Notes under the pieces: model-generated
Databases searched by the model: none
What the model saw: the letters and a program-made list of their open reading frames with translations, nothing else
Told to the model about the DNA's origin: nothing
Shown: piece by piece, positions 1-64,000 of the stretch
Layout: the number at the start of each line of letters is the position of its first letter
Position numbering within the stretch: the first letter of the stretch is position 1
NCBI GenBank assembly: GCA_963707955.1
Contig: OY970176.1
Span: 1,472,001-1,536,000 of the forward strand
Length of the DNA: 64,000 bases
Origin: Candidatus Bathyarchaeota archaeon
Lineage (GTDB): Archaea; Thermoproteota; Bathyarchaeia; Bathyarchaeales; Bathycorpusculaceae
Direction: 5' to 3'
Translations under genes and position numbers: made by a program

Positions 1-1162
1 TCAGGGCGTTCATGCTCAACTGGGTTTTAGGCCTGAACGCACCGTTTGAGCAGCTCCTTGAGGAGTTAGGTGAAAAGAGAGATGTTGAAGCTTGCCTTCT
101 GAAGTTCGCCTCTGCAAAGCCTAAGGCGGTTATAGTCGTTCCTTCTATTCACCCAGGGCCCTTTAAGAATATCGGAAGTAGTCTTTTGCCTTCATTACTA
201 AAGGCCTCTTTAGAAAAGCAGTTAGGCTGCGTTGCCTGCGTTCCCCATGGTTTGCTTGGCCACGAGTTTGATTTGGCTTCTCAGAGGCAGAATGAAAAGG
301 TCATTGAACAAGCCGTTGCGTCTGCACAAAGTCTAGAAGTTTCTGAAGCAAGAGCGTCTCCTTTCGTAAAAGTTACAAATGGTTTAGCTACTGCATGTTG
401 CCAAGTTTTCGGCAAATCCGCCATAATTTCGTTTACCATGGCACCTAAGACGATTGAGGATCTACCGGAAGAAATAGGTTTGTTCGTCCGAGATGAAGCT
501 GAGAGAAGAGGCCTAAGTTTCTGCGCGGTAGTTAACGCACACAACAGTATTGACGGAACTGCAGAAATGCGAGACTCTCTTGAGTCTTTGAAGGATGTTG
601 CAACTAAGTGTCTAGAGAAAGTGGTTTCGCTCGAGCAGTTGCCGTTTGAAGTCGGAGCCGCGACAGTTGCGCCCAAGGAGTTCACCCTCGAAGATGGCAT
701 GGGACCTGGCGGTATCACTGCCGTCGTTGTCAAGTGTGGGGGGCAGAAGCAACCTATGTTGTTATCGATGGCAACAACATGGTTTCTGGGTTGCGCGAAG
801 AAATTCTTTCGGCTCTGAAGTCAATGGGGCTTGACGAGGGCGAAGTCTTCACAACGGACACTCATTCAGTCAGTGCGCTGATATTGGGAGGACATGGTTA
901 CCACCCAGTCGGAGAGGTAATGGATAGGGAGAAGCTAGTAGGCTATGTTAAAGAGGCAGCGCGCACTGCAACCTCTGATTTGGAGCCTGTAAGAGCCTCC
1001 TGCAGCGGCATAAAAGTTGCTGACATCACGGTTCTCGGAGCGAAGCAACTTGAGACTTTATGTTTATTGATAGACAAAACTGTTCAAACAGCAAAGAAAA
1101 TCATTGCCCCAATCTTCGTAACTGCTGGCTTGCTATTAATGTTGTTTTTGTGGTTTGTTTGA
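1..1162 (+). CDS. DUF2070 family membrane protein, 5'-truncated by window edge, apparent frameshift near 745
   Basis: ORFs 12..818 and 734..1162 join into one protein (HPGPF, NAHNS, GMGPGGI ... YVVIDGNNM, TTDTHSV motifs); frame changes at cag-aa-gca-acc. Confidence 0.7.
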
Positions 1163-1221
1163 GCTAACACTAATAAGGTTGAAGTTTTCCATGGTTAACT
1201 TCTCGGTAGAAGGCGGAACCG

Positions 1222-1791
1222 GTGCTAAAGGAAATCAGGATCCATGGTCGCGGTGGCCAAGGAAGCGTCACTGCGGCAGAAGTTCTGGCTCACGCTGCTT
1301 TTATCGAGGGTAAATGGGTCCAAGCCTTTCCATATTTTGGAGCAGAACGCCGAGGCGCTCCGGTTAAAGCGTTCGCCAGGGTGAGCAGTGATCCGATACT
1401 TGTGCACAGTCAAGTTTACAATCCTGACTATGTCATAGTGCTTGACCCTTACATCTACAAGGTTGTGGATGTAACTGAAGGACTGAAAAAGAACGGGATT
1501 GTCGTCATTAATACGAAGAGAAAGCCTAAAGAAATTGGCTTGGAGGGCTGGCGAGTCGCCACGGTTGATGCGACTGGAATAGCTCTTGAACTCAACCTGC
1601 TTGTTGCAGGTTTGCCTGTTGTAAACACGTCAATCTTAGGCGCGTTTGCCAGAGCAACAGACGAGGTAAAACTGGAGAGCGTGTTCAAGGCCGTCACACA
1701 AACTTGGGCAGGTGCTGCTGGCGAGAAGAATTCGAAAGCGACAGAACTGGCCTATGAGCGTGTAACAAAATGGTGGGACAGTGAAGGATAA
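1222..1791 (+). CDS. porC: pyruvate/2-oxoacid:ferredoxin oxidoreductase gamma subunit
   Basis: [11 protein letters not shown] and [10 protein letters not shown] motifs; first gene of a gamma-delta-alpha-beta operon. Confidence 0.93.
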
Positions 1792-2075
1792 TGAATGCGA
1801 CTACAAAGAGTCGTAAAAAATGGCCTCTCACACCTCTGTCCTCCCCAACGGTCGGGAGCATGGGAAAAACAGGATCATGGAGAACGTTCTGCCCGGAAGT
1901 CGACTATAGCAAGTGTACGCGTTGCACTCTTTGCTGGATCTACTGCCCGGACGCAGCTATTACTCGACGAGAGGACGATTCACCGGAAATAGACTACGAC
2001 TACTGCAAGGGCTGCGGAATATGTGCAAACGAGTGTCCGACCAAGGCAATAACGATGAAGCGGGAGGAAGAGTAA
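1791..2075 (+). CDS. porD: 2-oxoacid:ferredoxin oxidoreductase delta subunit (2x[4Fe-4S])
   Basis: KTGSWRT motif; CxxCxxCxxxCP twice. Confidence 0.93.
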   Translation: MNATTKSRKKWPLTPLSSPTVGSMGKTGSWRTFCPEVDYSKCTRCTLCWIYCPDAAITRREDDSPEIDYDYCKGCGICANECPTKAITMKREEE

Positions 2076-3253
2076 TGGCGCAGATGATAATTGATACGGC
2101 AAACCACATAGCGGGTTACGCTGTGAAAGCCGCGAGGGTCAAAGTTGTTGCAGCCTACCCAATTACTCCTCAGACAACCATTGTTGAGAAGATAGCTGAC
2201 TTTGTGGAAACGGGACAGATGGACGCGGAGTACATTCGCGTGGAATCTGAGCATAGTGCTATGGTGGCTTGCATGTCTGCTGCTGCGACTGGGGTTAGAA
2301 CTTTCACGGCTACGTCCTCTCATGGTCTGGCCCTTATGCATGAAGCTTTACACTGGGCTTCGGGCTCACGCTTACCAGTTGTGATGGCCGTTGTAAATCG
2401 CGCCATGGGGGCTCCATGGAGCATATGGCCCGACCTCAGCGATTCTCTTTCCCAGCGAGACACGGGTTGGATTCAGTTCTACTGCGCTGACAATCAGGAA
2501 GTTTTTGACACTATAATTCAAGCCTACAAGCTGTGCGAGGATGAAAAGGTCTTTCTGCCAGCGATGGTCTGTCTCGAAGGTTTCATTCTGTCCCACACTT
2601 ACGCGCCTGTCAGTATTCCAGACCAAGACAAAATCGATGATTTCCTGCCAGAGTACAAGTCTGGCTGGACCTTGGATGTCAATCGTCCGTACTCTCACGC
2701 TAGTCTGGTTTCGCCTGAATGGTACATGGAGTTTCGTTACATGATTCAAGAAGCCATGGAGAATGCTAGGCGATTGATCCCGCAGATTGACAGAGAGTAT
2801 GCTAAGCATTTTGGAAGGCAATACGGGGGTCTCATTGACAAGTACAAGTGTGAGGATGCGGACCTGATAATGCTGACGATGGGAACAATGGCAAGTGACG
2901 CCAAACTGGCTGTTGACAAACTGCGCCAGGAAGGACAGAAAGTTGGGTCGGCAAGAGTCCGTGTCTATCGTCCGTACCCAGTGGAAGAGATCGCTAAGCT
3001 GGCCGGAAACGTCCAAATGATCTCAACCATTGACCGCCACATATCCTTTGGAATGGAGGGTTTTCTGGCATCAGAAACCAAAGCAGCCCTGTTCAACGAT
3101 AAAGATCGACCTATGGTGGCCGGTTTCATCGCGGGTTTGGGAGGCAGAGACGTGACCGCCGAGACCATTGAAAGAATGGCTCGAAAATCATTGAAATGGA
3201 TGCACGCTGGCAAAGTTGAAAAAATGACTGAATGGGTCGACTTAAAGGAGTGA
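2075..3253 (+). CDS. porA: 2-oxoacid:ferredoxin oxidoreductase alpha subunit
   Basis: AYPITPQT, ESEHSA, TATSSHGL, GLGGRD motifs; ATG at 2075 overlaps the delta TAA. Confidence 0.93.
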   Translation: MAQMIIDTANHIAGYAVKAARVKVVAAYPITPQTTIVEKIADFVETGQMDAEYIRVESEHSAMVACMSAAATGVRTFTATSSHGLALMHEALHWASGSRLPVVMAVVNRAMGAPWSIWPDLSDSLSQRDTGWIQFYCADNQEVFDTIIQAYKLCEDEKVFLPAMVCLEGFILSHTYAPVSIPDQDKIDDFLPEYKSGWTLDVNRPYSHASLVSPEWYMEFRYMIQEAMENARRLIPQIDREYAKHFGRQYGGLIDKYKCEDADLIMLTMGTMASDAKLAVDKLRQEGQKVGSARVRVYRPYPVEEIAKLAGNVQMISTIDRHISFGMEGFLASETKAALFNDKDRPMVAGFIAGLGGRDVTAETIERMARKSLKWMHAGKVEKMTEWVDLKE

Positions 3254-3259
3254 AGAAGG

Positions 3260-4186
3260 ATGGTGACGATAAAAGATCTTCCAAAAGAAGAGTACCTGTT
3301 GAAAGGTCATGCTGCCTGTGCTGGCTGCGGTCCAGCTGTCTCACTGCGCTTACTCCTTAAAGCGTTAGGCAACAAGGTTATAATGGTTGTCCCAGCATGT
3401 TGCACAACAGTGATTCAGGGACCCTATCCTTACACTTCTTCTGCCGTCCCCCTCGAAAACGTATTGTTTGAGTCTACAGGTGCGGCAGCATCAGGAATCG
3501 TTGCGGCATTGAAGAAGAGAAACCTCGAAGATATCACTGTTGTGGGCTGGGCTGGAGACGGCGGAACCGTTGACATTGGGATTCAAGCCCTGTCAGGAGC
3601 GGCTGAAAGAGGAACTAACTTCATCTACATATGCTATGACAACGAAGCCTACGGCAACACTGGAATGCAGCGGAGTGGAGCCACACCCTACGGGGCTTGG
3701 ACAACCACCACGCCGTCTGGAAAGAAAGAGCGCAAGAAGGACATGCCGCTCATAATGGCTGCCCACAGAATACCCTACGTCGCGACTGCCTGTACCTCCT
3801 ACCCATTGGACTTTGTAAACAAGCTTAGAAAAGCCAAGGAGATCAAGGGGACAAAGTACATCCACCTTCTAGCACCCTGTCCGACTGGGTGGCGATACGA
3901 CACCAGCAAAACGATAGAGATGGGTCGACTGGCAGTGCTGACTGGTTTGTGGGTTCTTTACGAGATTGAGAATGGAAAGTTCAAACTCAACTCTCCCAGC
4001 GACCGACTAGTTGACAAGGCAAAGCGCAAGCCCGTCAAGGAGTATTTTATGTTGCAGGGTCGATTCCGCAACATGCCGGAAGAGGACATTGAAAAGATCC
4101 ACAAATGGATTGACGAGGACTGGGAGCAATATCGCAAGCTGGCATCCGGTAACGCGTCTCAACTCGCTCTCTATGCAAAAGCATGA
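3260..4186 (+). CDS. porB: 2-oxoacid:ferredoxin oxidoreductase beta subunit (TPP-binding)
   Basis: GHAACAGCG, GDGGT-DIG...YDNEAYGNTG, PCPTGW motifs. Confidence 0.93.
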   Translation: MVTIKDLPKEEYLLKGHAACAGCGPAVSLRLLLKALGNKVIMVVPACCTTVIQGPYPYTSSAVPLENVLFESTGAAASGIVAALKKRNLEDITVVGWAGDGGTVDIGIQALSGAAERGTNFIYICYDNEAYGNTGMQRSGATPYGAWTTTTPSGKKERKKDMPLIMAAHRIPYVATACTSYPLDFVNKLRKAKEIKGTKYIHLLAPCPTGWRYDTSKTIEMGRLAVLTGLWVLYEIENGKFKLNSPSDRLVDKAKRKPVKEYFMLQGRFRNMPEEDIEKIHKWIDEDWEQYRKLASGNASQLALYAKA

Positions 4187-4302
4187 GCCGACCCATGGTG
4201 TGAGTAAACACTGCGCTAGTGGCCAGCCTCCTTTTTTATGTGATTTTTTGAAGATTTACAGATACTTATATAAAACTGTGCTTTCTAATCGTCTAGCTCC
4301 AA

Positions 4303-5652
4303 TTGGTGATGGAAATGGCTAGTTATCCGAAGATTATTGTCACTCCACCGGGCCCTAAAGCAAGGGAACTAGTTAGAAAAGACGAAACACTCATTTCGCC
4401 TTCCTACGGTCGATTCTATCCTCTTGTCGTCGAGTCAGGCAGAGGTTGTATCGTAAAGGATGTCGACGGCAACGAGTACATCGACTTCAACTCTGGCTTG
4501 GTGTGCATGAACGTCGGCCACAACCATCCCAAAGTGGTTGCAGCCATAAAGAATCAGTGCGACCGCTTCCTGCACTACTCAAACACGGATTTCTTCTACA
4601 GGGAGGTCGTTGAGCTCGCGGACAAACTGGCTCATGTTACACCTGGAAGCCCTGAGAAGAAGGTCTATTTTGGTAACAGTGGAGCAGAAGCTATAGAAGC
4701 TGCTGTCAAGCTTGCAAAGTGGCATAGCCGCAAACAGCTGTTCATAGCGTTCACCGGCTCCTTCCATGGTCGTACAGTAGGAGCACTGTCCTTAACAGCC
4801 AGCAAGCCGACTCAGAAACGCTATTTCTTCCCGTTGATGCCTGGGGTAACTCATGTTCCTTACGGGTACTGCTACAGATGCCCGTTCAAGCTGGCACTCC
4901 CTGAGTGCCACTACTGGTGCGTTGACTTTATTGATGAGCAAGTTCTGCAGAAGTACGTTCCCCCTGAGGACACTGCTGGAATCGTGGTTGAACCCATACA
5001 GGGTGAAGGCGGGTACGTTGTGCCACCGCCAGAATACTTCCAGCGACTGAAGAAGCTTGCCGACAAGTATGGATTGCTGCTAATAGACGACGAAGTACAA
5101 TCAGGAATGGGCAGAACTGGAAAATGGTTTGCGATCGAACACTGGGGGGTTGAGCCAGACATCCTTTGCACCTCAAAGGCACTGGCTTCGGGACTACCCC
5201 TAGGAGCGACTGTAGCCAAAGCCAAAGTCATGGATTGGGTTCCAGGCTCTCACGCAAGCACGTTTGGCGGCAACCCACTGTCATGCGTCGCGGCAAGCGC
5301 AGTGATAGACGTCATAAAGGAGGAAAAGCTTCTTGAGAACGCGACGAAGGAAGGTGCTTACATCATGAAGCGGCTTACAGAACTGAAAGAGAAGAGTGAA
5401 ATCGTGGGAGACGTCAGGGGCAAGGGTTTGATGATAGGCATGGAAATCGTTGAAGACAAGGAAAGCAAGAAGCCAGCACCTCAAAAGGCAAGCGAGATAA
5501 TGACCCGCTCATGGAAAAGAGGGATCAACGTCATTACCTGTGGGGTTTCAACTATTAGAGTTGCCCCGCCTCTGATCATAGCCAGAGAGCTTGTGGATAC
5601 GGCACTGGACATAATTGAAGGCGTCACAAAAGAAGTTGAAAAGGAAAGCTAG
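4303..5652 (+). CDS. class III PLP aminotransferase (acetylornithine/4-aminobutyrate type)
   Basis: DVDGNEYIDF, SGAEAIEAA, FHGRT, EPIQGEGG, DEVQSGMGRTG, STFGGNP motifs. Confidence 0.9.
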   Translation: MVMEMASYPKIIVTPPGPKARELVRKDETLISPSYGRFYPLVVESGRGCIVKDVDGNEYIDFNSGLVCMNVGHNHPKVVAAIKNQCDRFLHYSNTDFFYREVVELADKLAHVTPGSPEKKVYFGNSGAEAIEAAVKLAKWHSRKQLFIAFTGSFHGRTVGALSLTASKPTQKRYFFPLMPGVTHVPYGYCYRCPFKLALPECHYWCVDFIDEQVLQKYVPPEDTAGIVVEPIQGEGGYVVPPPEYFQRLKKLADKYGLLLIDDEVQSGMGRTGKWFAIEHWGVEPDILCTSKALASGLPLGATVAKAKVMDWVPGSHASTFGGNPLSCVAASAVIDVIKEEKLLENATKEGAYIMKRLTELKEKSEIVGDVRGKGLMIGMEIVEDKESKKPAPQKASEIMTRSWKRGINVITCGVSTIRVAPPLIIARELVDTALDIIEGVTKEVEKES

Positions 5653-5670
5653 ATCTGCACGCGTGTTCAA

Positions 5671-6099
5671 ATGGAAATCCGTAGGCTAACCGCAGTCGAC
5701 TACAAGGAAATCGTGAAGTTTTGGTCCATTACTCAACTGCCTCATAAACCAAGGGGCCGTGACAGCGAGCAAGCAATAGCGTTGGAAATGAAAGCTAATC
5801 CAGACTTTTTCTTGGGAGCCTTCGAGCATGGGCGTCTTGTTGGAACAGTAGTCATAAGTTGTGACCTGAGAAAGGGTTGGATAAACCGTTTAGCTGTGCA
5901 TCCAGCCTTTAGAACCCGCGGCATAGCGAGGGCCCTAATCGATGAAAGCGAGAGAATCCTTAGAAAACGCGGTGTGAGACTCTTCTGTGTTTTGATTGAA
6001 GGTTCGAATGTTGCGTCGAAAAACCTCTTCAGAAAGTGCGGCTATGAGGAGCATCATGATATACTGTATTTTGCTATACTTTTTAGTAAAATAAACTAG
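5671..6099 (+). CDS. GNAT acetyltransferase with C-terminus replaced by an inserted element
   Basis: RLAVHPAFRTRGIA acetyl-CoA motif; the apparent original tail (LYF)SKRDSGDV* is found at 8818-8853 beyond the insertion. Confidence 0.85.
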   Translation: MEIRRLTAVDYKEIVKFWSITQLPHKPRGRDSEQAIALEMKANPDFFLGAFEHGRLVGTVVISCDLRKGWINRLAVHPAFRTRGIARALIDESERILRKRGVRLFCVLIEGSNVASKNLFRKCGYEEHHDILYFAILFSKIN

Positions 6100-6117
6100 A
6101 TGAGTTTAAGTATGCCT

Positions 6118-6154
6118 GTCTCAATTCCCATTGCTTGGGATTTTTCCATGCACC
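6118..6154 (-). repeat. solitary CRISPR-repeat-like unit (37 nt)
   Basis: Minus strand GGTGCATGGAAAAATCCCAAGCAATGGGAATTGAGAC: TCCCA/TGGGA hairpin followed by 8-nt ATTGAGAC handle-like tail. Confidence 0.55.
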
Positions 6155-6255
6155 TAACAGTACGGGAGGAGTAACGTGGCTAGGCGTAGTATTCCGCGTA
6201 TCGCGCCAGCATATACATTACTTAATCCCATTCGCCGTCTCTATTCGCCATCCAG

Positions 6256-6286
6256 CTTCAAATTCTTTCTGGAAGCCCAGTGCAAC
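6256..6286 (-). repeat. second CRISPR-repeat-like unit (31 nt)
   Basis: Minus strand GTTGCACTGGGCTTCCAGAAAGAATTTGAAG; GTTGCA start and AAGAATT(T)GAAG end resemble archaeal repeats. Confidence 0.45.
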
Positions 6287-6382
6287 CACCTCTCTTGAAC
6301 ACAAAAGCCAATCCTATTTGACACACAGAATAGGAAACGCTTATACAGTAGTACGTCAACTCTGTTGTACGAGGCAACTCGC

Positions 6383-6610
6383 ATGGAGAACGTAGTGAAA
6401 GTAACGCGAAGAGGACAAACCACAATCCCTGTGGAATTCAGGCAGAAGTTTGGAATCAAGGAAGGAGATCAACTGATGGTTGAAGCCACTGAGAAAGGAT
6501 TGCTCTTTAGGCCGATCCCCAGACTTGAAGACATGGCAGGCATAGACGCAAAATACGGCAAAGTGGAGGAAGTCAAGAAGCACATAGACAAACTCCGCGA
6601 GGAATACTAG
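6383..6610 (+). CDS. vapB: AbrB/MazE-fold antitoxin (VapB-like)
   Basis: VKVTRRGQTTIPVEFRQKFGIKEGD swapped-hairpin motif; directly upstream of a PIN gene. Confidence 0.88.
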   Translation: MENVVKVTRRGQTTIPVEFRQKFGIKEGDQLMVEATEKGLLFRPIPRLEDMAGIDAKYGKVEEVKKHIDKLREEY

Positions 6611-6612
6611 GC

Positions 6613-7011
6613 TTGAAAGAAGTCTTGGACACAAGATTCTTCACTGAACACTTCTACTCCGATCAGGTGCAGACAAAACAGATAACAGCGAGAAGACTGA
6701 GAGAACTAACAAGCAGAAACGAAGGAATATTGCCCACCATCGTCATCTCTGAAGTCATCCAAATAACCTGCGAAAAAAGAGGAAAAGAACTAGCAGAGAC
6801 TCGCTATCATGCGCTCATGGAAAGCGGACTCCAAATCCAAAGCTTGACCCCAACCATCGCCAAACAGGCCGGCCTCATCAAATGCCAACACAAAAACATC
6901 CCTATGGGCGACTGCATAATAGCCGCAACCGCCATAACTAGCCAAGCACGCATACTCTCTGACGACCCACACTACGACACAATAAAAGAAACCAAACGCA
7001 CATGGATCTAA
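6613..7011 (+). CDS. vapC: PIN-domain toxin (VapC-like)
   Basis: VLDT, ISE, MGDCIIAATA, LSDDPHY acidic PIN motifs; 132 aa. Confidence 0.88.
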   Translation: MKEVLDTRFFTEHFYSDQVQTKQITARRLRELTSRNEGILPTIVISEVIQITCEKRGKELAETRYHALMESGLQIQSLTPTIAKQAGLIKCQHKNIPMGDCIIAATAITSQARILSDDPHYDTIKETKRTWI

Positions 7012-7198
7012 GAAAGGAATAGACAGACAAGACATGCACGTCTTGAAAAGCCGAGAAAACCGGCACGCTTCATCTACTTATGCATCAGGCTTGCCCCGAA
7101 ATTATGGGGTAAATCTGAAAAGCTAGTGTCAGATGAGTTTTTGGCACCGAAACGATCAGTGCCGCAGATTCATGTCACACTCAATAAAGCATTGGAGT

Positions 7199-7996
7199 TC
7201 AAGATTTCACGTTCAGCTTGATCACACCGAATCCTCCTGTTCTGTTGCCGCCTACGCTCGCATACTCAGCGAAATTTGCCAGCATACACGTTATTTTGTT
7301 CCATTCGCTTTCCTGATCCTTTAGTTCATAAGTAGCCCAGCCAACGAAACCTGTTGCCTTCTTCCTCCTCATGGTTGCCAACCTCGTCCACAACTCATAC
7401 TCGCTCACACCCACGTTCTTGTCCAGCCACTCCCTATACGCCACGTACTCCTCTTTCCCAAACCGTCTCCCATCACTGAACAAGTTCCAACAACGCATCA
7501 AACCCGAAAAAACCTTTACAGCATCAGGAAACATCCAATGATAACCACTTCCCAAACTGGCAAAATACGTAGGCGACCTAAACGAAAGCCTAAACGCATC
7601 CGCTACTCCAGCTTCCTTCTCCAACTCCTCATAACTCTTACAGTTCACGCTCAGCGAAGCGATACGAAAGACCGTATCAAAAACCATCAAGCTATTCTGC
7701 TTCTGAAAGAAACTAAGCAAGAACGTCGAATACTCGTCCTTCAAAAACCTGAAACCGACCCGACAAGGAAACAACGGATCCAGCACATAACCACCCTCAG
7801 CGCGGCTCTTACTCCTAAACCGCAAAGGCGTCACGCTATAAGGCTTAGACACGTTCAACTAATGCAACAAACCAGACGCACCAGGATCAACCATCCTAAC
7901 AACATGCAACAACAAACCACGAGCCACATAACCCGTAAAAAACGGCAAAACCGTACTTTTCTCTGCATACATCTCCAAACCAATCTCAACAGGCAA
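7199..7996 (-). pseudogene. cas6: CRISPR-associated endoribonuclease Cas6 with one in-frame TAG at codon 46
   Basis: TTG start 7996, MPVEIGLEMYAEKSTVLPFFTGYVARGLLLH...LLH*LNVSKPYSVTPL; FRSPTYF; C-terminal G-rich loop VGGNRTGGFG; TAG at 7859-7861. Confidence 0.85.
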
Positions 7997-7999
7997 CTA

Positions 8000-8024
8000 C
8001 ATTCAACTCCCATATATGGGATTG
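8000..8024 (-). repeat. CRISPR-repeat-like hairpin in the cas6 leader
   Basis: Minus strand CAATCCCATATATGGGAGTTGAATG ending 3 nt before the cas6 TTG; same AATCCCA/TGGGA stem and RTTGA tail as 6118-6154. Confidence 0.55.
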
Positions 8025-8230
8025 CGATACACTGCTCTATACAAGAAAGGCGAAGTATCAACTTAAGACTTTTTTCATCTTCATTCTCTGCTGTGGTTTA
8101 TCGCGACTATCCTTCAGCCCAGTTTTTCTGCCTAGGGGTCGAGCATTTGCGACTGCCGACAAAACTGCGCCCAATAGTACAAGCTAAACATCGAATGAAA
8201 CTCATGTAAAAAATGCAGAAGTGACATAAA

Positions 8231-8428
8231 TTGAAAAATAAATCAAAATTCCTGCGCCAAGCATTAATCGGTTTCATCTTGTGGACACTATTTCTTAGTC
8301 CATACATGCTTTTTGTCGCTCATGTAAACCTTGCGCAGTATCTATGGTGGCTATTGATGGAAGGCTTACTTGTACCTCCCATTTCTATTGTCGTTATTAA
8401 CGTTACGAATAGACTAACTAAACAATAG
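8231..8428 (+). CDS. small hypothetical membrane protein
   Basis: 65 aa with two hydrophobic segments; AT-rich cargo of the element. Confidence 0.5.
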   Translation: MKNKSKFLRQALIGFILWTLFLSPYMLFVAHVNLAQYLWWLLMEGLLVPPISIVVINVTNRLTKQ

Positions 8429-8470
8429 TCACCTGCTTGTACGCGCTAGTAAAACTTAGGAGAAAACACA

Positions 8471-8698
8471 ATGACTTACAGGCAAAAAAGGCCAAGATGG
8501 TGCGAGCATCAAGACTGCATATGTCAAAGAAACATTTCTAACCAGATGTGTGGTGGTAGGCTTCCGAATCCTGTACTTCATGTGGACACCTTTAATTTTT
8601 ACCATTTATGCCTCAGAGTAGATGGTGAAGTATCTACTTTCGAGATAAATAGTACTGACTTAGACTGCTTCAGACAGATCTTTGATGCTTTAGATTAG
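8471..8698 (+). CDS. small Cys/His-rich hypothetical protein
   Basis: 75 aa; AGGAGA RBS before ATG; WCEHQDCIC...C...HLC pattern. Confidence 0.55.
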   Translation: MTYRQKRPRWCEHQDCICQRNISNQMCGGRLPNPVLHVDTFNFYHLCLRVDGEVSTFEINSTDLDCFRQIFDALD

Positions 8699-8923
8699 AA
8701 GGAAAACAAGTCTTTTAAGTCGATAGTCGCCCGCCCCTTCTCTTTTTCGGCATTTCTACCTTAGAAGCATGCGAAAGCTCTGCTTGTTTAGTTTGCTAAC
8801 CTGAAAAGATAGGCAAACTGTATTTCAGCAAGCGGGATAGCGGCGACGTCTGATCGTTTCTCACGAAAAAGCCAGATTGCCTTCCCGCGCATATGCCTGC
8901 GATGACTTCCAACAGTCTGTTCT

Positions 8924-9499
8924 CTAGAAGTCGTGCGGTTTCGCTAATACCTGTCTTATCTTTAAATCGAAGAATCTTGCAGCGTTTGCCGGGCGTATCC
9001 GAAGTGCGGTGTCGGCGCCTCGACCAGTTCCGCCGATAGCGATAATGTCCTCGTCGGTTGGAATCAAACCAGCATCTGCGGCCATCAAACTTATCTCGAC
9101 GCAGACTTTTGTTCCTTCACCCATGCGGCGGAGCACGTTTGCCATCAGCTCCAAGGGCTGGATTGTGCCGAAATCTTTGCGCACAGCTCTTTCAGCGCTG
9201 CTCAAGGCGTGAGTGCCGGCGAAGATCGTTGCTCCGTTTGCCAGGATTCTTGTCTCATACTCATCTTGCAGCTCACTCTTGCCGGGTTCTTTGAAACCGA
9301 AATAATGAGTGACGATGACAACGTTGCGGCCTTTGAACATCTCAGCTGCTTTTGCTCCCGTTTGACCGGTTGTTGAGGCAACCACGATGCCTTTTATGTC
9401 TTCCTTTTCCATGTATTTCTTCACGACTTCCAGAAGACTGTCAGTGTTTTGCTCGCCTGCTTTTGCGAAGTAGACAGTCTTTTCTTCAAAGAGACTCAT
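8924..9499 (-). CDS. pyruvate kinase alpha/beta C-terminal-domain-like protein
   Basis: VVASTTGQTG, THALS, GEGTKVCVEI-LMAADAG, GGTGRGADTA motifs; start trimmed to MSLFEEK. Confidence 0.8.
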   Translation of the reverse strand: MSLFEEKTVYFAKAGEQNTDSLLEVVKKYMEKEDIKGIVVASTTGQTGAKAAEMFKGRNVVIVTHYFGFKEPGKSELQDEYETRILANGATIFAGTHALSSAERAVRKDFGTIQPLELMANVLRRMGEGTKVCVEISLMAADAGLIPTDEDIIAIGGTGRGADTALRIRPANAARFFDLKIRQVLAKPHDF

Positions 9500-9563
9500 A
9501 GCTTCTTCCTCATCAATGACAAGCTCATAAAACTGTAGAGTTTGTTTTATAGTTTTGGAATTT

Positions 9564-10112
9564 CTAACGGTCAGCATCCTTTGTTCGAAGAGGTTTTCTC
9601 TTCAGCTCTGTTCCGCATACTTCACATTTTGAGGACTTGTAGCCTGCAGGGTATGTCTTGTGGCAAGCGGGGCAATACCGCAACCATTGCAGGCGGCGAC
9701 GAATGCCGAAGGTCGCAAGTGGGGCGAAAGCTATTTCGACCTGTTTCGCGACGTTCTGTATTGAATAATCGTCCGTGGCAATCAACGGGTCCCAGCCGCG
9801 TGATCTGAGTTCTAGGGCCAGTGCTAAGACTTGCAAGTCTGCTTTTGACAGGAAGAAGAGATCACCTACTTCTCTCGCTGAGTCTTTAGCTTTCTCCAAG
9901 TAAGTCTTGTCTGGGTTTTCAACTTTCACTTTACCGTTTTCTTCGGCGGTCTTGAGCCTGAACCCGAGAATCGAGTTTTCTCCGATCTCGTCTCTGACTG
10001 CAGGAACGGTGTACTGCTCGTCATTCATCAGGAAAGGGTCAAGGCCAGCGACGAGAGCAGAGGTGTCTAAGACAATGACTCTTCTGCCTGTCGGGTTGCT
10101 TAAGGCTTTCAC
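9564..10112 (-). CDS. nob1: Nob1-like rRNA maturation endonuclease (PIN plus Zn ribbon)
   Basis: VLDTSA, LSKAD, TDDYSIQNVA, CPAC...CEVCG. Confidence 0.88.
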   Translation of the reverse strand: MKALSNPTGRRVIVLDTSALVAGLDPFLMNDEQYTVPAVRDEIGENSILGFRLKTAEENGKVKVENPDKTYLEKAKDSAREVGDLFFLSKADLQVLALALELRSRGWDPLIATDDYSIQNVAKQVEIAFAPLATFGIRRRLQWLRYCPACHKTYPAGYKSSKCEVCGTELKRKPLRTKDADR

Positions 10113-10957
10113 CTCATTCCCTTGAAAAAGAGTCTACTTCTTAATCGGTGGTACAGATTCTCTCGGAATCTTATGAAAGATGTTTCATATTTTGACCTTG
10201 TGACGGTGAGGCGTGGAACTCTGGACGTTACGAGTTGTCGATGGTGTCCATCTATCAGTACCTGTATTCTTCTCGGTTTGCTAACTTCAATTGCGAGTGT
10301 CGAGTTCGCGGGAAAAACAATTGGCCGAAAAATCGTCAGTGGACAAATTGGTGTGAGGACGAAGGCGTCTACTCCAGGGTCCAAAACGGGCCCTCCAGCC
10401 GAGAGCGAATAGCCTGTGGAGCCTGTTTGTGTGGCTACCATCAATCCATCTGACTGGCAGCCTATTATTGCTTCTTCGTCTCTGAAGACTCGAGCGTAAA
10501 GTAGTTTTGCTGGTTCATCGGCTGAGATTACAACTTCGTTCAAAGCTTCTGGAAGCTTCAATCCGTCTGCCATAACGGAGAGTTTCATGCATTTTTCAAT
10601 TCTAAACTCGCCATTTAAGCACTTGTCCACGGCTGTGAAAGCCTCTTTCGGCTCCACTTCTGTCAGAAAGCCCCTTACGCCCATGTTTATGCCGAGTATT
10701 GGAGGCTCTGGCTTGGCGATCGAAATGCAGGTTCTAAGGATTGTTCCGTCTCCGCCTATGGCAACTATGAAGTCAGTCTTCATATGCCCCAGTATAACAG
10801 ATTTTTCATCGAGGCCTGTTCTTTTGACCAGCGTCTCTTCTGCATAAACCTCTAAGCCCCGTGCTCTCAAGTGCTTGGCTAGGTCTTCTGCCAGTTTGAC
10901 TGCTTTTTTTCTGTCGAATCGTGCAACCAGGCCGACGCTTTTGAACAAGGCTTTCAC
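10109..10957 (-). CDS. nadK: NAD kinase
   Basis: IGGDGTIL, LNE, DGLMVATQTGSTGYSLSAGGP. Confidence 0.93.
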   Translation of the reverse strand: MKALFKSVGLVARFDRKKAVKLAEDLAKHLRARGLEVYAEETLVKRTGLDEKSVILGHMKTDFIVAIGGDGTILRTCISIAKPEPPILGINMGVRGFLTEVEPKEAFTAVDKCLNGEFRIEKCMKLSVMADGLKLPEALNEVVISADEPAKLLYARVFRDEEAIIGCQSDGLMVATQTGSTGYSLSAGGPVLDPGVDAFVLTPICPLTIFRPIVFPANSTLAIEVSKPRRIQVLIDGHHRQLVTSRVPRLTVTRSKYETSFIRFRENLYHRLRSRLFFKGMR

Positions 10958-11043
10958 CTTCAGCGTAGTAGCGCCACCTTAAGCTATATATGGATGTTGT
11001 TCAAAATTGCTGAGGATAGTGATCGTGGGCTGTTGGTGAGGAT

Positions 11044-11436
11044 ATGAGCAAACCGGTTGACGTTGGAAGCCTGCGCGTTGGGGGCTACATGATTATTGAT
11101 AGTGAACCTTGTCATATCGTTGACATTACGAAGTCGAAGCCTGGTAAGCACGGTTCTGCCAAGTTTAGAATAGTTGCGATCGGCGTGTTTGACGGTCAGA
11201 AGCGCCAGTTTGTTAAACCCGTTGACCTTGGCGCGGAAGTTCCGATGATCGACAAAAGAATGGGCCAAGTGTTTGCTGTCAATCCTTCAGGGGTCCAAAT
11301 AATGGATTTGGAAACCTATGAGTACTTTGATGCTCCTTTCCCACAGGAAGAAGAGTTGAAAATCAAGCTTACTCAGGGCGTCGAGGTTGAGTACTGGAAG
11401 ATTCTTGGCAGAACCAAGATCATGAGAATAAAATAG
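11044..11436 (+). CDS. eif5a: translation factor aIF5A
   Basis: SKPGKHGSAK hypusine motif. Confidence 0.96.
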   Translation: MSKPVDVGSLRVGGYMIIDSEPCHIVDITKSKPGKHGSAKFRIVAIGVFDGQKRQFVKPVDLGAEVPMIDKRMGQVFAVNPSGVQIMDLETYEYFDAPFPQEEELKIKLTQGVEVEYWKILGRTKIMRIK

Positions 11437-11456
11437 AATGATGGATCGTTCTTGCG

Positions 11457-11705
11457 CTAGCTTTTTTTGTCTGGTGCACTTTTTCTTTGGCTCCACCAGT
11501 CCCAGCCCAGCTTTCCAAAGCCCACGTAGAGAACCAAAAGTATTGTTCCCCAACTCAATGTAATGCCCGCGATTTTAAGTATCAATTCGAGCAAGTACGT
11601 GTAGCATGCCCAAGCGCTCACACTGCCTAAACCGATCAGAAGAAGTGCAAATATGGCGAAGTGGATTGCGCGTTCAGCTGTCAACGATTTTCGCCTGTTT
11701 TTCAA
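11457..11705 (-). CDS. small membrane protein
   Basis: 82 aa, basic N-terminus and two hydrophobic helices. Confidence 0.5.
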   Translation of the reverse strand: MKNRRKSLTAERAIHFAIFALLLIGLGSVSAWACYTYLLELILKIAGITLSWGTILLVLYVGFGKLGWDWWSQRKSAPDKKS

Positions 11706-11784
11706 TCCTTACAACTGAGCATCGTTTTGTCGATAAAAGATTTTCCGTCAACGTTTATCTTCCTGTCTAGCCACCACGTTGATG

Positions 11785-11844
11785 AGGCCGATGATGCAAA
11801 GAAGAGCCGTCTGATCTGTGAAGATATTCAAATGCCTGAGGCTT
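11785..11844 (+). ncRNA. candidate C/D-box guide sRNA
   Basis: AGGCC stem, C-like ATGATG (11791), 13-14 nt guide, D' CTGA (11811), C' GTGAAGA (11818), 11-nt guide, D CTGA (11836), GGCTT stem; intergenic. Confidence 0.6.
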
Positions 11845-11864
11845 CAGTCCTTTTCCTATGTTGC

Positions 11865-12290
11865 CTATTGATGTTTGCGCGGCAAATGTACCTCTAAGAT
11901 GCCTTTTTTGTATTGGACATGCATTTTCTTCATGTTGACTGAAACTGGAATAAGCATGTGACTGTGGAACTTTTGGAATTCTCCTCTGCAGTAAGTTATT
12001 CCAAGGTCGTCAAGTCGTATTTTCCGTTTCATCTTTGCCGTTATTTCGAGGGAGTTGCTGCCTACCGGCTCAACCTTCACCGTGCTCTTGCTTGTGAAGG
12101 GCAGGTCAACAGTGACTAACACTTCTTTTGGAGTTATCATCATGTCGCGGAGGGGTTCTATTGAGCCGTTGCGAAGGTTCCAACTTGGTCTCTCGGTGAA
12201 GACTTCTCTGAAACCTTCAGACCACTTGTCGAAGTCTGCAAAATAGTCGTCAATTATTTCAGAAACTGAACGTTTTCTTCTTATCGCCAT
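11865..12290 (-). CDS. Hsp20/alpha-crystallin family protein
   Basis: EPLRD...VTVDLP...YKKGILEVHLP. Confidence 0.8.
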   Translation of the reverse strand: MAIRRKRSVSEIIDDYFADFDKWSEGFREVFTERPSWNLRNGSIEPLRDMMITPKEVLVTVDLPFTSKSTVKVEPVGSNSLEITAKMKRKIRLDDLGITYCRGEFQKFHSHMLIPVSVNMKKMHVQYKKGILEVHLPRKHQ

Positions 12291-12304
12291 TTCACTCTTC
12301 CTCC

Positions 12305-13052
12305 CTATGAAACATACATTGGAATGTCGTACTCTTGCCCCTTCTTCATCTTGGACATCTCTTCCTGTGTTCTCCTCATTACATCTCTGGCTCTCAGCCG
12401 TATCTCTTCGCCTTTTTCGAGGAGTTTTGCGACATCGACTTTCACTCCTGTGATCTTCTCAAGGTTTTTCAAAACTTCAGCTGCTGCCTCTGGGTCTGGA
12501 TAGTTGAAGAAGCACTGGGCAAGCAATGTTAAAGCTGGAGTTCCGGCGTTTGCAGTCTCGCTGCAGCATGATTGCTTGAGGGCCAACCATGTAGCCTTCC
12601 GTCAGAATTTCAATGCTCTTATCCTGAGCTATTTTAAGGGCTTCAGGACTTGAAGCAGCGGCGAAGGTTTTCAGCTCCTTGGCGTCCTGCCGATCTTGGA
12701 TAGGGAGACCGCTCAGTGAAATCATCATCTTGACGTTCTTATTCTTTCCCCAGTCGATTAATGCGTCCATTATGGGGTAGATGACATCGGCGGGTATTGG
12801 GGCTTCAGATATTGCTAAGAGGATGTTGCCAGCTGCGAAAATCCGTATCGAAGAGTGTGGTAGGCCTTCATGCAGAACAATGAGGGGCGGTAGAAGTCTG
12901 GAGTCTAGATAGGCCACTTCTTCAAGGTTTAGTTCATCAATCAGATGCGAAGCAGCTATCACGCCTACGAGTCCAACGTCGGGGAATCCGAAGATCAATG
13001 TGGCCCCGGATGGAATTTTCTTCCGCTCGATGATTCTTACTTGTTCGCTCAA
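12305..13052 (-). CDS. PAC2-family proteasome assembly chaperone, apparent frameshift near 12555
   Basis: FGFPDVGLVG N-terminus in one frame; TLLAQCFFNYPDPEAAA...LLEKGEEIR C-terminus in another. Confidence 0.8.
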
Positions 13053-13153
13053 ATCAAACCCTCACGTTTCTTAGGGGGTTGTGAATGTAAAAAGCTTATG
13101 GAATCTGAGCTTCGGTTACGGAACAGCTATTAAAGGCGTGAAAGGTTCTACAT

Positions 13154-14500
13154 TTGGCTAAGATCATGTCTTTGGAACGCTTGGGCTCCTCGCTCTATGA
13201 CGCTCTCAAGAAAGTGTTCAGAGCTTCGGTCGTAGATGAAGCTACTGTTAAAGAGCTTGTTCGAGACATCCAAAGAGCACTGCTTCAGGCTGACGTAAAC
13301 GTCCAACTTGTCCTTGGCATCTCTAAACGAATAGAAGAAAGGGCTTTGAAGGAAAAGGTTCCTCCAGGCATTGCGAGACGCGAACACGTCATAAAAGTTG
13401 TCTATGAAGAGTTGACGCGCTTCCTAGGCGATAAGCCGGTGCCGTTGAAGGTTGAGCCTGGAAAAAGAAAACTAGTGATGCTCGTGGGCATCCAAGGTTC
13501 AGGAAAAACAACCGCGGCAGCCAAGCTTGCGAGATATTTTCAGAAGAGGGGGCTGAAGCCAGCTCTGATCTGCGGGGACACTTTTCGACCTGGAGCCTAT
13601 GCACAGCTCCAACAACTCGCGAACAGGATAAACGTGCCCTCGTACGGCGATGTGAAAGCAAAGGATTCTATCAAAGTAGTGAATGAGGGCCTAAAGCAGT
13701 TCAGCGAGAAGGACGTGATCATCGTTGACACATCCGGTCGTCACAAGGAGGAACGAGAACTGATTAGAGAGATGAAGATGCTTGAGAAGAGTATCAAGCC
13801 AGATGAAGTCATGCTTGTGATTGACGGAACGATAGGTCAGCAGGCATTAGCTCAGGCGAAAGCTTTCAACGAGGCAACGCCCATAGGCTCTATCATGGTC
13901 ACCAAACTGGACGGGTCTGCTAGGGGCGGTGGAGCTCTCTCCGCCGTTGCTGCAACGGGGGCCCCTATAAAATTCGTCGGAACCGGCGAAAAAACCGAGG
14001 ATATAGAGGCTTTTGTGCCTTCCCGTTTTGTTGGTAGACTCTTGGGAATGGGTGACTTGGAGACTCTTCTGGACAAAGTGCGTGAAGCGGAGATATCTGT
14101 TCCAGAAAAGAAGGCCAAGGCCATCCTGAGCGGCAAATTCACGCTGACGGACATGTATGAACAATTCGAAGCTTTGAAGGGCATGGGCACCTTCAAGAAA
14201 CTCTTGAAGATGATTCCGGGAATGTCTTACAACATTCCTGATGACATGGTCAACATGGCTGAAGGGCGTCTGGAAAAGTGGCGCGTCATGATTCAGTCGA
14301 TGACGCCAGGGGAGAAGGATAACCCAAAGATTTTTAATGCTTCGAGAATGAAGCGTGTGGCAAAGGGTTCAGGCACTAACGAAAAAGAGGTAAAAGAGCT
14401 TCTGAAGCAGTATGTAATGATGCGCCGAATGCTTAAGACGATGCGACGTAGAAAGAAGTTTCCATTCTTTGGAAAGGACCTGCCCGTCGACATGAAGTAG
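13154..14500 (+). CDS. srp54: signal recognition particle protein SRP54
   Basis: GIQGSGKTT, DTSGRH, TKLDGSARGGG, M-domain. Confidence 0.97.
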   Translation: MAKIMSLERLGSSLYDALKKVFRASVVDEATVKELVRDIQRALLQADVNVQLVLGISKRIEERALKEKVPPGIARREHVIKVVYEELTRFLGDKPVPLKVEPGKRKLVMLVGIQGSGKTTAAAKLARYFQKRGLKPALICGDTFRPGAYAQLQQLANRINVPSYGDVKAKDSIKVVNEGLKQFSEKDVIIVDTSGRHKEERELIREMKMLEKSIKPDEVMLVIDGTIGQQALAQAKAFNEATPIGSIMVTKLDGSARGGGALSAVAATGAPIKFVGTGEKTEDIEAFVPSRFVGRLLGMGDLETLLDKVREAEISVPEKKAKAILSGKFTLTDMYEQFEALKGMGTFKKLLKMIPGMSYNIPDDMVNMAEGRLEKWRVMIQSMTPGEKDNPKIFNASRMKRVAKGSGTNEKEVKELLKQYVMMRRMLKTMRRRKKFPFFGKDLPVDMK

Positions 14501-14524
14501 ACCCGTCGGAACGAAGGTTGCACC

Positions 14525-15859
14525 ATGGACATTCTGCAAACAGCCTTGAAGATGCTCGAAAAACATCCGCTGTGCGACCACTGTCTGGGAAGACAGTTTG
14601 CCCTTCTTGGCCATGGGATCGAGAATGACCAGCGAGGAGAGGCGATTAAGCTCGTGTTGGCCCTCGAGAGTCATGTGTCGGCACTTTCAGACAAAAGAAA
14701 GGGCGTAAGTACTCTGAGAGTGCTGGCAACGAACGGCTTCTGTGAGACTGCTAGGGAAATTCTCCAAGAAATAGAAAAACCCAACGCGGCGGATGGTCGA
14801 CCGACAGAATGTTTCTTGTGCGCCGATAGATTCGCCGCCGAGGACGATTTGGTCAAAATGGCCCTCCAGCTTCTTCAGGATTTTGAGTACAACACCTTCC
14901 TAGTCGGTACAGAACTGCCCGTGCCAGTTGCAGAACGTGAAGACGAGTTTAAGGCCGAGTTTGAAGTAAGCCACGGCGAAAACATGCGCAACGAGTTCGG
15001 AAGGGTTATAGGAAAAGAGATTGCTCGGCGCACTGGAAAGACGGTGGAGTTTGGAAGGCCCGAAATAGTCGTGCTTGTCAACCCCTTCCGTGGACAGGTC
15101 GGGCTTCAGGTGAACCCGCTTTTCGTGGCGGGAAGATACCGAAAGCTTGTCCGAGGCATACCGCAGTCAAAGTGGTTCTGCTCAAGCTGCCATGGGAAAG
15201 GCTGCAAAAAATGCAACTGGACAGGAAAAATGTATCCAGAATCGGTGCAAGAAATCGTCGAAGGGCCCTTCTTGAAAGCGGCAGGTAGCCTGAAAGCTTC
15301 TTTTCACGCTTCCGGGAGAGAGGACATTGACGCGCGCATGCTGGGCAACGGTAGACCTTTTGTGATCGAAGCTACAAGGCCGAGAAAGCGTTTCTTGGAC
15401 CTTGAGAAGCTTGAAGAAGAGGTGAACGCTGTGGGAAGGGGCAAGGTTGAGGTTTCGGACCTAAGGTTTGGGGACAAGAATGTTGTAAGGAGGTTGAAGA
15501 GGGGCGAATCCACTCAGAAAGAATACCGTGTGCTAATAGAATTTGATAACAAGGTCTCGGCCAAGGATCTGCAGCTGTTGGAAGAGAAATTGAGAAACGT
15601 AATGATCAAGCAGCGAACGCCGGTTCGTGTTTTGCATCGACGTGCGGACATGACTCGGGAAAAGTACATATACGAGGTGAATGTTAAGAAATTGTCGCTT
15701 AAAAAGGCCGAAATGAAAATACGCTGTCAAGGAGGACTCTACGTTAAAGAATTGGTGACCGGAGATGAAGGAAGAACAGTCCCCAGCGTGTCAGAAATTC
15801 TCAACAACAAAGCAAAACCTATGAAGCTTGATGTTCTGAGCGTAATCATGGAAGCCTAG
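14525..15859 (+). CDS. pus10: tRNA pseudouridine(54/55) synthase Pus10
   Basis: LCDHCLGR, GRYRKLVRGIPQ, SGREDIDARMLG, GGLYVKEL. Confidence 0.93.
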   Translation: MDILQTALKMLEKHPLCDHCLGRQFALLGHGIENDQRGEAIKLVLALESHVSALSDKRKGVSTLRVLATNGFCETAREILQEIEKPNAADGRPTECFLCADRFAAEDDLVKMALQLLQDFEYNTFLVGTELPVPVAEREDEFKAEFEVSHGENMRNEFGRVIGKEIARRTGKTVEFGRPEIVVLVNPFRGQVGLQVNPLFVAGRYRKLVRGIPQSKWFCSSCHGKGCKKCNWTGKMYPESVQEIVEGPFLKAAGSLKASFHASGREDIDARMLGNGRPFVIEATRPRKRFLDLEKLEEEVNAVGRGKVEVSDLRFGDKNVVRRLKRGESTQKEYRVLIEFDNKVSAKDLQLLEEKLRNVMIKQRTPVRVLHRRADMTREKYIYEVNVKKLSLKKAEMKIRCQGGLYVKELVTGDEGRTVPSVSEILNNKAKPMKLDVLSVIMEA

Positions 15860-15873
15860 GAGTTGGCGGAAAA

Positions 15874-16170
15874 GTGAGAAAATCAAAAGGTTATCGTTCT
15901 GGTACGCGTCGCCTTTTCAAGAAGGAACCCAGAGAGCGTGGCAAGATGAAGCTTAGCAAGCTGCTCTACGAGTATCAGCCTGGGACTCAAGTGGTTGTCA
16001 AGATCGACTCAAGCGTTCAAAAGGGAATGCCGCACAGGCGATATCATGGTAGAGTTGGCACCGTAATCAATAAACGGGGAAGAAGCTACGTGGTAAGCGT
16101 TTCACAGGGAGACGCTATCAGGGAGATCATCGTTAGGCCCGAACATTTAGAACCGTGCAAGAGCGATTAA
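15874..16170 (+). CDS. rpl21e: 50S ribosomal protein L21e
   Basis: SKGYRSGTR, KGMPHRRYHGRVG, RPEHL. Confidence 0.95.
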   Translation: MRKSKGYRSGTRRLFKKEPRERGKMKLSKLLYEYQPGTQVVVKIDSSVQKGMPHRRYHGRVGTVINKRGRSYVVSVSQGDAIREIIVRPEHLEPCKSD

Positions 16171-16171
16171 G

Positions 16172-16510
16172 ATGTCTAAAGGAAATATAACAGAAAAGAA
16201 GCTCACACTGCCACAGGTCAAGAAGATAATGGAGACTATTGGCGAAGAAAACCTTGACCAGCTCCAGCGCCGCACGTTCGATTACGTATCCAAATTTGCG
16301 AAGGTTGACGCCGAGACAGGCGAAAAGCTCGTGGAAAAGCTCATGACAGATTTCGGTTTGGAAGAGGTAGAGGCCATCGAAATAGTCAACTGCATGCCGA
16401 AAAGCATTGAGGAATTGAGGGTTTTTCTAGCTGGTGGTCGCAAAATCATTGAAACCGGAAAGTTAGAGGCAATAGTCAACCTGCTGAATGAACATCGAAA
16501 ACTGAAATAG
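16172..16510 (+). CDS. rpoF: RNA polymerase subunit Rpo4/F
   Basis: IVNCMPKSIEELR motif; conserved position after rpl21e. Confidence 0.88.
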   Translation: MSKGNITEKKLTLPQVKKIMETIGEENLDQLQRRTFDYVSKFAKVDAETGEKLVEKLMTDFGLEEVEAIEIVNCMPKSIEELRVFLAGGRKIIETGKLEAIVNLLNEHRKLK

Positions 16511-16572
16511 TGAGTTGTTAATCCTAACTTCAACTAGATTTTTAAACAGTAAGAGACTATCTATAGGCGATT

Positions 16573-17148
16573 ATGACTATGATGGAGAAGCGGTACGAAG
16601 AGTACGCTTACATACTGGACTTCCTGCTCCACGGGCGTCCAGGTGTGCACGTCTCAGGCCGGGCTGGTTACCGAGCGGGAGCCTTGGTGCAACTGGTGGG
16701 GGAGGAGTTCTTCACCCTCTTGGAAGCACTGGTCAAGGAGGGCGTAACTCTTAAGCCTAACGACCGTGTTTTCGTCGGAAAGGAGGCGCGTGAGGAAATC
16801 ACCTACATAATCGGGCGGATAGGTTATGAGGAACTGACGGCTGCTGCACGAACAGAGCTTTCGACTGTGATCGGCAGAATAGTGTTGAACCGTGAAGAAT
16901 GGTTCGTTCAATTCTTCAACACGGCACGGGCTGTGACGCCAAGAATGCACGCGCTGGAGTTGGTTCCCGGTATTGGCAAGAAATACATGTGGCAAGTCAT
17001 AAACGAACGCGAGAGAAAACCTTTCGAAAACTTTGAAGACCTGCAGAAACGTACAGAGCTGCCGAATCCCGTTAAGCTGATCACGAAGCGGGTTATGGAA
17101 GAACTGAGCAGTGACGGCAAGTATCGGTTGTTTACGAGGGCCCAATAG
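16573..17148 (+). CDS. DUF655 family RNA-binding protein
   Basis: EEYAYILDFL, FTLLE, RMHALELVPGIGKK HhH motif; conserved context. Confidence 0.88.
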   Translation: MTMMEKRYEEYAYILDFLLHGRPGVHVSGRAGYRAGALVQLVGEEFFTLLEALVKEGVTLKPNDRVFVGKEAREEITYIIGRIGYEELTAAARTELSTVIGRIVLNREEWFVQFFNTARAVTPRMHALELVPGIGKKYMWQVINERERKPFENFEDLQKRTELPNPVKLITKRVMEELSSDGKYRLFTRAQ

Positions 17149-17169
17149 CGCGGTTAAGTCAATTAACTG

Positions 17170-17997
17170 GTGGATATGAGTCTCTTAGAAAGGACGAAAT
17201 CACTGCTTCGAAGCCATCGAAGCCTGCCGAAAAAGGCTTTTGGGCAGAACTTCATGATCGAACCTTCAATCTATCAACTCATGGTCAATTACGCTTCATT
17301 GAACCAGAACGACACGGTGCTGGATATTGGCGCAGGGTTAGGCTTTTTGACGCGTTTTGTAGCGGACAAGTGCAGAAGCGTTTTAGCTGTTGAGGCTGAC
17401 CCAGAACTCGCAACTGTTTTACGTCGACAACTTTCTCACCTCTTCAACGTGAAAATCATTGAAGGTAATATACTCAGAGTTAATATTCCGCAGTTCAACA
17501 AGATCGTTTCGACCCCACCCTATAATATTTCTTCACGTCTGCTCCTATGGATTTTGAACCAAGAGTTTGACTGTGCCGTGTTGGTCTTCCAAAGAGAGTT
17601 TGCAAATCGTCTTGCAGCTTCAGTGGGAAGTCGAAACTACGGGTGGCTTACGGTCTTGACATACTTTCAGGCTGAGGTTGAGCTTCTAGACGATGTTCCC
17701 AAATCCATGTTCTATCCGCCGCCAAAAATAGATTCTGTCGTCACTCGTTTAACTCCGCGAAGATCGAAGCTGCATAAGCTGGAAAATGAAGCCGCTTTCA
17801 AAAGAATTGTGCAACTGCTCTTCACGCAACGAAATAGAAAGGTCAGGACTGCGGTGTTGCCGTACCTGAAACATGTACGGATTCTATCCAAAAAGGAAGC
17901 GTGTAAGGTTGCTGAAACACTTCCTTTTCATGACATGCGGGTTAGGGAACTGGCGCCTGAGGATTTCGGAGCCTTAGCGGATGTCCTCATCGAATAG
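17170..17997 (+). CDS. rsmA: 16S rRNA dimethyladenosine transferase
   Basis: GQNF, DIGAGLG, PPYNISS, FYPPPKIDS. Confidence 0.93.
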   Translation: MDMSLLERTKSLLRSHRSLPKKAFGQNFMIEPSIYQLMVNYASLNQNDTVLDIGAGLGFLTRFVADKCRSVLAVEADPELATVLRRQLSHLFNVKIIEGNILRVNIPQFNKIVSTPPYNISSRLLLWILNQEFDCAVLVFQREFANRLAASVGSRNYGWLTVLTYFQAEVELLDDVPKSMFYPPPKIDSVVTRLTPRRSKLHKLENEAAFKRIVQLLFTQRNRKVRTAVLPYLKHVRILSKKEACKVAETLPFHDMRVRELAPEDFGALADVLIE

Positions 17998-18607
17998 ACG
18001 CATCTTCTTTGCGAACTGCGTTTTCCAAGTTGGAGAGAACGTCTACGAACCCGCTGAAGATTCATTCCTCTTCGCTGAGAATCTGCAGGTCAGGGAGAAG
18101 GAAAAAGTTATTGACATGGGAACAGGTTGCGGAATATTGGGCATTCTGGCGGCAGCGAAAGCGGACGAAGTGCTAGCGGTAGACATAAACCCGTATGCTG
18201 TCGCGTGCGCGAAAGAAAACGCCAAGCTGAATCACGCCTCTGGCAAGATCTTTTTCACGCAGGGAGACTTGTTTGGACCAATAAGAGTCGGGGAGGGGTT
18301 CGATGTGATCCTCTTCAACGCTCCATATCTCCCCTCGGAAGAGGTTGGAGAGAGCTCTTGGCTTGTTCGAGCTTGGGCAGGAGGCGTCTCTGGACGAGAC
18401 GTAATTAACGGTTTCATCCGCGAGGCTCCGAAGTATCTGAAGCATGACGGTGAAATCCTGTTGATGCAGTCAACGCTGTCAAACGTTGAAGAGACCTTTT
18501 GCAGGTTTAAGGAGAGAGGTTTGACGGTAAACGTTGTTGCGAAAAGGGACCTGCCGCTTTTTGAGACAATAGTCCTTCTCAAGGCAAAGTTGACAAATGG
18601 AAAATAG
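17981..18607 (+). CDS. HemK2/Mtq2-like protein methyltransferase
   Basis: VYEPAEDS, DMGTGCG, FNAPYLP. Confidence 0.88.
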   Translation: MSSSNRRIFFANCVFQVGENVYEPAEDSFLFAENLQVREKEKVIDMGTGCGILGILAAAKADEVLAVDINPYAVACAKENAKLNHASGKIFFTQGDLFGPIRVGEGFDVILFNAPYLPSEEVGESSWLVRAWAGGVSGRDVINGFIREAPKYLKHDGEILLMQSTLSNVEETFCRFKERGLTVNVVAKRDLPLFETIVLLKAKLTNGK

Positions 18608-18805
18608 TTGAGCTAGCGGGTGGTCGACCCTATCTCTGACAGGTCGCATTTGATGATTGATGCCTTGAGCAGCGAAGTGAGGAGGGTTATCACTGGGATC
18701 GCGTTCTCAAGGGAGGGTTCCGTTGTGTTCCTGGCTGGTTTCTTAGAAAAGAATATATTTTCTGGCCGAAGTCATTGGCTCTGCAGGGACTGGAGAAGCG
18801 TTTAG

Positions 18806-21571
18806 TTGGCGTCAGAATCTTGGCATGCGATGAATCTGGAAGAAACACTGAAAGCGTTGAACTCTACTGAGGCCGGCTTGAGTCAGGGAGAAGCGCAAAA
18901 ACGCTTGACTGACTATGGTCTGAATGAGCTGCGAAAGGAAAAGCGTACCTCTCCAGCAAAGATGTTTGCGGAGCAGTTCAAGGACATACTTGTCGTCATA
19001 TTACTGATCGCCACAGCACTCTCAGTAGCCATTGGCGAACTGATAGACGCAGTAGTCATAGTTGCTATAGTGTTGGCCACAGCGATCTTGGGTTTTGCAG
19101 AGGAATTTCGTTCCGAAAAGGCGGTTGAAGCTTTGAGGAAAATGACAGCGCCAACTGCAACGGTGCTGCGCGATGGTAAAGAAGTCAAGGTTCCGGCGAG
19201 CGAAATTGTTCCCGGAGATGTCCTGCTTTTGCACACTGGAGATAGAGTTCCAGCTGATGCACGACTAATCAAATCCATTAATCTTAAGGTGAATGAAGCT
19301 CCGTTGACAGGCGAATCTTCTCCTGTGAAGAAGAATGTTGATGTGTGCGTTGAGAAAACCTCGCTTAACGATCGTCGAAACATGGTTTTCGCCGGAACGG
19401 CTGTCGTCTACGGCCGAGGTGAGGCAGTTGCCACATCGACAGGTATGAACACGGAGTTTGGAAAGATCGCTAGGATGGTGCAGATGGCAGAGGAAGAGGA
19501 AACTCCGCTTGAGAAGAGAACTCGATCCGTCGGCAAATGGATCGGCATATTGTGCGTGGCGATCTGTCTGGGAGTGGCCGGTTTAGGCATCGTTGAAGGC
19601 AGTAACATCATTGACATGATGTTGTGGGGAGTAAGCTTGGCAGTGGTTGCGGTTCCTGAAGCATTGCCAGCCATCGTTACAGGGGCACTTGCAGTAGGCA
19701 TGTATCGTATGGCCAAGGTTAACACGATAGTTAAGAAATTGCCAGCCGTTGAAACGCTGGGCTGCGTCAGTGTCATATGCTCCGATAAGACGGGAACGAT
19801 GACGAAAGGCGAAATGACAGTGCAGAGAATCTACGTGGATGATCAGATCTTGAAGGTTTCAGGGGTCGGCTATGAGCCAAAAGGCGAATTTCTCTTGGAA
19901 AACCGCAAAGTCGATCCGAAAAGTAAAGGACTCCGCACAATTCTGACTGTTGCCGCACTGTGCAATGACGCGAAACTGGAAAGAGACACTGCCACGGAAA
20001 GATGGGTCATCAGGGGAGACCCCACAGAGGGAGCGCTGATCGTCGGAGCGGCGAAAGCTGGATTGTGGAAGGAGGACCTGGAAGAGCAGCAGCCCCGTGT
20101 AGGGGAGATCCCGTTCTCTTCAGATACAAAACGCATGACGACCATGCACGTCGTGTCTGGCAAGAAAAAAATCGCCTACTTGAAAGGAGCGCCTGAAATA
20201 GTATTGGACAAATGTACAAAAGTTTTGGCGAGTGGCAAGGTTTCTGATCTGACTGAAAGTGGTCGGGCGCGAATCCTTGAAGTGAATGAGGCCATGGCAA
20301 GACAAGCCTTAAGGAACTTGGGCTTTGCTTTCAGAGAACTGCCTGAAACAATGAGGGTATACGATGAGAAGATTGAGAGTGACTTTGTTTTTGTCGGCAT
20401 TATGAGCATGATTGACCCGCCGCGCGAAGAGGTAAAAGATGCGATACACACGTGCAAGAAAGCCGGGATAGACGTTGTGATGGTGACGGGTGATCATAGG
20501 CTTACGGCAGTGGCAGTGGCTAAGGAGCTGAATCTGCTCGGTGAGGACGAAGAGGAAGAAAAAGTGTTGACAGGCGCTGAGCTGGGAAAGTTGAGCGATG
20601 AACAGTTGGCTGACATGGTTGAGAGGGTTGTGGTCTATGCACGCGTTTCGCCCGAGCACAAGGTACGGATAGTCAAGGCTTGGAAAGCGAAGGGCCGCGT
20701 CGTGGCCATGACTGGTGATGGTGTTAATGATGCGCCAGCTCTCAAGATGTCAGACGTAGGCGTTTCTATGGGCATAACGGGAACAGATGTGACCAAGGAG
20801 GCGTCGGACATTGTCTTAACAGACGATAACTTTGCCTCCATAGTCAAGGCGGCAAAAGAAGGACGCCAAATATATGACAACATCAAGAAGTACCTCACGT
20901 ACCTTATGCGCTGCAACATAATGGAAATCCTAGTTATCTTCATAGCGGTGGTCTCCGTTCCAAGTCTCGCAAGGATCTATTCGCCGACCGCCCGCGCCGA
21001 CGACATCGGTATCGCAACGATAGCTTTGACTGCGACACAATTGCTCTGGGTGAACCTTACTACGGATGGCTTGCCGGCGATAGCGCTGGGCATTGATCCG
21101 GGTGACCCTGATATAATGGAGAGGAAACCGCGCGATCCAAACGAGAGTGTCTTCACACTTGATGTCAAACTCTACCTGTCGCTGATTCCGATACTAATGA
21201 CTGCTCTGCTTCTGTTTGGATACTTTTTCTATCGACCGTGGGAAAGCTCAGCTCAACTAATAGAGGGTCGAACTCAGCTGCTGACCGCCATGATTATCAT
21301 GGAGTTGGCCAATGCTATTTCTGCCCGGTCACTGAAATATCCAGTGTGGAAAGTAGGCGTGTTCAAAAACAGATTTCTGTGGTACGCTGTGCTCTCGTCG
21401 TTCTTCCTCCAGCTTATTGTGCTCTACACACCAGGTCTAAACGCAGTCTTCGGCGTGTCGGCACCTGAACCACTCGATTGGGCGTTTGCAGTACTGTTCA
21501 CCGCGATAACCTTCTGTTCACTGGAAACTGCGAAGTGGATAACAAGCAGCAGAGGCAAGAAGCATGTTTAG
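18806..21571 (+). CDS. P-type ATPase (P2A, Ca2+-type)
   Basis: TGES, PEAL, DKTGT, KGAPE, TGD, GDGVND, LWVNLTTDG. Confidence 0.93.
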   Translation: MASESWHAMNLEETLKALNSTEAGLSQGEAQKRLTDYGLNELRKEKRTSPAKMFAEQFKDILVVILLIATALSVAIGELIDAVVIVAIVLATAILGFAEEFRSEKAVEALRKMTAPTATVLRDGKEVKVPASEIVPGDVLLLHTGDRVPADARLIKSINLKVNEAPLTGESSPVKKNVDVCVEKTSLNDRRNMVFAGTAVVYGRGEAVATSTGMNTEFGKIARMVQMAEEEETPLEKRTRSVGKWIGILCVAICLGVAGLGIVEGSNIIDMMLWGVSLAVVAVPEALPAIVTGALAVGMYRMAKVNTIVKKLPAVETLGCVSVICSDKTGTMTKGEMTVQRIYVDDQILKVSGVGYEPKGEFLLENRKVDPKSKGLRTILTVAALCNDAKLERDTATERWVIRGDPTEGALIVGAAKAGLWKEDLEEQQPRVGEIPFSSDTKRMTTMHVVSGKKKIAYLKGAPEIVLDKCTKVLASGKVSDLTESGRARILEVNEAMARQALRNLGFAFRELPETMRVYDEKIESDFVFVGIMSMIDPPREEVKDAIHTCKKAGIDVVMVTGDHRLTAVAVAKELNLLGEDEEEEKVLTGAELGKLSDEQLADMVERVVVYARVSPEHKVRIVKAWKAKGRVVAMTGDGVNDAPALKMSDVGVSMGITGTDVTKEASDIVLTDDNFASIVKAAKEGRQIYDNIKKYLTYLMRCNIMEILVIFIAVVSVPSLARIYSPTARADDIGIATIALTATQLLWVNLTTDGLPAIALGIDPGDPDIMERKPRDPNESVFTLDVKLYLSLIPILMTALLLFGYFFYRPWESSAQLIEGRTQLLTAMIIMELANAISARSLKYPVWKVGVFKNRFLWYAVLSSFFLQLIVLYTPGLNAVFGVSAPEPLDWAFAVLFTAITFCSLETAKWITSSRGKKHV

Positions 21572-21636
21572 AAAAACTTAAATTCGGAGCAATGTGAAAA
21601 GTGCGTCTAACAATAGAGTTGAAGGGCTGAAAAGAA

Positions 21637-22218
21637 ATGAGCGAAAAATTGGCAAATCCAGCACCACTTGGACTATTGGCATTCGGCCTAACAACTGTTC
21701 TATTGAATCTCTTCAACGCCGGATTGTTATTGTCAACTTCTTTAAGCATGATCTTGGCAATGGGGTTGGCTTACGGAGGGCTGGCTCAAATAATAGCAGG
21801 TGCAATGGAGTTTAAGAAAGGTAACACGTTTGGTACGGTCGCATTTTCCTCTTATGGTTTCTTCTGGTGGTCACTTGTTTTCTTGATCTTGCTGCCAGAC
21901 CTAGTTTCGGGATTACCAAACTCCTTTGCTGATTCGCAAGCTATGGCGGCATACTTCTTCATGTGGGGCTTATTCACATTTGCAATGTTCTTTGGAACAT
22001 TGAAAGCAAACAGAGCAATACAATTTGTCTTCATGAGCCTAGCTATACTCTTCTTCATGCTAACTGCCAGTCAGATTACGGGGAATGCAACACTACTGAA
22101 GATAACAGGTTACGAAGGAGTCGTTTGTGGACTCAGCGCGGTTTACTTGGGCTTGGCTGAAGTACTGAACGAGGCCCATGGAAAAGCTTTCCTGCCTATA
22201 GGCCCCATGAGCAAATAG
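21637..22218 (+). CDS. satP: acetate uptake transporter (SatP/GPR1/FUN34/YaaH)
   Basis: LANPAPLGL signature; SYGFFW; about six TM helices. Confidence 0.9.
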
Positions 22219-22302
22219 AAGCCTTTGCCCTTTCTATTTTCAACCGAAAACGTTTATATTTTCGAAAGAAGGTCTTTCCACGAATTCACTGAAGGTTAGA
22301 AG

Positions 22303-24243
22303 ATGTCAGAGGCAAGCTTACCGTTTGATGAGAAGGTTTACCCTGGGAAAATCCTCAAGGCGGAGTGGGAGAGGTCGATAAAGAATCCTCAGGAGTTTTG
22401 GGCGGAAAAAGCAAAGGCTATAGACTGGTTTAGGACTTGGGACAAGGTTTTGGATGATTCGAACAGGCCGTTCTACAAGTGGTTTTCAGGCGGCATTCTG
22501 AACATATGTTACAACGCGCTTGACAGGCACTTGCAAACGTCCAGAAAGAACATGCTGGCTTACATTTGGGAAGGCGAGAGCGGGGAGGTCAGAACCTTCA
22601 CGTACTATCAGCTTTATCGGGAAGTGAACAGGCTCGCCAAAGTCTTCAAAGACCTGGGGCTCAAGAAGAGCGACAGAGTGGCCGTCTATCTGCCCATGAT
22701 CCCTGAACTTCCGATCACGTTGCTCGCGTGTGCTCGTTTGGGTGCCGTGCACACAGTGGTCTTTTCGGGTTTCAGCGCGGAAGCCCTTGCAGACAGGATA
22801 AACGACTGTGAAGCGAAGATTCTGGTGACGGCTGACGGTGCCTACCGACGCGGAAAAACCGTTGCACTAAAAGACACTGCGGACCGTGCGGTGCAGAGCA
22901 CGCCGACCGTCCAAAAAGTCGTTGTGGTCAAGAGGACTGGACAGAACGTTCCGATGAGAGAAGGCCGCGATGTCTGGTACAATGAAGCGATGAGCAAAGT
23001 GGAACAAAATGCCTACGTTGCCCCTGAGCCGATGGAAGCTACTGAGCCCCTGTTCATACTTTACACGTCTGGAACTACGGGCAAGCCTAAGGGGGTTCAA
23101 CATGGTATCGGCGGCTACTTGGTCTGGGGATATTGGACGTTGAAGTGGGGTTTCAATCCGAATGATGAGGACATCTGGTGGTGCACGGCTGACATAGGTT
23201 GGATCACTGGTCACACGTACAACGTTTACGCTCCGCTGGCCTTGGGAATAACATCATTCATTTTTGAGGGGACGCCGGACTATCCCGCTCAAGATCGATG
23301 GTGGGACATGATCGAGAGACACGGGGTGACAATACTTTACACCACGCCGACGGCGATCAGGATGTTCATGAAGTTCGGTGAACAGTGGGCGACGAAGCAT
23401 GATCTGAGCACGCTAAGGCTCTTAGGAACTGTTGGCGAACCCATAAACCCCGAGGCTTGGAGATGGTACTACCGTGTCATAGGGAAAGAGAAACTTGCGG
23501 TCATAGACACGTGGTGGCAGACTGAAACGGGAGGTTTCATGATAGCTCCTCTTCCAGGCATAGAGCTTGTGCCATTGAAACCGGGTTCTGCGACGAATCC
23601 TCTGCCAAGCGTCTACCCAGAAGTCTACGATGAGAAAGGGCAACAAACGCCTACGGGTGTTAAAGGGTTCTTGGTGATCAAGACACCGTGGCCAGGGATG
23701 CTCGAAACGATATGGAAGGATCCCGACAGGTACAAGCAGACGTACTTCGGAAGATGGCCCAACATCTACTACACGGGAGACTACGCGGTCAGAGATCCCG
23801 ACGGTTACTTCTGGCTGCTAGGAAGAGCTGATGAGGTTTTGAAGGTTGCCGGACACAGAATAGGCACTGTGGAGCTTGAAAGCGCGCTTGTTTCACACCC
23901 GGCGGTTTCAGAAGCTGCCGTCATGGGCAAGGAAGACGCGCTGAAAGGCGAGGTGCCCGTGGCCTTTGTCACGCTGAGAAGCGGTTTCCAACCATCAGAC
24001 CAACTGCGCGCGGACCTGGTGAAGCACATAAGGGAGACGATAGGTCCGATCGCAACGCCGGACGCAATCGTGATCGTGAACAAGCTGCCGAAGACGCGCA
24101 GTGGAAAGATCATGCGAAGACTGTTGAAGGCGGTTCTAGCCGGAGCGGCCTTGGGTGACGTGTCGACGTTGGAGGACGAAGGTTCGGTTGATGAGATCAA
24201 GGCGACCTACGAAGAGATGAGGAAACAGCTGGACAAGAAATAG
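22303..24243 (+). CDS. acs: AMP-forming acetyl-CoA synthetase
   Basis: YTSGTTGKPKG, DTWWQTETG, PKTRSGKIMRR. Confidence 0.95.
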   Translation: MSEASLPFDEKVYPGKILKAEWERSIKNPQEFWAEKAKAIDWFRTWDKVLDDSNRPFYKWFSGGILNICYNALDRHLQTSRKNMLAYIWEGESGEVRTFTYYQLYREVNRLAKVFKDLGLKKSDRVAVYLPMIPELPITLLACARLGAVHTVVFSGFSAEALADRINDCEAKILVTADGAYRRGKTVALKDTADRAVQSTPTVQKVVVVKRTGQNVPMREGRDVWYNEAMSKVEQNAYVAPEPMEATEPLFILYTSGTTGKPKGVQHGIGGYLVWGYWTLKWGFNPNDEDIWWCTADIGWITGHTYNVYAPLALGITSFIFEGTPDYPAQDRWWDMIERHGVTILYTTPTAIRMFMKFGEQWATKHDLSTLRLLGTVGEPINPEAWRWYYRVIGKEKLAVIDTWWQTETGGFMIAPLPGIELVPLKPGSATNPLPSVYPEVYDEKGQQTPTGVKGFLVIKTPWPGMLETIWKDPDRYKQTYFGRWPNIYYTGDYAVRDPDGYFWLLGRADEVLKVAGHRIGTVELESALVSHPAVSEAAVMGKEDALKGEVPVAFVTLRSGFQPSDQLRADLVKHIRETIGPIATPDAIVIVNKLPKTRSGKIMRRLLKAVLAGAALGDVSTLEDEGSVDEIKATYEEMRKQLDKK

Positions 24244-24327
24244 CTCGATTTCTTTTTTCTCAATTGCTTTCAAGCGTGCCAACAGTAACCTAGGCAAAAC
24301 TCTAGTTTCGATGGTGTAAGCGTCGCT

Positions 24328-25659
24328 TTATGGGTAGAATCGTCTGGTTGTCCTCGGGAAGGGTATTGCGTCTATTATGTTCTTTAAGTCGAGCATCCAT
24401 GTTAGCACCCTTTCTAGACCCATTCCGAAGCCCATGTGTGGAACAGTGCCGTATCGTCGCAGGTCAATGTACCAATCGTAATCTTCGGCTTTGAGGCCTT
24501 GTTCTTTGATTCTTCTGATCAATTCTTCTTTGTCGTCCTCTCTTGCTCCGCCTGTTGAAATCTCGCCGATTCTTGGGACGAGCATGTCTGTTGACATGGC
24601 GATTTCCGGCTTGTCCCTGTATGTTTTGCAGTAGAAGGCTTTGATCTGTTTTGGGTAGTCGTACACGAAGAAGGGTTTGCCAAACTCGTCTGCCAGGGCT
24701 TTTTCGTCCTCGTAGCCCAGGTCGTCGCCCCATTTTGTTTTGAGACCTTTTGCGTGCAGCTTCTCAATGGCCTCCGTGTAGGTTATTCTTGGGAACGGCG
24801 TCTTGACCAACTGGAGTTTCTTCATGTCGGAACCCAGCTCTTCAAACTGAGGTTTGCAACTCTGCATGGTTCTTTTGCAGACATAGGTTAGGAGTTCTTC
24901 CTCGAGTCGCATCAGATCGTTCATGTCGGCGAATGCCTGTTCTGCTTCGATGTGCCAGTATTCGCTTAGGTGTCGTATTGTCCGGCTTTTTTCAGCTCTG
25001 AAAGATGGAGCGATGCAGTAGACTTTCTCCAGTGAGTATATCAGAATTTCAAGATAGAGCTGCGCGCTCTGGGTCAAGTACATGTTCTCGTCGAAGTACT
25101 TCAAGCCGAAGAGCGTTGACCCGCCTTCGACAGCGCTTGTGACGAACATTGGAGGGGAGACTTCAACGAACTCTCGTTTTCTGAAGAACTCGTGTGTGAA
25201 CCTCAGCAAATCATTGCGGACTTTCATTATGACGGTCATGTCTCGACTTCGGAGCCACAGGTGTCGAACATTCCGCAGGAAATCCTCGGTGTCTGCTTCT
25301 TCCTCCTGTTGTTCTCCTACGGTTACCTTTGTGCCTTTGGTTATTGGGAAGGATTCTGCCAATCCGATGATTGAGAGTTTCTTAGCCGACACTTCATATC
25401 CGCCAGGAGCTCGTGCATCCATCCTGACGGTGCCCTCAAGCATTACTGAGGATTCGATCGTGGCTTTTTCAGCTTCAGGCCAAGCTTTGCTTTCTTTCTT
25501 CACCGGGCACTGAATGATTCCTGTCGAGTCACGCACAAGCAGGAAAATCGTCTGTTTCTCTCCTCTCTTGCGGTAGACCCAGCCTCGGACCGCCACTGTT
25601 TTGCTTTCAAAATGGCCGTCCAAGACTTCTTGAATGGGAACAATGCGCATGCAGGTCAA
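24328..25659 (-). CDS. asnS: asparaginyl-tRNA synthetase
   Basis: OB fold, YLTQSAQLY, FRAEKSRTIRHL, RRYGTVPH-GFGMGLER. Confidence 0.9.
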   Translation of the reverse strand: MTCMRIVPIQEVLDGHFESKTVAVRGWVYRKRGEKQTIFLLVRDSTGIIQCPVKKESKAWPEAEKATIESSVMLEGTVRMDARAPGGYEVSAKKLSIIGLAESFPITKGTKVTVGEQQEEEADTEDFLRNVRHLWLRSRDMTVIMKVRNDLLRFTHEFFRKREFVEVSPPMFVTSAVEGGSTLFGLKYFDENMYLTQSAQLYLEILIYSLEKVYCIAPSFRAEKSRTIRHLSEYWHIEAEQAFADMNDLMRLEEELLTYVCKRTMQSCKPQFEELGSDMKKLQLVKTPFPRITYTEAIEKLHAKGLKTKWGDDLGYEDEKALADEFGKPFFVYDYPKQIKAFYCKTYRDKPEIAMSTDMLVPRIGEISTGGAREDDKEELIRRIKEQGLKAEDYDWYIDLRRYGTVPHMGFGMGLERVLTWMLDLKNIIDAIPFPRTTRRFYP

Positions 25660-26044
25660 CCTTTCCCTCTCAATACTGTTTCCAGACCTAAATACCTATC
25701 CTGAATCTCACACTTCTTTGGCGCTAGGGTCCGAAATTTTGAAAAATTCGCTGATCTACAGCGGAGAAGCGCCAACAGCAAGCAGGATAAAGGGCAGTTG
25801 TGGCGAAACATAAGTGTAGAGTGCGCCGGCGAGAAGCAGGGCAAACGCTTGACTTACTCAGATGAAGAACTGGCCGCATCCGATGACTTTTCCTCTGAGG
25901 AACGAGTAATGGTTTTCGTGACTTGAAGCTTGCTTCTTCGTTCAAGTGCCACTGAAAACACGCATATAAGCTGTAAGAGGCGACGCTTATTGACGCATCA
26001 TAATTCTTAAATCTCCGGCTCTTAAGCATTATAGCGAGACTGTT

Positions 26045-27412
26045 TTGGAAACTTTGGAAAGCGGTTACAAGCTCAGAACGCTTATGCGTTCGACGATTGC
26101 CATTTCGAGCGTCATTCTTGTGGAAGTTATTCTCGGCCTGATGGTGAACAGTCTGGCAATCGTTAGCGACGGTTTGCATGCCCTTCTTGACGCTTTGACG
26201 ACGTTCATGCTTTTCGTTGCGACTCGCATGTCTATCAAGCCCCCTGACGAGGAGCACATGTATGGGCACGAGAAGTTTGAGTCAGTGGGCGGTTTTATCG
26301 GTGGTTTTGCACTCATAACCGTGGCGTTGCTGATACTTTACGAGGCCGTTTTGAAAACAGTGACCCATCAGACTGTCAACACTGGAATAGAATACGTTGG
26401 TTTCATAGCGATCGGTTACACGTTCTGCATAGATTTCTTCAGGGTCGGAACGCTCATGAGGGCGCGTAGGAGTGAAAGTGTCACGATGAGGGCAGGGTTC
26501 TACCATGCCATAGCGGATCTGAGTTCGACTGTGATAGCATTCGCAGGGTTTGGGCTGGCGACGCTGGGATTCAACTACGGGGATTCGCTGGCATCGATGG
26601 TTCTAGGCGTCTTGTTAACCTATCTTAGCGTCAAACTTGTTTGGAGCAGCGGAATGGAACTCACCGACACGGTGTCGAAGGGCTTAGCAAACAAGGTCAA
26701 GAAAGAGATTCTAGGCACAATTGGTGTCTGCAGGTTCGAGAACCTGAAGATCAGGAAGGCAGGCGAGAAGACCTTTGTCAGAGCTACTTTGCAGGTCCCA
26801 GATTACATGGGCCTTGAAGAGGCTCACGATCTGGCCTCAAACGTTGAGGCAAAAATAAAGAGCGTGCTGGGCAACGCGGAGGTTGCGATACACACCGAGC
26901 CTTGTATGACAGAAATGCCGACCGAGAAGCTTGTGGAGAAATTGGCGACAGAAGTTGCGGGTGTAAAGGAGGTGCATGAGGTCAACGTGGCATACGCGAA
27001 GAGTAGGCTGTACATCACGTTGCATGCGTGCGTGGATCCGAAGCTGTCAGTTGAGGAGGCTCACGAAATGGCTGAGAGGATTGAGATGAGAATAGAGCAG
27101 GAATTAAGGAACGTTGAGGACGTGGCAGTGCACATGGAACCTTTGAGTCTCGGGGAGAGACGAGGGACAGCAGTGGACGAAAGTGAGATCAGGAGAATTG
27201 TTCACGCATTAGCTGATAGTTATCAGCAGGCGTTTCGTGTCAAGGGGATAGTCACCTACGTTGCCGACAGGAAGCGTTACATAAACATTGATTGCAGTTT
27301 CACTAAGCAGATTTCGATTGAAGAAGCGCATGAGATCGCTTCGCAGATTGAAGAGCAGGTCAGAGAACATTTTGCGGAGACGACGGTTACGGTTCACGTT
27401 GAGCCAAGTTGA
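26045..27412 (+). CDS. cation diffusion facilitator with three C-terminal ZT-dimer-type domains
   Basis: DGLHALLD, PPDEEHMYGHEK, HAIAD; three EEAHxxA...HxEP units. Confidence 0.88.
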   Translation: METLESGYKLRTLMRSTIAISSVILVEVILGLMVNSLAIVSDGLHALLDALTTFMLFVATRMSIKPPDEEHMYGHEKFESVGGFIGGFALITVALLILYEAVLKTVTHQTVNTGIEYVGFIAIGYTFCIDFFRVGTLMRARRSESVTMRAGFYHAIADLSSTVIAFAGFGLATLGFNYGDSLASMVLGVLLTYLSVKLVWSSGMELTDTVSKGLANKVKKEILGTIGVCRFENLKIRKAGEKTFVRATLQVPDYMGLEEAHDLASNVEAKIKSVLGNAEVAIHTEPCMTEMPTEKLVEKLATEVAGVKEVHEVNVAYAKSRLYITLHACVDPKLSVEEAHEMAERIEMRIEQELRNVEDVAVHMEPLSLGERRGTAVDESEIRRIVHALADSYQQAFRVKGIVTYVADRKRYINIDCSFTKQISIEEAHEIASQIEEQVREHFAETTVTVHVEPS

Positions 27413-27471
27413 GCGTCTTCCTCGGTTGGCTTTCTATTTTGAAGAGTGGAAAAAGATGGGAGGAGAAGGGA

Positions 27472-29484
27472 TTAGCCGATCTCGATCTCTTTTATGAAGG
27501 CCAGGTCGTCTAGGCTGTTCAGTTTTACCATCGCGTTAGACACTGTGTAGAGCACGTTTTCGATGTAAAGCGACCGTTGCACGTAGTAGTTGCTGTCCGA
27601 TATGCTTGTGCCGTTCTCAATATGTGTGATTCCGCCTCTGAAGACGAAGCCTTCGCTTAGCGTTAGGTTGAACACGTAGGCGCCTTGCCAAATAGGTTGT
27701 CCGTAAGCACTTGGGGGAACCGCGCTTGCGTTGGGATATTGGCTCTGGTCGATTTTTGCGACGAGGACTGGTATGACGAGCAGGTTCTTTGACTTGTCGA
27801 ACAGGAATGCTTTGGGGTCACTTAACACGGGGGAGTCTGAGCCTCTGTCTCCGATCGTGTAGTTAGCCATCTGAATCGGGTTGCTGACGTTGCTGACGTC
27901 GAAGAGTGCCACTTTTATTCCTTGATACCACGCGAAGTATCCCTGGTCTGCTTCCACGGTTTCCTTGCCTACCCCTATTAAATGGTTCTCGTCGTACGGA
28001 TACAGATAATCTGAGAACCCTGGTATCAACAGTTGACCTAGGACGGCTGGTTCAGTCGGGTCGGTGAGGTTGATCACAAAAAGCGGGTCCGTCTTCTGGA
28101 AGGTGACAAGGTAGCATCTGTCGCCCACGAACCTTGCTGAGTACAGGTTCTCATTCGGAGCTATGTTTTCAAGTCTGCCAAGAATGGTCAAGTTTTGGTC
28201 AAGGACGTACACGTTGTGCTCTGTTGCTGGGGCGGTGCGTACCACTATGACAAATGGGCCAGTAGTGTTTGTAATTGACAAAGTTCCATTAGCGTTTTTG
28301 AACACTATTGGGGTCCCAGTCACGTTTATCGTGCTTGTCGTCCACGTTGTGTTTGTGGTAGCTATTCTAAAGCAGTCGTTGTATTCGTCCATTGAGTACT
28401 GGTTGAGCACGCTGCCCGGTACTTCCCCTTTTGCTTCAGGGTTAATAGTGCTGTTCTCTATGTGCACCCTGTAGATCAATGTCTGGTCCTGTTCAGGAAA
28501 GGTTATGTAGATGTTGTTCAGTGAGACGTAAATCGTGCTGGTTCCTCCGAGTGTGAGGGTCTTGTAGCTCGGCGTTTCCGCCGTGTCTTGAATGTTGAGG
28601 GCTATGATCGTTGTGAACACGAAATAGTTGTCGGTGGTGTTGGAGTAGTAGATTTCGGAGGGAGGTACCTCTGTTGTGTTGCCGTTCATTCCGAGCTTGG
28701 GTATGTTGACCGTGTCGATTGTAACGTTCGGTGCGGGTTGATCGGCGTAGAAGGCTGGCTCGCTTGCGATGAGGTAGACAAAGTCACCTATCATTCTTGA
28801 ACTGAAATAGCTGCCGCTCGTTGTGAAGGTTGTCAGTAATTTGGGGTTCGTTCTGTTCGATATGTCGTATATCTGCGCAGTGGTTGTGGTGTTTGTGAAG
28901 TATACATCTGTGCCGTTAATGAGCTGTTGAGACATGATGGATTGTGTTCCGAGCACGGCTAGTCTGTCGCCGTTGACAAAGATTCCCACTGGCGTCATGT
29001 CGCTTGTCGCTATCGTAGAAACGAGTTGTGCTTGGTCTGCGGGGTAAGCCTTTAGAATTGAAACGTTGTTGCCTGTGACTAGGTAGATGTATTCACCGTC
29101 GGTCTTCACGGTGTCTGCTTCGTCAACTCCGGCGACCTGTATGTTTGTTGTTGAGTATTGCGTGGTTCCAGTTATTTCTCCTTGGTAGGAGAGGATGCTG
29201 TTAGCTGAGACGGATGGTGAAGCAAGTGCAAACGGGGTGGCTGGCAGCATTGAAGGTGGGACAGACGATTCATAGCTGGGGTATGTCGATTGGGGTTGAG
29301 TGTTGTTTTGCAGGAATTCTGTGAGCTCTTCGTAGGAAGAGAAAGCTAACATGGCTGAAGAGGGCTGGGTTGGTGAGGTTCGTGGCACATAACCAAATTG
29401 GTAGATGAGTGAGACCAGTATTGTGGCTAGAAGGACGGTTGCGATGCCATAGAGCTTCGTGCGCCTGCTGATTTGTTTCTGCAT
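27472..29484 (-). CDS. secreted/membrane-anchored beta-propeller domain protein
   Basis: N-terminal TM; STTNIQVAGVDEADTVKTDG, NQYSMDE, TFQKTDPLF, IPGFSDYL motifs of the Beta_propel family. Confidence 0.85.
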   Translation of the reverse strand: MQKQISRRTKLYGIATVLLATILVSLIYQFGYVPRTSPTQPSSAMLAFSSYEELTEFLQNNTQPQSTYPSYESSVPPSMLPATPFALASPSVSANSILSYQGEITGTTQYSTTNIQVAGVDEADTVKTDGEYIYLVTGNNVSILKAYPADQAQLVSTIATSDMTPVGIFVNGDRLAVLGTQSIMSQQLINGTDVYFTNTTTTAQIYDISNRTNPKLLTTFTTSGSYFSSRMIGDFVYLIASEPAFYADQPAPNVTIDTVNIPKLGMNGNTTEVPPSEIYYSNTTDNYFVFTTIIALNIQDTAETPSYKTLTLGGTSTIYVSLNNIYITFPEQDQTLIYRVHIENSTINPEAKGEVPGSVLNQYSMDEYNDCFRIATTNTTWTTSTINVTGTPIVFKNANGTLSITNTTGPFVIVVRTAPATEHNVYVLDQNLTILGRLENIAPNENLYSARFVGDRCYLVTFQKTDPLFVINLTDPTEPAVLGQLLIPGFSDYLYPYDENHLIGVGKETVEADQGYFAWYQGIKVALFDVSNVSNPIQMANYTIGDRGSDSPVLSDPKAFLFDKSKNLLVIPVLVAKIDQSQYPNASAVPPSAYGQPIWQGAYVFNLTLSEGFVFRGGITHIENGTSISDSNYYVQRSLYIENVLYTVSNAMVKLNSLDDLAFIKEIEIG

Positions 29485-29558
29485 TCGTCGTTCACCGTTA
29501 TAGCCTATTGGTTCACGTTGGATTTTATGCTAAGCCTTAGGACAGGGTGTTCCAGAAG

Positions 29559-30005
29559 TTAGAACGGTCTCATTGACCATACGCGGGCGGCTTCGTACCA
29601 GAAGATTGCTGTGACGATGGCTCCGAAGGAGAGTATGAACAGGTTTTCTCTTGTGAGTCCTTGCATCAGCACTAGGATGTAGGCTGCGTAGAACGTGGTG
29701 CAGAACACGGCGTAGAAGAAGTATCTTGGGAACAGCAATTTTCCGAGTTTGACGAAGTGGCGGAGCACGCCGATTTTGACCTCGCTGACGAGGGAGTAGT
29801 TGCCTCCGACTTCCTGTTTTGTGACCAGTCCGAGCTCGCGTAGCTGTTCAAGATGATGTTGCGCCACGCTTGGGCTGCTGAAGTGCAGGGTTCTTTGAAC
29901 TTCCCTAACGCTCATCGGCCTGCCGTTCTTTAGTAGTAGCCAGTAGACTTTCCAATCCTTGCCTCTAAGTGCGTACTCAAACTCGGTTTCGCCCTCAGCG
30001 TTCAA
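29559..30005 (-). CDS. membrane-anchored winged-HTH regulator
   Basis: SVREVQRTLHFSSPSVAQHHLEQL HTH followed by two TM helices. Confidence 0.8.
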   Translation of the reverse strand: MNAEGETEFEYALRGKDWKVYWLLLKNGRPMSVREVQRTLHFSSPSVAQHHLEQLRELGLVTKQEVGGNYSLVSEVKIGVLRHFVKLGKLLFPRYFFYAVFCTTFYAAYILVLMQGLTRENLFILSFGAIVTAIFWYEAARVWSMRPF

Positions 30006-30511
30006 GGCTTAGCACGCTTCAGTGACATAACATTAGTTAGGCGGTGCTTATAATTCCAATTTCTAGAACATGCCATTGCAGCCTAGCGCGTCAGAGTTTC
30101 TAAGGTCTATTTGTTGCTGTTTCGTGCGGGTAGATACGCTACATCCCTGTATTCGCGTTTTCACCTCGTCTATTTTACCCTCCCCCTCCCCCCTAGGGTG
30201 CTGGTACTGCGCGTAGGCGCTTGTGAAGGCTCTGGCGGATTTGTACGGGCTTTAAGCCGAGCGCGTGCGGAGGGCTTGAAACAGAGCTAGGGAGGGTAGT
30301 TCCTGAGCAATGTTGACACGTCTGTCCTTCCTCCTAGGGTGTGCTCTTCACTGCGGGTTCTTCTTTGTGACAAGTGTTGCTGAGGCGGGCTTAAGCTTAG
30401 GTTTATCGAGTTTCGTTGCTTGTTGTGTCGTCGTTTCCATATGATGAGCTTAAGTGTCGCGGAGGAACATCATGAACGTGTTTGTGAGAATCTCTTTTGG
30501 TTAGTTTTTGG

Positions 30512-31372
30512 TCATGTTGCGGCGCTGATGATGAATGCCAGCAAGCCGAAGATGAACCATAGGAGTACGGTGTTCTTGATTTTTCTGCTGTTTTCTCTGG
30601 AATGGTTTTTGAGGAGCATGAGAGACGACGCTGCGAGTCCGATGTCTGTAACCATAACAAGCGGAATGTACCAGAAAGAGACGATGCCGAGAAGCCACGG
30701 CGTCGGGCTTAAGCCCACGGCTGAAAGATAGAAAAGCGCTGCGGCAACGGCTGCATTTTTTTCTCCGTACCGCACGGCGAGGGTTTTCACGTTCTGCGTC
30801 CTGTCACCTTGCACATCCACGATGCCCTTGGTTATCTCCCTCCCAGTGATTGAAAGAAAGACCATCAAAGCGAAGAGGAGCACGTTCAACTTGACTTCGT
30901 TAGCTACGGCCACGCTTCCGTAGACGAACGGTATCGATACGCAGAGGCTGACGAGGAGGTTGCCGGGCAGTCCGCTTCGTTTTCCGACAGTTGTGTACCC
31001 TACTGAAATGATCCAGGCGATTATAGCCGTCGGAAGACACAGGGGATACGCTGAATTCGTCAGGTACGCCGTGACGAGACCTACCATGGTAAGGATAAGC
31101 GCAAAGATCAAGGCTTCTCCCGGCTTGACCAGACCGTTTGGAATGGGGCGGCTAGGCTCGTTTATGACGTCTATCTTCCTGTCGTAGTAATCGTTTATTG
31201 CCATCGAGGCAGCGGTAAGCGTGAAGCCGGTGATGAAACCGTAGACAAGGCTCGGCCAAGCTGCGCTCATGCTGCTCAGGCTGACAAGGCTTGCACCGAC
31301 TATTACAGCGAGGCCCATCATGAAGCAGTTTATAGGCCGCATTAGACGCAGGTAGCCGCCGAGTTTTCTCAT
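30512..31372 (-). CDS. digeranylgeranylglyceryl phosphate synthase (UbiA family)
   Basis: NDYYDRKIDVINEPSRPIP; REITKGIVDVQGD. Confidence 0.88.
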   Translation of the reverse strand: MRKLGGYLRLMRPINCFMMGLAVIVGASLVSLSSMSAAWPSLVYGFITGFTLTAASMAINDYYDRKIDVINEPSRPIPNGLVKPGEALIFALILTMVGLVTAYLTNSAYPLCLPTAIIAWIISVGYTTVGKRSGLPGNLLVSLCVSIPFVYGSVAVANEVKLNVLLFALMVFLSITGREITKGIVDVQGDRTQNVKTLAVRYGEKNAAVAAALFYLSAVGLSPTPWLLGIVSFWYIPLVMVTDIGLAASSLMLLKNHSRENSRKIKNTVLLWFIFGLLAFIISAAT

Positions 31373-31458
31373 GTTCTCAAACCTCGCAGTAACATAATGG
31401 TTTTCTTCTAAGGTAAGTAATAAAACTCGCGTCTAGCCTCAAAAGTTTAATACGCTTA

Positions 31459-32769
31459 GTGTTGATAACTCATTCAAAAGCTTGTGGGTGTAGATCCTTG
31501 CGAGACAACTACGCTCTGGAAAGGTTAAGGGTGATAATACCGGTTGGGGGAAAAGCCACGCGTTTGTTGCCCCTCACGGCCGAGACTAGCAAAGCGTGCA
31601 TTCGACTGTTGAACAGGCCTCTGATAGATTTTTCGCTGCTGCCCCTTGCGCGTCAGGGTATCAAAAACTTCATTTTCGGCGTTAAGGGTTACACGAACTA
31701 CAGGGACCTGCACGATTATTTTGAGTCAGGCTACGGTTTTTCTGCGAGGTACGGTATAGAGCCGCGTGTTCACATAAAGTATCAGCCGAACGTTGAAGAC
31801 CTTGGCAGCGCGGACTCTGCAAGTATAAACATGGAGTACTACGGCGTCGAAGACCCAGTGTTTGCGGTGCAGGGCGACAACATTTTTGACGTGAACGTGA
31901 AGGAACTCGTGGATTTTCATCAGAAGAAGGGCGCAGTGATGACCATCGCGCTGAGGAAGGTTGAGAACGTTGAAGGATACGGCATAGCTGACATAAACAA
32001 GGACATGAGAATCTCCAGGTTCGTCGAAAAACCGGCGCCTAAGGACGCTCCCTCAGACCTCGCCAACACGGGTCTGTACATGGTTTCTCCTGAGATAAGG
32101 AAAATATTCAAGGAGAAAGGGGTCAAGCAGTTAATCAAGGAGACGCATCGTCTCGACTTTGGCTACGACTTTATCCCCTACCTGATCAGCACCGGGCGGC
32201 CAGTTTACGGTTACACACTGGAAGGAAACTGGTACGACGTTGGCACTCCCAAACGCTACCTCGAAGCGATGAAGGACATGCTTGACGGAAAGTTTGCTTC
32301 GCTAACCGACTTCGGCGGAAGACTAAGCGAGGAGAAGAGGATATGGGTTCAGGGGGAAAGCGTCGAATCGATGAGAAGAAGGCAGGAAATAATCAAGAAG
32401 ATCAAAAAGGGCAAGATCGAGGTTGAAGGCTCTGTCCTCATAGGCAGACACTGCAAGATCAACAACGGCGTCAGAATAGTGAATTCGTGCATCGACAACT
32501 ACACACAGATAGGCAAAGACGTTGAGATAGAGGACTCTGCAGTCATGGACCGAGTCATAATCGGGGACAAGACGACTATAAAGGACAGCATCGTGGGGCG
32601 GCATGTGACAGTTTCTTCAAGCCCTCGAAAACCGACAAAGATACAATCTGTCTCCGTCATAGCTGACGACGTAATAGTTGACCAGGGTTGCACATTGACT
32701 GCAACGAAGATCTACCCGCACCAATACGTCAGAGGGCAATTCGAAAACCAAACGTTGATGACAGGCTGA
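31459..32769 (+). CDS. sugar-phosphate nucleotidyltransferase with hexapeptide C-terminus (true start probably ~31500-31520)
   Basis: GGKATRLLPLT, FVEKP, WYDVGTP; left-handed beta-helix-type repeats. Confidence 0.85.
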   Translation: MLITHSKACGCRSLRDNYALERLRVIIPVGGKATRLLPLTAETSKACIRLLNRPLIDFSLLPLARQGIKNFIFGVKGYTNYRDLHDYFESGYGFSARYGIEPRVHIKYQPNVEDLGSADSASINMEYYGVEDPVFAVQGDNIFDVNVKELVDFHQKKGAVMTIALRKVENVEGYGIADINKDMRISRFVEKPAPKDAPSDLANTGLYMVSPEIRKIFKEKGVKQLIKETHRLDFGYDFIPYLISTGRPVYGYTLEGNWYDVGTPKRYLEAMKDMLDGKFASLTDFGGRLSEEKRIWVQGESVESMRRRQEIIKKIKKGKIEVEGSVLIGRHCKINNGVRIVNSCIDNYTQIGKDVEIEDSAVMDRVIIGDKTTIKDSIVGRHVTVSSSPRKPTKIQSVSVIADDVIVDQGCTLTATKIYPHQYVRGQFENQTLMTG

Positions 32770-32874
32770 AAACCGCGCTTCCTAAACATTCTACGAAATA
32801 ACGCTTGAAAACCGTTCAAAAGCAGCGGCAGCTCTATTTATTGGAAATTGCCTGTAGAATTATAGGACCGAAGA

Positions 32875-33345
32875 ATGAACTTTGACCTATCAGAGATCAG
32901 AAAGAAGACGATTTCCGTAGGTCAGTATATCGATAGCATGGAGCAGCCGTTTAAGGAGAAGTTCTTAAAGAGAAAACAAGCGTACGAGCTGCAGCCAGAA
33001 GTAGTTGATCAACTGAGAAACTCGGCGGAAAAGTACGTTGCCATCGTCTTTTCAGCCGCATGGTGCAAGGACTGCGCGGAAAACATCCCTGTATTATCCT
33101 TATTATCCGAAGCCACAGGATTGGAAGTCAGAGTGTTCGGAGGGCTAATGAAAGATCCGCTCAGCCAGGTTTGTAAGTGGAGGATTCCACCTTCTCCACC
33201 TGAAGTCATAACGTTTGAAGTTGACAAGATTCCTCTGATGATAATAGTTGACCTTTGTGGTAGGGAAATAGGCAGAGTAGTTGAGTCTCCTAAGAGATGG
33301 CCCACTCTAGAACAGGAGCTTTACGAAATCATCAAATCCCACTAA
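32875..33345 (+). CDS. thioredoxin-fold protein
   Basis: WCKDC motif and cis-Pro KIP. Confidence 0.85.
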   Translation: MNFDLSEIRKKTISVGQYIDSMEQPFKEKFLKRKQAYELQPEVVDQLRNSAEKYVAIVFSAAWCKDCAENIPVLSLLSEATGLEVRVFGGLMKDPLSQVCKWRIPPSPPEVITFEVDKIPLMIIVDLCGREIGRVVESPKRWPTLEQELYEIIKSH

Positions 33346-33693
33346 ACTTCGCTTCTCGCAACACAGCGGGATGCATAACGCTCGAATTCTTGGCACATAC
33401 TGGGGAAAAATCTTGTTTCCTATTTCATCCTTGCCTTGCATCATGTTAAGCTCAGCTCGCTGAAGGTGCGAGTCAATTCACTTACAAATCATCTTTGTCC
33501 ATTTGGAAATGCTCTCTTAATTCTACGTGCATACTACCCATAAGAAATAAGGACGCGCGGGAGAAATCACCACATGTCGTATGATAGTGCACGTTGCTTG
33601 GTTTCTCAACCAGATTTTGACTCGTGCATTTTTGTTACCGGAACGTCAGCTTAGCTTGCCTGTTGTTTTTAACGGTTTTATAGGATGGCTTTT

Positions 33694-34011
33694 TTACATT
33701 TCCGATTTGACGGTTATTGTTTCATTCAAATCGACTTGGTTCTTTTCCCTAATACAACCACAGGGTCTATAAATCAATAATAGTTCCTCGCATTCTCTGC
33801 CTTTAGCCTTGCCCAATTCTGTGCACCCTCTACTTTTTGCCTCATTATCCGGCACTGTGCACTCTCTTACTTTGGCTTCTTCCAATCTTAGCAATGTATT
33901 GTCGTTTTTTGCAATATACTTTTTAACTTTAACCTCGCCAATTTTCTTCTCTACTTGTTGCACAGCAAATTGCCTCCTGTAAGCACGGGCTAACTTAACC
34001 TTCGGGTACAC
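33694..34011 (-). CDS. hypothetical protein with three short Cys-containing repeats
   Basis: 105 aa AT-rich ORF; EAKVREC / EAKSRGC / KAKGREC. Confidence 0.4.
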   Translation of the reverse strand: MYPKVKLARAYRRQFAVQQVEKKIGEVKVKKYIAKNDNTLLRLEEAKVRECTVPDNEAKSRGCTELGKAKGRECEELLLIYRPCGCIREKNQVDLNETITVKSEM

Positions 34012-34174
34012 TACACTATGCTCTTAAGTATGATGATTAGAGAATAAATCGTTTTTCATGTTTTTTATTCTGCTTGCTTGCCTCAGCGGAAAAATTTTTA
34101 CGTAAACTTGCGCGCGCGTCAATTCCATAGCAGAGTCACCTTAGCAAATGTGTTCTATTAAGAAAAATTGGTTC

Positions 34175-34732
34175 TTACGCTTTGAACCATTTGAATATCA
34201 AGTATCTTGTCTTTGCTTTCTCTGAGTCGGGAACTGCGATTATGAACCTTTTTCTGACGGTGGTCGCGAGTCTTCCGGCCTTGACTATTTCAGTGGCTGT
34301 CATCTCGGATTTGGCTTTTTTGACTGAGACCATGTAGGGGGCGTGTTCGACTCCTGGGCCGTGTTTGTAAACGGCGAAGTCGCAGCCAAACTTTATGCCT
34401 GGTGTGACGATTAGCTCGCTGTCTCTTAGGTCGCGGTAGACGGTGTATTTGTCGTCAAACTCTTCGTACAGTCGCTTGGCCACCTGGCGGAGCTTTCTTG
34501 GGCCTACTTTGACTTTTTTAGGGCCTTCGTACACCGTTATGATGCCTTCTTCAACCAGGTAGAGGCCTTCCATCAGGTCCAGAATGAGTGGAACGTTGAA
34601 TTCTGGGATCTTGGGTTTGGCGATTCCGAGGGGTTTGCCGTAGAACCCTTTCCTGTAGAGTTCTGAGCCGTCTGTGGGGTTCCAAACTACTAAGAAGTTC
34701 TCAATCAGTTCTACGCTTATTTTCTTGGGCAT
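34175..34732 (-). CDS. endA: tRNA splicing endonuclease, catalytic subunit
   Basis: GIKFGCDFAVY..GPGVEHA; GRLATTVRK (Tyr-His-Lys triad). Confidence 0.92.
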   Translation of the reverse strand: MPKKISVELIENFLVVWNPTDGSELYRKGFYGKPLGIAKPKIPEFNVPLILDLMEGLYLVEEGIITVYEGPKKVKVGPRKLRQVAKRLYEEFDDKYTVYRDLRDSELIVTPGIKFGCDFAVYKHGPGVEHAPYMVSVKKAKSEMTATEIVKAGRLATTVRKRFIIAVPDSEKAKTRYLIFKWFKA

Positions 34733-34746
34733 CAGCTTGTTCGCCT

Positions 34747-35424
34747 TTACATCATGAAGGAAAGGATTCGCACAGCGTCAGCCGCATCTTCTGCTTTGTC
34801 TGCAGAATCCTCAAGAAGCTGCAGTACGTCTCTTAACAGTATTAAGGCCGGGAAGTCCATTTTGCTGCTGAGGAGTCGTATCTCGAGTTCGCGGTAGATC
34901 TCATCGACCTTGCGTTCGGCGACCTCAACGTCGTTGGCTTTCTCCATCGTTTTGCTTGGACCGTAGTTTAGAACCATCACTGTTTCTTTGAGCTTCACAA
35001 CTGCCTCCAAAACGGCTTCTGAGAGCGTCAGCAGTTCCTTCTTTATGTCCGTGGGGACCTTCCAGTTATGGTTCGTGATTTCGTTCAGTCGGAAGGCTAT
35101 GCCCTCGGAGAAATCTGCGATTTCGCTCGTTAGGTTCGTGAACCTCAAGAAATCTTCTCTGCTGAATAGGATGGCTCCTATTTCAGCCAGCTCCTGTGAG
35201 ACGAGTCTTCTAGCCTTGTCAACGTCGTCTTCGCCGCTTCTAATTTCGCTGAAAAGTTGTCTTGCTCCGTCCTTGTCGTTCTTGTTGAAACAGTCTATCA
35301 TCTGGGGAACCTTTCTGGTAACGTCTACGACTTTGCGCAGATGGTCTTGACAGACGTTGAGCGCTCTGCGTTTTACTCTTTCTTCGGTTTCTGCTGGAAG
35401 GACCAAGTTTTTTCCCGCCCGCAA
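34747..35424 (-). CDS. DUF47/PhoU-like protein
   Basis: Helical repeats E..VD..RR, REDFL, ERKVDEIYR, EDSADKAEDAAD. Confidence 0.8.
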   Translation of the reverse strand: MRAGKNLVLPAETEERVKRRALNVCQDHLRKVVDVTRKVPQMIDCFNKNDKDGARQLFSEIRSGEDDVDKARRLVSQELAEIGAILFSREDFLRFTNLTSEIADFSEGIAFRLNEITNHNWKVPTDIKKELLTLSEAVLEAVVKLKETVMVLNYGPSKTMEKANDVEVAERKVDEIYRELEIRLLSSKMDFPALILLRDVLQLLEDSADKAEDAADAVRILSFMM

Positions 35425-35490
35425 AATAGGGCACTTTCTTCTAACCTTAGATGTGCTGAAGTCTTAAAATAGTTAGCGAAACAAGAGTTT

Positions 35491-37302
35491 TCAAACAGGT
35501 TTGCCTAGCTGCTCAAATTCGATCATTCCCCTGAAATATTCGTGCAGAAACGTTTTCAGGTCCGAAATACATGTTCTAACCTGTTTCCACGAGTCACGGT
35601 CGCGGATCGTAACAGCGTCATCGCTCAGCGTGTCGTAATCCACTGTGATGCCCAGTTGCGCTCCAACTTCGTCTGCGCGGGCGTATCGTCTACCAATAGA
35701 GCCTGCCTCATCATACTCCGCTATAAAGCCTTCATCAATCAGCATCTTCTGCACTTCCAAAGCCTTCTGGGGCAGTTTGTCCTTGCTTATGAGAGGGTAG
35801 ACCCCGACCTGAATAGGCGCAATGTCACGCGGGAAACTCAGCATCGCCCTGCCATCCTTCACCCGATAAGCGTACTCAAGAGCTACGTACAGAAACCTGT
35901 CTGAGCCAAAACTAGGCTCAACGACGTGAGGAATGAAATGTCTTCCACGCTCTACGGTTTTTTCGCGTTGAACGTCGACGTGTTCGGGCAGGATCTTGTA
36001 TTTTCCAAGCATGCAGTGACCGTTCTTCTTCAAGGATGCTTCGAGCTTTTGTGGATCGACTTTTGACAGCTCTTCCGCAACTCTTGCAGCTTCTCCTTTG
36101 AAACTTGGCCCAAGTTTAGCCATGATGGGTTTTAATGTAAGGCGTTCCCTCTCAACTGGCTTTTCGTATTCCTTGAAAACCTGCATGTCCTGACCGCTGT
36201 GCTCCATGTGACTTCTGAGGTCGTAGTCCGTTCTGTCAGCGTGCCCAGAGACTTCAACCCAGCCCCATCGTTCAACCAGAACCTGCTGGTCGAAGGTTTG
36301 GCGCGCATAATGGGCTTTTTCCCACGGCAGCTTTTCGATGAACCTTTGTTTCTCCGCTGGAACACCAAGCTCGACCAAGAGTCTCTTGGCATATGCCATG
36401 AAGGTTGCATGCCATTCCGACTTGATAATTCCTCTTTTCACGACATCTCCCACCGTGGCTTCTGTGATGTCTTCTGAACCTTTCTGTCTTGTCTCTGCTA
36501 AAAGAATCCGAAGCTTTTCGTCTTCAACATCTTTCAAGAGATAACAGTTGGGTTCTTCAGGGTCGAAGAAAAATTCCAAGTCTGCTATAGTGAATTCTCT
36601 CACCCTTATCAGGCCCTGTCTGGGTGAGATTTCGTTTCTCAAAGCGTGCCCAATCTGGAGGACGCCGAATGGAAGCTTTTCTCGTGCCATTCCGTACAGG
36701 CGATTGAATTCTACAAAGATGCCCTGCGCGGTTTCCGGTCTTCCGTAACCCACAGCTTTTGAATATGGGCCTATGGTGGTTTTGAACATCGTTAGGAAAG
36801 TCTCTGATTTGCCGAAGACGCCGCCGCAGTCTGGACACTTAATCTTGTTCTTCTTGATCGCTTCGTCGATCTCGGTTAAACTTAGTTTTTCAGCATCTGT
36901 CTCAGTCATCTTCGCAGATTCCTCGAGCAAGTGGTCTGCGCGGAATCTTTTGCCACATTTTGTGCATTCGACGAGGGGTTCTTTGAAGTGGGTAATGTGG
37001 CCTGAGGCTTCGAAAACCTCTGCTGGAGCGATCACAGGTGATTCGATCTCCAAGACTCCGAGTTTGTTCACGAAAAGCTCTCGCAGTTTCTTCTCGATGT
37101 TTTGTTTCAGCCTTGTACCTAATGGACCGTAGGTTACGAAACCGCTTACGCCGCCGTAGATCTCGTATGATTGCCAGAAGAAGCCGCGCCGCCGTGCAAG
37201 TTCGTTAATGATCGTGAACTTGTCTGGGTTTTTTTCATCTTTCATTTCATCAGCCTCCTTTAGAGTAAACATCTCAGAAACTTTAACCTTACTAACCTGC
37301 AT
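35491..37302 (-). CDS. glyS: glycyl-tRNA synthetase (archaeal/eukaryal type)
   Basis: RRGFFW, RPETAQGIF, RNEISPRQGLIRVREF, EPSFG, SIGRRYARADE. Confidence 0.95.
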   Translation of the reverse strand: MQVSKVKVSEMFTLKEADEMKDEKNPDKFTIINELARRRGFFWQSYEIYGGVSGFVTYGPLGTRLKQNIEKKLRELFVNKLGVLEIESPVIAPAEVFEASGHITHFKEPLVECTKCGKRFRADHLLEESAKMTETDAEKLSLTEIDEAIKKNKIKCPDCGGVFGKSETFLTMFKTTIGPYSKAVGYGRPETAQGIFVEFNRLYGMAREKLPFGVLQIGHALRNEISPRQGLIRVREFTIADLEFFFDPEEPNCYLLKDVEDEKLRILLAETRQKGSEDITEATVGDVVKRGIIKSEWHATFMAYAKRLLVELGVPAEKQRFIEKLPWEKAHYARQTFDQQVLVERWGWVEVSGHADRTDYDLRSHMEHSGQDMQVFKEYEKPVERERLTLKPIMAKLGPSFKGEAARVAEELSKVDPQKLEASLKKNGHCMLGKYKILPEHVDVQREKTVERGRHFIPHVVEPSFGSDRFLYVALEYAYRVKDGRAMLSFPRDIAPIQVGVYPLISKDKLPQKALEVQKMLIDEGFIAEYDEAGSIGRRYARADEVGAQLGITVDYDTLSDDAVTIRDRDSWKQVRTCISDLKTFLHEYFRGMIEFEQLGKPV

Positions 37303-37364
37303 ATTCTAGAAAACGGGAATTGTGGGGGCAAAACTTAACTTCGCTGATGACGTGAAAAAGACGA

Positions 37365-38420
37365 TTGGTGAATCACGTGCCTGCAGAGGTTAAGCTTCTC
37401 GAAAAATTATCAAATGCCTTCGGGCCTTCTGGAAACGAGGAAGATGTGGCTGAGATTCTGAAGAAAGAGCTCAAAGGATACGCTGATGAAACCCATATCG
37501 ATAAGCTTGGAAACGCACTTTTCTACCACCACGGAAAAAAGGGCTATCCTAAGATCATGCTTTCAGCTCACATGGACGAGGTCGGCTTCATAGTCACGTT
37601 CATTGAGGAAAACGGCTTTCTACGCTTTGACATACTCGGAGGCATAACCAACAACATCATGCCTGGACAGAGGATACTCTTCAGGGGAGACAAAGGCTAC
37701 CTTAAGGGAATCGTAGGGACTAAGCCTCCTCACATCATGACGCCTGAAGAACAGAACAAGATAGTACCCAAAGAAGATCTTTTCATCGACATAGGCGCTG
37801 AGAGTCTTTCTCAGGCGCAGGGAAAGGGCGCAGAAGTTGGAACCTTGGGCGTCTTCGACGTAGAGTTCACAGACTTGGGAGATGGATACTTCAGGGGCAA
37901 GGCGCTTGATGACAGAGCTGGGTGCACCGTCCTTGCAGAAGTGTTCAAGTCTTTGAAAGACTCCCCTTACAACGTTGTTGCTGTGGGATCGGTCCAGGAA
38001 GAACTAGGGATAAGAGGGGCAAGAACTGCGGCTTGGCAGGTGGACCCTGACTATGGGCTCGCTCTGGAGGGGACCTTCGTGGCAGACGTTCCGGGCACTA
38101 GACCAGATAGAGTTTCATCGAAGATCAAGGGCGGCCCTGTTGTAACAATAATGGACAGATCAGTCTTCACGCATCCTCATGTTCTCAAGACATTGATCAA
38201 GGCCGCAAAGCAGAAGTCAATACCCTTCCAGTTCAAGAAGGTGCCGGTGGGCGGAACAGATGCGGGTGCGATCCATCTCACGCGGGCAGGTGTGCCGAGC
38301 GGAACCGTGGCCGTGCCCTGCAGGTATATTCATGGACCTGCCTCAATCATCCACGCTGACGATCTGCGGAACACCATAAGACTGGTAACAGAGTTTGTGA
38401 AAACAATATCCGTAAGATAA
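37365..38420 (+). CDS. M42 family (TET-like) aminopeptidase
   Basis: SAHMDEVG, KALDDRAG, QEELG, GGTDAG, RYIH. Confidence 0.92.
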   Translation: MVNHVPAEVKLLEKLSNAFGPSGNEEDVAEILKKELKGYADETHIDKLGNALFYHHGKKGYPKIMLSAHMDEVGFIVTFIEENGFLRFDILGGITNNIMPGQRILFRGDKGYLKGIVGTKPPHIMTPEEQNKIVPKEDLFIDIGAESLSQAQGKGAEVGTLGVFDVEFTDLGDGYFRGKALDDRAGCTVLAEVFKSLKDSPYNVVAVGSVQEELGIRGARTAAWQVDPDYGLALEGTFVADVPGTRPDRVSSKIKGGPVVTIMDRSVFTHPHVLKTLIKAAKQKSIPFQFKKVPVGGTDAGAIHLTRAGVPSGTVAVPCRYIHGPASIIHADDLRNTIRLVTEFVKTISVR

Positions 38421-38522
38421 GCCGGTGGAGTTTCTAGATAGAACATCTGCAATATGCGGAAGGGATAGCGTAGGCTTTTTTAAGAAAGTCCATATAAAAG
38501 CTTTCCAGTAAGGTGCTAGGGT

Positions 38523-39584
38523 TTGTCAAAGATAAGAGTGGCCATAGTCGGCGTCGGCAACTGCGCGTCAGCCTTGATGCAAGGGTTGCAATACTACGGC
38601 AACTGCGTCAAAGAGGCAGAATGTATTGGCTTGCGAAACGCTGTTTTGGGCGGTTTTCGCCCGAATGATGTTGAAATCGTTGCCGCTTTCGACATTAACG
38701 ACCGAAAAGTCGGGAAAGACCTGTCTGAGGCTGTTTTTGCTCAGCCTAACAATGTTCCGAAGCTGGCTGATGTGCCACCTTCTAACGTCATCGTCCACAA
38801 AGGGCCAGTTATGGACGGTGTGGGGGAGTACACGAGACGTGTTGTTCAGGTGAGCGGCCACGATGACGCGAACGTTGCATTGGTTCTAAAGGAAAGTGAA
38901 GCAGAAATCGTGCTGAACTTGCTTCCGTCTGGCGCGGTGAAGGCTTCTCAATGGTATGCTGAGCAATCACTGTTATCGAGTTGCGCGTTGGTTAACGTGA
39001 CGCCCAATTTCATCGCTAGCGATGCTGCATGGGCTGAGAGGTTTGAAACGGTTGGGCTTCCACTAGTGGGTGATGACCTGGTGGACCAAGTGGGCGCGAC
39101 CACTCTGCACAAGACTTTGCTCAACCTTCTTTCGATGAACGGCGTCCGAATCACCCAAACGTACCAGCTTGACGTCGGCGGAGGCACGGAATCTTTGGAC
39201 ACGTTGGAGCGAACAAAAGATGTCAAACGCGTTGTCAAGACAAAGTCTGTTGAGGCTGCATTGTCTTACTCCGCGGCGGTTGTAGCCGGGTCCACAGACT
39301 ACGTTGACTTCCTGCAGAACAAGCGAGACAGCTACTTTTGGATCAAGGGGTTGTACTTCTGCAACGTGCCAATGCAGATGGATTTGAAGCTCTCAACGGT
39401 CGACGCGCCGAACGCCGGCTCGGTCCTGCTGGACGTGATAAGAGCTGTCAAGGTGGCCGAAGAAAGAAAACTGAAAGGCTCAATACTGCCAATCTGTGCG
39501 TACGCCTTCAAGCATCCGCCTCAACTCTTGTCCCTTGAAGCTGCCGAGAAGTTGTTTGCCGACTTCATTACGGGCGAGGCCTGA
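38523..39584 (+). CDS. myo-inositol-1-phosphate synthase family protein
   Basis: GVGNCASAL, GDD-VDQVGAT, YQLDVGG, DAPNAG, FKHPP. Confidence 0.85.
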   Translation: MSKIRVAIVGVGNCASALMQGLQYYGNCVKEAECIGLRNAVLGGFRPNDVEIVAAFDINDRKVGKDLSEAVFAQPNNVPKLADVPPSNVIVHKGPVMDGVGEYTRRVVQVSGHDDANVALVLKESEAEIVLNLLPSGAVKASQWYAEQSLLSSCALVNVTPNFIASDAAWAERFETVGLPLVGDDLVDQVGATTLHKTLLNLLSMNGVRITQTYQLDVGGGTESLDTLERTKDVKRVVKTKSVEAALSYSAAVVAGSTDYVDFLQNKRDSYFWIKGLYFCNVPMQMDLKLSTVDAPNAGSVLLDVIRAVKVAEERKLKGSILPICAYAFKHPPQLLSLEAAEKLFADFITGEA

Positions 39585-39596
39585 GAGACAAAACCC

Positions 39597-40745
39597 TCAC
39601 TTTTTCGCAAGCTTCTGTAGTTCCTGAAGGATCTTCTCCTTGACTCCAGTTTTCTTCAACCTTTCTTTCAGCGATATTATCGTTCTAACAGGCGTCGGGT
39701 CTATGCCGCGTAGCACAGCAAGGTACACGCTTGTGAAGTCTCCGACGCATATGACAGACGACATTCTGGCCAGGTTGCTCTTGCCGCTGCTCCACACTTC
39801 GAACAGTTTAACTGCTTCCTTGCCGATTATTTCCTTGGTGACTTCAATTCTCTGCCTTATCTCCTTCGGCTCCTCAGCGTCGCGGATGAAGATTATGGAA
39901 AAGAGCTTTGCGAATTCCCTCGCTGCCTCCCAGCCTACGATCTCGTTGTGGTTGAGTTCTGGAAAAGATTCCCACTTCGCCGGGTTCTTGCTGTTTTCAT
40001 TGAACTGTGTCTTGAGGCGTTGGGCAACAGCTCGGTAGAATCCAAAACCGTAAACTGTCGGAACCGTTCCGTTGACGTTTGACGCCAGCCTCTTAGACAA
40101 GTTGCCGCTCAACGGTCTTTCAGGAGAATTCTCTGAGCTGATCCGATTCAGCACTCTCACAGTCTCAGAGAACTCAGCGTTCACGCTTGGTGCTAGCCCC
40201 ATTTTCTCCAAGATCCCGAGTAAAGGCATAAACAGGTACGGTAGAGTTGCGCGTGGAGCCATTCCGCTGGGTACAAGCAGATGAGGGATGCTGAGTCTTT
40301 CGGCGAACTCTATCAGTACTCCACCTGAGCTTATGCAGATTATCATGCATTTCCTCTTCAAAGCTTCCAGAAACACGCTTAAGGTCTCTTCAGTTTCTCC
40401 TGAGTAGCTCGTGGCAAACACCAGCGTGTTCTTGTTCGCATAAGCAGGCAAATGATACTCTCTGCACACGTCAACCGGTACGGCCAATCTGTCTCGAGCC
40501 CAGTCTTTCAGAAGCTCTCCGCCGATGGCTGATCCGCCCATGCCGGCCACGATTATTGCTTCAGGTTTCGGATAGCCGATTTTGAATTGACTAACTAGTC
40601 TAGCAGCGTTTCCATAGTGCTTGGGCGCTTCAACGCAGAAAGAGAGCATGTTACTCTTGTCAATTTGCTTAATTTCATCCACACTATCCAAAACCGTTAG
40701 CTTTGGCAACTGCTCACTACCGCTCTGATACGCCGTCAAGACCAT
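39597..40745 (-). CDS. bifunctional phosphoglucose/phosphomannose isomerase
   Basis: GMGGSAIGG, SYSGETEE, PRA, NENSK, PELNHNE. Confidence 0.9.
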   Translation of the reverse strand: MVLTAYQSGSEQLPKLTVLDSVDEIKQIDKSNMLSFCVEAPKHYGNAARLVSQFKIGYPKPEAIIVAGMGGSAIGGELLKDWARDRLAVPVDVCREYHLPAYANKNTLVFATSYSGETEETLSVFLEALKRKCMIICISSGGVLIEFAERLSIPHLLVPSGMAPRATLPYLFMPLLGILEKMGLAPSVNAEFSETVRVLNRISSENSPERPLSGNLSKRLASNVNGTVPTVYGFGFYRAVAQRLKTQFNENSKNPAKWESFPELNHNEIVGWEAAREFAKLFSIIFIRDAEEPKEIRQRIEVTKEIIGKEAVKLFEVWSSGKSNLARMSSVICVGDFTSVYLAVLRGIDPTPVRTIISLKERLKKTGVKEKILQELQKLAKK

Positions 40746-40823
40746 ATCACACGTTCAGCTTTTAAACCAAATGCACAATAACACCCTTTCAATGCGCATG
40801 GCCAGTGGAGAGCTTGGCTGAAC

Positions 40824-41678
40824 ATGAAAAAGCTGTCTATAGCTATCCCCGCTTCGGTTGTCTCGGACACTCCGCATCTGCGTGAGAAGACGTCCAAGAT
40901 AGGTCTCATTGGAAGAGCAGCCGCCATTTTCAGAGTGAATGAAATCATAATCTATCCCGATTGTCTGGGAGTCGATCAGAGGAACGACGTGGACTTGGTT
41001 GCGACTTTGCTCGCTTACATGGAGACGCCGCAGTATCTTCGGAAAACGTTGTTCAAGCTTAAGCCAATTCTCCAGTATGCGGGAATACTCCCGCCGTTGC
41101 GCACCTTGCATCATCCACTTAACCGCAGAAGCAAGAATCTGAAGGTCGGCGAATACCGGGAAGGAGCAGCCCTGTCCAAAACAAGAGAAGGCACCCTCGT
41201 AGACATCGGTGTTGAGTCGCCTGTGCTGGTGATGACCTCGCAGCTGGCTGCTGGTAGACGCGTCACGGTGAGAATTGTGAAGACTGGCAAACCTTTGAAG
41301 GCTGAACTGGTGAATCGTGATGAGGTGCCAACTTATTGGGGGTACTCGGTCACCGTGGAAAAACATTTCTTTGGGGAAATTGTCAAGAGCCGAAGCTTCG
41401 ACTTGACGATAGCCACGTCGAAGTACGGTTTGCCGTTTGCTCAGGTTGCAGCGCAGATCGTTGAAGAATGGGTCCGAGCGAGCAGCGTTCTCTTGGCTTT
41501 CGGTGCTCCAGCTGTGGGGTTGAATGAGATAGTTGCACGTCAAGGGCTTCGTTTAAAAGACATCGTCGATTTTGTGGTTAACGCTATTCCATCGCAGGGA
41601 ACTGAAACCGTAAGGACCGAGGAAGCACTCATTGCTTCTTTGGCAGTTTTCAACATTGCTTTAGCAGCTAGGATGTGA
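40824..41678 (+). CDS. SPOUT-family RNA methyltransferase (DUF171 type)
   Basis: YMETPQYLRK, LPPLRT, QGTETVRTEEA. Confidence 0.88.
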   Translation: MKKLSIAIPASVVSDTPHLREKTSKIGLIGRAAAIFRVNEIIIYPDCLGVDQRNDVDLVATLLAYMETPQYLRKTLFKLKPILQYAGILPPLRTLHHPLNRRSKNLKVGEYREGAALSKTREGTLVDIGVESPVLVMTSQLAAGRRVTVRIVKTGKPLKAELVNRDEVPTYWGYSVTVEKHFFGEIVKSRSFDLTIATSKYGLPFAQVAAQIVEEWVRASSVLLAFGAPAVGLNEIVARQGLRLKDIVDFVVNAIPSQGTETVRTEEALIASLAVFNIALAARM

Positions 41679-41765
41679 CTTCAAAACAGCTCCAAACTGA
41701 CTGCGGCAGAAAAGCGGGTTGCTGGGACAAAGGGATAAATGTTCGTTCTCCTAATGTTGGGTGCA

Positions 41766-42622
41766 TGTATTTCGACATCGCAATGCCTTTGACACTCTTC
41801 GCGGTTACCCTTGTGTCATTGTTTATGAATCCGAAGACTGAGGGCAAACTGAAAGAGAATCTGCAGGAGAGACCGATGGGTGTTAGAGACGCAGCTTTGC
41901 TGGTCGGTTTGATGACCGTTATGATTTTCCTGATCGTCTTCGTCAGAGACATCAATTATGTCTTGATGGCGTTGTATCTGTTCGCTTATTCAATGCTTCT
42001 TTTCACTTTTACGTACCTCTTTTCAAAGAGTCATTGGTACTTGGGCATTTTGCCTCCGGCCGGCTTCATTCTCTTATACGTTGTTTTTGGCGTTCTTCTA
42101 GACGATCCATTGTGGACCTATTATTTAGCTAACATTTTTGGCTTGATCTTTGCGGTGCTCATAACGCTTTATTTGGCGGGTCTGTTCACATGGAGAACCA
42201 CGGCAATTTTTGGCGTTCTACTAACCGGCATGGACGTGATTCTGGTCTTGGTCACGCGAACTATGGTCGAAGCTGCCAAGGTTGCTCTAAGTCTTAAACT
42301 TCCTATTTTGGTTTCGCTTCCGTTGATTCCACCGGCGTCAGCGTTGGGGTCGACGATAAGCTTGGGTTTGGGCGACTTCTTCTTCGCCGGTCTGTTGGGC
42401 ATACAGACGTTGAAGAAATACGGTAAACGATTCGCAATCGTGTGTGCCGGGGCTATGACCACTTCTTTCTTTATTTTCGAAGTAGCCTTGCTGAACTATT
42501 GGCGAATCCCGTTTGCTGGCACGTTGATGATAATTTGCGGATGGGCGCCTCTGGTGATTTGGAAACAGTTGAGTGTGAGAAAATATCGTGTGTTAGAGCA
42601 AGTAACTCCCGTTTTGAAGTAA
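41766..42622 (+). CDS. presenilin/SPP-like intramembrane aspartyl protease
   Basis: About nine TM helices; first Asp in LTGMDVILV, second in LGLGDFFF; start uncertain. Confidence 0.75.
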
Positions 42623-42682
42623 GAAACCAGTGTTTAGATCTGCGGTTTCAGACAACAATGTTGGAAAGTTAGGAGGATGTGC

Positions 42683-43006
42683 TTAACCGAAGAGGGCGCC
42701 TAGGCCTTCGAGCGCTGCTTCTTCTTTCTGTTTTTCTTCGTCTTTCTTCTTCTTCTCGTCTTCCTTCGGCTTCACTTCTGCTGCTGGCGCAGCTGCGGCT
42801 GCCGTTGCTGCGACTGGTGCTGCCATCATCGTTGGAGCAGATTTGATCGCTTCATCTATCTTCACTTCAGCCAGAGAAGCCACTAAGGCTTTGACGCGAA
42901 CTGTGTCGGCGTTTATTCCCGCGGCTGTTAAAACCTGTGTCAGGTTTGCCTCGTTTATCTCCTTTCCTGCCTTGTGGAGAAGCATTGCAGCGTAGATATA
43001 TTCCAT
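42683..43006 (-). CDS. rpl12: 50S ribosomal protein L12 (P1)
   Basis: [11 protein letters not shown]...EGLGALFG. Confidence 0.97.
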
Positions 43007-43595
43007 ACCCTTTCACCTCTCACATCGACTATTTTAAGTTTTTTCAGTTGGCTCGGCCCTTTCCTTAACGTCGTGATCCTAATACTTTGTTCAATCCTAT
43101 TAGTTAGGCTACTGTGCCTTACTGCTACGCACTGCCTAGCTTGAGCAGTCTTTCTTCACATACAAAACCCCGTAATTTAAACTTTCTGTGCATAGAAAAC
43201 TGTGGAAGCTGGTATTTCGAGGGAAAGCTTCAGTGGATGATGGCGCATTTTCTGTTTTCGAAGTCACAAACACTGATGACTCGAAAGAGAATAATATTTT
43301 TGGTAATTTCTGTTCTAAGGTGATTGGCCTAAAAGTCTTCTTCTCGTTCCATCGTGCTGTATGCTTTGTCTTCTTCTATGATCTTCTCTGTATCAGTCTG
43401 CGTTTCTTTTCTTTGCTTCTTTCTCTTCTTATCCATCTTTCTTCCAGCATGCTTCCGATCCAGACTGCAGTGATCGTTGTTGATAATTGCCAACAAAATA
43501 AAGATTGTCATTCTGGATAGATCTATGACCGCAAATCAATGTTGAAGCGCGCGCTGGAGAATCGTCGATTGAAAAGCGCATGATGTAGGTCCTGA

Positions 43596-44447
43596 CTAGT
43601 GAGTTACCTTACTGTTTAGGCTTAGCATTTGAGCGTTTGCCTTTCTGAGCAGATCTTCTATTGTTTCTTTCGTCGGTATTGCCGCGCCGACTGAGAGAGC
43701 GTAGGTTTCTCTGTGAGCGAGTTGTACCAGTGCGACCATGTTTTCCTTGGTGGGATAGCTGATGCTCAGCGACAGGGCAAAGGATTCGGCGTAGGCACTT
43801 TCGACCTCGTGTTTGGTTCCGTCTATATCAAGCTTGAGCTGTTCCTGTGTCACTATTAGGCCGTTGTCGAACGCTACGGTTAGCGCGAGTCCTGCTTCAA
43901 CGGGTTTTATTCCGAGCTTTGACAGTATGCTGGCTAGTCTTTCGTTGATTTGTTCTCCCTTTCTGGCTACCAGCGTGTCCTTGTTTATCCAGACGCTTCC
44001 CGACTCGATTCGTGTTGGCAGGCCTGCTGCGTTTAGTTGGCTGATTATGGGGCCTGGAGGTTGTCCAGTGTTTCCCGCTGGGACTACAACGTCGAAGGCT
44101 GCTACGTCGCCTGACTTGGCGGTCGTCTTGACTTTTCCTCTTGCAAGGATCAGTGACAGCTTGAACGGGTTCAGGTTCGTGAACATGAAAACGTTTGACC
44201 CTTTCACGTGTTCTTCGAGTTTCTTCAGGTCGGGTCTTTCCTTGCAGTTCTCGATGGCCAGCTTAATCAGAGTGTTCTTCAAAACTCGCATGTACACCTT
44301 GTCCGCCAGGTTTCTCTTGAACTCCTGCAGTTGAGCAGCTCTGACTTTCTGTAGGCTGGCGATTCCGATGATACTGTAACCTTTGATGAGGTTGGTTATC
44401 TCTTCGACTTCCTTGGTCTTCTGTTGCAGAGCTTGTTTGGACGGCAT
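43596..44447 (-). CDS. rpl10: 50S ribosomal protein L10 (P0)
   Basis: KNTL, NPFKL, PAGNTGQPPGP, LGIKP. Confidence 0.95.
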   Translation of the reverse strand: MPSKQALQQKTKEVEEITNLIKGYSIIGIASLQKVRAAQLQEFKRNLADKVYMRVLKNTLIKLAIENCKERPDLKKLEEHVKGSNVFMFTNLNPFKLSLILARGKVKTTAKSGDVAAFDVVVPAGNTGQPPGPIISQLNAAGLPTRIESGSVWINKDTLVARKGEQINERLASILSKLGIKPVEAGLALTVAFDNGLIVTQEQLKLDIDGTKHEVESAYAESFALSLSISYPTKENMVALVQLAHRETYALSVGAAIPTKETIEDLLRKANAQMLSLNSKVTH

Positions 44448-44458
44448 CGGTTTTCCTT

Positions 44459-45109
44459 CTATGGTTTGATCTTCACGGGCGCGCCCATGGCTGTTTTTAT
44501 GTAGACAGACTTGATGTTTTTCATTCCTTTCTTGAGTTTTCCCTCTAACACCCTTAGAACCGCTTGGATGTTCTCGGATATTTCCTCTTCCTTCATGTTT
44601 TCCATTCCGACGCGGTTTTGCAGGATGGGTTGGTTGCGCATTCTAACAATGATGGTCTTGCGGTGTTTAGCCAACAGGCTTACAATGTCTGCTGACGGCG
44701 GGACGGGTATGGGCATCTTGCCCCTCGGACCTAGAACGGAGCCTAATGTTCTGCCTACCAGTGGCATCAGCGGCGCTTCGGCGATGAAAAAGTCGTACGT
44801 GTTGGCTATCTTTCGCATCTCTTGTTTTTTTCCGGCCATGGCTTCAAGGTCGCTCTTTTCGACGACGCGGTCTGCGTTTGCATTTCTCGCCTTCATCGCT
44901 AGTTCGCCGGAGGCGATGACGCAGATCGCGTTGGGTTTTTCGAGTGCGTACGGGAGTTCCACAACCTCTTGGATCTTGCTTTCAGGTGCTTTCATATCGA
45001 TGTCTTGCAGCTTCAGGATGAGCTCTACTGATTGGTTGAATTTTCTCTTCTGAGACTTTTCTTTTGCCTCTTTTACTGCAGCGAGGATCGTTTTTTGGTC
45101 TAAAGGCAT
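44459..45109 (-). CDS. rpl1: 50S ribosomal protein L1
   Basis: RKFNQSVEL, LGPRGKMP, KTAMG. Confidence 0.96.
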   Translation of the reverse strand: MPLDQKTILAAVKEAKEKSQKRKFNQSVELILKLQDIDMKAPESKIQEVVELPYALEKPNAICVIASGELAMKARNANADRVVEKSDLEAMAGKKQEMRKIANTYDFFIAEAPLMPLVGRTLGSVLGPRGKMPIPVPPSADIVSLLAKHRKTIIVRMRNQPILQNRVGMENMKEEEISENIQAVLRVLEGKLKKGMKNIKSVYIKTAMGAPVKIKP

Positions 45110-45161
45110 CTGGAGGCCTCGTGCCATTGAGGGAATGATACGCGGTTATAAAAGTATTCTC

Positions 45162-45656
45162 TTATGCTTGGCTCTTGCTCAGCATTTCGTCGTACTTGCC
45201 TTCGTCGAGGTCTCGTTGGACTTCGCGCGGGTCCTTGCCCTCAGCCGTCACTCCCATGCTGACGCAGACTCCCAGGATCTCCTTGGTTGCTCCTTTCAGG
45301 GTTTTTGACAGCAGTTCTGGACGCTTCATCTTGGCTATTCGAATCACTTGGTCTATGGTGAGGTTTCCAACCTTCAGCGTGCTGGGTGTGCCTGAGCCTT
45401 TCTCGACCTTGAGTTCGCTGACGATCAAGGCGGACGCCGTGGGTGTTCCAACGGTTACTTCAAACTGTTTGGTGTCAGGGTCAACGATGACTTTGACTGG
45501 AACCTTCATTCCAGAATAGTCTTTTGTAAGCTCATTTATCCTGTTCACGATTACCATGACGTTTACGCCCAGCGGTCCGAGCGCTGGTCCCAGCGGGGGT
45601 CCTGCGTTTGCCTGTCCTCCGTTTACGAGCAGCTCTGTGACTTTCTTGTCGGCCAT
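45162..45656 (-). CDS. rpl11: 50S ribosomal protein L11
   Basis: GPPLGPALGPLG, GMKVPV, SMGV. Confidence 0.97.
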   Translation of the reverse strand: MADKKVTELLVNGGQANAGPPLGPALGPLGVNVMVIVNRINELTKDYSGMKVPVKVIVDPDTKQFEVTVGTPTASALIVSELKVEKGSGTPSTLKVGNLTIDQVIRIAKMKRPELLSKTLKGATKEILGVCVSMGVTAEGKDPREVQRDLDEGKYDEMLSKSQA

Positions 45657-46144
45657 TATGTTTCACTACGAGTAGCGGTCTTTGCTCTCTCCACCAGTTT
45701 AACGTACTCCGAGCTCACTGTTATGGGCAGGGTGAAGGTTGCTTCTAGCAGCTCAAGCGTGACTTCTTCCTTCGTCTTGTCAATCCTGGTTATCTTTGCG
45801 CGCATGCCCTTGAAGGGTCCACCTGTTACTTCCACTATGTCGCTTTCGCTCAACTCTTCTATGATTGGTTTCTTGACTATGTATCTCTCAACTTCAGCAA
45901 AACTGATGATGCCTGGAATCCTTGAGCGCACGTGTTTTATGCCTCCTATGGCTTCCTCGACGAAGTGCGGGCCCTCAGCCTCTAAGAAGACGTATCCCTT
46001 CAGTGTTTCGGGCGCGAGAATGGCCTTTATCGGTATCTTGTTCATGGCAACCTTGGCTGCGATGAGTCTGGCAACGTTTCTCTCCTGACCCGTGGTTGTT
46101 TTCACTGCAAAGATCTTTGTGGTGTACTCCTCGGGTTTTTCCAT
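45656..46144 (-). CDS. spt5: transcription elongation factor Spt5
   Basis: AVKTTTGQE NGN domain; GPFKG KOW motif; start at MEKPEE. Confidence 0.93.
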   Translation of the reverse strand: MEKPEEYTTKIFAVKTTTGQERNVARLIAAKVAMNKIPIKAILAPETLKGYVFLEAEGPHFVEEAIGGIKHVRSRIPGIISFAEVERYIVKKPIIEELSESDIVEVTGGPFKGMRAKITRIDKTKEEVTLELLEATFTLPITVSSEYVKLVERAKTATRSET

Positions 46145-46158
46145 CGAGTTTCTTCCTT

Positions 46159-46338
46159 CTACGTGCCGCTTCCTGGCTGCAGAACAGAGGACAACAGTTT
46201 GATGACAAAGCCGATTACTCCTATCGCTACTATGCCCAAGAAGCATATTTTTATGGATAGCCAAAGCTCGCTTCTTCCAGGTTTAATAGCCAGCTTCAGC
46301 GTTCTTCCGCATTGACTCAGGAAATCTCTTAAGCCCAT
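46159..46338 (-). CDS. secE: protein translocase SecE/Sec61-gamma (absent from the ORF track)
   Basis: Manual translation MGLRDFLSQCGRTLKLAIKPGRSELWLSIKICFLGIVAIGVIGFVIKLL...; conserved position before spt5. Confidence 0.88.
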   Translation of the reverse strand: MGLRDFLSQCGRTLKLAIKPGRSELWLSIKICFLGIVAIGVIGFVIKLLSSVLQPGSGT

Positions 46339-46461
46339 GATTCATCGCACTCTCAGTATTTCAATTTGATATAAGGGTTACTGTAGGCTCTGGTAGATAA
46401 AGACACACATTTCTATTAACCTTTGCCTTCGGCTGACCCTTGCTTAAGAACGTGTTCAGTG

Positions 46462-47286
46462 CTAGGACTTCACGAACGGCGTGCCCGTTTCGTTCAGCAT
46501 CTTGACCAATGGCGGTTTGTCTTCTCCTCTTATTCCCTTCCAGTCGAGAATAACAGTTTCGACCTTTTCCATAGTTCTTTCGACACATTGTCTAAGGATG
46601 TTCGAATCGACCTTTGAAACCGCATACTTTGGAATAATGTGTCCAAAAGCAAATTCTTTCTCCAACGCCATTCGAGTGAACCTGCTATTGTAGTGTGGTC
46701 CGCCTATGCCCACGACTGCTTTGACTGAATGTTGGCCGAATCTTTGAACCGTTTCCATCGTTGCATGTGCGACAGCTTCAGCGGCTCTCATGTCACTCCA
46801 CTGTTTAGGTGAGCTGCCTAGCTCGGCGAACATCGTTGGAACGTCCAAGCAGGGTCCGTGATGCGTGCACTCGTAGGATACTTCATAGTCGAGCTGCATC
46901 TCTTCTTCAAGTTTCATCATTGTCTTCAAGGTTTCTCTCATCGGGTTCGCAGGGGACACAGACAATTTTCTCGGGATTCCGCCTAGCTCTGCTTCGGTTA
47001 AGTTGCCCGGCGTATGCACCGACAGTGTGGGGGTTCCGCTGACGCTGCTGTGTCTTGAGACAAAGATAATGAGTTCCAGTCTGTTGAACGCGTCTGGCAG
47101 GGTTTGTGCGCGGACCGATTCCTCGTTCAACGTTATGAGTTCCACATTCTTGTCATCAATTGTAGCCTCGTACGTTGGGTTTGCCTGAAATCTTCGAGTT
47201 GTTTCTCTGAAATCGTAATGAGTCAAGATCTGTTTTTGGATGTTTAGACTTGCGATGTCCTTGGTTGAGGCGACGACCAGAATCAT
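46462..47286 (-). CDS. dtdA: D-aminoacyl-tRNA deacylase (archaeal DTD2)
   Basis: SRHSS, HTPGN, ECTHHGP, ELGS, GGPHY. Confidence 0.92.
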   Translation of the reverse strand: MILVVASTKDIASLNIQKQILTHYDFRETTRRFQANPTYEATIDDKNVELITLNEESVRAQTLPDAFNRLELIIFVSRHSSVSGTPTLSVHTPGNLTEAELGGIPRKLSVSPANPMRETLKTMMKLEEEMQLDYEVSYECTHHGPCLDVPTMFAELGSSPKQWSDMRAAEAVAHATMETVQRFGQHSVKAVVGIGGPHYNSRFTRMALEKEFAFGHIIPKYAVSKVDSNILRQCVERTMEKVETVILDWKGIRGEDKPPLVKMLNETGTPFVKS

Positions 47287-47394
47287 GCGTTGCGCTTCCG
47301 GAAATCGATACGAGTTTCTAGAGATATGGTTTCCATAAAGCTTATAATCGTTGCAGGTGGTTCAACGCTTAAAAGTCTGGAAACGGGTGGAAAC

Positions 47395-48309
47395 GTGCAT
47401 TTGCTTAATTTCAAAGAATTGACTGGTCAACAGCTGGCAGAGATGATAGACAAGGGTATTGAGGTTAAACACGCCTCAGAAGATTATCGAAAGGCCTTGG
47501 AAGGCAAGTCGTCAGCCTTGATTTTTCAGAAAACCTCGACCAGAACTCGAGTTTCTTTCGAGGTGGCCATGACCCAGCTTGGCGGTCACGCACTCTTCAT
47601 CGATTGGAGAACGACGAACTTCGCCCTGGCGGACCTGAGTGATGAGACTCAGTATCTGAGTCGAAACGTTGACTGCATCATGGCTAGGCTGATGAGAAAC
47701 GTGGACTTGCAGACCATGGCCAAGGCTTCCCAGGTTCCGGTGATTAACGGTTGTGACGAGAAGTACCATCCAAGCCAAGCGATAGCCGACTTGATCACCG
47801 TGAAGGAAAAGAAGGGAACGTTCAAGGGCGTCAAGCTTGTTTACGTGGGAATCCACAACAACGTTTGCAATTCACTCATCGAAGGGTGCACAAAGACCGG
47901 TGTCAACATAACCACTGTAACGCCCGTGTTCAATGAGCCAAGCAGGGACGATGAGTTTCTGGAGAACGCTAGGAAGACAAGGCTTTGGGAAACCGCAACG
48001 GATGTGAAGAACGCTGTTAGAGACGCGGACTTCGTTTACACTGACACCTGGGTTGACATGGAATTTTTCACAGACCCGAAGTTTGCGGCAGAGAGAGAGA
48101 AACGCGTCAAACTGATGATGCCCTGCCAGATCAACAAGGAGTTGCTGAAGAACAGTAGCGCCTACGTGATGCATGACATGCCTATTCACAGAGGATATGA
48201 AATAACCGGGGATGTTGTTGAAAGCTCAAAATCGGTGATATACCAGCAGAGCGAGAACAGGCTGTACTCTGCGAAAACCATCCTGTTGAAACTGTTGGGG
48301 AAATACTAG
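47395..48309 (+). CDS. argF: ornithine carbamoyltransferase-like transcarbamylase
   Basis: KTSTRTR, HPSQAIAD, ENR; but HDMP replaces HCLP and DME replaces SMG. Confidence 0.75.
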   Translation: MHLLNFKELTGQQLAEMIDKGIEVKHASEDYRKALEGKSSALIFQKTSTRTRVSFEVAMTQLGGHALFIDWRTTNFALADLSDETQYLSRNVDCIMARLMRNVDLQTMAKASQVPVINGCDEKYHPSQAIADLITVKEKKGTFKGVKLVYVGIHNNVCNSLIEGCTKTGVNITTVTPVFNEPSRDDEFLENARKTRLWETATDVKNAVRDADFVYTDTWVDMEFFTDPKFAAEREKRVKLMMPCQINKELLKNSSAYVMHDMPIHRGYEITGDVVESSKSVIYQQSENRLYSAKTILLKLLGKY

Positions 48310-48345
48310 CTTTTCAATGATTCGCACGTGGCGAACCTGTCTTCT

Positions 48346-49254
48346 CTATTGTCTCAGAATCATCTGCACGAAGGTTTCCGGCTTAAACTCTTCCAAGTCG
48401 TCATATTTTTGTCCAGTTCCGATGAACAGTATTGGCTTTTGAGTGACGTACGTGACGCTTAAGGCTGAGCCGCCTTTAACGTCGGCATCCACCTTGGTCA
48501 GTATGGTGCCGTCTATTCCGACGCATTTCTGAAACTCTTCTGCCTGCGTGACGGCGTCGTTTCCGATAAGCGAATCCACGGTTAGTATTGTTAGGTCTGG
48601 CTTCACGACGCGCTTGATCTTTGCAAGTTCATTCATCAGGTTCTGATTTGTCTGCATTCTTCCCGCCGTGTCGATTAGGACGACGTTTATCCCGTAGGCC
48701 TTGGCGTGGTTAATCGTGTCGTAGGCCACGGCTGCGGGGTCCGCGCCGTACGCGTGTTTTATCATCCTTACGCCGAGCCTCTTTGCGTGTTCTTCTAGCT
48801 GTTCGATCGAGCCAGCTCGGTACGTGTCGCTGCAGGCTATGACGGCTGAATACTTGTTTTTGTTGAGGAAGCGGCAGACTTTGGCGATGGTTGTGGTTTT
48901 TCCAGTGCCGTTTATCCCGACGAAAACTATGACGAATGGTTCTGCTTTCTTGCGTTTATCCTCGATTGCCTTCAACAAGTCGATCTTGTTGTTTGTCTGC
49001 ATGGTCTCCAGGAGCACCTCTCGAAGGTTTTTCTCCACGATCTTCTTTCGGTCTTCTATCCTTTTGACTTGAACGTTGTTCAGTCGTTGCTCCATCTCAC
49101 TGCATATTCGTTCGGCCACGGGAAAAGCCACGTCGTTCTCCACGAGGTTCATTTTGAAATCAGCAAGTATCGGGCGCACGTTTTCGGGTTTCAGCTCAGT
49201 TGTGGTTACTTTGGTTACAAGTCCCTTCAGCCCGGACTTGAGTTTTTCAAACAT
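48346..49254 (-). CDS. ftsY: SRP receptor FtsY
   Basis: GINGTGKTT, DTAGR, TKVDADVKGG. Confidence 0.95.
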   Translation of the reverse strand: MFEKLKSGLKGLVTKVTTTELKPENVRPILADFKMNLVENDVAFPVAERICSEMEQRLNNVQVKRIEDRKKIVEKNLREVLLETMQTNNKIDLLKAIEDKRKKAEPFVIVFVGINGTGKTTTIAKVCRFLNKNKYSAVIACSDTYRAGSIEQLEEHAKRLGVRMIKHAYGADPAAVAYDTINHAKAYGINVVLIDTAGRMQTNQNLMNELAKIKRVVKPDLTILTVDSLIGNDAVTQAEEFQKCVGIDGTILTKVDADVKGGSALSVTYVTQKPILFIGTGQKYDDLEEFKPETFVQMILRQ

Positions 49255-49255
49255 T

Positions 49256-49714
49256 TTACTGAGGTTTCCCTTCTCTCATCGTTGCAACCAGTGCATCGGC
49301 TTTTTCTCTGTCCAGGTTGATCTTTTCTGCGACTTGAGCGAACTGCTGCTGTATTGAGGCTCTGGTTTTTTCCAGGTCTTCTAGACGCTTCTTGATGATT
49401 TCTTTTGTTTCTTCCCTTGTTTTTTCAACCGAGACTCCTGCGCCCATCCCCACGATTATCTTGTCCGGGTTTTCGAGTCTTGCCCTGACGTAGGACGTGC
49501 CGCCTATCGGCACGAGAAGCTCTGATTTTTCACTCTCTTTTTCGAGTCCTTCAAGCGTCATACGGGCGTAGGACAGGTCGGTCGTGACGGCGTTTATCAT
49601 GTTTGCTCTTGACTGCAATGCTTCGGCCGTCTGTTCAAGAAGTCGTATTTCCACGGTGAGTCTTCGAAGCTCTTCTTCACTATTGCTGGCCAACTTCTTC
49701 TTCTCCCGTGACAA
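49256..49714 (-). CDS. pfdA: prefoldin alpha subunit
   Basis: LLVPIGG, IVGMGAGVSVEK between coiled coils. Confidence 0.92.
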   Translation of the reverse strand: MSREKKKLASNSEEELRRLTVEIRLLEQTAEALQSRANMINAVTTDLSYARMTLEGLEKESEKSELLVPIGGTSYVRARLENPDKIIVGMGAGVSVEKTREETKEIIKKRLEDLEKTRASIQQQFAQVAEKINLDREKADALVATMREGKPQ

Positions 49715-49934
49715 ACTTCTTCAACAGTGGGTTCTCAATGTTCTCAGGCGAAACCTCTTCGACGCTTGTTATCTTTATGTGAAAACGCTTCACTCGGTGT
49801 TTGCTGCCCAACTCTGCGTAGACTTTTTCCTTGGCGTGCTCGGGCTTCTCAGCTAATATTTCTTTTCTGAACGAGCTCTTCAGGTTGGGCTTCAGAATTT
49901 CACCGGTGACTCTGTAGACTTTCAACCTGATCAT
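49680..49934 (-). CDS. rpl18a: 50S ribosomal protein L18a/LX
   Basis: EKVYAELGSKHRVKR. Confidence 0.9.
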   Translation of the reverse strand: MIRLKVYRVTGEILKPNLKSSFRKEILAEKPEHAKEKVYAELGSKHRVKRFHIKITSVEEVSPENIENPLLKKFVTGEEEVGQQ

Positions 49935-50607
49935 CCTCTTTTACAACATCCAGTGCATTGCCTATTATAAATATCTCGGGTCCGGTTGTGAGTAACCCTG
50001 CGATGGCCGCGTGTCGGTTGCAGATCAAACCTGTGCCGACGTACGGGATGCCGCAGTTGACGGTGCCCACGTCGACTGGGACTTTCAGCAAGTCTTCAAG
50101 AAACTTGCGCTCCGAGTCTTTCAACAACGGATGCGCTAGAACTCCCTTGTTCGTTGCAACGGCCAGCGAACCTACGTAAGGCAGGCCTGCGATCTCGCCT
50201 CGTGCAACTTCGACGCCCAGAGTTTCGGAAATCTCCTGTATTTCTGGGCTTTTGAACTGGGGGTCCACTATGGCCCCATGGTCGTTGGCAAGGACAAGGT
50301 TTCCGTACGCGGTTTTCTTCGTGTCCATCACGGTTATGTTTCCTTCAAAACATCGTCGTATGACCGTGAGTTCTTCTTCTCTCATGAGGCTTGGGAGCAG
50401 GATGCCGTTGGAGTTTGCGCACGCGAGTGCTCCGGGGAGGATTGATCCCCCGATTGACGTGTGCACCAGCTCTGTTTTCAACCATTGACTTAGCCTTTCG
50501 GCTTTCTCAAGCGGCACTGAGCCTGGAGCTATGAAGATTCTGTCGGTGACGAGGGAGTAAACGCCTATGCTTGCGCTTCCAACAAGACTTGACAGGTAAA
50601 TGGCCAA
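49900..50607 (-). CDS. eif6: translation initiation factor 6 (aIF6)
   Basis: GNLVLANDHGA, VATNKG, GTVNCG, TTGPE. Confidence 0.93.
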   Translation of the reverse strand: MAIYLSSLVGSASIGVYSLVTDRIFIAPGSVPLEKAERLSQWLKTELVHTSIGGSILPGALACANSNGILLPSLMREEELTVIRRCFEGNITVMDTKKTAYGNLVLANDHGAIVDPQFKSPEIQEISETLGVEVARGEIAGLPYVGSLAVATNKGVLAHPLLKDSERKFLEDLLKVPVDVGTVNCGIPYVGTGLICNRHAAIAGLLTTGPEIFIIGNALDVVKEDDQVESLQSHR

Positions 50608-50610
50608 GGA

Positions 50611-51147
50611 CTAGTCTCCTTCAGCCAAATAAACCGTCACATTTCCTTCTTTGTCCTTTGCAGCTCGAACCCGGATTTTTCTCGGAGGTTTCTCTATCCC
50701 CCTCCTCCACATCCTCTCGTTAACTTCATTGCTTATGATGAGCTTCTTGGGCTCTTCCTCTTCCGCCTCTCCTTCCTTGCGTGCCTCCAGCTTCATGTGC
50801 TTGATTATGAAGCTCCTGACCATCCGCACTGCCCTCGAGGTCCTCTTGTTAGGAGGCACAATCCAAGCTTTGCCCAGCGGAACCGTGTATATTCGCTCCT
50901 CAACTATTTCTTCTTCAGCCTTCTCTTTTTCAGCGGGCGGCTTTGCTTCCTCTTTTTCTACTTCTTCGACAGGTGCAGGCACTTCTTCTTTTGCTTCGGC
51001 GCCAACTTCTTCCGGTGGAACCGGCTGCTCCTCTTCCTCAGGAGCTTCTTCTGCCTCTTCCTCCAGCTCTTGCTCCTCGACGGCTTCGGCAGGCTCCTCT
51101 TGCTTCTCCTCGGTCTTCAAGGTTTGTTTTTCGTTCTCTTTCTCCAT
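50611..51147 (-). CDS. rpl31e: 50S ribosomal protein L31e with acidic N-terminal extension
   Basis: ERIYTVPL...WRRGIEKPPRKIRV core preceded by about 80 Glu/Ala/Pro-rich residues. Confidence 0.9.
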   Translation of the reverse strand: MEKENEKQTLKTEEKQEEPAEAVEEQELEEEAEEAPEEEEQPVPPEEVGAEAKEEVPAPVEEVEKEEAKPPAEKEKAEEEIVEERIYTVPLGKAWIVPPNKRTSRAVRMVRSFIIKHMKLEARKEGEAEEEEPKKLIISNEVNERMWRRGIEKPPRKIRVRAAKDKEGNVTVYLAEGD

Positions 51148-51158
51148 GAAGCATTCTC

Positions 51159-51314
51159 CTACGCCCTTATTTTCCTCGTTCGCCACTGCCTCCTCTTCGG
51201 GTGGACTCTGAACTTTCCAGCTGTGCAGGCTATGACCCATGAGGGAACGGGTTTCTTCTGCTTTCCCGCTTTGGCAAGCCTGCGTTTTTTTGCTGTCGGT
51301 TTGTTTCGGGTCAT
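51159..51314 (-). CDS. rpl39e: 50S ribosomal protein L39e (absent from the ORF track)
   Basis: Manual translation [27 protein letters not shown]...HPKRRQWR. Confidence 0.92.
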
Positions 51315-51316
51315 CT

Positions 51317-51645
51317 TCATCTTCTCGTTATCGTAGTCTCACGCTTGCGAGCTTGGAGTTGAATGAGTATCTTCTTCAGCTGCTCATCCGTTAGGGGTAT
51401 CGGCACCTTTCTTTGCTGCGCCAACTGGATCAGTTGTAGCTCCAGCTGTGCAGTGAAATCAGGCCTGACCATCTTCAGGTTCGCCAGTCTCTGTCTGGCT
51501 TCAGGTGTCAGTATGCTTCTCAGCAGCGCTTGCTTCTGTTGTTCCACTTGCTGTTCAGCCTGCATGCCCCGCTGTTCTTCACCCATCTGCTTCTGCAGGG
51601 CTGAAAGTCTTCTTCTGCGAAGTCCTCCAGCTCTTCCTCTGACAA
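51317..51645 (-). CDS. PDCD5-family DNA-binding protein, apparent frameshift near 51623
   Basis: TTG-SEEELE then shift to [10 protein letters not shown]...[18 protein letters not shown]. Confidence 0.82.
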
Positions 51646-51646
51646 C

Positions 51647-52114
51647 TCACTCACCTTTCAGGTACTTCTGGAGTTCTGGAAGCTCCTTCACCATTTCTCT
51701 GCCGATTTCTTCAGTCAATTCCTTCAAAAGTTTCGATCCAGCAGGCGTGACTTTTCTGCCGCGCGGTCTCACCGTTTCAACGTAGCCTGCAGCTTCAAGC
51801 TGCTGCAGTGCTTTTCTTATTATCGAACCGCCTGCCTTTGCTGCACGCCCAGGTTTGACACCTCTGCTCTTTCTCCCACCATAATTAGCCCTCAGTTCTT
51901 GGATGCCCACCGGGCCGTGAACGTAGAGCTTTCGCAGTATCGAGGCGCACCTAACGTACCACCAGTCTGGGTTCTGAGGCTGATGTTGCACGTGAACACC
52001 CGTCTTCACGATGGTCGCCCATGCTGGCGGCGTTACAGCGTCCACGTTTTCCTTTAAGTACTTGGCTACTCTTTCGATTAGCTTGGATGCTGGGACGTCA
52101 TTAGGGGTGACCAA
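51647..52114 (-). CDS. rps19e: 30S ribosomal protein S19e
   Basis: WWYVRCASILRK, YGGRK, IRKALQQLE. Confidence 0.95.
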   Translation of the reverse strand: MVTPNDVPASKLIERVAKYLKENVDAVTPPAWATIVKTGVHVQHQPQNPDWWYVRCASILRKLYVHGPVGIQELRANYGGRKSRGVKPGRAAKAGGSIIRKALQQLEAAGYVETVRPRGRKVTPAGSKLLKELTEEIGREMVKELPELQKYLKGE

Positions 52115-52639
52115 TGCTTCTTGCCCTCTTGAGGTTTCCTTCAGTAAAATCATGACGCCGAATATAAATATTGTCTGGTCGACGACTTACGTCGCTTGGC
52201 TATCTTCACAACTCCTCTTTTCACATCCGTTTTTTGATGATAGGCAGTCAGTGATAGGCCTCAGTTAGCCTTCGTTGATGATGAAGGCTCGTGTGAGAGG
52301 TGGGATGAACTCCGATGGGGCGAGCGGTGAAGGAGCCTACCCTGCTTGTGTCAGATGGTAACGTTCTGTGATTGTTTCATGTTTTCTCGGCATGCGCGTC
52401 GACGTTTAAGGAGACCCCATGTTACTCATTGTGTGAGACGAAAAAAGATGCCGAAAAAATATAAGAGAAAAAAGTTGGATGATTGCCTACGAGAAGCGGG
52501 TTCGCATTTTACCAGCGTAAACAACTTCTTTTTTTCCATTTGGATCATAATGTCCGCCACCTGACCTCTTCATTGAAAATCTGACACAACTCGTGTTTCA
52601 AAAGCAAGCACTGTTTCTGGAATAAAAGATATTGCGAGG

Positions 52640-52918
52640 TTGGGAAGAACCGCTTTTATTCGGAATCGCGTCATCAACACGAAGGAGAAGGAGAAGGCGA
52701 ACGAGACGATGAGCGAGGATAAGGCGAGAGACTTAGACCAACAGGTTCTTGGGACTTTTGTAAAATCGTTCCATAGGCGTTACGAACGGTGGAAGAGGCA
52801 AGACCTTCTTTTAGTGGCGCTTCAAACGTTTCCTAAACAAGTCAAAAAGGAGAAGGTGATCGACAACCTGGCAAGCTTGAAAGCTGAATTCGAGAAGAAG
52901 CTCTTCGATGAAGGCTAG
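52640..52918 (+). CDS. hypothetical protein
   Basis: 92-aa ORF of plausible composition filling an intergenic gap. Confidence 0.35.
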   Translation: MGRTAFIRNRVINTKEKEKANETMSEDKARDLDQQVLGTFVKSFHRRYERWKRQDLLLVALQTFPKQVKKEKVIDNLASLKAEFEKKLFDEG

Positions 52919-52944
52919 TTTCGCAAGAGCCGATAGACCAAATA

Positions 52945-53289
52945 CTAGGGCTTTTCCTTGTCGCGCGATCTGTAAAGTGTGAACGTGTGGCCCCTGGCCT
53001 CTACAAGCGATGCTCCCGTATGGTCAGCTATTCTTGAGGCAACCTGCTTACCTTCATGTTCAGACAGGGCGCTCTTCAAGATACTTGCCTTTACAGTCTC
53101 CTTTTTCGATAGTTGTTTGTCGATTTCCTTAAGCAACTCTGCTGAGGCTCCTCCCTTGCCAACCCACACTGTGGGTTTTTCCTCGCTGAGCTTCCTTTTT
53201 ATTAAACGCTTCTTCGCAGCAGCCGGCTTGCCCGCGTTTTCAGCTTCTCCTTTCTCTTCGCTAGCGGTATTCTTGTCTGTCCGCCGCAT
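52945..53289 (-). CDS. YhbY/CRS1-domain RNA-binding protein (start uncertain)
   Basis: PTVWVGKGG, ETVK, RGHTFTLYR. Confidence 0.82.
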   Translation of the reverse strand: MRRTDKNTASEEKGEAENAGKPAAAKKRLIKRKLSEEKPTVWVGKGGASAELLKEIDKQLSKKETVKASILKSALSEHEGKQVASRIADHTGASLVEARGHTFTLYRSRDKEKP

Positions 53290-53555
53290 CTTAGGCACGT
53301 GATCACCACGTGGGGTTCCCGCCTCTGTTTCAGTCGCACACGACAGCTTACACCCGGCAGCATAAAGCCTTTGCAATGCTTGCAGACTTGGTGTCTGTAC
53401 CCGTTCGGTAGGCGAATCTTAGCGGCCATGGCTATCTTTCTGGCCATGTCCACGTAACGTTGGGCTAGGGCAGGGTCTTCGTGAACGATTTTCCTTGCTA
53501 GGTTGAAGAGCGTCTGAATCCGCTGTCTTGCTATTTGCCTTGTTTCTGTATTCAA
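53202..53555 (-). CDS. rnp4: RNase P protein Rpp21
   Basis: IARQRI, CKHC...PG..CRVR...CLRCG. Confidence 0.92.
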   Translation of the reverse strand: MNTETRQIARQRIQTLFNLARKIVHEDPALAQRYVDMARKIAMAAKIRLPNGYRHQVCKHCKGFMLPGVSCRVRLKQRREPHVVITCLRCGGQTRIPLAKRKEKLKTRASRLLRRSV

Positions 53556-53693
53556 TCTGCCCTCTTACCCCATAAGCCTGTGATTATCCGCTTGTGGAAT
53601 TGGTTTTTCCCAACGTAAAGCTTCTCCTCTTGACTAGTCGCGATTCTAGGTCCAATTGCGGTGGCAGCTGTTGCGTCCAGAGTTTGCTGCACA

Positions 53694-54680
53694 TTAATTT
53701 GAACTCTGCGTTGAAACACGCGTGGCAAGATCTAGCTTGAATCTGTTTGACAAGTTGGTCAGATCGTGAAGCACGTAAATGAACACGTAGCCTCTCCACT
53801 GGCCCCACCTGTCTTCAGCCATCTTCTTGAGCTTCGGAATCACGTTGCGTGGCGATTCCGCTTGTTCGCCGAGGATAAGCAAGCTGAATATTCTTGCGCT
53901 CCAAACGTCCAGCGCGAATCCCGGGTGGGGAGAGACAATGTCCGCGGAGTATTCGCCTATCCCCTTGAGTTCCATAAGCTTGGCTTTTGCCTCTTGATCC
54001 GTCATCTCTTCAAGTTCTCGAGGCGACGGGAAACCCTCTCTTATGGCCTCTGCTATGCCTCTGAGAAATTTCGCCCTGTAGCCGAGCTTGCACTTTTTCT
54101 CAAGCTCTCTAACCGCGGTGTTGGCTATCCTCTCCGGAGAGGGCCAGTAAAGGACCTCTTGTCCATCGAACCTTACTCTTTCGCCGTATTCCCTGATCAA
54201 CAAGTCCATCATCTGGTTGCTCCTCAATATCGGCGCCATCTGCAGAGTCAAGGCTAGGATGAGTCGCGGGAAGATGTCAGGCTGTCTCGTGTTTCTCATT
54301 CCGTACAGGTCTTTCACCAACGCTTTAACCAGTGAGTCATGCTGGGCAAGCGCGTAAAACTGGCTGATGTCTTCGCTGAGGTTCAGCGTCCACGCTGCGG
54401 TTTCCGACAGCTCTATTTTTTCGTTCGATTCAAGCTTTCTGCGAGAGTAGGTTTCGCAGGATATCTCTGGCTTCTCAACGGTGCCGAGGGACCTTAGTTT
54501 CAGTCCGACCACCTTTCCAGAAGGCATTCTCATAGCGGTCCACAGCATGCCTTTCTCGAAAATTTCAAAAGGCGTCAGCAACGACCATCCAGCCGGCTTG
54601 TGGACCGTGAGGGCAAAGTCGTACGGGGGAACCGGTTTGAACCTCAGGATCGTTGAACAGGTCAGATCTTCCATCGACAT
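53694..54680 (-). CDS. HhH-GPD DNA glycosylase (AlkA/Ogg-like)
   Basis: KLGYRAK, LKGIGEYSA HhH motif, LDVWS, WGQWRG. Confidence 0.85.
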   Translation of the reverse strand: MSMEDLTCSTILRFKPVPPYDFALTVHKPAGWSLLTPFEIFEKGMLWTAMRMPSGKVVGLKLRSLGTVEKPEISCETYSRRKLESNEKIELSETAAWTLNLSEDISQFYALAQHDSLVKALVKDLYGMRNTRQPDIFPRLILALTLQMAPILRSNQMMDLLIREYGERVRFDGQEVLYWPSPERIANTAVRELEKKCKLGYRAKFLRGIAEAIREGFPSPRELEEMTDQEAKAKLMELKGIGEYSADIVSPHPGFALDVWSARIFSLLILGEQAESPRNVIPKLKKMAEDRWGQWRGYVFIYVLHDLTNLSNRFKLDLATRVSTQSSN

Positions 54681-54863
54681 CGTATTCCCATTATTTCTCT
54701 TGCTTTTCTTAACTATCGAGATGGTACTGTTAAGTCTGTTGTGGTGGTAATACTCCACTAGCGCGCGCGAGTATGTCTGCGACTACGAAGATCACAGAAT
54801 CTTCAAAACAAGAGTCTTTTAAAACGGCCTTCTGGACAAACCCTCCGCTGTTTTTTCCATAGG

Positions 54864-54977
54864 TGGTGCGGGGGGTGGGATTCGAACCCACGGAGGCCTT
54901 CGCCAGAGGATCTTAAGTCCTCCCCCTTGTCTTAGGTTTCTGGCCTGCCTATTTAGACCTGGCTCGGGTACCCCCGC
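54864..54977 (-). tRNA. tRNA-Leu(TAA) with 26-nt intron in the D-arm (about position 22/23), CCA encoded
   Basis: GCGGGGG acceptor stem; GAGGA-CTTAAGA-TCCTC anticodon arm; long variable arm; GTTCGAATC; intron 54927-54952 forms GTCT/AGAC helix with 3-nt bulges. Confidence 0.92.
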
Positions 54978-55083
54978 AGCGGCGATAAAGGTTGATATTT
55001 GTGTGCAGTTAAACTTTTTTGCAGAGGCTGGCACTAGGTTAAAATCTGCATTGCAGCAGATTACTCTTAGCTTATGAAGTGTT

Positions 55084-55158
55084 GGGCGGGTAGCTCAGTA
55101 CGGATAGAGCACCAGCCTCCTAAGTTGGTGGTCGTGGGTTCAAATCCCACCCCGCCCG
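55084..55158 (+). tRNA. tRNA-Arg(CCT)
   Basis: GGGCGGG/CCCGCCC acceptor; GCTC/GAGC D-stem; CCAGC-CTCCTAA-GTTGG; GTGGG-TTCAAAT-CCCAC. Confidence 0.95.
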
Positions 55159-55301
55159 CTACGGACGAACCCAGCCCGGTCTTATGAAATTTCTTTTAAG
55201 GGTTCACTTCCGTTTTCTAAAGACTTTGTTAGCGCGCGCTCATAGTGAAATAATACGTGGAGGACAAATTTTAAAAATCGTTTTCAACTACATGTTGATT
55301 C

Positions 55302-56126
55302 ATGAACTATAAGGAAAGACAGGAAATAATCGCTAAATCGCCGATTTCCTTTTCATATCTGAAGCGTTTCAATGCCGCTGCCGGTGTTCTACATCTCATC
55401 CAAGGAATTCTAATGTTGACTTTAGGTATAATCCTGACCTGGCCAATACACGTTCACACATCCTATCTGAACATAGCAGGCCCTAATCCATCATTATGGT
55501 TGTCAGGCGTCCAAACTCTTTTCACATTCAATAATCTGGGACTGATTCTCGCATCTTTTCCTCTGATCTCCGCGATAGCGCACTTCACGATTGCTTATCC
55601 GAAGAACAAAAGCTACAATGAGAACCTGAAGAAGGGTATGAATCCCTACCGATGGTACGAGTATGCCTTGTCAAGCTCCATAATGATAGTCCTAATATCA
55701 ACGTTCGTGGGCATCTTGGATTTCTGGGCGCTCGCAATGATTTTCGTGTTGAACGCGATGATGATAATGTTCGGGTACGTCATGGAATTGGTGAACCAAA
55801 AAACCGAAAAGACAAACTGGTCCCCCTTCAACTTGGGCTGCGTCTCCGGCGGCCTTCCATGGGTCGTGATTTTCGCCTATTTAACAGGCGCCGTCACGTC
55901 CGCAAGCACAGTTGCAGGCGCACGCGTACCAACCTTCGTGTACTTCATACTCTTCACTTACTTCGTCCTCTTCATGGTCTTCGCAGTTAATATGGTTCTA
56001 CAGTACAAAGGCATTGGTCGCTGGAAAGACTACCTGTACGGCGAAAGAACGTACATAGTGTTAAGTTTCGTGGCGAAAACACTTCTGGCTTGGCTAGTGT
56101 TCTCCGGGGTATTCATGCCCCACTAA
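55302..56126 (+). CDS. heliorhodopsin
   Basis: 7 TM; FNAAAGVLHLIQG, SAIAHF, NPYRWYEYALSSSIM, LYGERTYIVLSFVAKTLLAW (SxxxK retinal lysine). Confidence 0.93.
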   Translation: MNYKERQEIIAKSPISFSYLKRFNAAAGVLHLIQGILMLTLGIILTWPIHVHTSYLNIAGPNPSLWLSGVQTLFTFNNLGLILASFPLISAIAHFTIAYPKNKSYNENLKKGMNPYRWYEYALSSSIMIVLISTFVGILDFWALAMIFVLNAMMIMFGYVMELVNQKTEKTNWSPFNLGCVSGGLPWVVIFAYLTGAVTSASTVAGARVPTFVYFILFTYFVLFMVFAVNMVLQYKGIGRWKDYLYGERTYIVLSFVAKTLLAWLVFSGVFMPH

Positions 56127-56257
56127 ACACGCAAAAAACAACTCCCCTTTTCTGTGAGCGCGCGCTACCCCACACAATTTCAATCATTATTCGTGCTTCA
56201 CAAGACGTATAGCGCTTTCATCTACATATCATCTGCCCGACGTCGGACTGAACCAGC

Positions 56258-56641
56258 ATGATTAGGGATTCGGAAGAGTTTGAAGTCATCTTACTGAAGA
56301 CTATAGACGAGGTGCTTGTTGACGTGTTGGGAGAGAGGAATAAACAAGTTATCTATGATTATTTTGAAAAAAAGTCATGTCCTATGCCGCAAATCTATGG
56401 TAGGCTGGACGTGTTCTCTGAGGAGTTGAGAAATTTGTTGGGTTTTGGAAGAGGTGGAATTCTCGGTTCTGCTCCGATTCTAGAAGAAACGATCCTAAGG
56501 GTATTGTGCCGCAAAATAGGGGTAACATACGATTCGACGAAGCCCTTTTTGAGCTATGTCAAGGAGCTGAAAGAAAAGTTCAACCAAAGAAAATCAGGAG
56601 TTTCGGTTCACAAAATCGAAACGGAGGTGAATATACCGTGA
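56258..56641 (+). CDS. DUF3227/NitrOD5-like small helical protein
   Basis: LLKTIDEVL..VLGE...VIYDY...FSEELRNLLG...ILEETIL pattern; family call from memory. Confidence 0.6.
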   Translation: MIRDSEEFEVILLKTIDEVLVDVLGERNKQVIYDYFEKKSCPMPQIYGRLDVFSEELRNLLGFGRGGILGSAPILEETILRVLCRKIGVTYDSTKPFLSYVKELKEKFNQRKSGVSVHKIETEVNIP

Positions 56642-57093
56642 TCAAAAAGGTTCCGAGAATTCTAGTTGTTGATGACGACGTCAACATATGTGGAACGCTC
56701 AGTCTGATACTAAAAAAGAGAGGGTGGAATGTTGAGGTTGCCAACAGCGGAAAAGAGGCGATTAACAAATCAAGGGAACAACTGTTCAATGTGGCTTTGC
56801 TGGACATCAAGCTTCCTGACATTGAAGGTACACAACTCTTGAAAATGCTGTATGAAACTGAGCCCAAAATGATGAAGATCATGGTGACGGGCCACCCCGA
56901 AGTCACAAATGCCGTTGAAGCATTGAACAAAGGCGCCGATGCTTACCTGATAAAACCCCTTTGTCCAGAGGATCTTCTTAGGACAATAAAGGAGAAACTT
57001 GATGAACAAGAGCAGGCAGAGGAGATGACCGAAGACAAAATCGCGAGTTTCCTTGAAACCCGTTCGAAGAAACTTCTCGAAGGATTATCCTGA
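56638..57093 (+). CDS. stand-alone response regulator receiver protein
   Basis: ILVVDDD, LLDIKLPDIEG phospho-Asp, VTG, YLIKP; GGAGGTGA RBS before GTG 56638. Confidence 0.92.
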   Translation: MIKKVPRILVVDDDVNICGTLSLILKKRGWNVEVANSGKEAINKSREQLFNVALLDIKLPDIEGTQLLKMLYETEPKMMKIMVTGHPEVTNAVEALNKGADAYLIKPLCPEDLLRTIKEKLDEQEQAEEMTEDKIASFLETRSKKLLEGLS

Positions 57094-57423
57094 CCCAGAT
57101 TTTTTTCGAAGTGCCATCACAAACTTTTCTCGCCTGGAGTCTTCAAGCGGATTCTCTAGTATCGCTAAACTTGGCTCCAGCAGATCTACACAAAATTGAC
57201 TTTCTTTTTGCTGCGCGCGCTGCTAGCTTCGCCAAGATCCCCATCTCGATATATTTGCCATCATAATTCTTCTTAAAACCATCAAGTCTTGTCTGCATGT
57301 GAGAAGTACATTCTGGACCAAACCTGCCAATATCAATCGATATTCCATCAAAGCGTCAGCGCGCATTAACGTGCATAGTAAAAAAGGTAGAGGTTGCGAG
57401 TGATATCTCACTTGGTGGCGGGT

Positions 57424-57879
57424 TCAAATTCCACCCCGCCCGCCACGAAGTGTAGGTTGCCCTGCAGTTAGTCTCATGCCTAGACTGACTACATCATCTT
57501 CTTTGAAACCAATATGTTTGTAGAAGTCGATGACCTTAACATTGCTTCTGCGGATCTGCAGGTTTACCTTCTGGCAACCCATCTTCTTTAGGTCATCTAT
57601 GGCTTTTTGAACCAGTTTTCTGCCGTAGCCGTGTCCCTGATCTTCAGGAGTGATTGCAAGGTAGTTTATCCAGCCTCTGTGACCTTCGTAACCAACCATG
57701 ATGGAACCTTGGACCTTCCCATCCAATAGGCCTATAAGGAAAAGATTCGGTTGGAAACGCATCTTTTTCTCTATGTCTTCCACCGGGTCATTCTGGGGAA
57801 CGACTAGGTTACATGTTCGCCACAGCTCGATGACGGCATCTCTATATTCAGTTCTATATCTCACTATTCTGTACGTCAA
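57424..57879 (-). CDS. GNAT acetyltransferase (YpeA-like)
   Basis: MVGYEGHRGWINYLA, QGHGYG, KVNLQIR; 3' end runs into the att-like repeat. Confidence 0.88.
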   Translation of the reverse strand: MTYRIVRYRTEYRDAVIELWRTCNLVVPQNDPVEDIEKKMRFQPNLFLIGLLDGKVQGSIMVGYEGHRGWINYLAITPEDQGHGYGRKLVQKAIDDLKKMGCQKVNLQIRRSNVKVIDFYKHIGFKEDDVVSLGMRLTAGQPTLRGGRGGI

Positions 57880-58112
57880 TCAGCATCTCCCTGGAGACGA
57901 ACGACGTCATTCCCAAATAAGTTTTTTTTCCAAAACCTTCAAGCCTCTTTGCAAATACACTCTCTCTGAAGACCCCATATTTTTGAAACTGCCATGCTTC
58001 GCAGACCTTCGTTCTCCCCAACTTTGTTTACTCGTGATTAAGGTCTGATAGCTTGAAATAGGCTTAATAAAATAGAAAAAGTAGGAGTTGCCTGCGTTTT
58101 CACCACCTAGTT

Positions 58113-58162
58113 GCAGATTCAAATCTCACCCTCCACTGCAGCCGAGCCTCGCTGGTCTTATG
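58113..58162 (+). repeat. third, more degenerate copy of tRNA-Arg 3' end plus trailer
   Basis: GATTCAAATCTCACCCTCC...GGTCTTATG versus GGTTCAAATCCCACCCCGCC...GGTCTTATG at 55137-55186. Confidence 0.55.
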
Positions 58163-58370
58163 CTTCGTTTATGAGTTGGCTCGCGTTTTCAGAAGACTTG
58201 TTGCCGGCGTAGTGGCAGACGAAAGACAGGGCAACTGTCATTAGCCACATAATCATAGAAAAGAAAATATGTCCCTTCTTCATCTTCACGACAAAGCAGA
58301 AAAAACTGAAAGTTTTTTAGCATCAGATCAGTGTATTGGACAGGTATCGCCGAAGGCAGGAGAATGATTC

Positions 58371-58892
58371 TTGAAGGACGTTGAGTTGAGGCTTGTTGCT
58401 GAGCTTCTGAAGAACAGTCACAGGAGTGACAGGGAATTGGCAAAGGCGATCGGAGTTTCTCAGCCTACAGTCAGCAGACTGATTGGCAAATTGATGAAAG
58501 CTGGCTTCATTAGAGAATACACGATTATTCCTGATTTCAACAAGATCGGATACCACATTTGCGCCTTGACTTTCGCAAATTTTGAAACGCCGAAGGACTT
58601 GCAAGCTATGAGGAAGCTTATTGAAGAACAGGGAAAAAGATTGTTGGAAATTCCTCAAGCTGTGATGATTGAGAGAGGCATAGGCGAAGGAGCTAACGGA
58701 GTGGTGATTTCTCTTCATCAGAGCTATTCTGACTTTGTAGAGTTCCAACAGTGGCTGAAGCAGTTCGGTTCTTTAAGCAAGTATGGCCTTCATCATTTCA
58801 TCATAGATCTTGATGACAAAGTCCACTACCGCTACCTAACCTTCTCAACCCTCGCCAAACACCTGCTGGAAATGAAGGAAAAGAAGGAATAA
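58371..58892 (+). CDS. Lrp/AsnC-type wHTH transcriptional regulator
   Basis: KNSHRSDRELAKAIGVSQPTVSR, EYTIIPDFNKIGY. Confidence 0.88.
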   Translation: MKDVELRLVAELLKNSHRSDRELAKAIGVSQPTVSRLIGKLMKAGFIREYTIIPDFNKIGYHICALTFANFETPKDLQAMRKLIEEQGKRLLEIPQAVMIERGIGEGANGVVISLHQSYSDFVEFQQWLKQFGSLSKYGLHHFIIDLDDKVHYRYLTFSTLAKHLLEMKEKKE

Positions 58893-59534
58893 GCTGCCTC
58901 CACTCTAACCTTGATCTGTCCATTTTTCAGAAATATCGTGTTGACAAACGCCTTTAACTTTCAAACTCAAGTCTTCATTTTGGATGACGAATCTTACTTT
59001 CACCCGCCGAAACCGAAAGGTTCGCACGCGCTGTATCGTAGTAGCAATCATTTGTTCCTAGGTTTGTTGCTGCGAAGTGGCAGTCGCGAAACTTTAAGAG
59101 AAATATCAGCCATATCATCTCGGATAAGGTGGTGAGAACTATTCCAAGTGAAATGGATACGATTCGAAAAAGGCTAGGCGAGTTAGAAGAAAGGATAAGT
59201 AAGATTGATAGACTCGACAAGTTGGAAGCGCGCGTGAGATCTCTGGAAGAGAAATTACAGAAGAAACAATAGATGCGCTGAAAGGTTGATCTGGGCAGAA
59301 AACAGAATTCATGAAGTTCGCTAGTACTCTGCGACCCACATCAGAAGTTTGTAGGAAACCTGACCATTCGGCCCGGCTTTAATGTTTTTTAGGAGGTCAT
59401 CTGCATTTCCGGAAGACCTTGCAGGATTTGCTGGCCAACTCTTTACGGGAGGCTCTCTGGAAGTATGTTCCCATCGGGTTGCAGTCACAACGTTTTAAAA
59501 CTCGGGCGCATCGCGCTATCATCGGTGTTCTGTT

Positions 59535-60410
59535 ATGTCACCCGGTGAAGGAATAGGGAAGATTACGAGCAACCCGTTTACGACAGATGGGAAAGTCCTT
59601 CTAAGCAAAGTTGCGGCGACTGGAAACCTGAAGGAGGTCATCCTTAAAGCTGTTGATTTGATTGGCGGTTTCAACAAGGCCATTGACAAGGGCGACCAAG
59701 TCCTGCTGAAACCCAATTTTAACAGCACCGATTCTCCGCCCGCTTCAAGCGACCCGCAATTTCTCAAGGCGATAGTTGAGTTGCTATTTGAGCATGGTGC
59801 TGGGAGAGTTATGGTTGGAGAATCTTCTTGGCAAGCACTGTCCACGAGAAAGGCGCTGGAACGAACTGGGACACTTGCCACGCTTAAAAACTCAGGTGCA
59901 GAGATAGCGTTTTTCGATGAAGAAAAATACGTCAAAGTCAACGTCGGCGGAGAATACTTGAAAAGCGTCAGCTTATCAGAGAAGGCCATGCGGGTTGACA
60001 AGATAGTTTATTCCTGCTGCATGAAGACACATTTCCGCGCTGACTTCTCCTTAAGCTTGAAATTGGCCTTCGGGTTCACAAAGAAGAGCGAAAGGAACGG
60101 ATTTCACATCAGGCATCTGAAAGAGAAACTTATCGATCTAAACCTAGTCGTGCATCCGAACCTGATAATCATGGACGGAAGAAAATGTTTCATAACCGGA
60201 GGACCATTCAGCGGCGAGGTGCGGAACCCAAACGTTATTCTTGCTTCCGGAGACCGAGTAGCCATAGACGTTGAATCCATCAAAGTTCTTGAAAGTTTCG
60301 AAGGTTCCAAACTGAAAAACAACCCTTGGAGCTATACTCAGATCCGCCGCGCAACCGCCCTCGGACTTGGAGTAAAAAACGAAGATGAATACACGGTTGT
60401 TTCCAACTGA
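59535..60410 (+). CDS. DUF362 family protein
   Basis: VLLKPN, VGES, MKTH, GDRVAID. Confidence 0.85.
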   Translation: MSPGEGIGKITSNPFTTDGKVLLSKVAATGNLKEVILKAVDLIGGFNKAIDKGDQVLLKPNFNSTDSPPASSDPQFLKAIVELLFEHGAGRVMVGESSWQALSTRKALERTGTLATLKNSGAEIAFFDEEKYVKVNVGGEYLKSVSLSEKAMRVDKIVYSCCMKTHFRADFSLSLKLAFGFTKKSERNGFHIRHLKEKLIDLNLVVHPNLIIMDGRKCFITGGPFSGEVRNPNVILASGDRVAIDVESIKVLESFEGSKLKNNPWSYTQIRRATALGLGVKNEDEYTVVSN

Positions 60411-60432
60411 CATCAAATCAAAAGTGCACGCA

Positions 60433-60789
60433 TCATCTCGCCTCTGATTTTCTAATTTCTTTTATCGCATGCTGTACCGTGTGTACCGCTACTGCAATTA
60501 CAAAACCTAATGAACCTCCTAATGCGAAGTTCAAGAACACTGTTTCCAGAACAAAGGATACACATATGAAAATAGCGAACAGCAAGGAGACAGTTGACCA
60601 TAAGAAAACCCACATTTTCTGTGAAACCCATTTTCCTCGAGTAATGCCAACCAGAAACAGACAACCAAAGACAACGCAGAACCCGATCAAAAAATCGGCG
60701 AGGTTTAACATCCTCAGGCAATCACTCACACACGTTCTTATGTCTTGCTGGTCTGGTTGATGCGTGCCTATTTGTTTCTGTAGTGACAC
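60433..60789 (-). CDS. small membrane protein (start probably near 60711)
   Basis: Three hydrophobic segments. Confidence 0.45.
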   Translation of the reverse strand: MSLQKQIGTHQPDQQDIRTCVSDCLRMLNLADFLIGFCVVFGCLFLVGITRGKWVSQKMWVFLWSTVSLLFAIFICVSFVLETVFLNFALGGSLGFVIAVAVHTVQHAIKEIRKSEAR

Positions 60790-61208
60790 GTTTTGCAGAT
60801 GCCGTAGATGTCCAATCGTTGCCCCCTATGCGTGAATTCGGCCGTAGCAGTGATTCTTGCAATCATATCCCGCGCGGCAGGATCGTCCAAATCCCTGATG
60901 CTGCCACATCTCAAGCAAACCAGATTTATGTGAGGCTCAACATAGGAATCAAACCTTGCCTGCCCTTCTGGAAAACCTAGTTCCTGTATCAGGCCGAGTT
61001 TCGTCAGCATCTGAAGTGTCTTATAAACCGTCGAAAGGCTGACCGTGGGGTGAAATTCCCTGACTTCATCATAGATTTTCTGCGCAGTTGGGTGATTTCG
61101 ATTGTTGAGTATCAATCGGCAAATGGCTATTCGCTGCGGAGTCGCCTTGAATCCTCGTTTGCGCAGAGCTTCAATTATCGATGTCTCTGATTTCTTGGAG
61201 CAACTCAT
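60768..61208 (-). CDS. Fur/PerR family regulator
   Basis: TPQRIAI, HPTA, SLSTVYKTL, H-NLVCLRCG, CKTC; divergent from catalase. Confidence 0.9.
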   Translation of the reverse strand: MSCSKKSETSIIEALRKRGFKATPQRIAICRLILNNRNHPTAQKIYDEVREFHPTVSLSTVYKTLQMLTKLGLIQELGFPEGQARFDSYVEPHINLVCLRCGSIRDLDDPAARDMIARITATAEFTHRGQRLDIYGICKTCHYRNK

Positions 61209-61213
61209 AGTTT

Positions 61214-61242
61214 TTATTAGATAATAATAAGTCTTAAATAAA
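61214..61242. promoter_or_regulatory. candidate Fur/Per box in the divergent promoter
   Basis: AT-rich TTAGATAATAATAAGTCTTAA with GATAAT hexamer between perR and catalase. Confidence 0.4.
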
Positions 61243-61301
61243 CCTTTAAGCCCTTCAGATGCAGAGACGTTACACAACAACAGAAAGGAGGTGTACTTGT
61301 T

Positions 61302-62750
61302 ATGAAAGATAAACATCTTACAACGAATCAGGGTGTTCCCGTTTCCGACAACCAGAATTCACTCACAGCCGGCGAACGCGGACCCGTGCTGCTGCAGGAC
61401 GTGCACTTGATCGAGAAACTCGCACACTTCGACCGTGAACGCATCCCCGAGCGTGTGGTCCACGCGAAGGGTGCTGGTGCCCACGGATATTTCCAAGTTT
61501 ACAAGAGCATGGCAAAATACACCTGCGCAAGATTCCTTCAAGACCCTAAGAAGAAGACGCCTGTCTTCGTCCGTTTCTCAACAGTTGTCGGCTCACGAGG
61601 GTCCGCAGACACAGCACGCGATCCCAGGGGCTTTGCAGTGAAGTTTTACACCGAAGACGGCAACTATGACTTGGTAGGCAATAACTTGCCAGTTTTCTTC
61701 ATACGAGACGCCATCAAATTCCCTGACATGGTGCACTCCTTCAAACCTGACCCTGACACTGGCTACCCCGCAAGCTCGTCAGCAAACAGTCGCTTCTGGG
61801 ATTTCATCTCACTGACTCCTGAATCGACTCACATGATTACCTGGCTCTTTTCAGATCGAGGAACAGTGAAGAGTTACAGGAAGATGGAAGGATTTGGCGT
61901 CAATACGTACAAGTGGGTGAACGCCAAGGGCAAAGCAGTCTACGTTAAGTATCATTGGAAGCCAAAAGCAGGAATAGAGACTATTGACCGCCATGAGGCT
62001 AATCGCTTGGCAGGTGAGGATCCTGACATTGCCACTCGCGACTTGCACGAAACCATTGCCTCAGGGAAGACAGCAGAGTATGAATTGTGCGTTCAGATCA
62101 TGGAGATCGCTGATGAGTTGAAGCAGGACTTCGACCCGCTTGATGCCACAAAAACTTGGCCCGAAGACAAGTTCCCCCTTATGCCCGTAGGCAAGATGGT
62201 GCTGAACCGCAATCCTGAAAACTTCTTTGCTGAAACGGAGCAAGCTGCTTTCTGCCCGGCCTCTATCGTTCCGGGAATCGATTTCTCCGCTGACAAGCTC
62301 TTGCAGGGCAGAATCTTCTCTTACGCAGACACACAGAGGCATCGGTTGGGTGCAAATTATCTGGAACTTCCAATAAATCGGCCTCAGGCACCTGTCAACA
62401 ACAACCAGCGCGACGGAGCGATGCAGTACGCGCCGTACGGTGGAGGAACAGTCAACTATGAACCTAACACGCTGGCGGGCGGAATGCCAAATGAGGCACC
62501 GGCCACCGTCGCGACTCACGACAATCTCAAAGGCAACATCGGACGCCAGAAAATCAGTTTGACCAACGACTTCAAGCAAGCAGGCCAACGCTATCGCTCA
62601 CTCAGCAAACTGGATCAGAACCACTTAATTGATAACATCGTTGATTCGCTGGGAAAGGCAGACAAGCCGATTCAGCAACGTATGGTCAACAATCTTGCGA
62701 AAGCTGATCCTGAGCTTGGCAAACGCGTGGCAGAAGGCCTGAAACTCTAG
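61302..62750 (+). CDS. monofunctional heme catalase (small subunit)
   Basis: FDRERIPERVVHAKG, RFSTV, VGNN, QGRIFSYADT; strong GGAGGTG RBS. Confidence 0.96.
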   Translation: MKDKHLTTNQGVPVSDNQNSLTAGERGPVLLQDVHLIEKLAHFDRERIPERVVHAKGAGAHGYFQVYKSMAKYTCARFLQDPKKKTPVFVRFSTVVGSRGSADTARDPRGFAVKFYTEDGNYDLVGNNLPVFFIRDAIKFPDMVHSFKPDPDTGYPASSSANSRFWDFISLTPESTHMITWLFSDRGTVKSYRKMEGFGVNTYKWVNAKGKAVYVKYHWKPKAGIETIDRHEANRLAGEDPDIATRDLHETIASGKTAEYELCVQIMEIADELKQDFDPLDATKTWPEDKFPLMPVGKMVLNRNPENFFAETEQAAFCPASIVPGIDFSADKLLQGRIFSYADTQRHRLGANYLELPINRPQAPVNNNQRDGAMQYAPYGGGTVNYEPNTLAGGMPNEAPATVATHDNLKGNIGRQKISLTNDFKQAGQRYRSLSKLDQNHLIDNIVDSLGKADKPIQQRMVNNLAKADPELGKRVAEGLKL

Positions 62751-62846
62751 AACGGGCTCATAGCACCCCTTTTTTCCAAGTTTTGACCTGCTTTGACCGC
62801 ATTCTCTACAACTCTGAAGCGTCCTTTGGCCACTGCTTGTTTGACT

Positions 62847-62875
62847 GCTTAGCGCGAGCGCGCTAAGCGCGCGCC
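62847..62875. repeat. GC palindrome cluster
   Basis: GCTTAGCGCG-AG-CGCGCTAAGC 10-bp inverted repeat overlapping AGCGCGCGCC; member of a dispersed intergenic motif family. Confidence 0.7.
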
Positions 62876-62931
62876 GAGTACCAAAAGGTATAAATCAACC
62901 GGCGCTCGCTCGGTTGGGAAGATGACCAAGC

Positions 62932-63201
62932 TTGCCAAGACTTCTCGCCTTCATAGACATCTTCGTAGAATCAGCAGAAATGGACAGTGTAGTGGCATCT
63001 CTTTCCAAGCTTGAAAATCTCGAAGAACTTTTCGAAGTTACGGGCGAGTTTGACATTGTGACTCTGTTTTCAGCGTCTGACATTGAGGAGTTCAGGGACA
63101 TTCTCAAGAACAGGGTGATGAAGATCAAAGGTGTTAAGAGCACCGTGAGCTCCATCATTCTTAAGACCCACAAAGGACCTCGCGCCCGGACACGCCAGTA
63201 G
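62932..63201 (+). CDS. stand-alone Lrp/AsnC ligand-binding domain protein
   Basis: FEVTGEFDIV, IKGVKST. Confidence 0.85.
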   Translation: MPRLLAFIDIFVESAEMDSVVASLSKLENLEELFEVTGEFDIVTLFSASDIEEFRDILKNRVMKIKGVKSTVSSIILKTHKGPRARTRQ

Positions 63202-63626
63202 GCGGGACCGGGCTAAAGTATTTTGGTGGAGGGGGCAAGCCATAGCCGAAAGAGGTTTTGCAAAATTTGATCGATGCCATTCAAGTCCTGTGTGTAGATT
63301 TGTTTCTCGACAACGGGACCATGAGTCCTGAGGTACTTGTCCACGCGCAGCAGCTCTGCCTCAAAAGGCGCAGGGCCAGAGGCCTCGAACGCATAACCAT
63401 ACATGCTCTGCTGTCTATAATCGCAATGCTCTTCACAGCGCTTGTAGCGTTAAGGCTGAACAGGCTGGAAAAGGCTAGATGCATCACCATGCTCGCAAGA
63501 TAACGGAAATTGACAGAAAGAAATCGATTTAGCAACAGGCTGGCGCGCGCGCTAACATTCTTTAACCTCGATCCAGAATTGTGATGTCCCAAAAACTTTT
63601 ATACGATAGTTTATAGTCCTTGTAAA

Positions 63627-64000
63627 ATGATGCCAACTGTAAGAGATTTTATGGCCACGAATGTCATCACAATTGATGTTCAGGGGACCGTGCTTGAGGC
63701 TGCAAAGCTAATGCACCAACAAGATGTAGGTGATCTCGTAGTAATGGAGGGCAATGTCGCAAAGGGAATAGTTACTGAAAGAGACTTAGTTAGAAGGGTA
63801 ATGGCACAGAAAAAACCGCTTGATACTAAAGTCTCTGAGGTAATGTCTGATCCGCTTATAACAATCGAGGAGGAAGCCTCAATCAGAGATGCTGCGAGGA
63901 AAATGGTCAAGTACAAAATAAGGCGGTTTCCCGTTACGAAGAAAGATGTGTTGGTCGGTATAATAGCCACTTCCGATTTTGCTAGGCACCTTAGCAAAAA
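63627..64000 (+). CDS. CBS-domain protein, 3'-truncated by window edge (absent from the ORF track)
   Basis: Manual translation MMPTVRDFMATNVITID...GIVTERDLV...VSEVMSDPLITI...IRRFPV. Confidence 0.88.
   Translation, partial: MMPTVRDFMATNVITIDVQGTVLEAAKLMHQQDVGDLVVMEGNVAKGIVTERDLVRRVMAQKKPLDTKVSEVMSDPLITIEEEASIRDAARKMVKYKIRRFPVTKKDVLVGIIATSDFARHLSK

Follow-up and report, generated by a model that had tools for sequence, protein, structure and literature searches.

A 2.7-kb transposase-less insertion with inverted ends carries part of a CRISPR-cas locus in a CRISPR-less archaeal genome

How do a solitary CRISPR repeat, a cas6 gene and a vapBC toxin-antitoxin pair come to lie in the 3' end of an acetyltransferase gene, in a genome without a CRISPR system, and do they form a working unit? 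The arrangement occurs in a 64,000-nucleotide stretch of DNA from a Candidatus Bathyarchaeota archaeon (hereafter the window, whose coordinates are used throughout). An earlier reading made from the letters alone (the sequence-only reading) described a non-autonomous, inverted-repeat-bounded cargo element that moves a minimal Cas6/repeat/toxin module. Our analysis upholds the structural part of that description and not the designed module. With a probability of roughly 0.6, we regard the 2745-bp insert as a non-autonomous transposon resembling mobile insertion cassettes, which arrived by a single transposition and is now stranded. The insertion site comprises the following features.

5671–6099, plus strand: GNAT acetyltransferase gene (Pfam PF00583, 2.9e-16)
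6063–6071, no strand: left copy of the target-site duplication, ACTGTATTT, 9 bp (8 bp if T6071 is part of the element)
6072–6120, plus strand: left terminal inverted repeat, AT-rich, with the CRISPR repeat directly adjoining
8761–8816, minus strand: right terminal inverted repeat, from the end alignment and end pattern scan
8817–8825, no strand: right copy of the target-site duplication, again ACTGTATTT
8826–8853, plus strand: displaced native GNAT 3' end (SKRDSGDV, stop at 8851–8853)

Comparison with empty sites defines the insertion exactly. The sequence ACTGTATTT is present twice, and blastn against a genome of the same genus (G001, locus L003), in which the 96% identical flanks adjoin and the insert is absent, delimits the insert to 6072–8816. 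The two halves of the blastn alignment overlap on L003 by exactly 9 bp (1893–1901), the length of the target duplication. Base 6071 is a T, so an insert of 6071–8816 flanked by 8-bp duplications would agree with the data just as well. A second same-genus genome (G007) also has an exact empty site, as do two contigs from an independent metagenome, each of which skips exactly 2754 nucleotides (6062 to 8817 in one, 6064 to 8819 in the other). The occupied allele also appears in two further samples. Both the claim of an insertion and the suggestion that relatives would reveal the empty site were therefore borne out. An excised junction, which the same reading had proposed to look for, was not seen in the contigs of three source-study samples, although contigs drop rare variants. 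Cover is absent over 7956–8947 in sample X4 and over 8080–8700 in sample X5, gaps that carry no weight either way.

The target gene records the same event. The insert supplies the last eight GNAT codons and the stop (6072–6099, encoding AILFSKIN), and the interrupted protein is as long as the native form. GNAT orthologues align to residues 1–135 only, and all 11 that were fetched (L002–L012) end in YF[SC]KR[DE]Sxx[VIA] and a stop, as the sequence-only reading had predicted, and not in AILFSKIN. Removing the insert restores the GNAT frame with an orthologue-type tail.

The ends of the insert are related to each other as imperfect inverted repeats. Their gapped alignment extends over ~52 nt with a score of 15, which none of 2000 composition-preserving shuffles (mean 3.8, sd 1.75) and none of 2000 random genomic pairs reached, in keeping with the inverted ends originally proposed. 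Both termini start with TTGC, and an ungapped 32-nt core has 23 matching positions, while the likeness between the two ends is only about 70%. An N-pattern derived from this core matches nothing in the host genome except these two ends. Folded as RNA, the left end did no better than shuffled sequences (z -0.12).

Short direct repeats together with short inverted end motifs can also come from site-specific recombination, which is a point against transposition. One alternative is that circular virus or plasmid DNA was joined at ACTGTATTT by site-specific or microhomology recombination, in which case the repeats would be att-like and the inverted ends either core sites or coincidence. Insertion into a gene's 3' end with replacement of the tail is typical of the integrative elements described in PMC6563490, and here the tail is replaced by one of the same length; the cargo is partly virus- or plasmid-like, and no transposase partner was found. 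Against this, neither a tyrosine nor a serine recombinase lies in or beside the insert, the end similarity runs ~50 nt from the very termini, far beyond core-type sites, and the target flanks bear no resemblance to the element ends. We consider such an entry unlikely.

Between its ends the insert holds the following cargo.

6121–6156, minus strand: single CRISPR repeat (sense strand ends ...ATTGAGAC; 5-bp hairpin TCCCA/TGGGA)
about 6189–6251, minus strand: decayed 3' remnant of a second cas6 (Cas6 residues 225–245, contains a stop; tblastn E 0.003; direct repeat D1)
6383–6610, plus strand: vapB antitoxin (AbrB/MazE fold), intact (PF04014, 3.6e-10; TIGR01439; dN/dS 0.10 against relative G029)
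6613–7011, plus strand: vapC PIN-domain toxin, intact (PF01850, 3.7e-13; dN/dS 0.22 against G029)
7199–7996, minus strand: cas6, interrupted by TAG (PF10040, 5e-15; TIGR01877, 4.2e-13, below the curated cut-off)
8078–8816, no strand: foreign low-GC segment, 739 bp (38.5–40% GC in 400-nt windows against 47.9% for the genome)
8231–8428, plus strand: 65-aa open reading frame, hydrophobic by eye, no relatives found
8471–8698, plus strand: 75-aa Cys-rich protein, whose unnamed family occurs on viral contigs and on metagenomic ones

Most of this cargo has a recognizable source. Positions 6121–8077 (element positions 50–2006) align with DNA from the CRISPR loci of relatives. The repeat has 97% identity to array repeats of related genomes (G294:C10, G132:C271 and others), also within the genus; G029:C64 matches vapBC together with the cas6 remnant upstream of it at 87%, and cas6 is 87% identical to G003:C24. 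The G029 contig has the order array, leader, cas6 remnant (there in a longer form), vapBC, cas6, which is the order in the insert, and the toxin-antitoxin pair adjoins cas6 in the source-type loci of both G029 and G059. Since the same order is chromosomal in a relative, the layout is inherited from the end of a locus and was not put together as a module. The locus in G294 encodes Csa1-Cas1-Cas2-Cas4-Cas8b(TM1802)-Cas7-Cas5-Cas3 as well as Cas6. The segment is one end, broken off, of a type I (I-B-like) CRISPR-cas locus of the sort that relatives carry in their chromosomes. An Rfam search of positions 5500–9500 returned nothing at E<=1, and cas6 was not found in viral_contigs.

The CRISPR-derived parts are fewer and more damaged than first described. 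Three repeat-like units had been counted, of which one is convincing. The best further candidate, at 6237–6270, has a score of 12, which 59 of 40,000 random windows reached; with about 6200 windows scanned, this is chance level. The sequence-only reading named vapB, vapC and cas6 correctly but overlooked both the second cas6 fragment and an in-frame TAG in cas6 at 7859–7861 (codon 46), downstream of which a 219-aa frame remains open. Relatives have GAG (G003) or AGG (G029) at this position, and TAG serves as an ordinary stop in the neighbouring aminotransferase gene. The uninterrupted frame expected of a functional Cas6 is thus missing. With a dN/dS of 0.12 at a dS of 0.60 against G003, cas6 was under purifying selection until recently and is disabled now by the nonsense codon. 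The adjacent antitoxin and toxin genes are full length and by sequence a predicted type II VapBC pair, and vapBC is the sole cargo of known function that is clearly intact and under purifying selection.

Could the insert nevertheless be a working counter-defence or addiction unit, in which repeat RNA acts as an anti-CRISPR-like decoy or a crRNA-like regulator that titrates Cas6 or Cascade in hosts with this repeat type, with Cas6 and VapBC travelling along? According to PMC10651486, a lone repeat unit carried by a mobile element can bind Cas6 and Cas7 and in this way inhibit CRISPR-Cas. The near-identity of the repeat to related arrays (also within the genus), the selection on cas6 until recently and the intact vapBC are all compatible with that role. 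What makes it very improbable is that the region of the leader or promoter has been lost (33 bp separate cas6 from the repeat, where G029 has about 220 bp), that cas6 stops at codon 46, that a plain chromosomal CRISPR locus has the same gene order, that the host genome and the three collections searched yielded one copy in all, and that the host has no CRISPR system to inhibit: its genome contains no CRISPR array, no type I cas operon and no type I effector genes. With one repeat, the addiction or decoy module envisaged earlier is unsupported. The solitary repeat units (Racrs) of viruses and plasmids in PMC10651486 do resemble the insert in having, on a mobile element, a single repeat outside an array that matches the arrays of potential hosts (here one repeat, at 97%). 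The repeat of the insert differs in being what remains of a truncated array, namely its first repeat, beside cas6 and with its leader deleted.

The right part of the insert has another origin. At about 8077/8078 the CRISPR-derived DNA gives way abruptly to the foreign segment, for which the searched genomes contain no related DNA. Its 65-aa frame, for which Pfam, PHROG, NCBIfam, Atlas and tblastn gave nothing, may not be a gene. The 75-aa Cys-rich protein has 104 homologues at E<=1e-3, ends 12 residues short of the closest of them and has a confident structure model (pLDDT 94.4). Its family occurs on viral contigs; of 400 other genomes in the class, none had it. A word-index search with this frame was empty, Pfam, PHROG and NCBIfam had no match, a pattern search of genome_contigs found no relative, and the structure model matched no fold in PDB or BFVD at E<=0.001. 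The segment, with its low GC content and one or two small genes, is best explained as having come from a virus or plasmid.

Several truncations in the interior raise the possibility, already offered as an alternative by the sequence-only reading, that the insert is what is left of a larger autonomous transposon, which carried a transposase along with the CRISPR fragment and later lost it by internal deletion in place. The leader cut to 33 bp, a cas6 remnant shorter than that in G029, the shortened 75-aa frame and the abrupt junction would all follow from interior deletion, and no trans-acting partner exists in the genome. The truncations could equally predate the insertion, and searches for traces of the lost gene gave none: tblastn of six-frame pieces of 7997–8816 against the genome uncovered no transposase fragment, the tested frames of the insert have no transposase, integrase or Cas1 family match in Pfam or NCBIfam, as the sequence-only reading had supposed, and no larger relative turned up in the searched collections. 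We therefore rate a deletion remnant as a minority possibility.

For the preferred reading, a transposition driven in trans, the obvious question is where the transposase came from. Neither the ends nor the body have a second copy in the complete 2.35-Mb host genome, 300 genomes of the order yielded no larger relative or further copy, and the conserved end pattern had 0 matches in genome_contigs, metagenome_contigs and viral_contigs, in searches sensitive to the 23-base conserved pattern or to BLAST-level likeness. The whole insert had no match among plasmids and phages. The hoped-for sister copies and autonomous partner thus did not materialize. The host encodes four IS6-like and three DDE_Tnp_1 matches (one 248-aa open frame and two shorter fragments), and the ends of these seven loci show no likeness to those of the insert. 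IS1595 and ISL3 families are absent from the host genome. With no matching ends at the host's DDE genes, neither a cognate transposase nor a family can be named, and mobility rests on the single event.

Several apparent leads dissolved on inspection. Transposase_mut gave weak matches only, all inside the IS6-like frames. A 14-nt exact match to the right terminus at 771632, with a left-end-like stretch nearby, is isolated and in non-paired orientation, and we attribute it to chance. A stretch resembling the inverted repeats beside an IS6-like frame (G000:C1:995697, score 12.5) is noise, because a genome-wide scan gives many scores of 13–15 elsewhere. The left end was also compared, as a possible spacer matching a transposon end, with 43 spacers from the arrays of four relatives; the best score, 13, is the 95th percentile of shuffled sets, and array matches reaching element positions 18–49 are therefore chance.

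Among known elements, mobile insertion cassettes come closest. These are derivatives of insertion sequences with passenger genes, terminal inverted repeats and a short target-site duplication, which lack a transposase and are presumed to be mobilized in trans. The insert shares each of these traits, with inverted repeats at its exact ends, a duplication confirmed by the empty site, and passengers without a transposase. It departs from them in being single-copy, in carrying a CRISPR-locus fragment and in having no cognate insertion sequence with the same ends in the host, the 300 genomes or the three collections. Miniature inverted-repeat elements (MITEs) are likewise transposase-less, bounded by inverted repeats and mobilized in trans. 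They are short (under about 600 bp), non-coding and multi-copy, whereas the insert has 2745 bp, at least four genes and one copy. The host's own MITE family of ~205 bp has GCGCGCATGC... ends, in common with a DDE_Tnp_1 element near 389 kb and unrelated to the TTGC... ends of the insert. Nor is the insert a composite transposon: it shares ends of ~50 bp and has no insertion-sequence bodies.

CRISPR-linked transposons also have terminal inverted repeats and target-site duplications. Casposons need Cas1 and PolB, and CASTs need TnsB/C, TniQ and an effector complex. The frames of the insert include neither Cas1 nor PolB, and none of TnsB, TnsC, TniQ or effector genes as in Tn7-like CASTs. Casposase duplications measure 14–15 bp, against 8/9 bp here. 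The host genome does contain four Cas1 matches without arrays, which together with the inverted repeats and duplications that PMC6563490 describes for casposons could suggest integration by a casposase or an adaptation complex. All four are fragmentary or stop-bearing, and none is near the insert; two resemble the Cas1 of G294, at about 30% identity. We give this route next to no credence.

Other archaeal elements also move CRISPR parts. Integrated elements described in PMC6563490 carry CRISPR components thought to be host-derived by loss of cas genes; those elements span tens of kb, are of the integrase or conjugation type and hold arrays of 69–96 spacers or complete type I-B systems, whereas the insert is a 2.7-kb cassette with inverted ends and one repeat. 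The source loci in G029 and G059 also recall CreTA, as described in PMC9458426, in having a toxin-antitoxin system within a CRISPR-cas locus. CreTA consists of two RNAs that Cascade regulates via ectopic repeats; in the present case a protein pair, VapBC, lies beside cas6.

Combining these observations, we propose that one insertion by staggered cleavage, after the lineage had split from its closest sequenced relative, would have placed the cassette in the last codons of the GNAT gene and left the 8/9-bp duplication. A DDE-type transposase is the most likely enzyme, probably acting in trans from an element now absent from the genome, or since lost. The cargo would already have lain between the ends on arrival, presumably through earlier capture of two parts: the array-proximal end of a related archaeon's CRISPR-cas locus (first repeat, cas6 remnant, vapBC and cas6) and 739 bp of virus or plasmid origin. 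In its CRISPR-less host the CRISPR part looks inert and is decaying, with its cas6 nonsense codon and deleted leader, and vapBC may help the insert persist. A far bolder view, which we hold to be decidedly unlikely, is that an archaeal transposon family with TTGC... ends and 8/9-bp duplications acquires the ends of CRISPR loci (first repeat, cas6 and a toxin-antitoxin pair) and carries them from genome to genome. It would leave behind lone repeats and orphan cas6 genes able to serve, where the host has the matching type I system, as decoy RNAs or regulators of a crRNA-like kind, and the present copy would have been disabled recently and stranded in a CRISPR-less host.

The insert reveals no new mechanism, and its CRISPR parts look inert. 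As a clean case, fully delimited by empty site, duplication and ends, it shows a small cassette of the transposon type bringing part of a CRISPR-cas locus into a CRISPR-less genome. This is one concrete way for solitary repeats, orphan cas6 genes and toxin-antitoxin pairs linked to CRISPR to become dispersed among archaeal genomes. It also cautions against reading CRISPR orphans such as a solitary repeat or cas6 as functional modules. Finally, it flags an unnamed and confidently folding family of Cys-rich proteins, here of 75 residues, in viruses and mobile elements.

Orthologous loci show that a GNAT gene in the window has been interrupted by a single insertion. We retrieved the locus from 11 related genomes. 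In the closest, L003 of genome G001, sequence corresponding to the left of 6071 runs directly into that to the right of 8817, with flanks 96% identical, and the two blastn halves share exactly 9 bp (L003 1893-1901). In the window, ACTGTATTT stands at both 6063-6071 and 8817-8825. Genome G007 has the same uninterrupted arrangement (flanks 92-93% identical). All 11 GNAT orthologues end in YF[SC]KR[DE]Sxx[VIA] and a stop, which is the tail obtained by removing 6072-8816 plus one repeat copy, and the match between the window protein and each orthologue breaks off at residue 134 or 135. Because the flanks are contiguous with a 9-bp overlap in G001 and the orthologue tail is restored, the insert measures 2745 bp. 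Since base 6071 is T, the data are equally compatible with an insert of 6071-8816 and a duplication of 8 bp, in which case both termini start with TTGC. The sequence-only reading had proposed insertion into GNAT with target duplication; the empty sites in relatives and orthologues ending in SKRDSxxV bear it out. The features of the insert are as follows.

Features of the insert (window coordinates)
6072-6120: left end
6121-6156: single CRISPR repeat, followed by 33 bp before the cas6 fragment
about 6189-6251, minus strand: decayed cas6 3' fragment
6383-6610: vapB
6613-7011: vapC
7199-7996, minus strand: cas6, interrupted by TAG at 7859-7861
8078-8816: 739-bp segment with short ORFs of 65 and 75 aa, terminated by the right end

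Metagenome contigs provide both alleles. In a wetland metagenome from a separate study (X5), two contigs omit exactly 2754 nt, joining 6062 to 8817 and 6064 to 8819, and so represent the empty site in relatives with 21 differences over 409 nt (~95% identity). X5 also contains two copies of the repeat set as an array around a 40-nt spacer, along with near-identical pieces of vapBC. Two further samples (X2 and X3), probably from the same study as the genome, have contigs with 0-1 differences that run across both junctions, so the occupied allele is stable in those samples. No excision joint was present in the contigs of X2-X4, assemblies in which rare variants could be missed. At the junction itself, window 6072-6099 swaps the last eight GNAT residues for eight others and a stop. 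The reading frame stays open at its native length of 142 aa, and the protein with its replaced tail may be functional.

The two ends of the insert are related to each other. They align as gapped inverted repeats of ~52 nt with a score of 15 (shuffles 3.8 ± 1.75), a value reached by none of 2000 composition-preserving shuffles and none of 2000 random genomic pairs; 23 positions are common to an ungapped 32-nt core. Thus the imperfect terminal inverted repeats seen earlier exceed both shuffled and genomic controls. On the three points by which that reading had proposed to be judged, namely orthologue tails, empty sites and the score of the ends against shuffles, it held up. It was also right that the element has no transposase, integrase or cas1 inside, as no insert ORF matched these families.

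Together, these data show that the element inserted once, leaving an 8/9-bp duplication, and that it has inverted ends of ~50 bp and encodes no recombinase. Duplications of 8-9 bp are found in several transposon families. A DDE-type transposase would have made the cut, acting in trans or since lost. Loss of a transposase in place, after the insertion, is an unlikely alternative. A circular fragment could instead have integrated at a 9-bp core formed by ACTGTATTT; set beside the inverted ends, this is improbable. We give almost no credence to a Cas1-type integrase, for which the insert ORFs offer no match.

Neither the ends nor the body of the element has a second copy in the host genome (G000). 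The 23-base conserved end pattern had 0 matches in genome, metagenome and viral contig collections, and the whole insert had none in plasmid and phage collections. Searches of relatives' genomes scored few candidates per genome, so that short diverged ends could escape. Among DDE genes the host has four IS6-like matches and a further three to DDE_Tnp_1, of which one is a 248-aa open frame and two are shorter fragments; IS1595 and ISL3 are absent from the genome, and no ends resembling those of the element occur at the IS6-like or DDE_Tnp_1 loci. The element behaves as a mobile insertion cassette or a non-autonomous derivative of an IS would. It cannot be assigned to a named IS family, since neither a cognate element nor a second copy turned up.

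Most of the cargo resembles one end of a CRISPR locus. A DNA search with the element matched 99 of 301 genomes of the order, and among the matches listed all fall between element positions 18 and 2014. The stretch at 50-85 is 97% identical to repeats of true arrays, including a seven-repeat array with ~76 bp spacing (G294:C10) at a complete type I locus that encodes Csa1, Cas1, Cas2, Cas4, Cas8b/TM1802, Cas7, Cas5 and Cas3 and has cas6 at its distal end. A chromosomal locus in another relative (G029:C64) has the order array, ~220-bp leader, cas6 3' remnant, vapBC, cas6; its remnant and vapBC are 87% identical to the element and its cas6 78%. In G059:C50, vapBC likewise adjoins cas6. By array-repeat identity and matching gene order, element positions 50-2006 (window 6121-8077) are the array-proximal end of such a CRISPR locus, its leader reduced to 33 bp. 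The left end adjoins the repeat exactly at the place of a first spacer, yet a spacer origin is unsupported. In G029:C64 (L014 1-100) and G059:C50, the VapBC pair lies beside the array, with a cas6 3' remnant on one side and a complete cas6 on the other, which suggests an old toxin-antitoxin insertion and partial cas6 duplication within the relatives' CRISPR locus.

The cargo is only partly intact. Three repeat-like units had been described; one is convincing, but the next-best stretch has a score reached by 59 of 40,000 random windows; the scan itself covered about 6200. VapBC and cas6 are present as claimed, but cas6 carries an in-frame TAG that had gone unlisted. The codon at this position is GAG in the nearest cas6 relative (G003, same genus, 87%) and AGG in G029, and the host genome uses TAG as an ordinary stop, as in the aminotransferase gene whose end is at 5652. 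Against G003, cas6 has a dN/dS of 0.12 at a dS of 0.60, which marks the nonsense codon as recent. Against G029, dN/dS is 0.10 for vapB and 0.22 for vapC, both full length.

The right 739 bp differ from the rest of the cargo. Their GC content is 38.5-40% in 400-nt windows versus 47.9% for the genome, and among 300 genomes of the order no DNA match exceeds 43 nt, the cas6 5' edge excepted. In 1.84 billion representatives, 104 homologues of the 75-aa ORF reach E<=1e-3, and 18 of these reach <=1e-10; they share an invariant W-C...C...C-G-G...N...C pattern and a nearly invariant His. Residue by residue, W10, C11, C16, C27, G29, L31, N42, C47, N60 and D63 are invariant and H37 nearly so. With no Pfam, PHROG or NCBIfam name, the ORF belongs to an unnamed Cys-rich family. 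Its relatives lie on three viral contigs (one beside terminase) and at 80 metagenome loci; a search of 400 other genomes of the class found none. The closest relative (L061, 55% aa identity) neighbors archaeal-type wHTH genes and ORFans. The predicted model, four strands and a helix, is confident (pLDDT 94.4) and has no PDB or BFVD match. The element ends, 65-aa ORF, vapBC and cas6 are absent from all 83 loci with the family.

The cargo must have lain between the ends before arrival, because the relatives' GNAT runs directly into the next gene. Capture could have occurred if two copies flanked the locus end and a deletion followed, if the fragment recombined into a small cassette carried by a virus, or if a surrogate end was used.

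The host has no working CRISPR-Cas system, as it holds no arrays, only the element's cas6, and Cas1 fragments. Its genome is a single 2.35-Mb contig, in which a 14-mer spaced-repeat scan returned only two regions, both coding repeats. These (G000:C1:1279911-1279994 and 2288110-2288405) are in frame, regularly spaced and beta-helix-like by eye. PF10040 (Cas6) matches only the element's gene, and with the G294 cas proteins as queries tblastn recovers nothing beyond that cas6 and two ~30%-identical Cas1 fragments. There are four Cas1 matches in all, each a fragment or with stops. In this setting, with cas6 interrupted, a functional decoy or addiction module is very improbable. A second CRISPR relic 51 kb upstream of the insert (G000:C1:1427000-1427140) combines one repeat with a leader that shares ~85% identity with the G003 array leader; it is flanked by GCGCGCGC tracts in a region rich in repeated mobile DNA.

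CRISPR parts on mobile DNA are already known. Solitary repeats are reported to serve as RNA anti-CRISPRs on mobile DNA (PMC10651486), and archaeal integrated elements to carry arrays and I-B systems (PMC6563490). Titles and opening lines of abstracts yielded no TIR/TSD cassette with a repeat and cas6, and one could still be in print. Present in one copy, the element is largely inert and its mechanism is ordinary; it is a well-delimited case, instructive on the spread of CRISPR debris.

Other mobile remnants lie outside the window. The Cas1 fragments or pseudogenes (G000:C1:2258379-2259146, 862528-862974, 227778-228074 and 2026633-2026785; two with internal stops) lie away from any array and from any other cas gene; next to one of them are genes for an XPB-like helicase and for an IS6-like transposase, and a casposon or degraded CRISPR loci are candidate origins. 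The four IS6-like (DDE_Tnp_IS240) open frames (G000:C1:1267439-1268479, 1716865-1718070, 2028364-2029272 and 994938-995660) are divergent, without recognizable inverted ends, and may be domesticated or decayed. A MITE family of ~205 bp with GCGCGCATGCTTGTTCC... inverted ends has at least nine copies (for example, G000:C1 378627-378831, 430607-430810, 532696-532907, 597764-597970, 631826-632027 and 1108228-1108440). The same GCGCGCATGCTTGTTCC... ends bound a DDE_Tnp_1 (IS4/IS5-type) element near 389 kb, the likely parent of the family. Self-BLAST of the host revealed at least two more repeat families of ~200-260 bp.

What the first reader, a model, noticed from the sequence alone, without database searches (positions are those of the whole stretch)
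7994..8030. CRISPR-repeat-like hairpin covering the cas6 ribosome-binding site: possible Cas6 self-cleavage feedback
Seen: on the coding strand CAATCCCATATATGGGAGTTGAATG ends 3 nt before the cas6 TTG. The SD-like GGGAGTTGA overlaps the 3' arm of the TCCCA/TGGGA stem, which is followed by an 8-nt GTTGAATG tail. The same stem and an ATTGAGAC tail occur at 6118-6154. Known: Cas6 cuts at the 3' base of repeat hairpins and leaves an 8-nt handle. Inference: Cas6 could bind or cut its own leader and remove or occlude its SD (negative autoregulation), or convert the mRNA to a near-leaderless form.
Basis: partly seen in the sequence, partly recalled or inferred. Interest (0 to 1): 0.7.

Follow-up and report, generated by a model that had tools for sequence, protein, structure and literature searches.

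The report
CRISPR-repeat mimic on cas6 ribosome site
A short hairpin just before the cas6 gene copies the part of the CRISPR repeat that Cas6 normally cuts, and it is conserved in front of most related cas6 genes, so Cas6 probably controls its own production, although in this genome the gene is broken and the system is a relic.

Summary
On the minus strand, AATCCCATATATGGGAGTTGA (8023..8003) lies 6 nt before the cas6 TTG start (7996). A second unit at 6154..6118 is a solitary 37-nt CRISPR repeat.

The organism is a Bathyarchaeia archaeon. CRISPR repeats in nine related genomes all end in AAATCCC-loop-GGGAATTGAAAG. The cas6 leader copies that hairpin and the start of the handle. The one consistent change is A to G right after GGGA, which creates a GGAG Shine-Dalgarno core.

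A strict form of the motif sits 8-12 nt before the start codon in 46 of 78 homologous loci (17 more carry variants), with 34 different loops. It is always a single unit, never a mini-array. In an intact same-genus relative, cas6 is the first gene of a type I-D-like effector operon.

The best reading is a Cas6 operator, bound or cut, that overlaps the ribosome-binding site and gives post-transcriptional autoregulation. No binding or cleavage was tested.

The local copy is vestigial. cas6 carries a recent GAG-to-TAG nonsense codon (7861..7859). The genome has no CRISPR array and none of the other cas genes searched for.

My literature searches found only Cascade-guided mini-array regulators and synthetic Cas6 switches, not this arrangement.

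The parts
8003..8023 (-). Repeat-mimic hairpin with SD-like tail, AATCCCATATATGGGAGTTGA. The 5' arm is TCCCA 8021-8017, the loop is TATA 8016-8013 and the 3' arm is TGGGA 8012-8008. GGAG 8010-8007 is the SD core.
   Evidence: Sequence. The same motif sits at the same place in 46 of 78 homologous loci. It matches the 3' part of the lineage's 37-nt repeats. The 16S 3' end is GGATCACCTCCT.
8007..8008 (-). Position equivalent to the Cas6 cut site in a repeat (GGGA|ATTGAAAG). Here it lies between A8008 and G8007. A cut would leave an 11-nt leader, GTTGAATGTAG, before the TTG.
   Evidence: Inferred by aligning the leader with the repeats. The 8-nt handle is general knowledge about Cas6. It was not measured here.
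8061..8076 (-). Promoter-like box, GAAAAAAGTCTTAAGT (BRE/TATA-like), 45 nt upstream of TCCC.
   Evidence: a TATA-like word lies 32-55 nt upstream of the hairpin in 36 of 47 motif-bearing leaders (the window plus 46 loci), most of them reading GAAAGTTTTAA. Calling it a promoter is an inference.
7199..7996 (-). cas6 gene: TTG start 7996-7994 and TGA stop 7201-7199, 265 codons. It is broken by an in-frame TAG at 7861-7859 (codon 46).
   Evidence: Pfam PF10040, E 9.7e-15. Eleven intact homologues at 53-88% identity were aligned, and 10 of the 11 have E at this position. Contigs of 3 runs from one study match the window across the codon with no differing letters.
7859..7861 (-). Nonsense codon TAG, where homologues have Glu.
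   Evidence: TAG is an ordinary stop in this genome, ending 295 of 892 long frames. No PylS was found above cut-off.
6118..6154 (-). Solitary 37-nt CRISPR repeat, GGTGCATGGAAAAATCCCAAGCAATGGGAATTGAGAC, with a degenerate 3' end.
   Evidence: 34 of 37 positions are identical to the array repeat of genome G065 and 31 of 37 to that of G032. There is no neighbouring second repeat.

Best explanation
The hairpin is a conserved mimic of the part of the lineage's CRISPR repeat that Cas6 recognises: the AATCCC/GGGA stem plus the first bases of the 8-nt handle. It is built into the ribosome-binding site of cas6.

In intact relatives cas6 opens a type I effector operon. Free Cas6 would bind this operator, and perhaps cut after GGGA. 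Binding would cover the GGAG Shine-Dalgarno core; cutting would remove it. Either would lower translation of cas6 from its weak TTG start. When much pre-crRNA is present, Cas6 would be drawn off to the array repeats and translation would rise.

Shown here:
- the sequence itself and its conservation;
- its likeness to the repeats;
- its fixed position before the start codon;
- that it is a single unit;
- the operon context in relatives.

Inferred:
- that the hairpin lies in the transcript;
- that Cas6 binds or cuts it;
- the direction of the effect on expression.

In this genome the element is a relic. cas6 carries a recent nonsense mutation, and the arrays and other cas genes are gone.
For: 1. 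Repeat likeness. The 37-nt repeats of 9 related genomes all read ...AAATCCC-(7 nt)-GGGAATTGAAAG. The leader reads AATCCC-loop-GGGAGTTGA.

2. Conservation.
- Strict motif TCCC-N3-9-GGGA[GA]T(T)GA in the last 45 nt before the start: 46 of 78 loci.
- Of the other 32, I read 17 as variants and 15 as lacking it.
- The same 78 loci (846,698 nt counting both strands) hold only 8 further strict hits, and all 8 are true array repeats.

3. Footprint. In alignment A2 the columns AATCCC and GGGAGT are at least 90% conserved, against a mean column identity of 54%. Among the 46 strict-motif leaders there are 34 different loops of 5-8 nt. Synonymous divergence among the closest cas6 genes is already 0.49-1.5 per site, so unconstrained leader bases should have drifted.

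4. Fixed geometry. GGGA ends 8-12 nt before the start codon in all 46 strict cases.

5. SD overlap.
- The 16S 3' end, GGATCACCTCCT, implies an SD of GGAGGTGA.
- SD words are about 3-fold enriched before ATG starts, with peak spacing of 6-11 nt.
- The genome's usual SD word GGAGGTGA precedes a long ORF in 24 of 72 occurrences. GGAGTTGA does so in only 3 of 115.
- The T kept in the cas6 leaders therefore looks like repeat identity rather than SD optimisation.

6. Context. In same-genus G003 the order is cas6, cas3' helicase, an HD-bearing large subunit, csc2-type cas7 and one more gene, with cas6 first. An array, csa1, cas1, cas2 and cas4 lie nearby. G018 also has cas6 first.

7. A promoter-like box lies 32-55 nt upstream of the hairpin.
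Against: - No binding, cleavage, transcription start or expression data exist. No RNA run was available.
- There is no base-pair covariation. The 4-bp stem is nearly invariant, and shuffles reach the observed scores often: 34 of 500 for percentage paired, 152 of 500 for pairs changed on both sides.
- Leaders with altered stems do not track their own repeats. L121 has TCCT/AGGA, and L081 and L119 have TCTC/GGGG, yet the arrays of those genomes keep TCCC/GGGA.
- The base after the cut-equivalent site is G in 45 of 46 leaders but A in every repeat read. That might prevent cleavage or even recognition.
- The hairpin alone is weak (z = -1.47).
- 15 of 78 homologues do without the element.
- All cases belong to one Cas6 clade of one class. 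They are related, not independent.
- The local cas6 is broken.
Confidence: 0.6

Rival explanations
1. The element is a fossil repeat reused only as a ribosome-binding site. An old terminal CRISPR repeat next to cas6 supplied the GGAG, and perhaps an SD-masking hairpin. It is kept for translation alone, with no role for Cas6.
For: - The A-to-G change creates GGAG in 45 of 46 leaders.
- The spacing fits the genome's SD spacing.
- Leader stems and repeat stems do not co-vary.
- Arrays lie directly downstream of cas6 in some loci, so cas6 and repeats are old neighbours.
Against: - The 5' arm and the two unpaired A bases before it (AATCCC) are at least 90% conserved, although they have no SD role.
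- The leaders keep GGAGTTGA. That word rarely precedes genes here (3 of 115), unlike the usual GGAGGTGA (24 of 72).
- A 4-5 bp stem is too weak to mask an SD unaided.
Confidence: 0.2
2. The element produces a self-guide. Cas6 cuts after GGGA, and the downstream RNA, carrying a handle-like GUUGA tag followed by the first codons of cas6, is loaded into the effector complex. It acts as a crRNA-like RNA that sits on the cas6 DNA and represses transcription, as CreR and CreA do.
For: - Repeat-like regulators that guide Cascade to cas promoters are documented, including near cas6 in type I-B (passages read in 10.1101/2023.03.03.530964, and 10.1101/2023.03.10.532045).
- In S. solfataricus, an RNA with a single repeat-like motif next to cas6-3 is cut by Cas6-3 and found in the Csm complex (PMC4041471, passages).
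Against: - There is no second repeat-like unit within 300 nt on either side in 0 of 78 loci.
- The last three handle positions and the distance to the start codon vary (8-12 nt).
- The first handle base differs from the repeats in 45 of 46 leaders.
Confidence: 0.08
3. The element is a chance palindrome next to a pseudogene, with no function in any lineage.
For: The local hairpin is not unusually stable, and the window count alone is only mildly above chance.
Against: The motif holds the same position in 46 of 78 homologous loci. The only other strict hits in 846,698 nt are 8 true repeats.
Confidence: 0.02

Closest known systems
CreR/CreA and other CRISPR repeat-like regulatory mini-arrays (Shmakov et al. 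2023, 10.1101/2023.03.03.530964; CreR preprint 10.1101/2023.03.10.532045; passages read)
   Same: Both are degenerate copies of the system's own repeat, placed at a cas gene and used for autoregulation that could sense crRNA load. Repeat-like sequences are reported as enriched near cas6 in type I-B.
   Different: The known elements are mini-arrays of repeat, spacer-like guide and repeat. Their RNA guides Cascade to a PAM-flanked DNA target in a promoter, so the control is transcriptional. This element is a single partial repeat with no spacer or second unit (0 of 78 loci). It sits on the ribosome-binding site, which points to Cas6 itself acting on the mRNA.
ncRNA60 of Saccharolobus solfataricus (Sokolowski et al. 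2014, PMC4041471; passages read)
   Same: It is a non-CRISPR RNA with a single repeat-like motif encoded next to a cas6 gene, and it is cut in vitro by that Cas6. The AB repeat printed in that paper also reads AAUCCC...GGAAUUGAAAG.
   Different: ncRNA60 is a separate small RNA of unknown function whose precursor cannot form the stem. It is not in the cas6 5' UTR and does not overlap a ribosome-binding site.
Synthetic Cas6f/Csy4 switches, e.g. the MORTISE system (PMC13478208; search listing and passages). Earlier Csy4 5'-UTR devices are recalled from memory, not from a call.
   Same: A Cas6-family protein acts on a repeat hairpin placed at or near a ribosome-binding site to control translation.
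   Different: Those devices are engineered. My term search of that paper found 0 occurrences of 'autoregulat', so it appears not to describe a natural self-regulating case.
Autoregulation by mimicry of the protein's main RNA target: threonyl-tRNA synthetase operator, ribosomal-protein operon leaders, archaeal L7Ae, MS2 coat protein operator (all recalled from memory, no call)
   Same: An RNA-binding protein represses its own mRNA through a copy of its normal substrate that overlaps the ribosome-binding site. Competition with the real substrate sets the level.
   Different: The proteins and RNAs are different, and none of these cases involves a CRISPR nuclease. This is a resemblance in logic only.

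Membership tests
CRISPR repeat of the Bathyarchaeia 37-nt family | Sequence match to the hairpin and handle start (AATCCC ... GGGA ATTGA) | tested here: met
   The leader AATCCC-loop-GGGAGTTGA matches repeats from 9 genomes at all of these positions except A to G after GGGA.
CRISPR repeat of the Bathyarchaeia 37-nt family | Match over the full 37 nt, including the 5' third and the ATTGAAAG handle | tested here: not met
   The leader's 5' part, GTATCGC, is unlike G(A/G)TGCA..GGAAA. The handle GTTGAATG matches ATTGAAAG at 5 of 8 positions (by inspection).
CRISPR repeat of the Bathyarchaeia 37-nt family | Occurs in a regularly spaced array | tested here: not met
   The genome has no array. No second unit lies within 300 nt on either side in 0 of 78 loci.
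CreR/CreA-type regulatory mini-array | Two degenerate repeats flanking a spacer-like guide | tested here: not met
   The element is a single unit in all 78 loci.
CreR/CreA-type regulatory mini-array | Guide seed complementary to a PAM-flanked site in a cas promoter | not tested
   No guide could be defined without a second repeat.
Cas6 substrate or operator RNA | Bound or cleaved by the cognate Cas6 | not testable with these tools
   This needs protein-RNA biochemistry or mapping of RNA 5' ends. No RNA run was listed.
Translational operator overlapping the SD | Structure includes the SD at working distance from the start codon | tested here: met
   GGAG 8010-8007 lies in and just after the 3' arm, 10 nt before the TTG. 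The anti-SD comes from the 16S 3' end and the genome's SD spacing peaks at 6-11 nt.
Translational operator overlapping the SD | Element lies inside the transcript | tested here: inconclusive
   A promoter-like box lies 32-55 nt upstream of the hairpin in 36 of 47 leaders. No transcription start was mapped.
Cas6 endoribonuclease (PF10040) | Profile match above the curated cut-off | tested here: met
   55.5 bits against a cut-off of 25. It is the only such match in the genome.
Cas6 endoribonuclease (PF10040) | Intact reading frame | tested here: not met
   TAG at codon 46, where 10 of 11 homologues have E. All 12 near-full-length homologue matches in relatives are open; two of them are cut short by contig ends.

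The most novel reading that the evidence does not exclude
Cas6 cuts its own leader after GGGA. The downstream fragment carries a handle-like GUUGA tag followed by the first cas6 codons. It is loaded into the type I effector as a built-in self-guide that parks the complex on the cas6 promoter-proximal DNA. One partial repeat would then give both RNA-level and DNA-level feedback without any mini-array.
Probability: 0.08. Interest if true: 0.85.

Novelty: new variant of a known kind. Interest (0 to 1): 0.62.

Why it matters
CRISPR systems are known to limit their own expression with repeat-like RNAs that guide the effector complex to cas promoters. This element points to a simpler and more direct circuit. 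The processing nuclease Cas6 would read a copy of its own substrate on its own ribosome-binding site, at the head of the effector operon.

That arrangement would let the cell match Cas production to the amount of unprocessed CRISPR RNA. It would be the natural counterpart of the engineered Csy4/Cas6f switches.

It is cheap to test: one protein, two short RNAs and a reporter. It also suggests a general search, looking for repeat mimics in the last 40 nt before cas6 genes of other lineages.

For this genome, the finding dates the decay of a CRISPR-Cas system. What remains is an orphan cas6 with one fresh nonsense codon, two solitary repeats, and a CRISPR leader followed by a single repeat.

Tried and rejected
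- **TAG read as pyrrolysine: rejected.** TAG ends 295 of 892 long frames. Aragorn found no CUA tRNA among the 26 it detected. The best PylS match is 26.9 bits against a cut-off of 178. A PYLIS_1 match at 7108-7202 scores 18 bits against a gathering score of 70, with E = 1.3, and is not at the TAG.
- **CRISPR array in the genome: none.** Exact 18-mer and 12-mer spacing scans found only two coding beta-helix repeat regions. Tandem Repeats Finder found nothing relevant in the window.
- **Other cas genes.**
  - tblastn with nine G003 Cas proteins found only cas6 and weak Cas1 and helicase matches.
  - There were no RAMP, Cas2 or DevR matches.
  - Cas1 gave four partial matches, two of them with stops.
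- **Covariation in the stem: no support**.
- **Co-variation between variant leaders and their genome's repeats: not seen** in the 3 genomes where arrays were found. Two further genomes, G062 and G064, showed no array with the pattern used.
- **Folding energy: not significant**.
- **Rfam:** no CRISPR-DR or other family matched 5900-8300.
- **RNA evidence:** no RNA holder was listed, so 5' ends could not be examined.
- **Genome hit at 542616:** it lies in an open frame and I treat it as chance.
- **Link between the hairpin and cas6 being first in its operon: weak.** A same-strand ORF ends within 200 nt upstream in 7 of 46 hairpin loci against 10 of 28 others (Fisher p = 0.051). This comes from a crude ORF rule applied to related genomes.
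- **Supplementary tables of the Shmakov paper** could not be opened. They may list repeat-like hits near archaeal cas6 genes.

Full report
**What is in the window**

On the minus strand the sequence reads AATCCCATATATGGGAGTTGAATG, then TAG, then TTG (8023..7994). The TTG at 7996 opens a 265-codon frame that Pfam assigns to CRISPR_Cas6 (PF10040, E 9.7e-15, 55.5 bits against a cut-off of 25). This is the only such match in the genome. The stem is TCCCA/TGGGA with loop TATA. GGAG (8010-8007) lies 10 nt before the start.

TCCCA-N2-8-TGGGA occurs twice in the window against 0.37 expected, and 5 of 100 shuffles reach 2. The extended form with N-TTGA occurs 4 times in the whole genome. One of those four lies in an open frame and I treat it as chance. 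The hairpin is not unusually stable: -7.2 kcal/mol, z = -1.47.

**The genome**

The window lies in a single 2.35-Mb contig of 47.9% G+C. Record titles of the closest loci name Bathyarchaeia.

The genome has no CRISPR array. Scans for spaced exact 18-mers and 12-mers found only two coding beta-helix repeat regions.

It also lacks the rest of the system:
- tblastn with nine Cas proteins from the same-genus genome G003 found only cas6, plus weak Cas1 and helicase matches at 22-29% identity.
- RAMP, Cas2 and DevR profiles found nothing.
- Cas1 gave four partial matches, two of them with internal stops.

cas6 itself has an in-frame TAG at 7861-7859. Ten of 11 aligned homologues have Glu there, so a single GAG-to-TAG change would explain it. 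TAG is an ordinary stop here, ending 295 of 892 long frames. No PylS reaches its cut-off.

Contigs from three runs of one study match the window across the TAG codon without any differing letter. These runs may include the sample the genome came from. Pairwise dN/dS for the local gene against seven close homologues is 0.09-0.17, the same range as among the intact genes (0.08-0.19). The gene was therefore under purifying selection until recently, and the nonsense codon is young.

**The repeats of the lineage**

Arrays in nine related genomes carry 37-nt repeats that all end in AAATCCC-(7 nt)-GGGAATTGAAAG.

- The window's unit at 6154..6118 is identical at 34 of 37 positions to the G065 repeat and at 31 of 37 to the G032 repeat. 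Its 3' end is degenerate (GAGAC in place of GAAAG). It is a solitary repeat.
- A third unit lies 45 kb upstream of the window's start, at G000 1427102-1427138. It reads GATTCATGGGAAAATCCCAATTAGTGGGAATTGAAAG and matches the G003 repeat at 32 of 37 positions.
- That third unit is preceded by sequence 84.5% identical over 142 nt to the leader of the G003 array. This is a CRISPR leader followed by one remaining repeat. It sits between a ribosomal protein S17e-like gene (my reading of the ORF translation, no family search) and a fragment that looks like an integrase.

**The cas6 leader is a repeat mimic**

The leader shares AATCCC, the stem partner GGGA and the following TTGA with the repeats. It does not share their 5' third or the last three handle bases. 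The one consistent difference inside the shared part is the base after GGGA. It is A in every repeat I read and G in the leader, which creates GGAG.

**Conservation**

A search of 60 relatives found near-full-length cas6 matches in 12, all open, at 53-88% identity (two run off a contig end). Most of them show the same leader.

A wider scan of one genome per species returned 80 loci.
- I dropped 2 loci (L103, L106) whose match does not start at residue 1.
- Of the remaining 78, 46 have TCCC-N3-9-GGGA[GA]T(T)GA within the last 45 nt before the start codon.
- By eye, 17 more carry variants: a wobble or compensated stem such as TCTC/GGGG, CTCA/TGAG or TCCT/AGGA, or a changed tail.
- 15 have nothing recognisable.
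- Several of the 78 loci are the same contigs as, so the two sets are not independent.
- All loci belong to one Cas6 clade. The two homologues from outside Bathyarchaeia, at 49% and 39% identity, lack the motif.

In the same 78 loci (846,698 nt counting both strands) the strict motif occurs only 8 more times, and each of those is a true array repeat.

In the 46 strict cases GGGA ends 8-12 nt before the start codon. The loops are 5-8 nt long with 34 different sequences. The base after GGGA is G in 45 and A in 1.

Alignment A2 holds the window plus 64 loci; the 14 I judged at that stage to lack the motif were left out. In it, AATCCC and GGGAGT are at least 90% conserved, while the mean column identity is 54%. 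Synonymous divergence among even the closest genes is 0.49-1.5 per site.

A relative present in a run from a second study has a contig that runs on past the window at 7995 with the letters CATCAGCTCAGCTCCCTTTGGCGGGATTAC on the plus strand. Their reverse complement again shows AATCCC, a new loop and GGGAG.

**What the comparisons do not show**

There is no covariation. The 4-bp stem is nearly invariant and 96.1% of cells pair, but shuffles reach the observed values often (34 of 500 and 152 of 500). The pattern of fixed arms and free loop fits a sequence-specific protein site. It does not prove a structure.

Leaders with altered stems do not follow their own repeats. In G061, G063 and G065 the arrays keep TCCC/GGGA.

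**Ribosome-binding site and promoter**

The 16S rRNA ends in GGATCACCTCCT, so the full SD would be GGAGGTGA. SD words are about three times more frequent in the 20 nt before ATG starts than in a control window, with spacing peaking at 6-11 nt.

The leader's GGAG therefore lies at a working distance. GGAGGTGA precedes a long ORF in 24 of 72 genomic occurrences. GGAGTTGA does so in only 3 of 115. The T that the cas6 leaders keep is thus what the repeat has, not what the ribosome prefers.

A TATA-like word lies 32-55 nt upstream of TCCC in 36 of the 47 motif-bearing leaders examined; in most relatives it reads GAAAGTTTTAA. In the window it is GTCTTAAGT, 45 nt upstream. Given the usual archaeal spacing between TATA box and start site (recalled, not measured here), the hairpin would lie in a 5' UTR of roughly 35-55 nt.

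**Context in intact relatives**

In G003 the array, its leader, csa1, cas1, cas2 and cas4 lie on one strand. On the other strand the order is:
- cas6;
- a Cas3' helicase;
- a 789-residue protein with a weak HD match;
- a Csc2-type Cas7 (56 bits against a cut-off of 38);
- one more gene.

cas6 comes first, with 18 nt before the next gene. This is type I-D-like. G018 also has cas6 first in a type I operon whose other genes, apart from Cas3', match no NCBIfam model. The element is a single unit everywhere: 0 of 78 loci have a second TCCC-N3-9-GGGA within 300 nt on either side.

**Mechanism**

I commit to a Cas6 operator. Free Cas6 recognises the repeat-like hairpin on its own mRNA, where the 3' arm and the next base form the SD core. 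It then either blocks the ribosome or cuts after GGGA, which would leave an 8-12 nt leader without GGGA. The weak TTG start, shared by most homologues, would make translation depend strongly on that SD. Pre-crRNA would compete for Cas6 and relieve the repression.

The steps from "Cas6 recognises" onward are inference, and so is the direction of the effect. The G after the cut-equivalent site could mean binding without cutting.

The rivals are:
- a fossil repeat kept only as a ribosome-binding site (0.2);
- a self-guide loaded into the effector (0.08);
- chance (0.02).

**Comparison with what is known**

My searches and the passages I read found the following:
- repeat-like mini-arrays whose RNA guides Cascade to cas promoters, including near cas6 in type I-B;
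- a single repeat-like RNA cut by Cas6-3 in S. solfataricus, of unknown function;
- a processing motif matching Cas6 sites that is biased to mRNA 5' regions in S. acidocaldarius;
- engineered Cas6f translational repression;
- a review section on CRISPR self-control that lists DevTRS and tracr-L.

None describes a single partial repeat on the cas6 ribosome-binding site. The library does not hold most subscription journals, and supplements were closed, so I cannot claim it is absent from print.

**Verdict**

The local copy is a relic beside a freshly broken cas6. At the level of the lineage this is a new variant of CRISPR self-regulation that can be tested directly.

Noticed in passing
window 6365-6610 (+) and 6613-7011 (+): A toxin-antitoxin pair lies between cas6 and the solitary repeat: a MazE/AbrB-type antitoxin (PF04014, E 4.4e-10) followed by a PIN-domain toxin (PF01850, E 3.7e-13). 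It occupies the place where relatives have the effector genes.
   Followed up: partly
G000:C1:1426997-1427138 (locus L006 about 7998-8139): A CRISPR leader, 84.5% identical over 142 nt to the G003 array leader, is followed by a single repeat. It looks like a collapsed array. It lies beside a 201-residue ORF that resembles the C-terminal part of an integrase, which is my reading of the ORF with no family search.
   Followed up: partly
G000:C1:2258379-2259146, 862528-862974, 227778-228074, 2026633-2026785: There are four partial Cas1 matches. Two have internal stops, and they share only about 29% identity with the G003 Cas1. They are possibly remnants of something other than the lost type I system.
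   Followed up: no
window 8002-7994 (-): ATG-TAG-TTG: a start codon followed at once by a stop sits directly in front of the cas6 TTG, in frame with it. The close homologues do not share it.
   Followed up: partly
L125 3001-3563; L127 3001-4090: In two other genomes a truncated cas6 5' fragment that still carries the leader hairpin is followed on the same strand by array repeats. In L125 a CRISPR leader precedes two repeats. These look like other stages of decay of the same locus type.
   Followed up: partly
L070 4072-4290; also L062, L068: In some relatives the array starts a few hundred nt downstream of cas6 on the same strand, so cas6 and the array may be co-transcribed.
   Followed up: no
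G000:C1:1279700-1280300 and 2287500-2288700: Two regions hold 66-69-nt tandem coding repeats. They look like beta-helix repeat proteins, which is my reading with no family search. They were the only spaced repeats in the genome.
   Followed up: no
whole genome G000: Aragorn without intron settings found only 26 tRNA genes in a genome rated 97% complete. Many tRNAs probably carry introns or are split.
   Followed up: no
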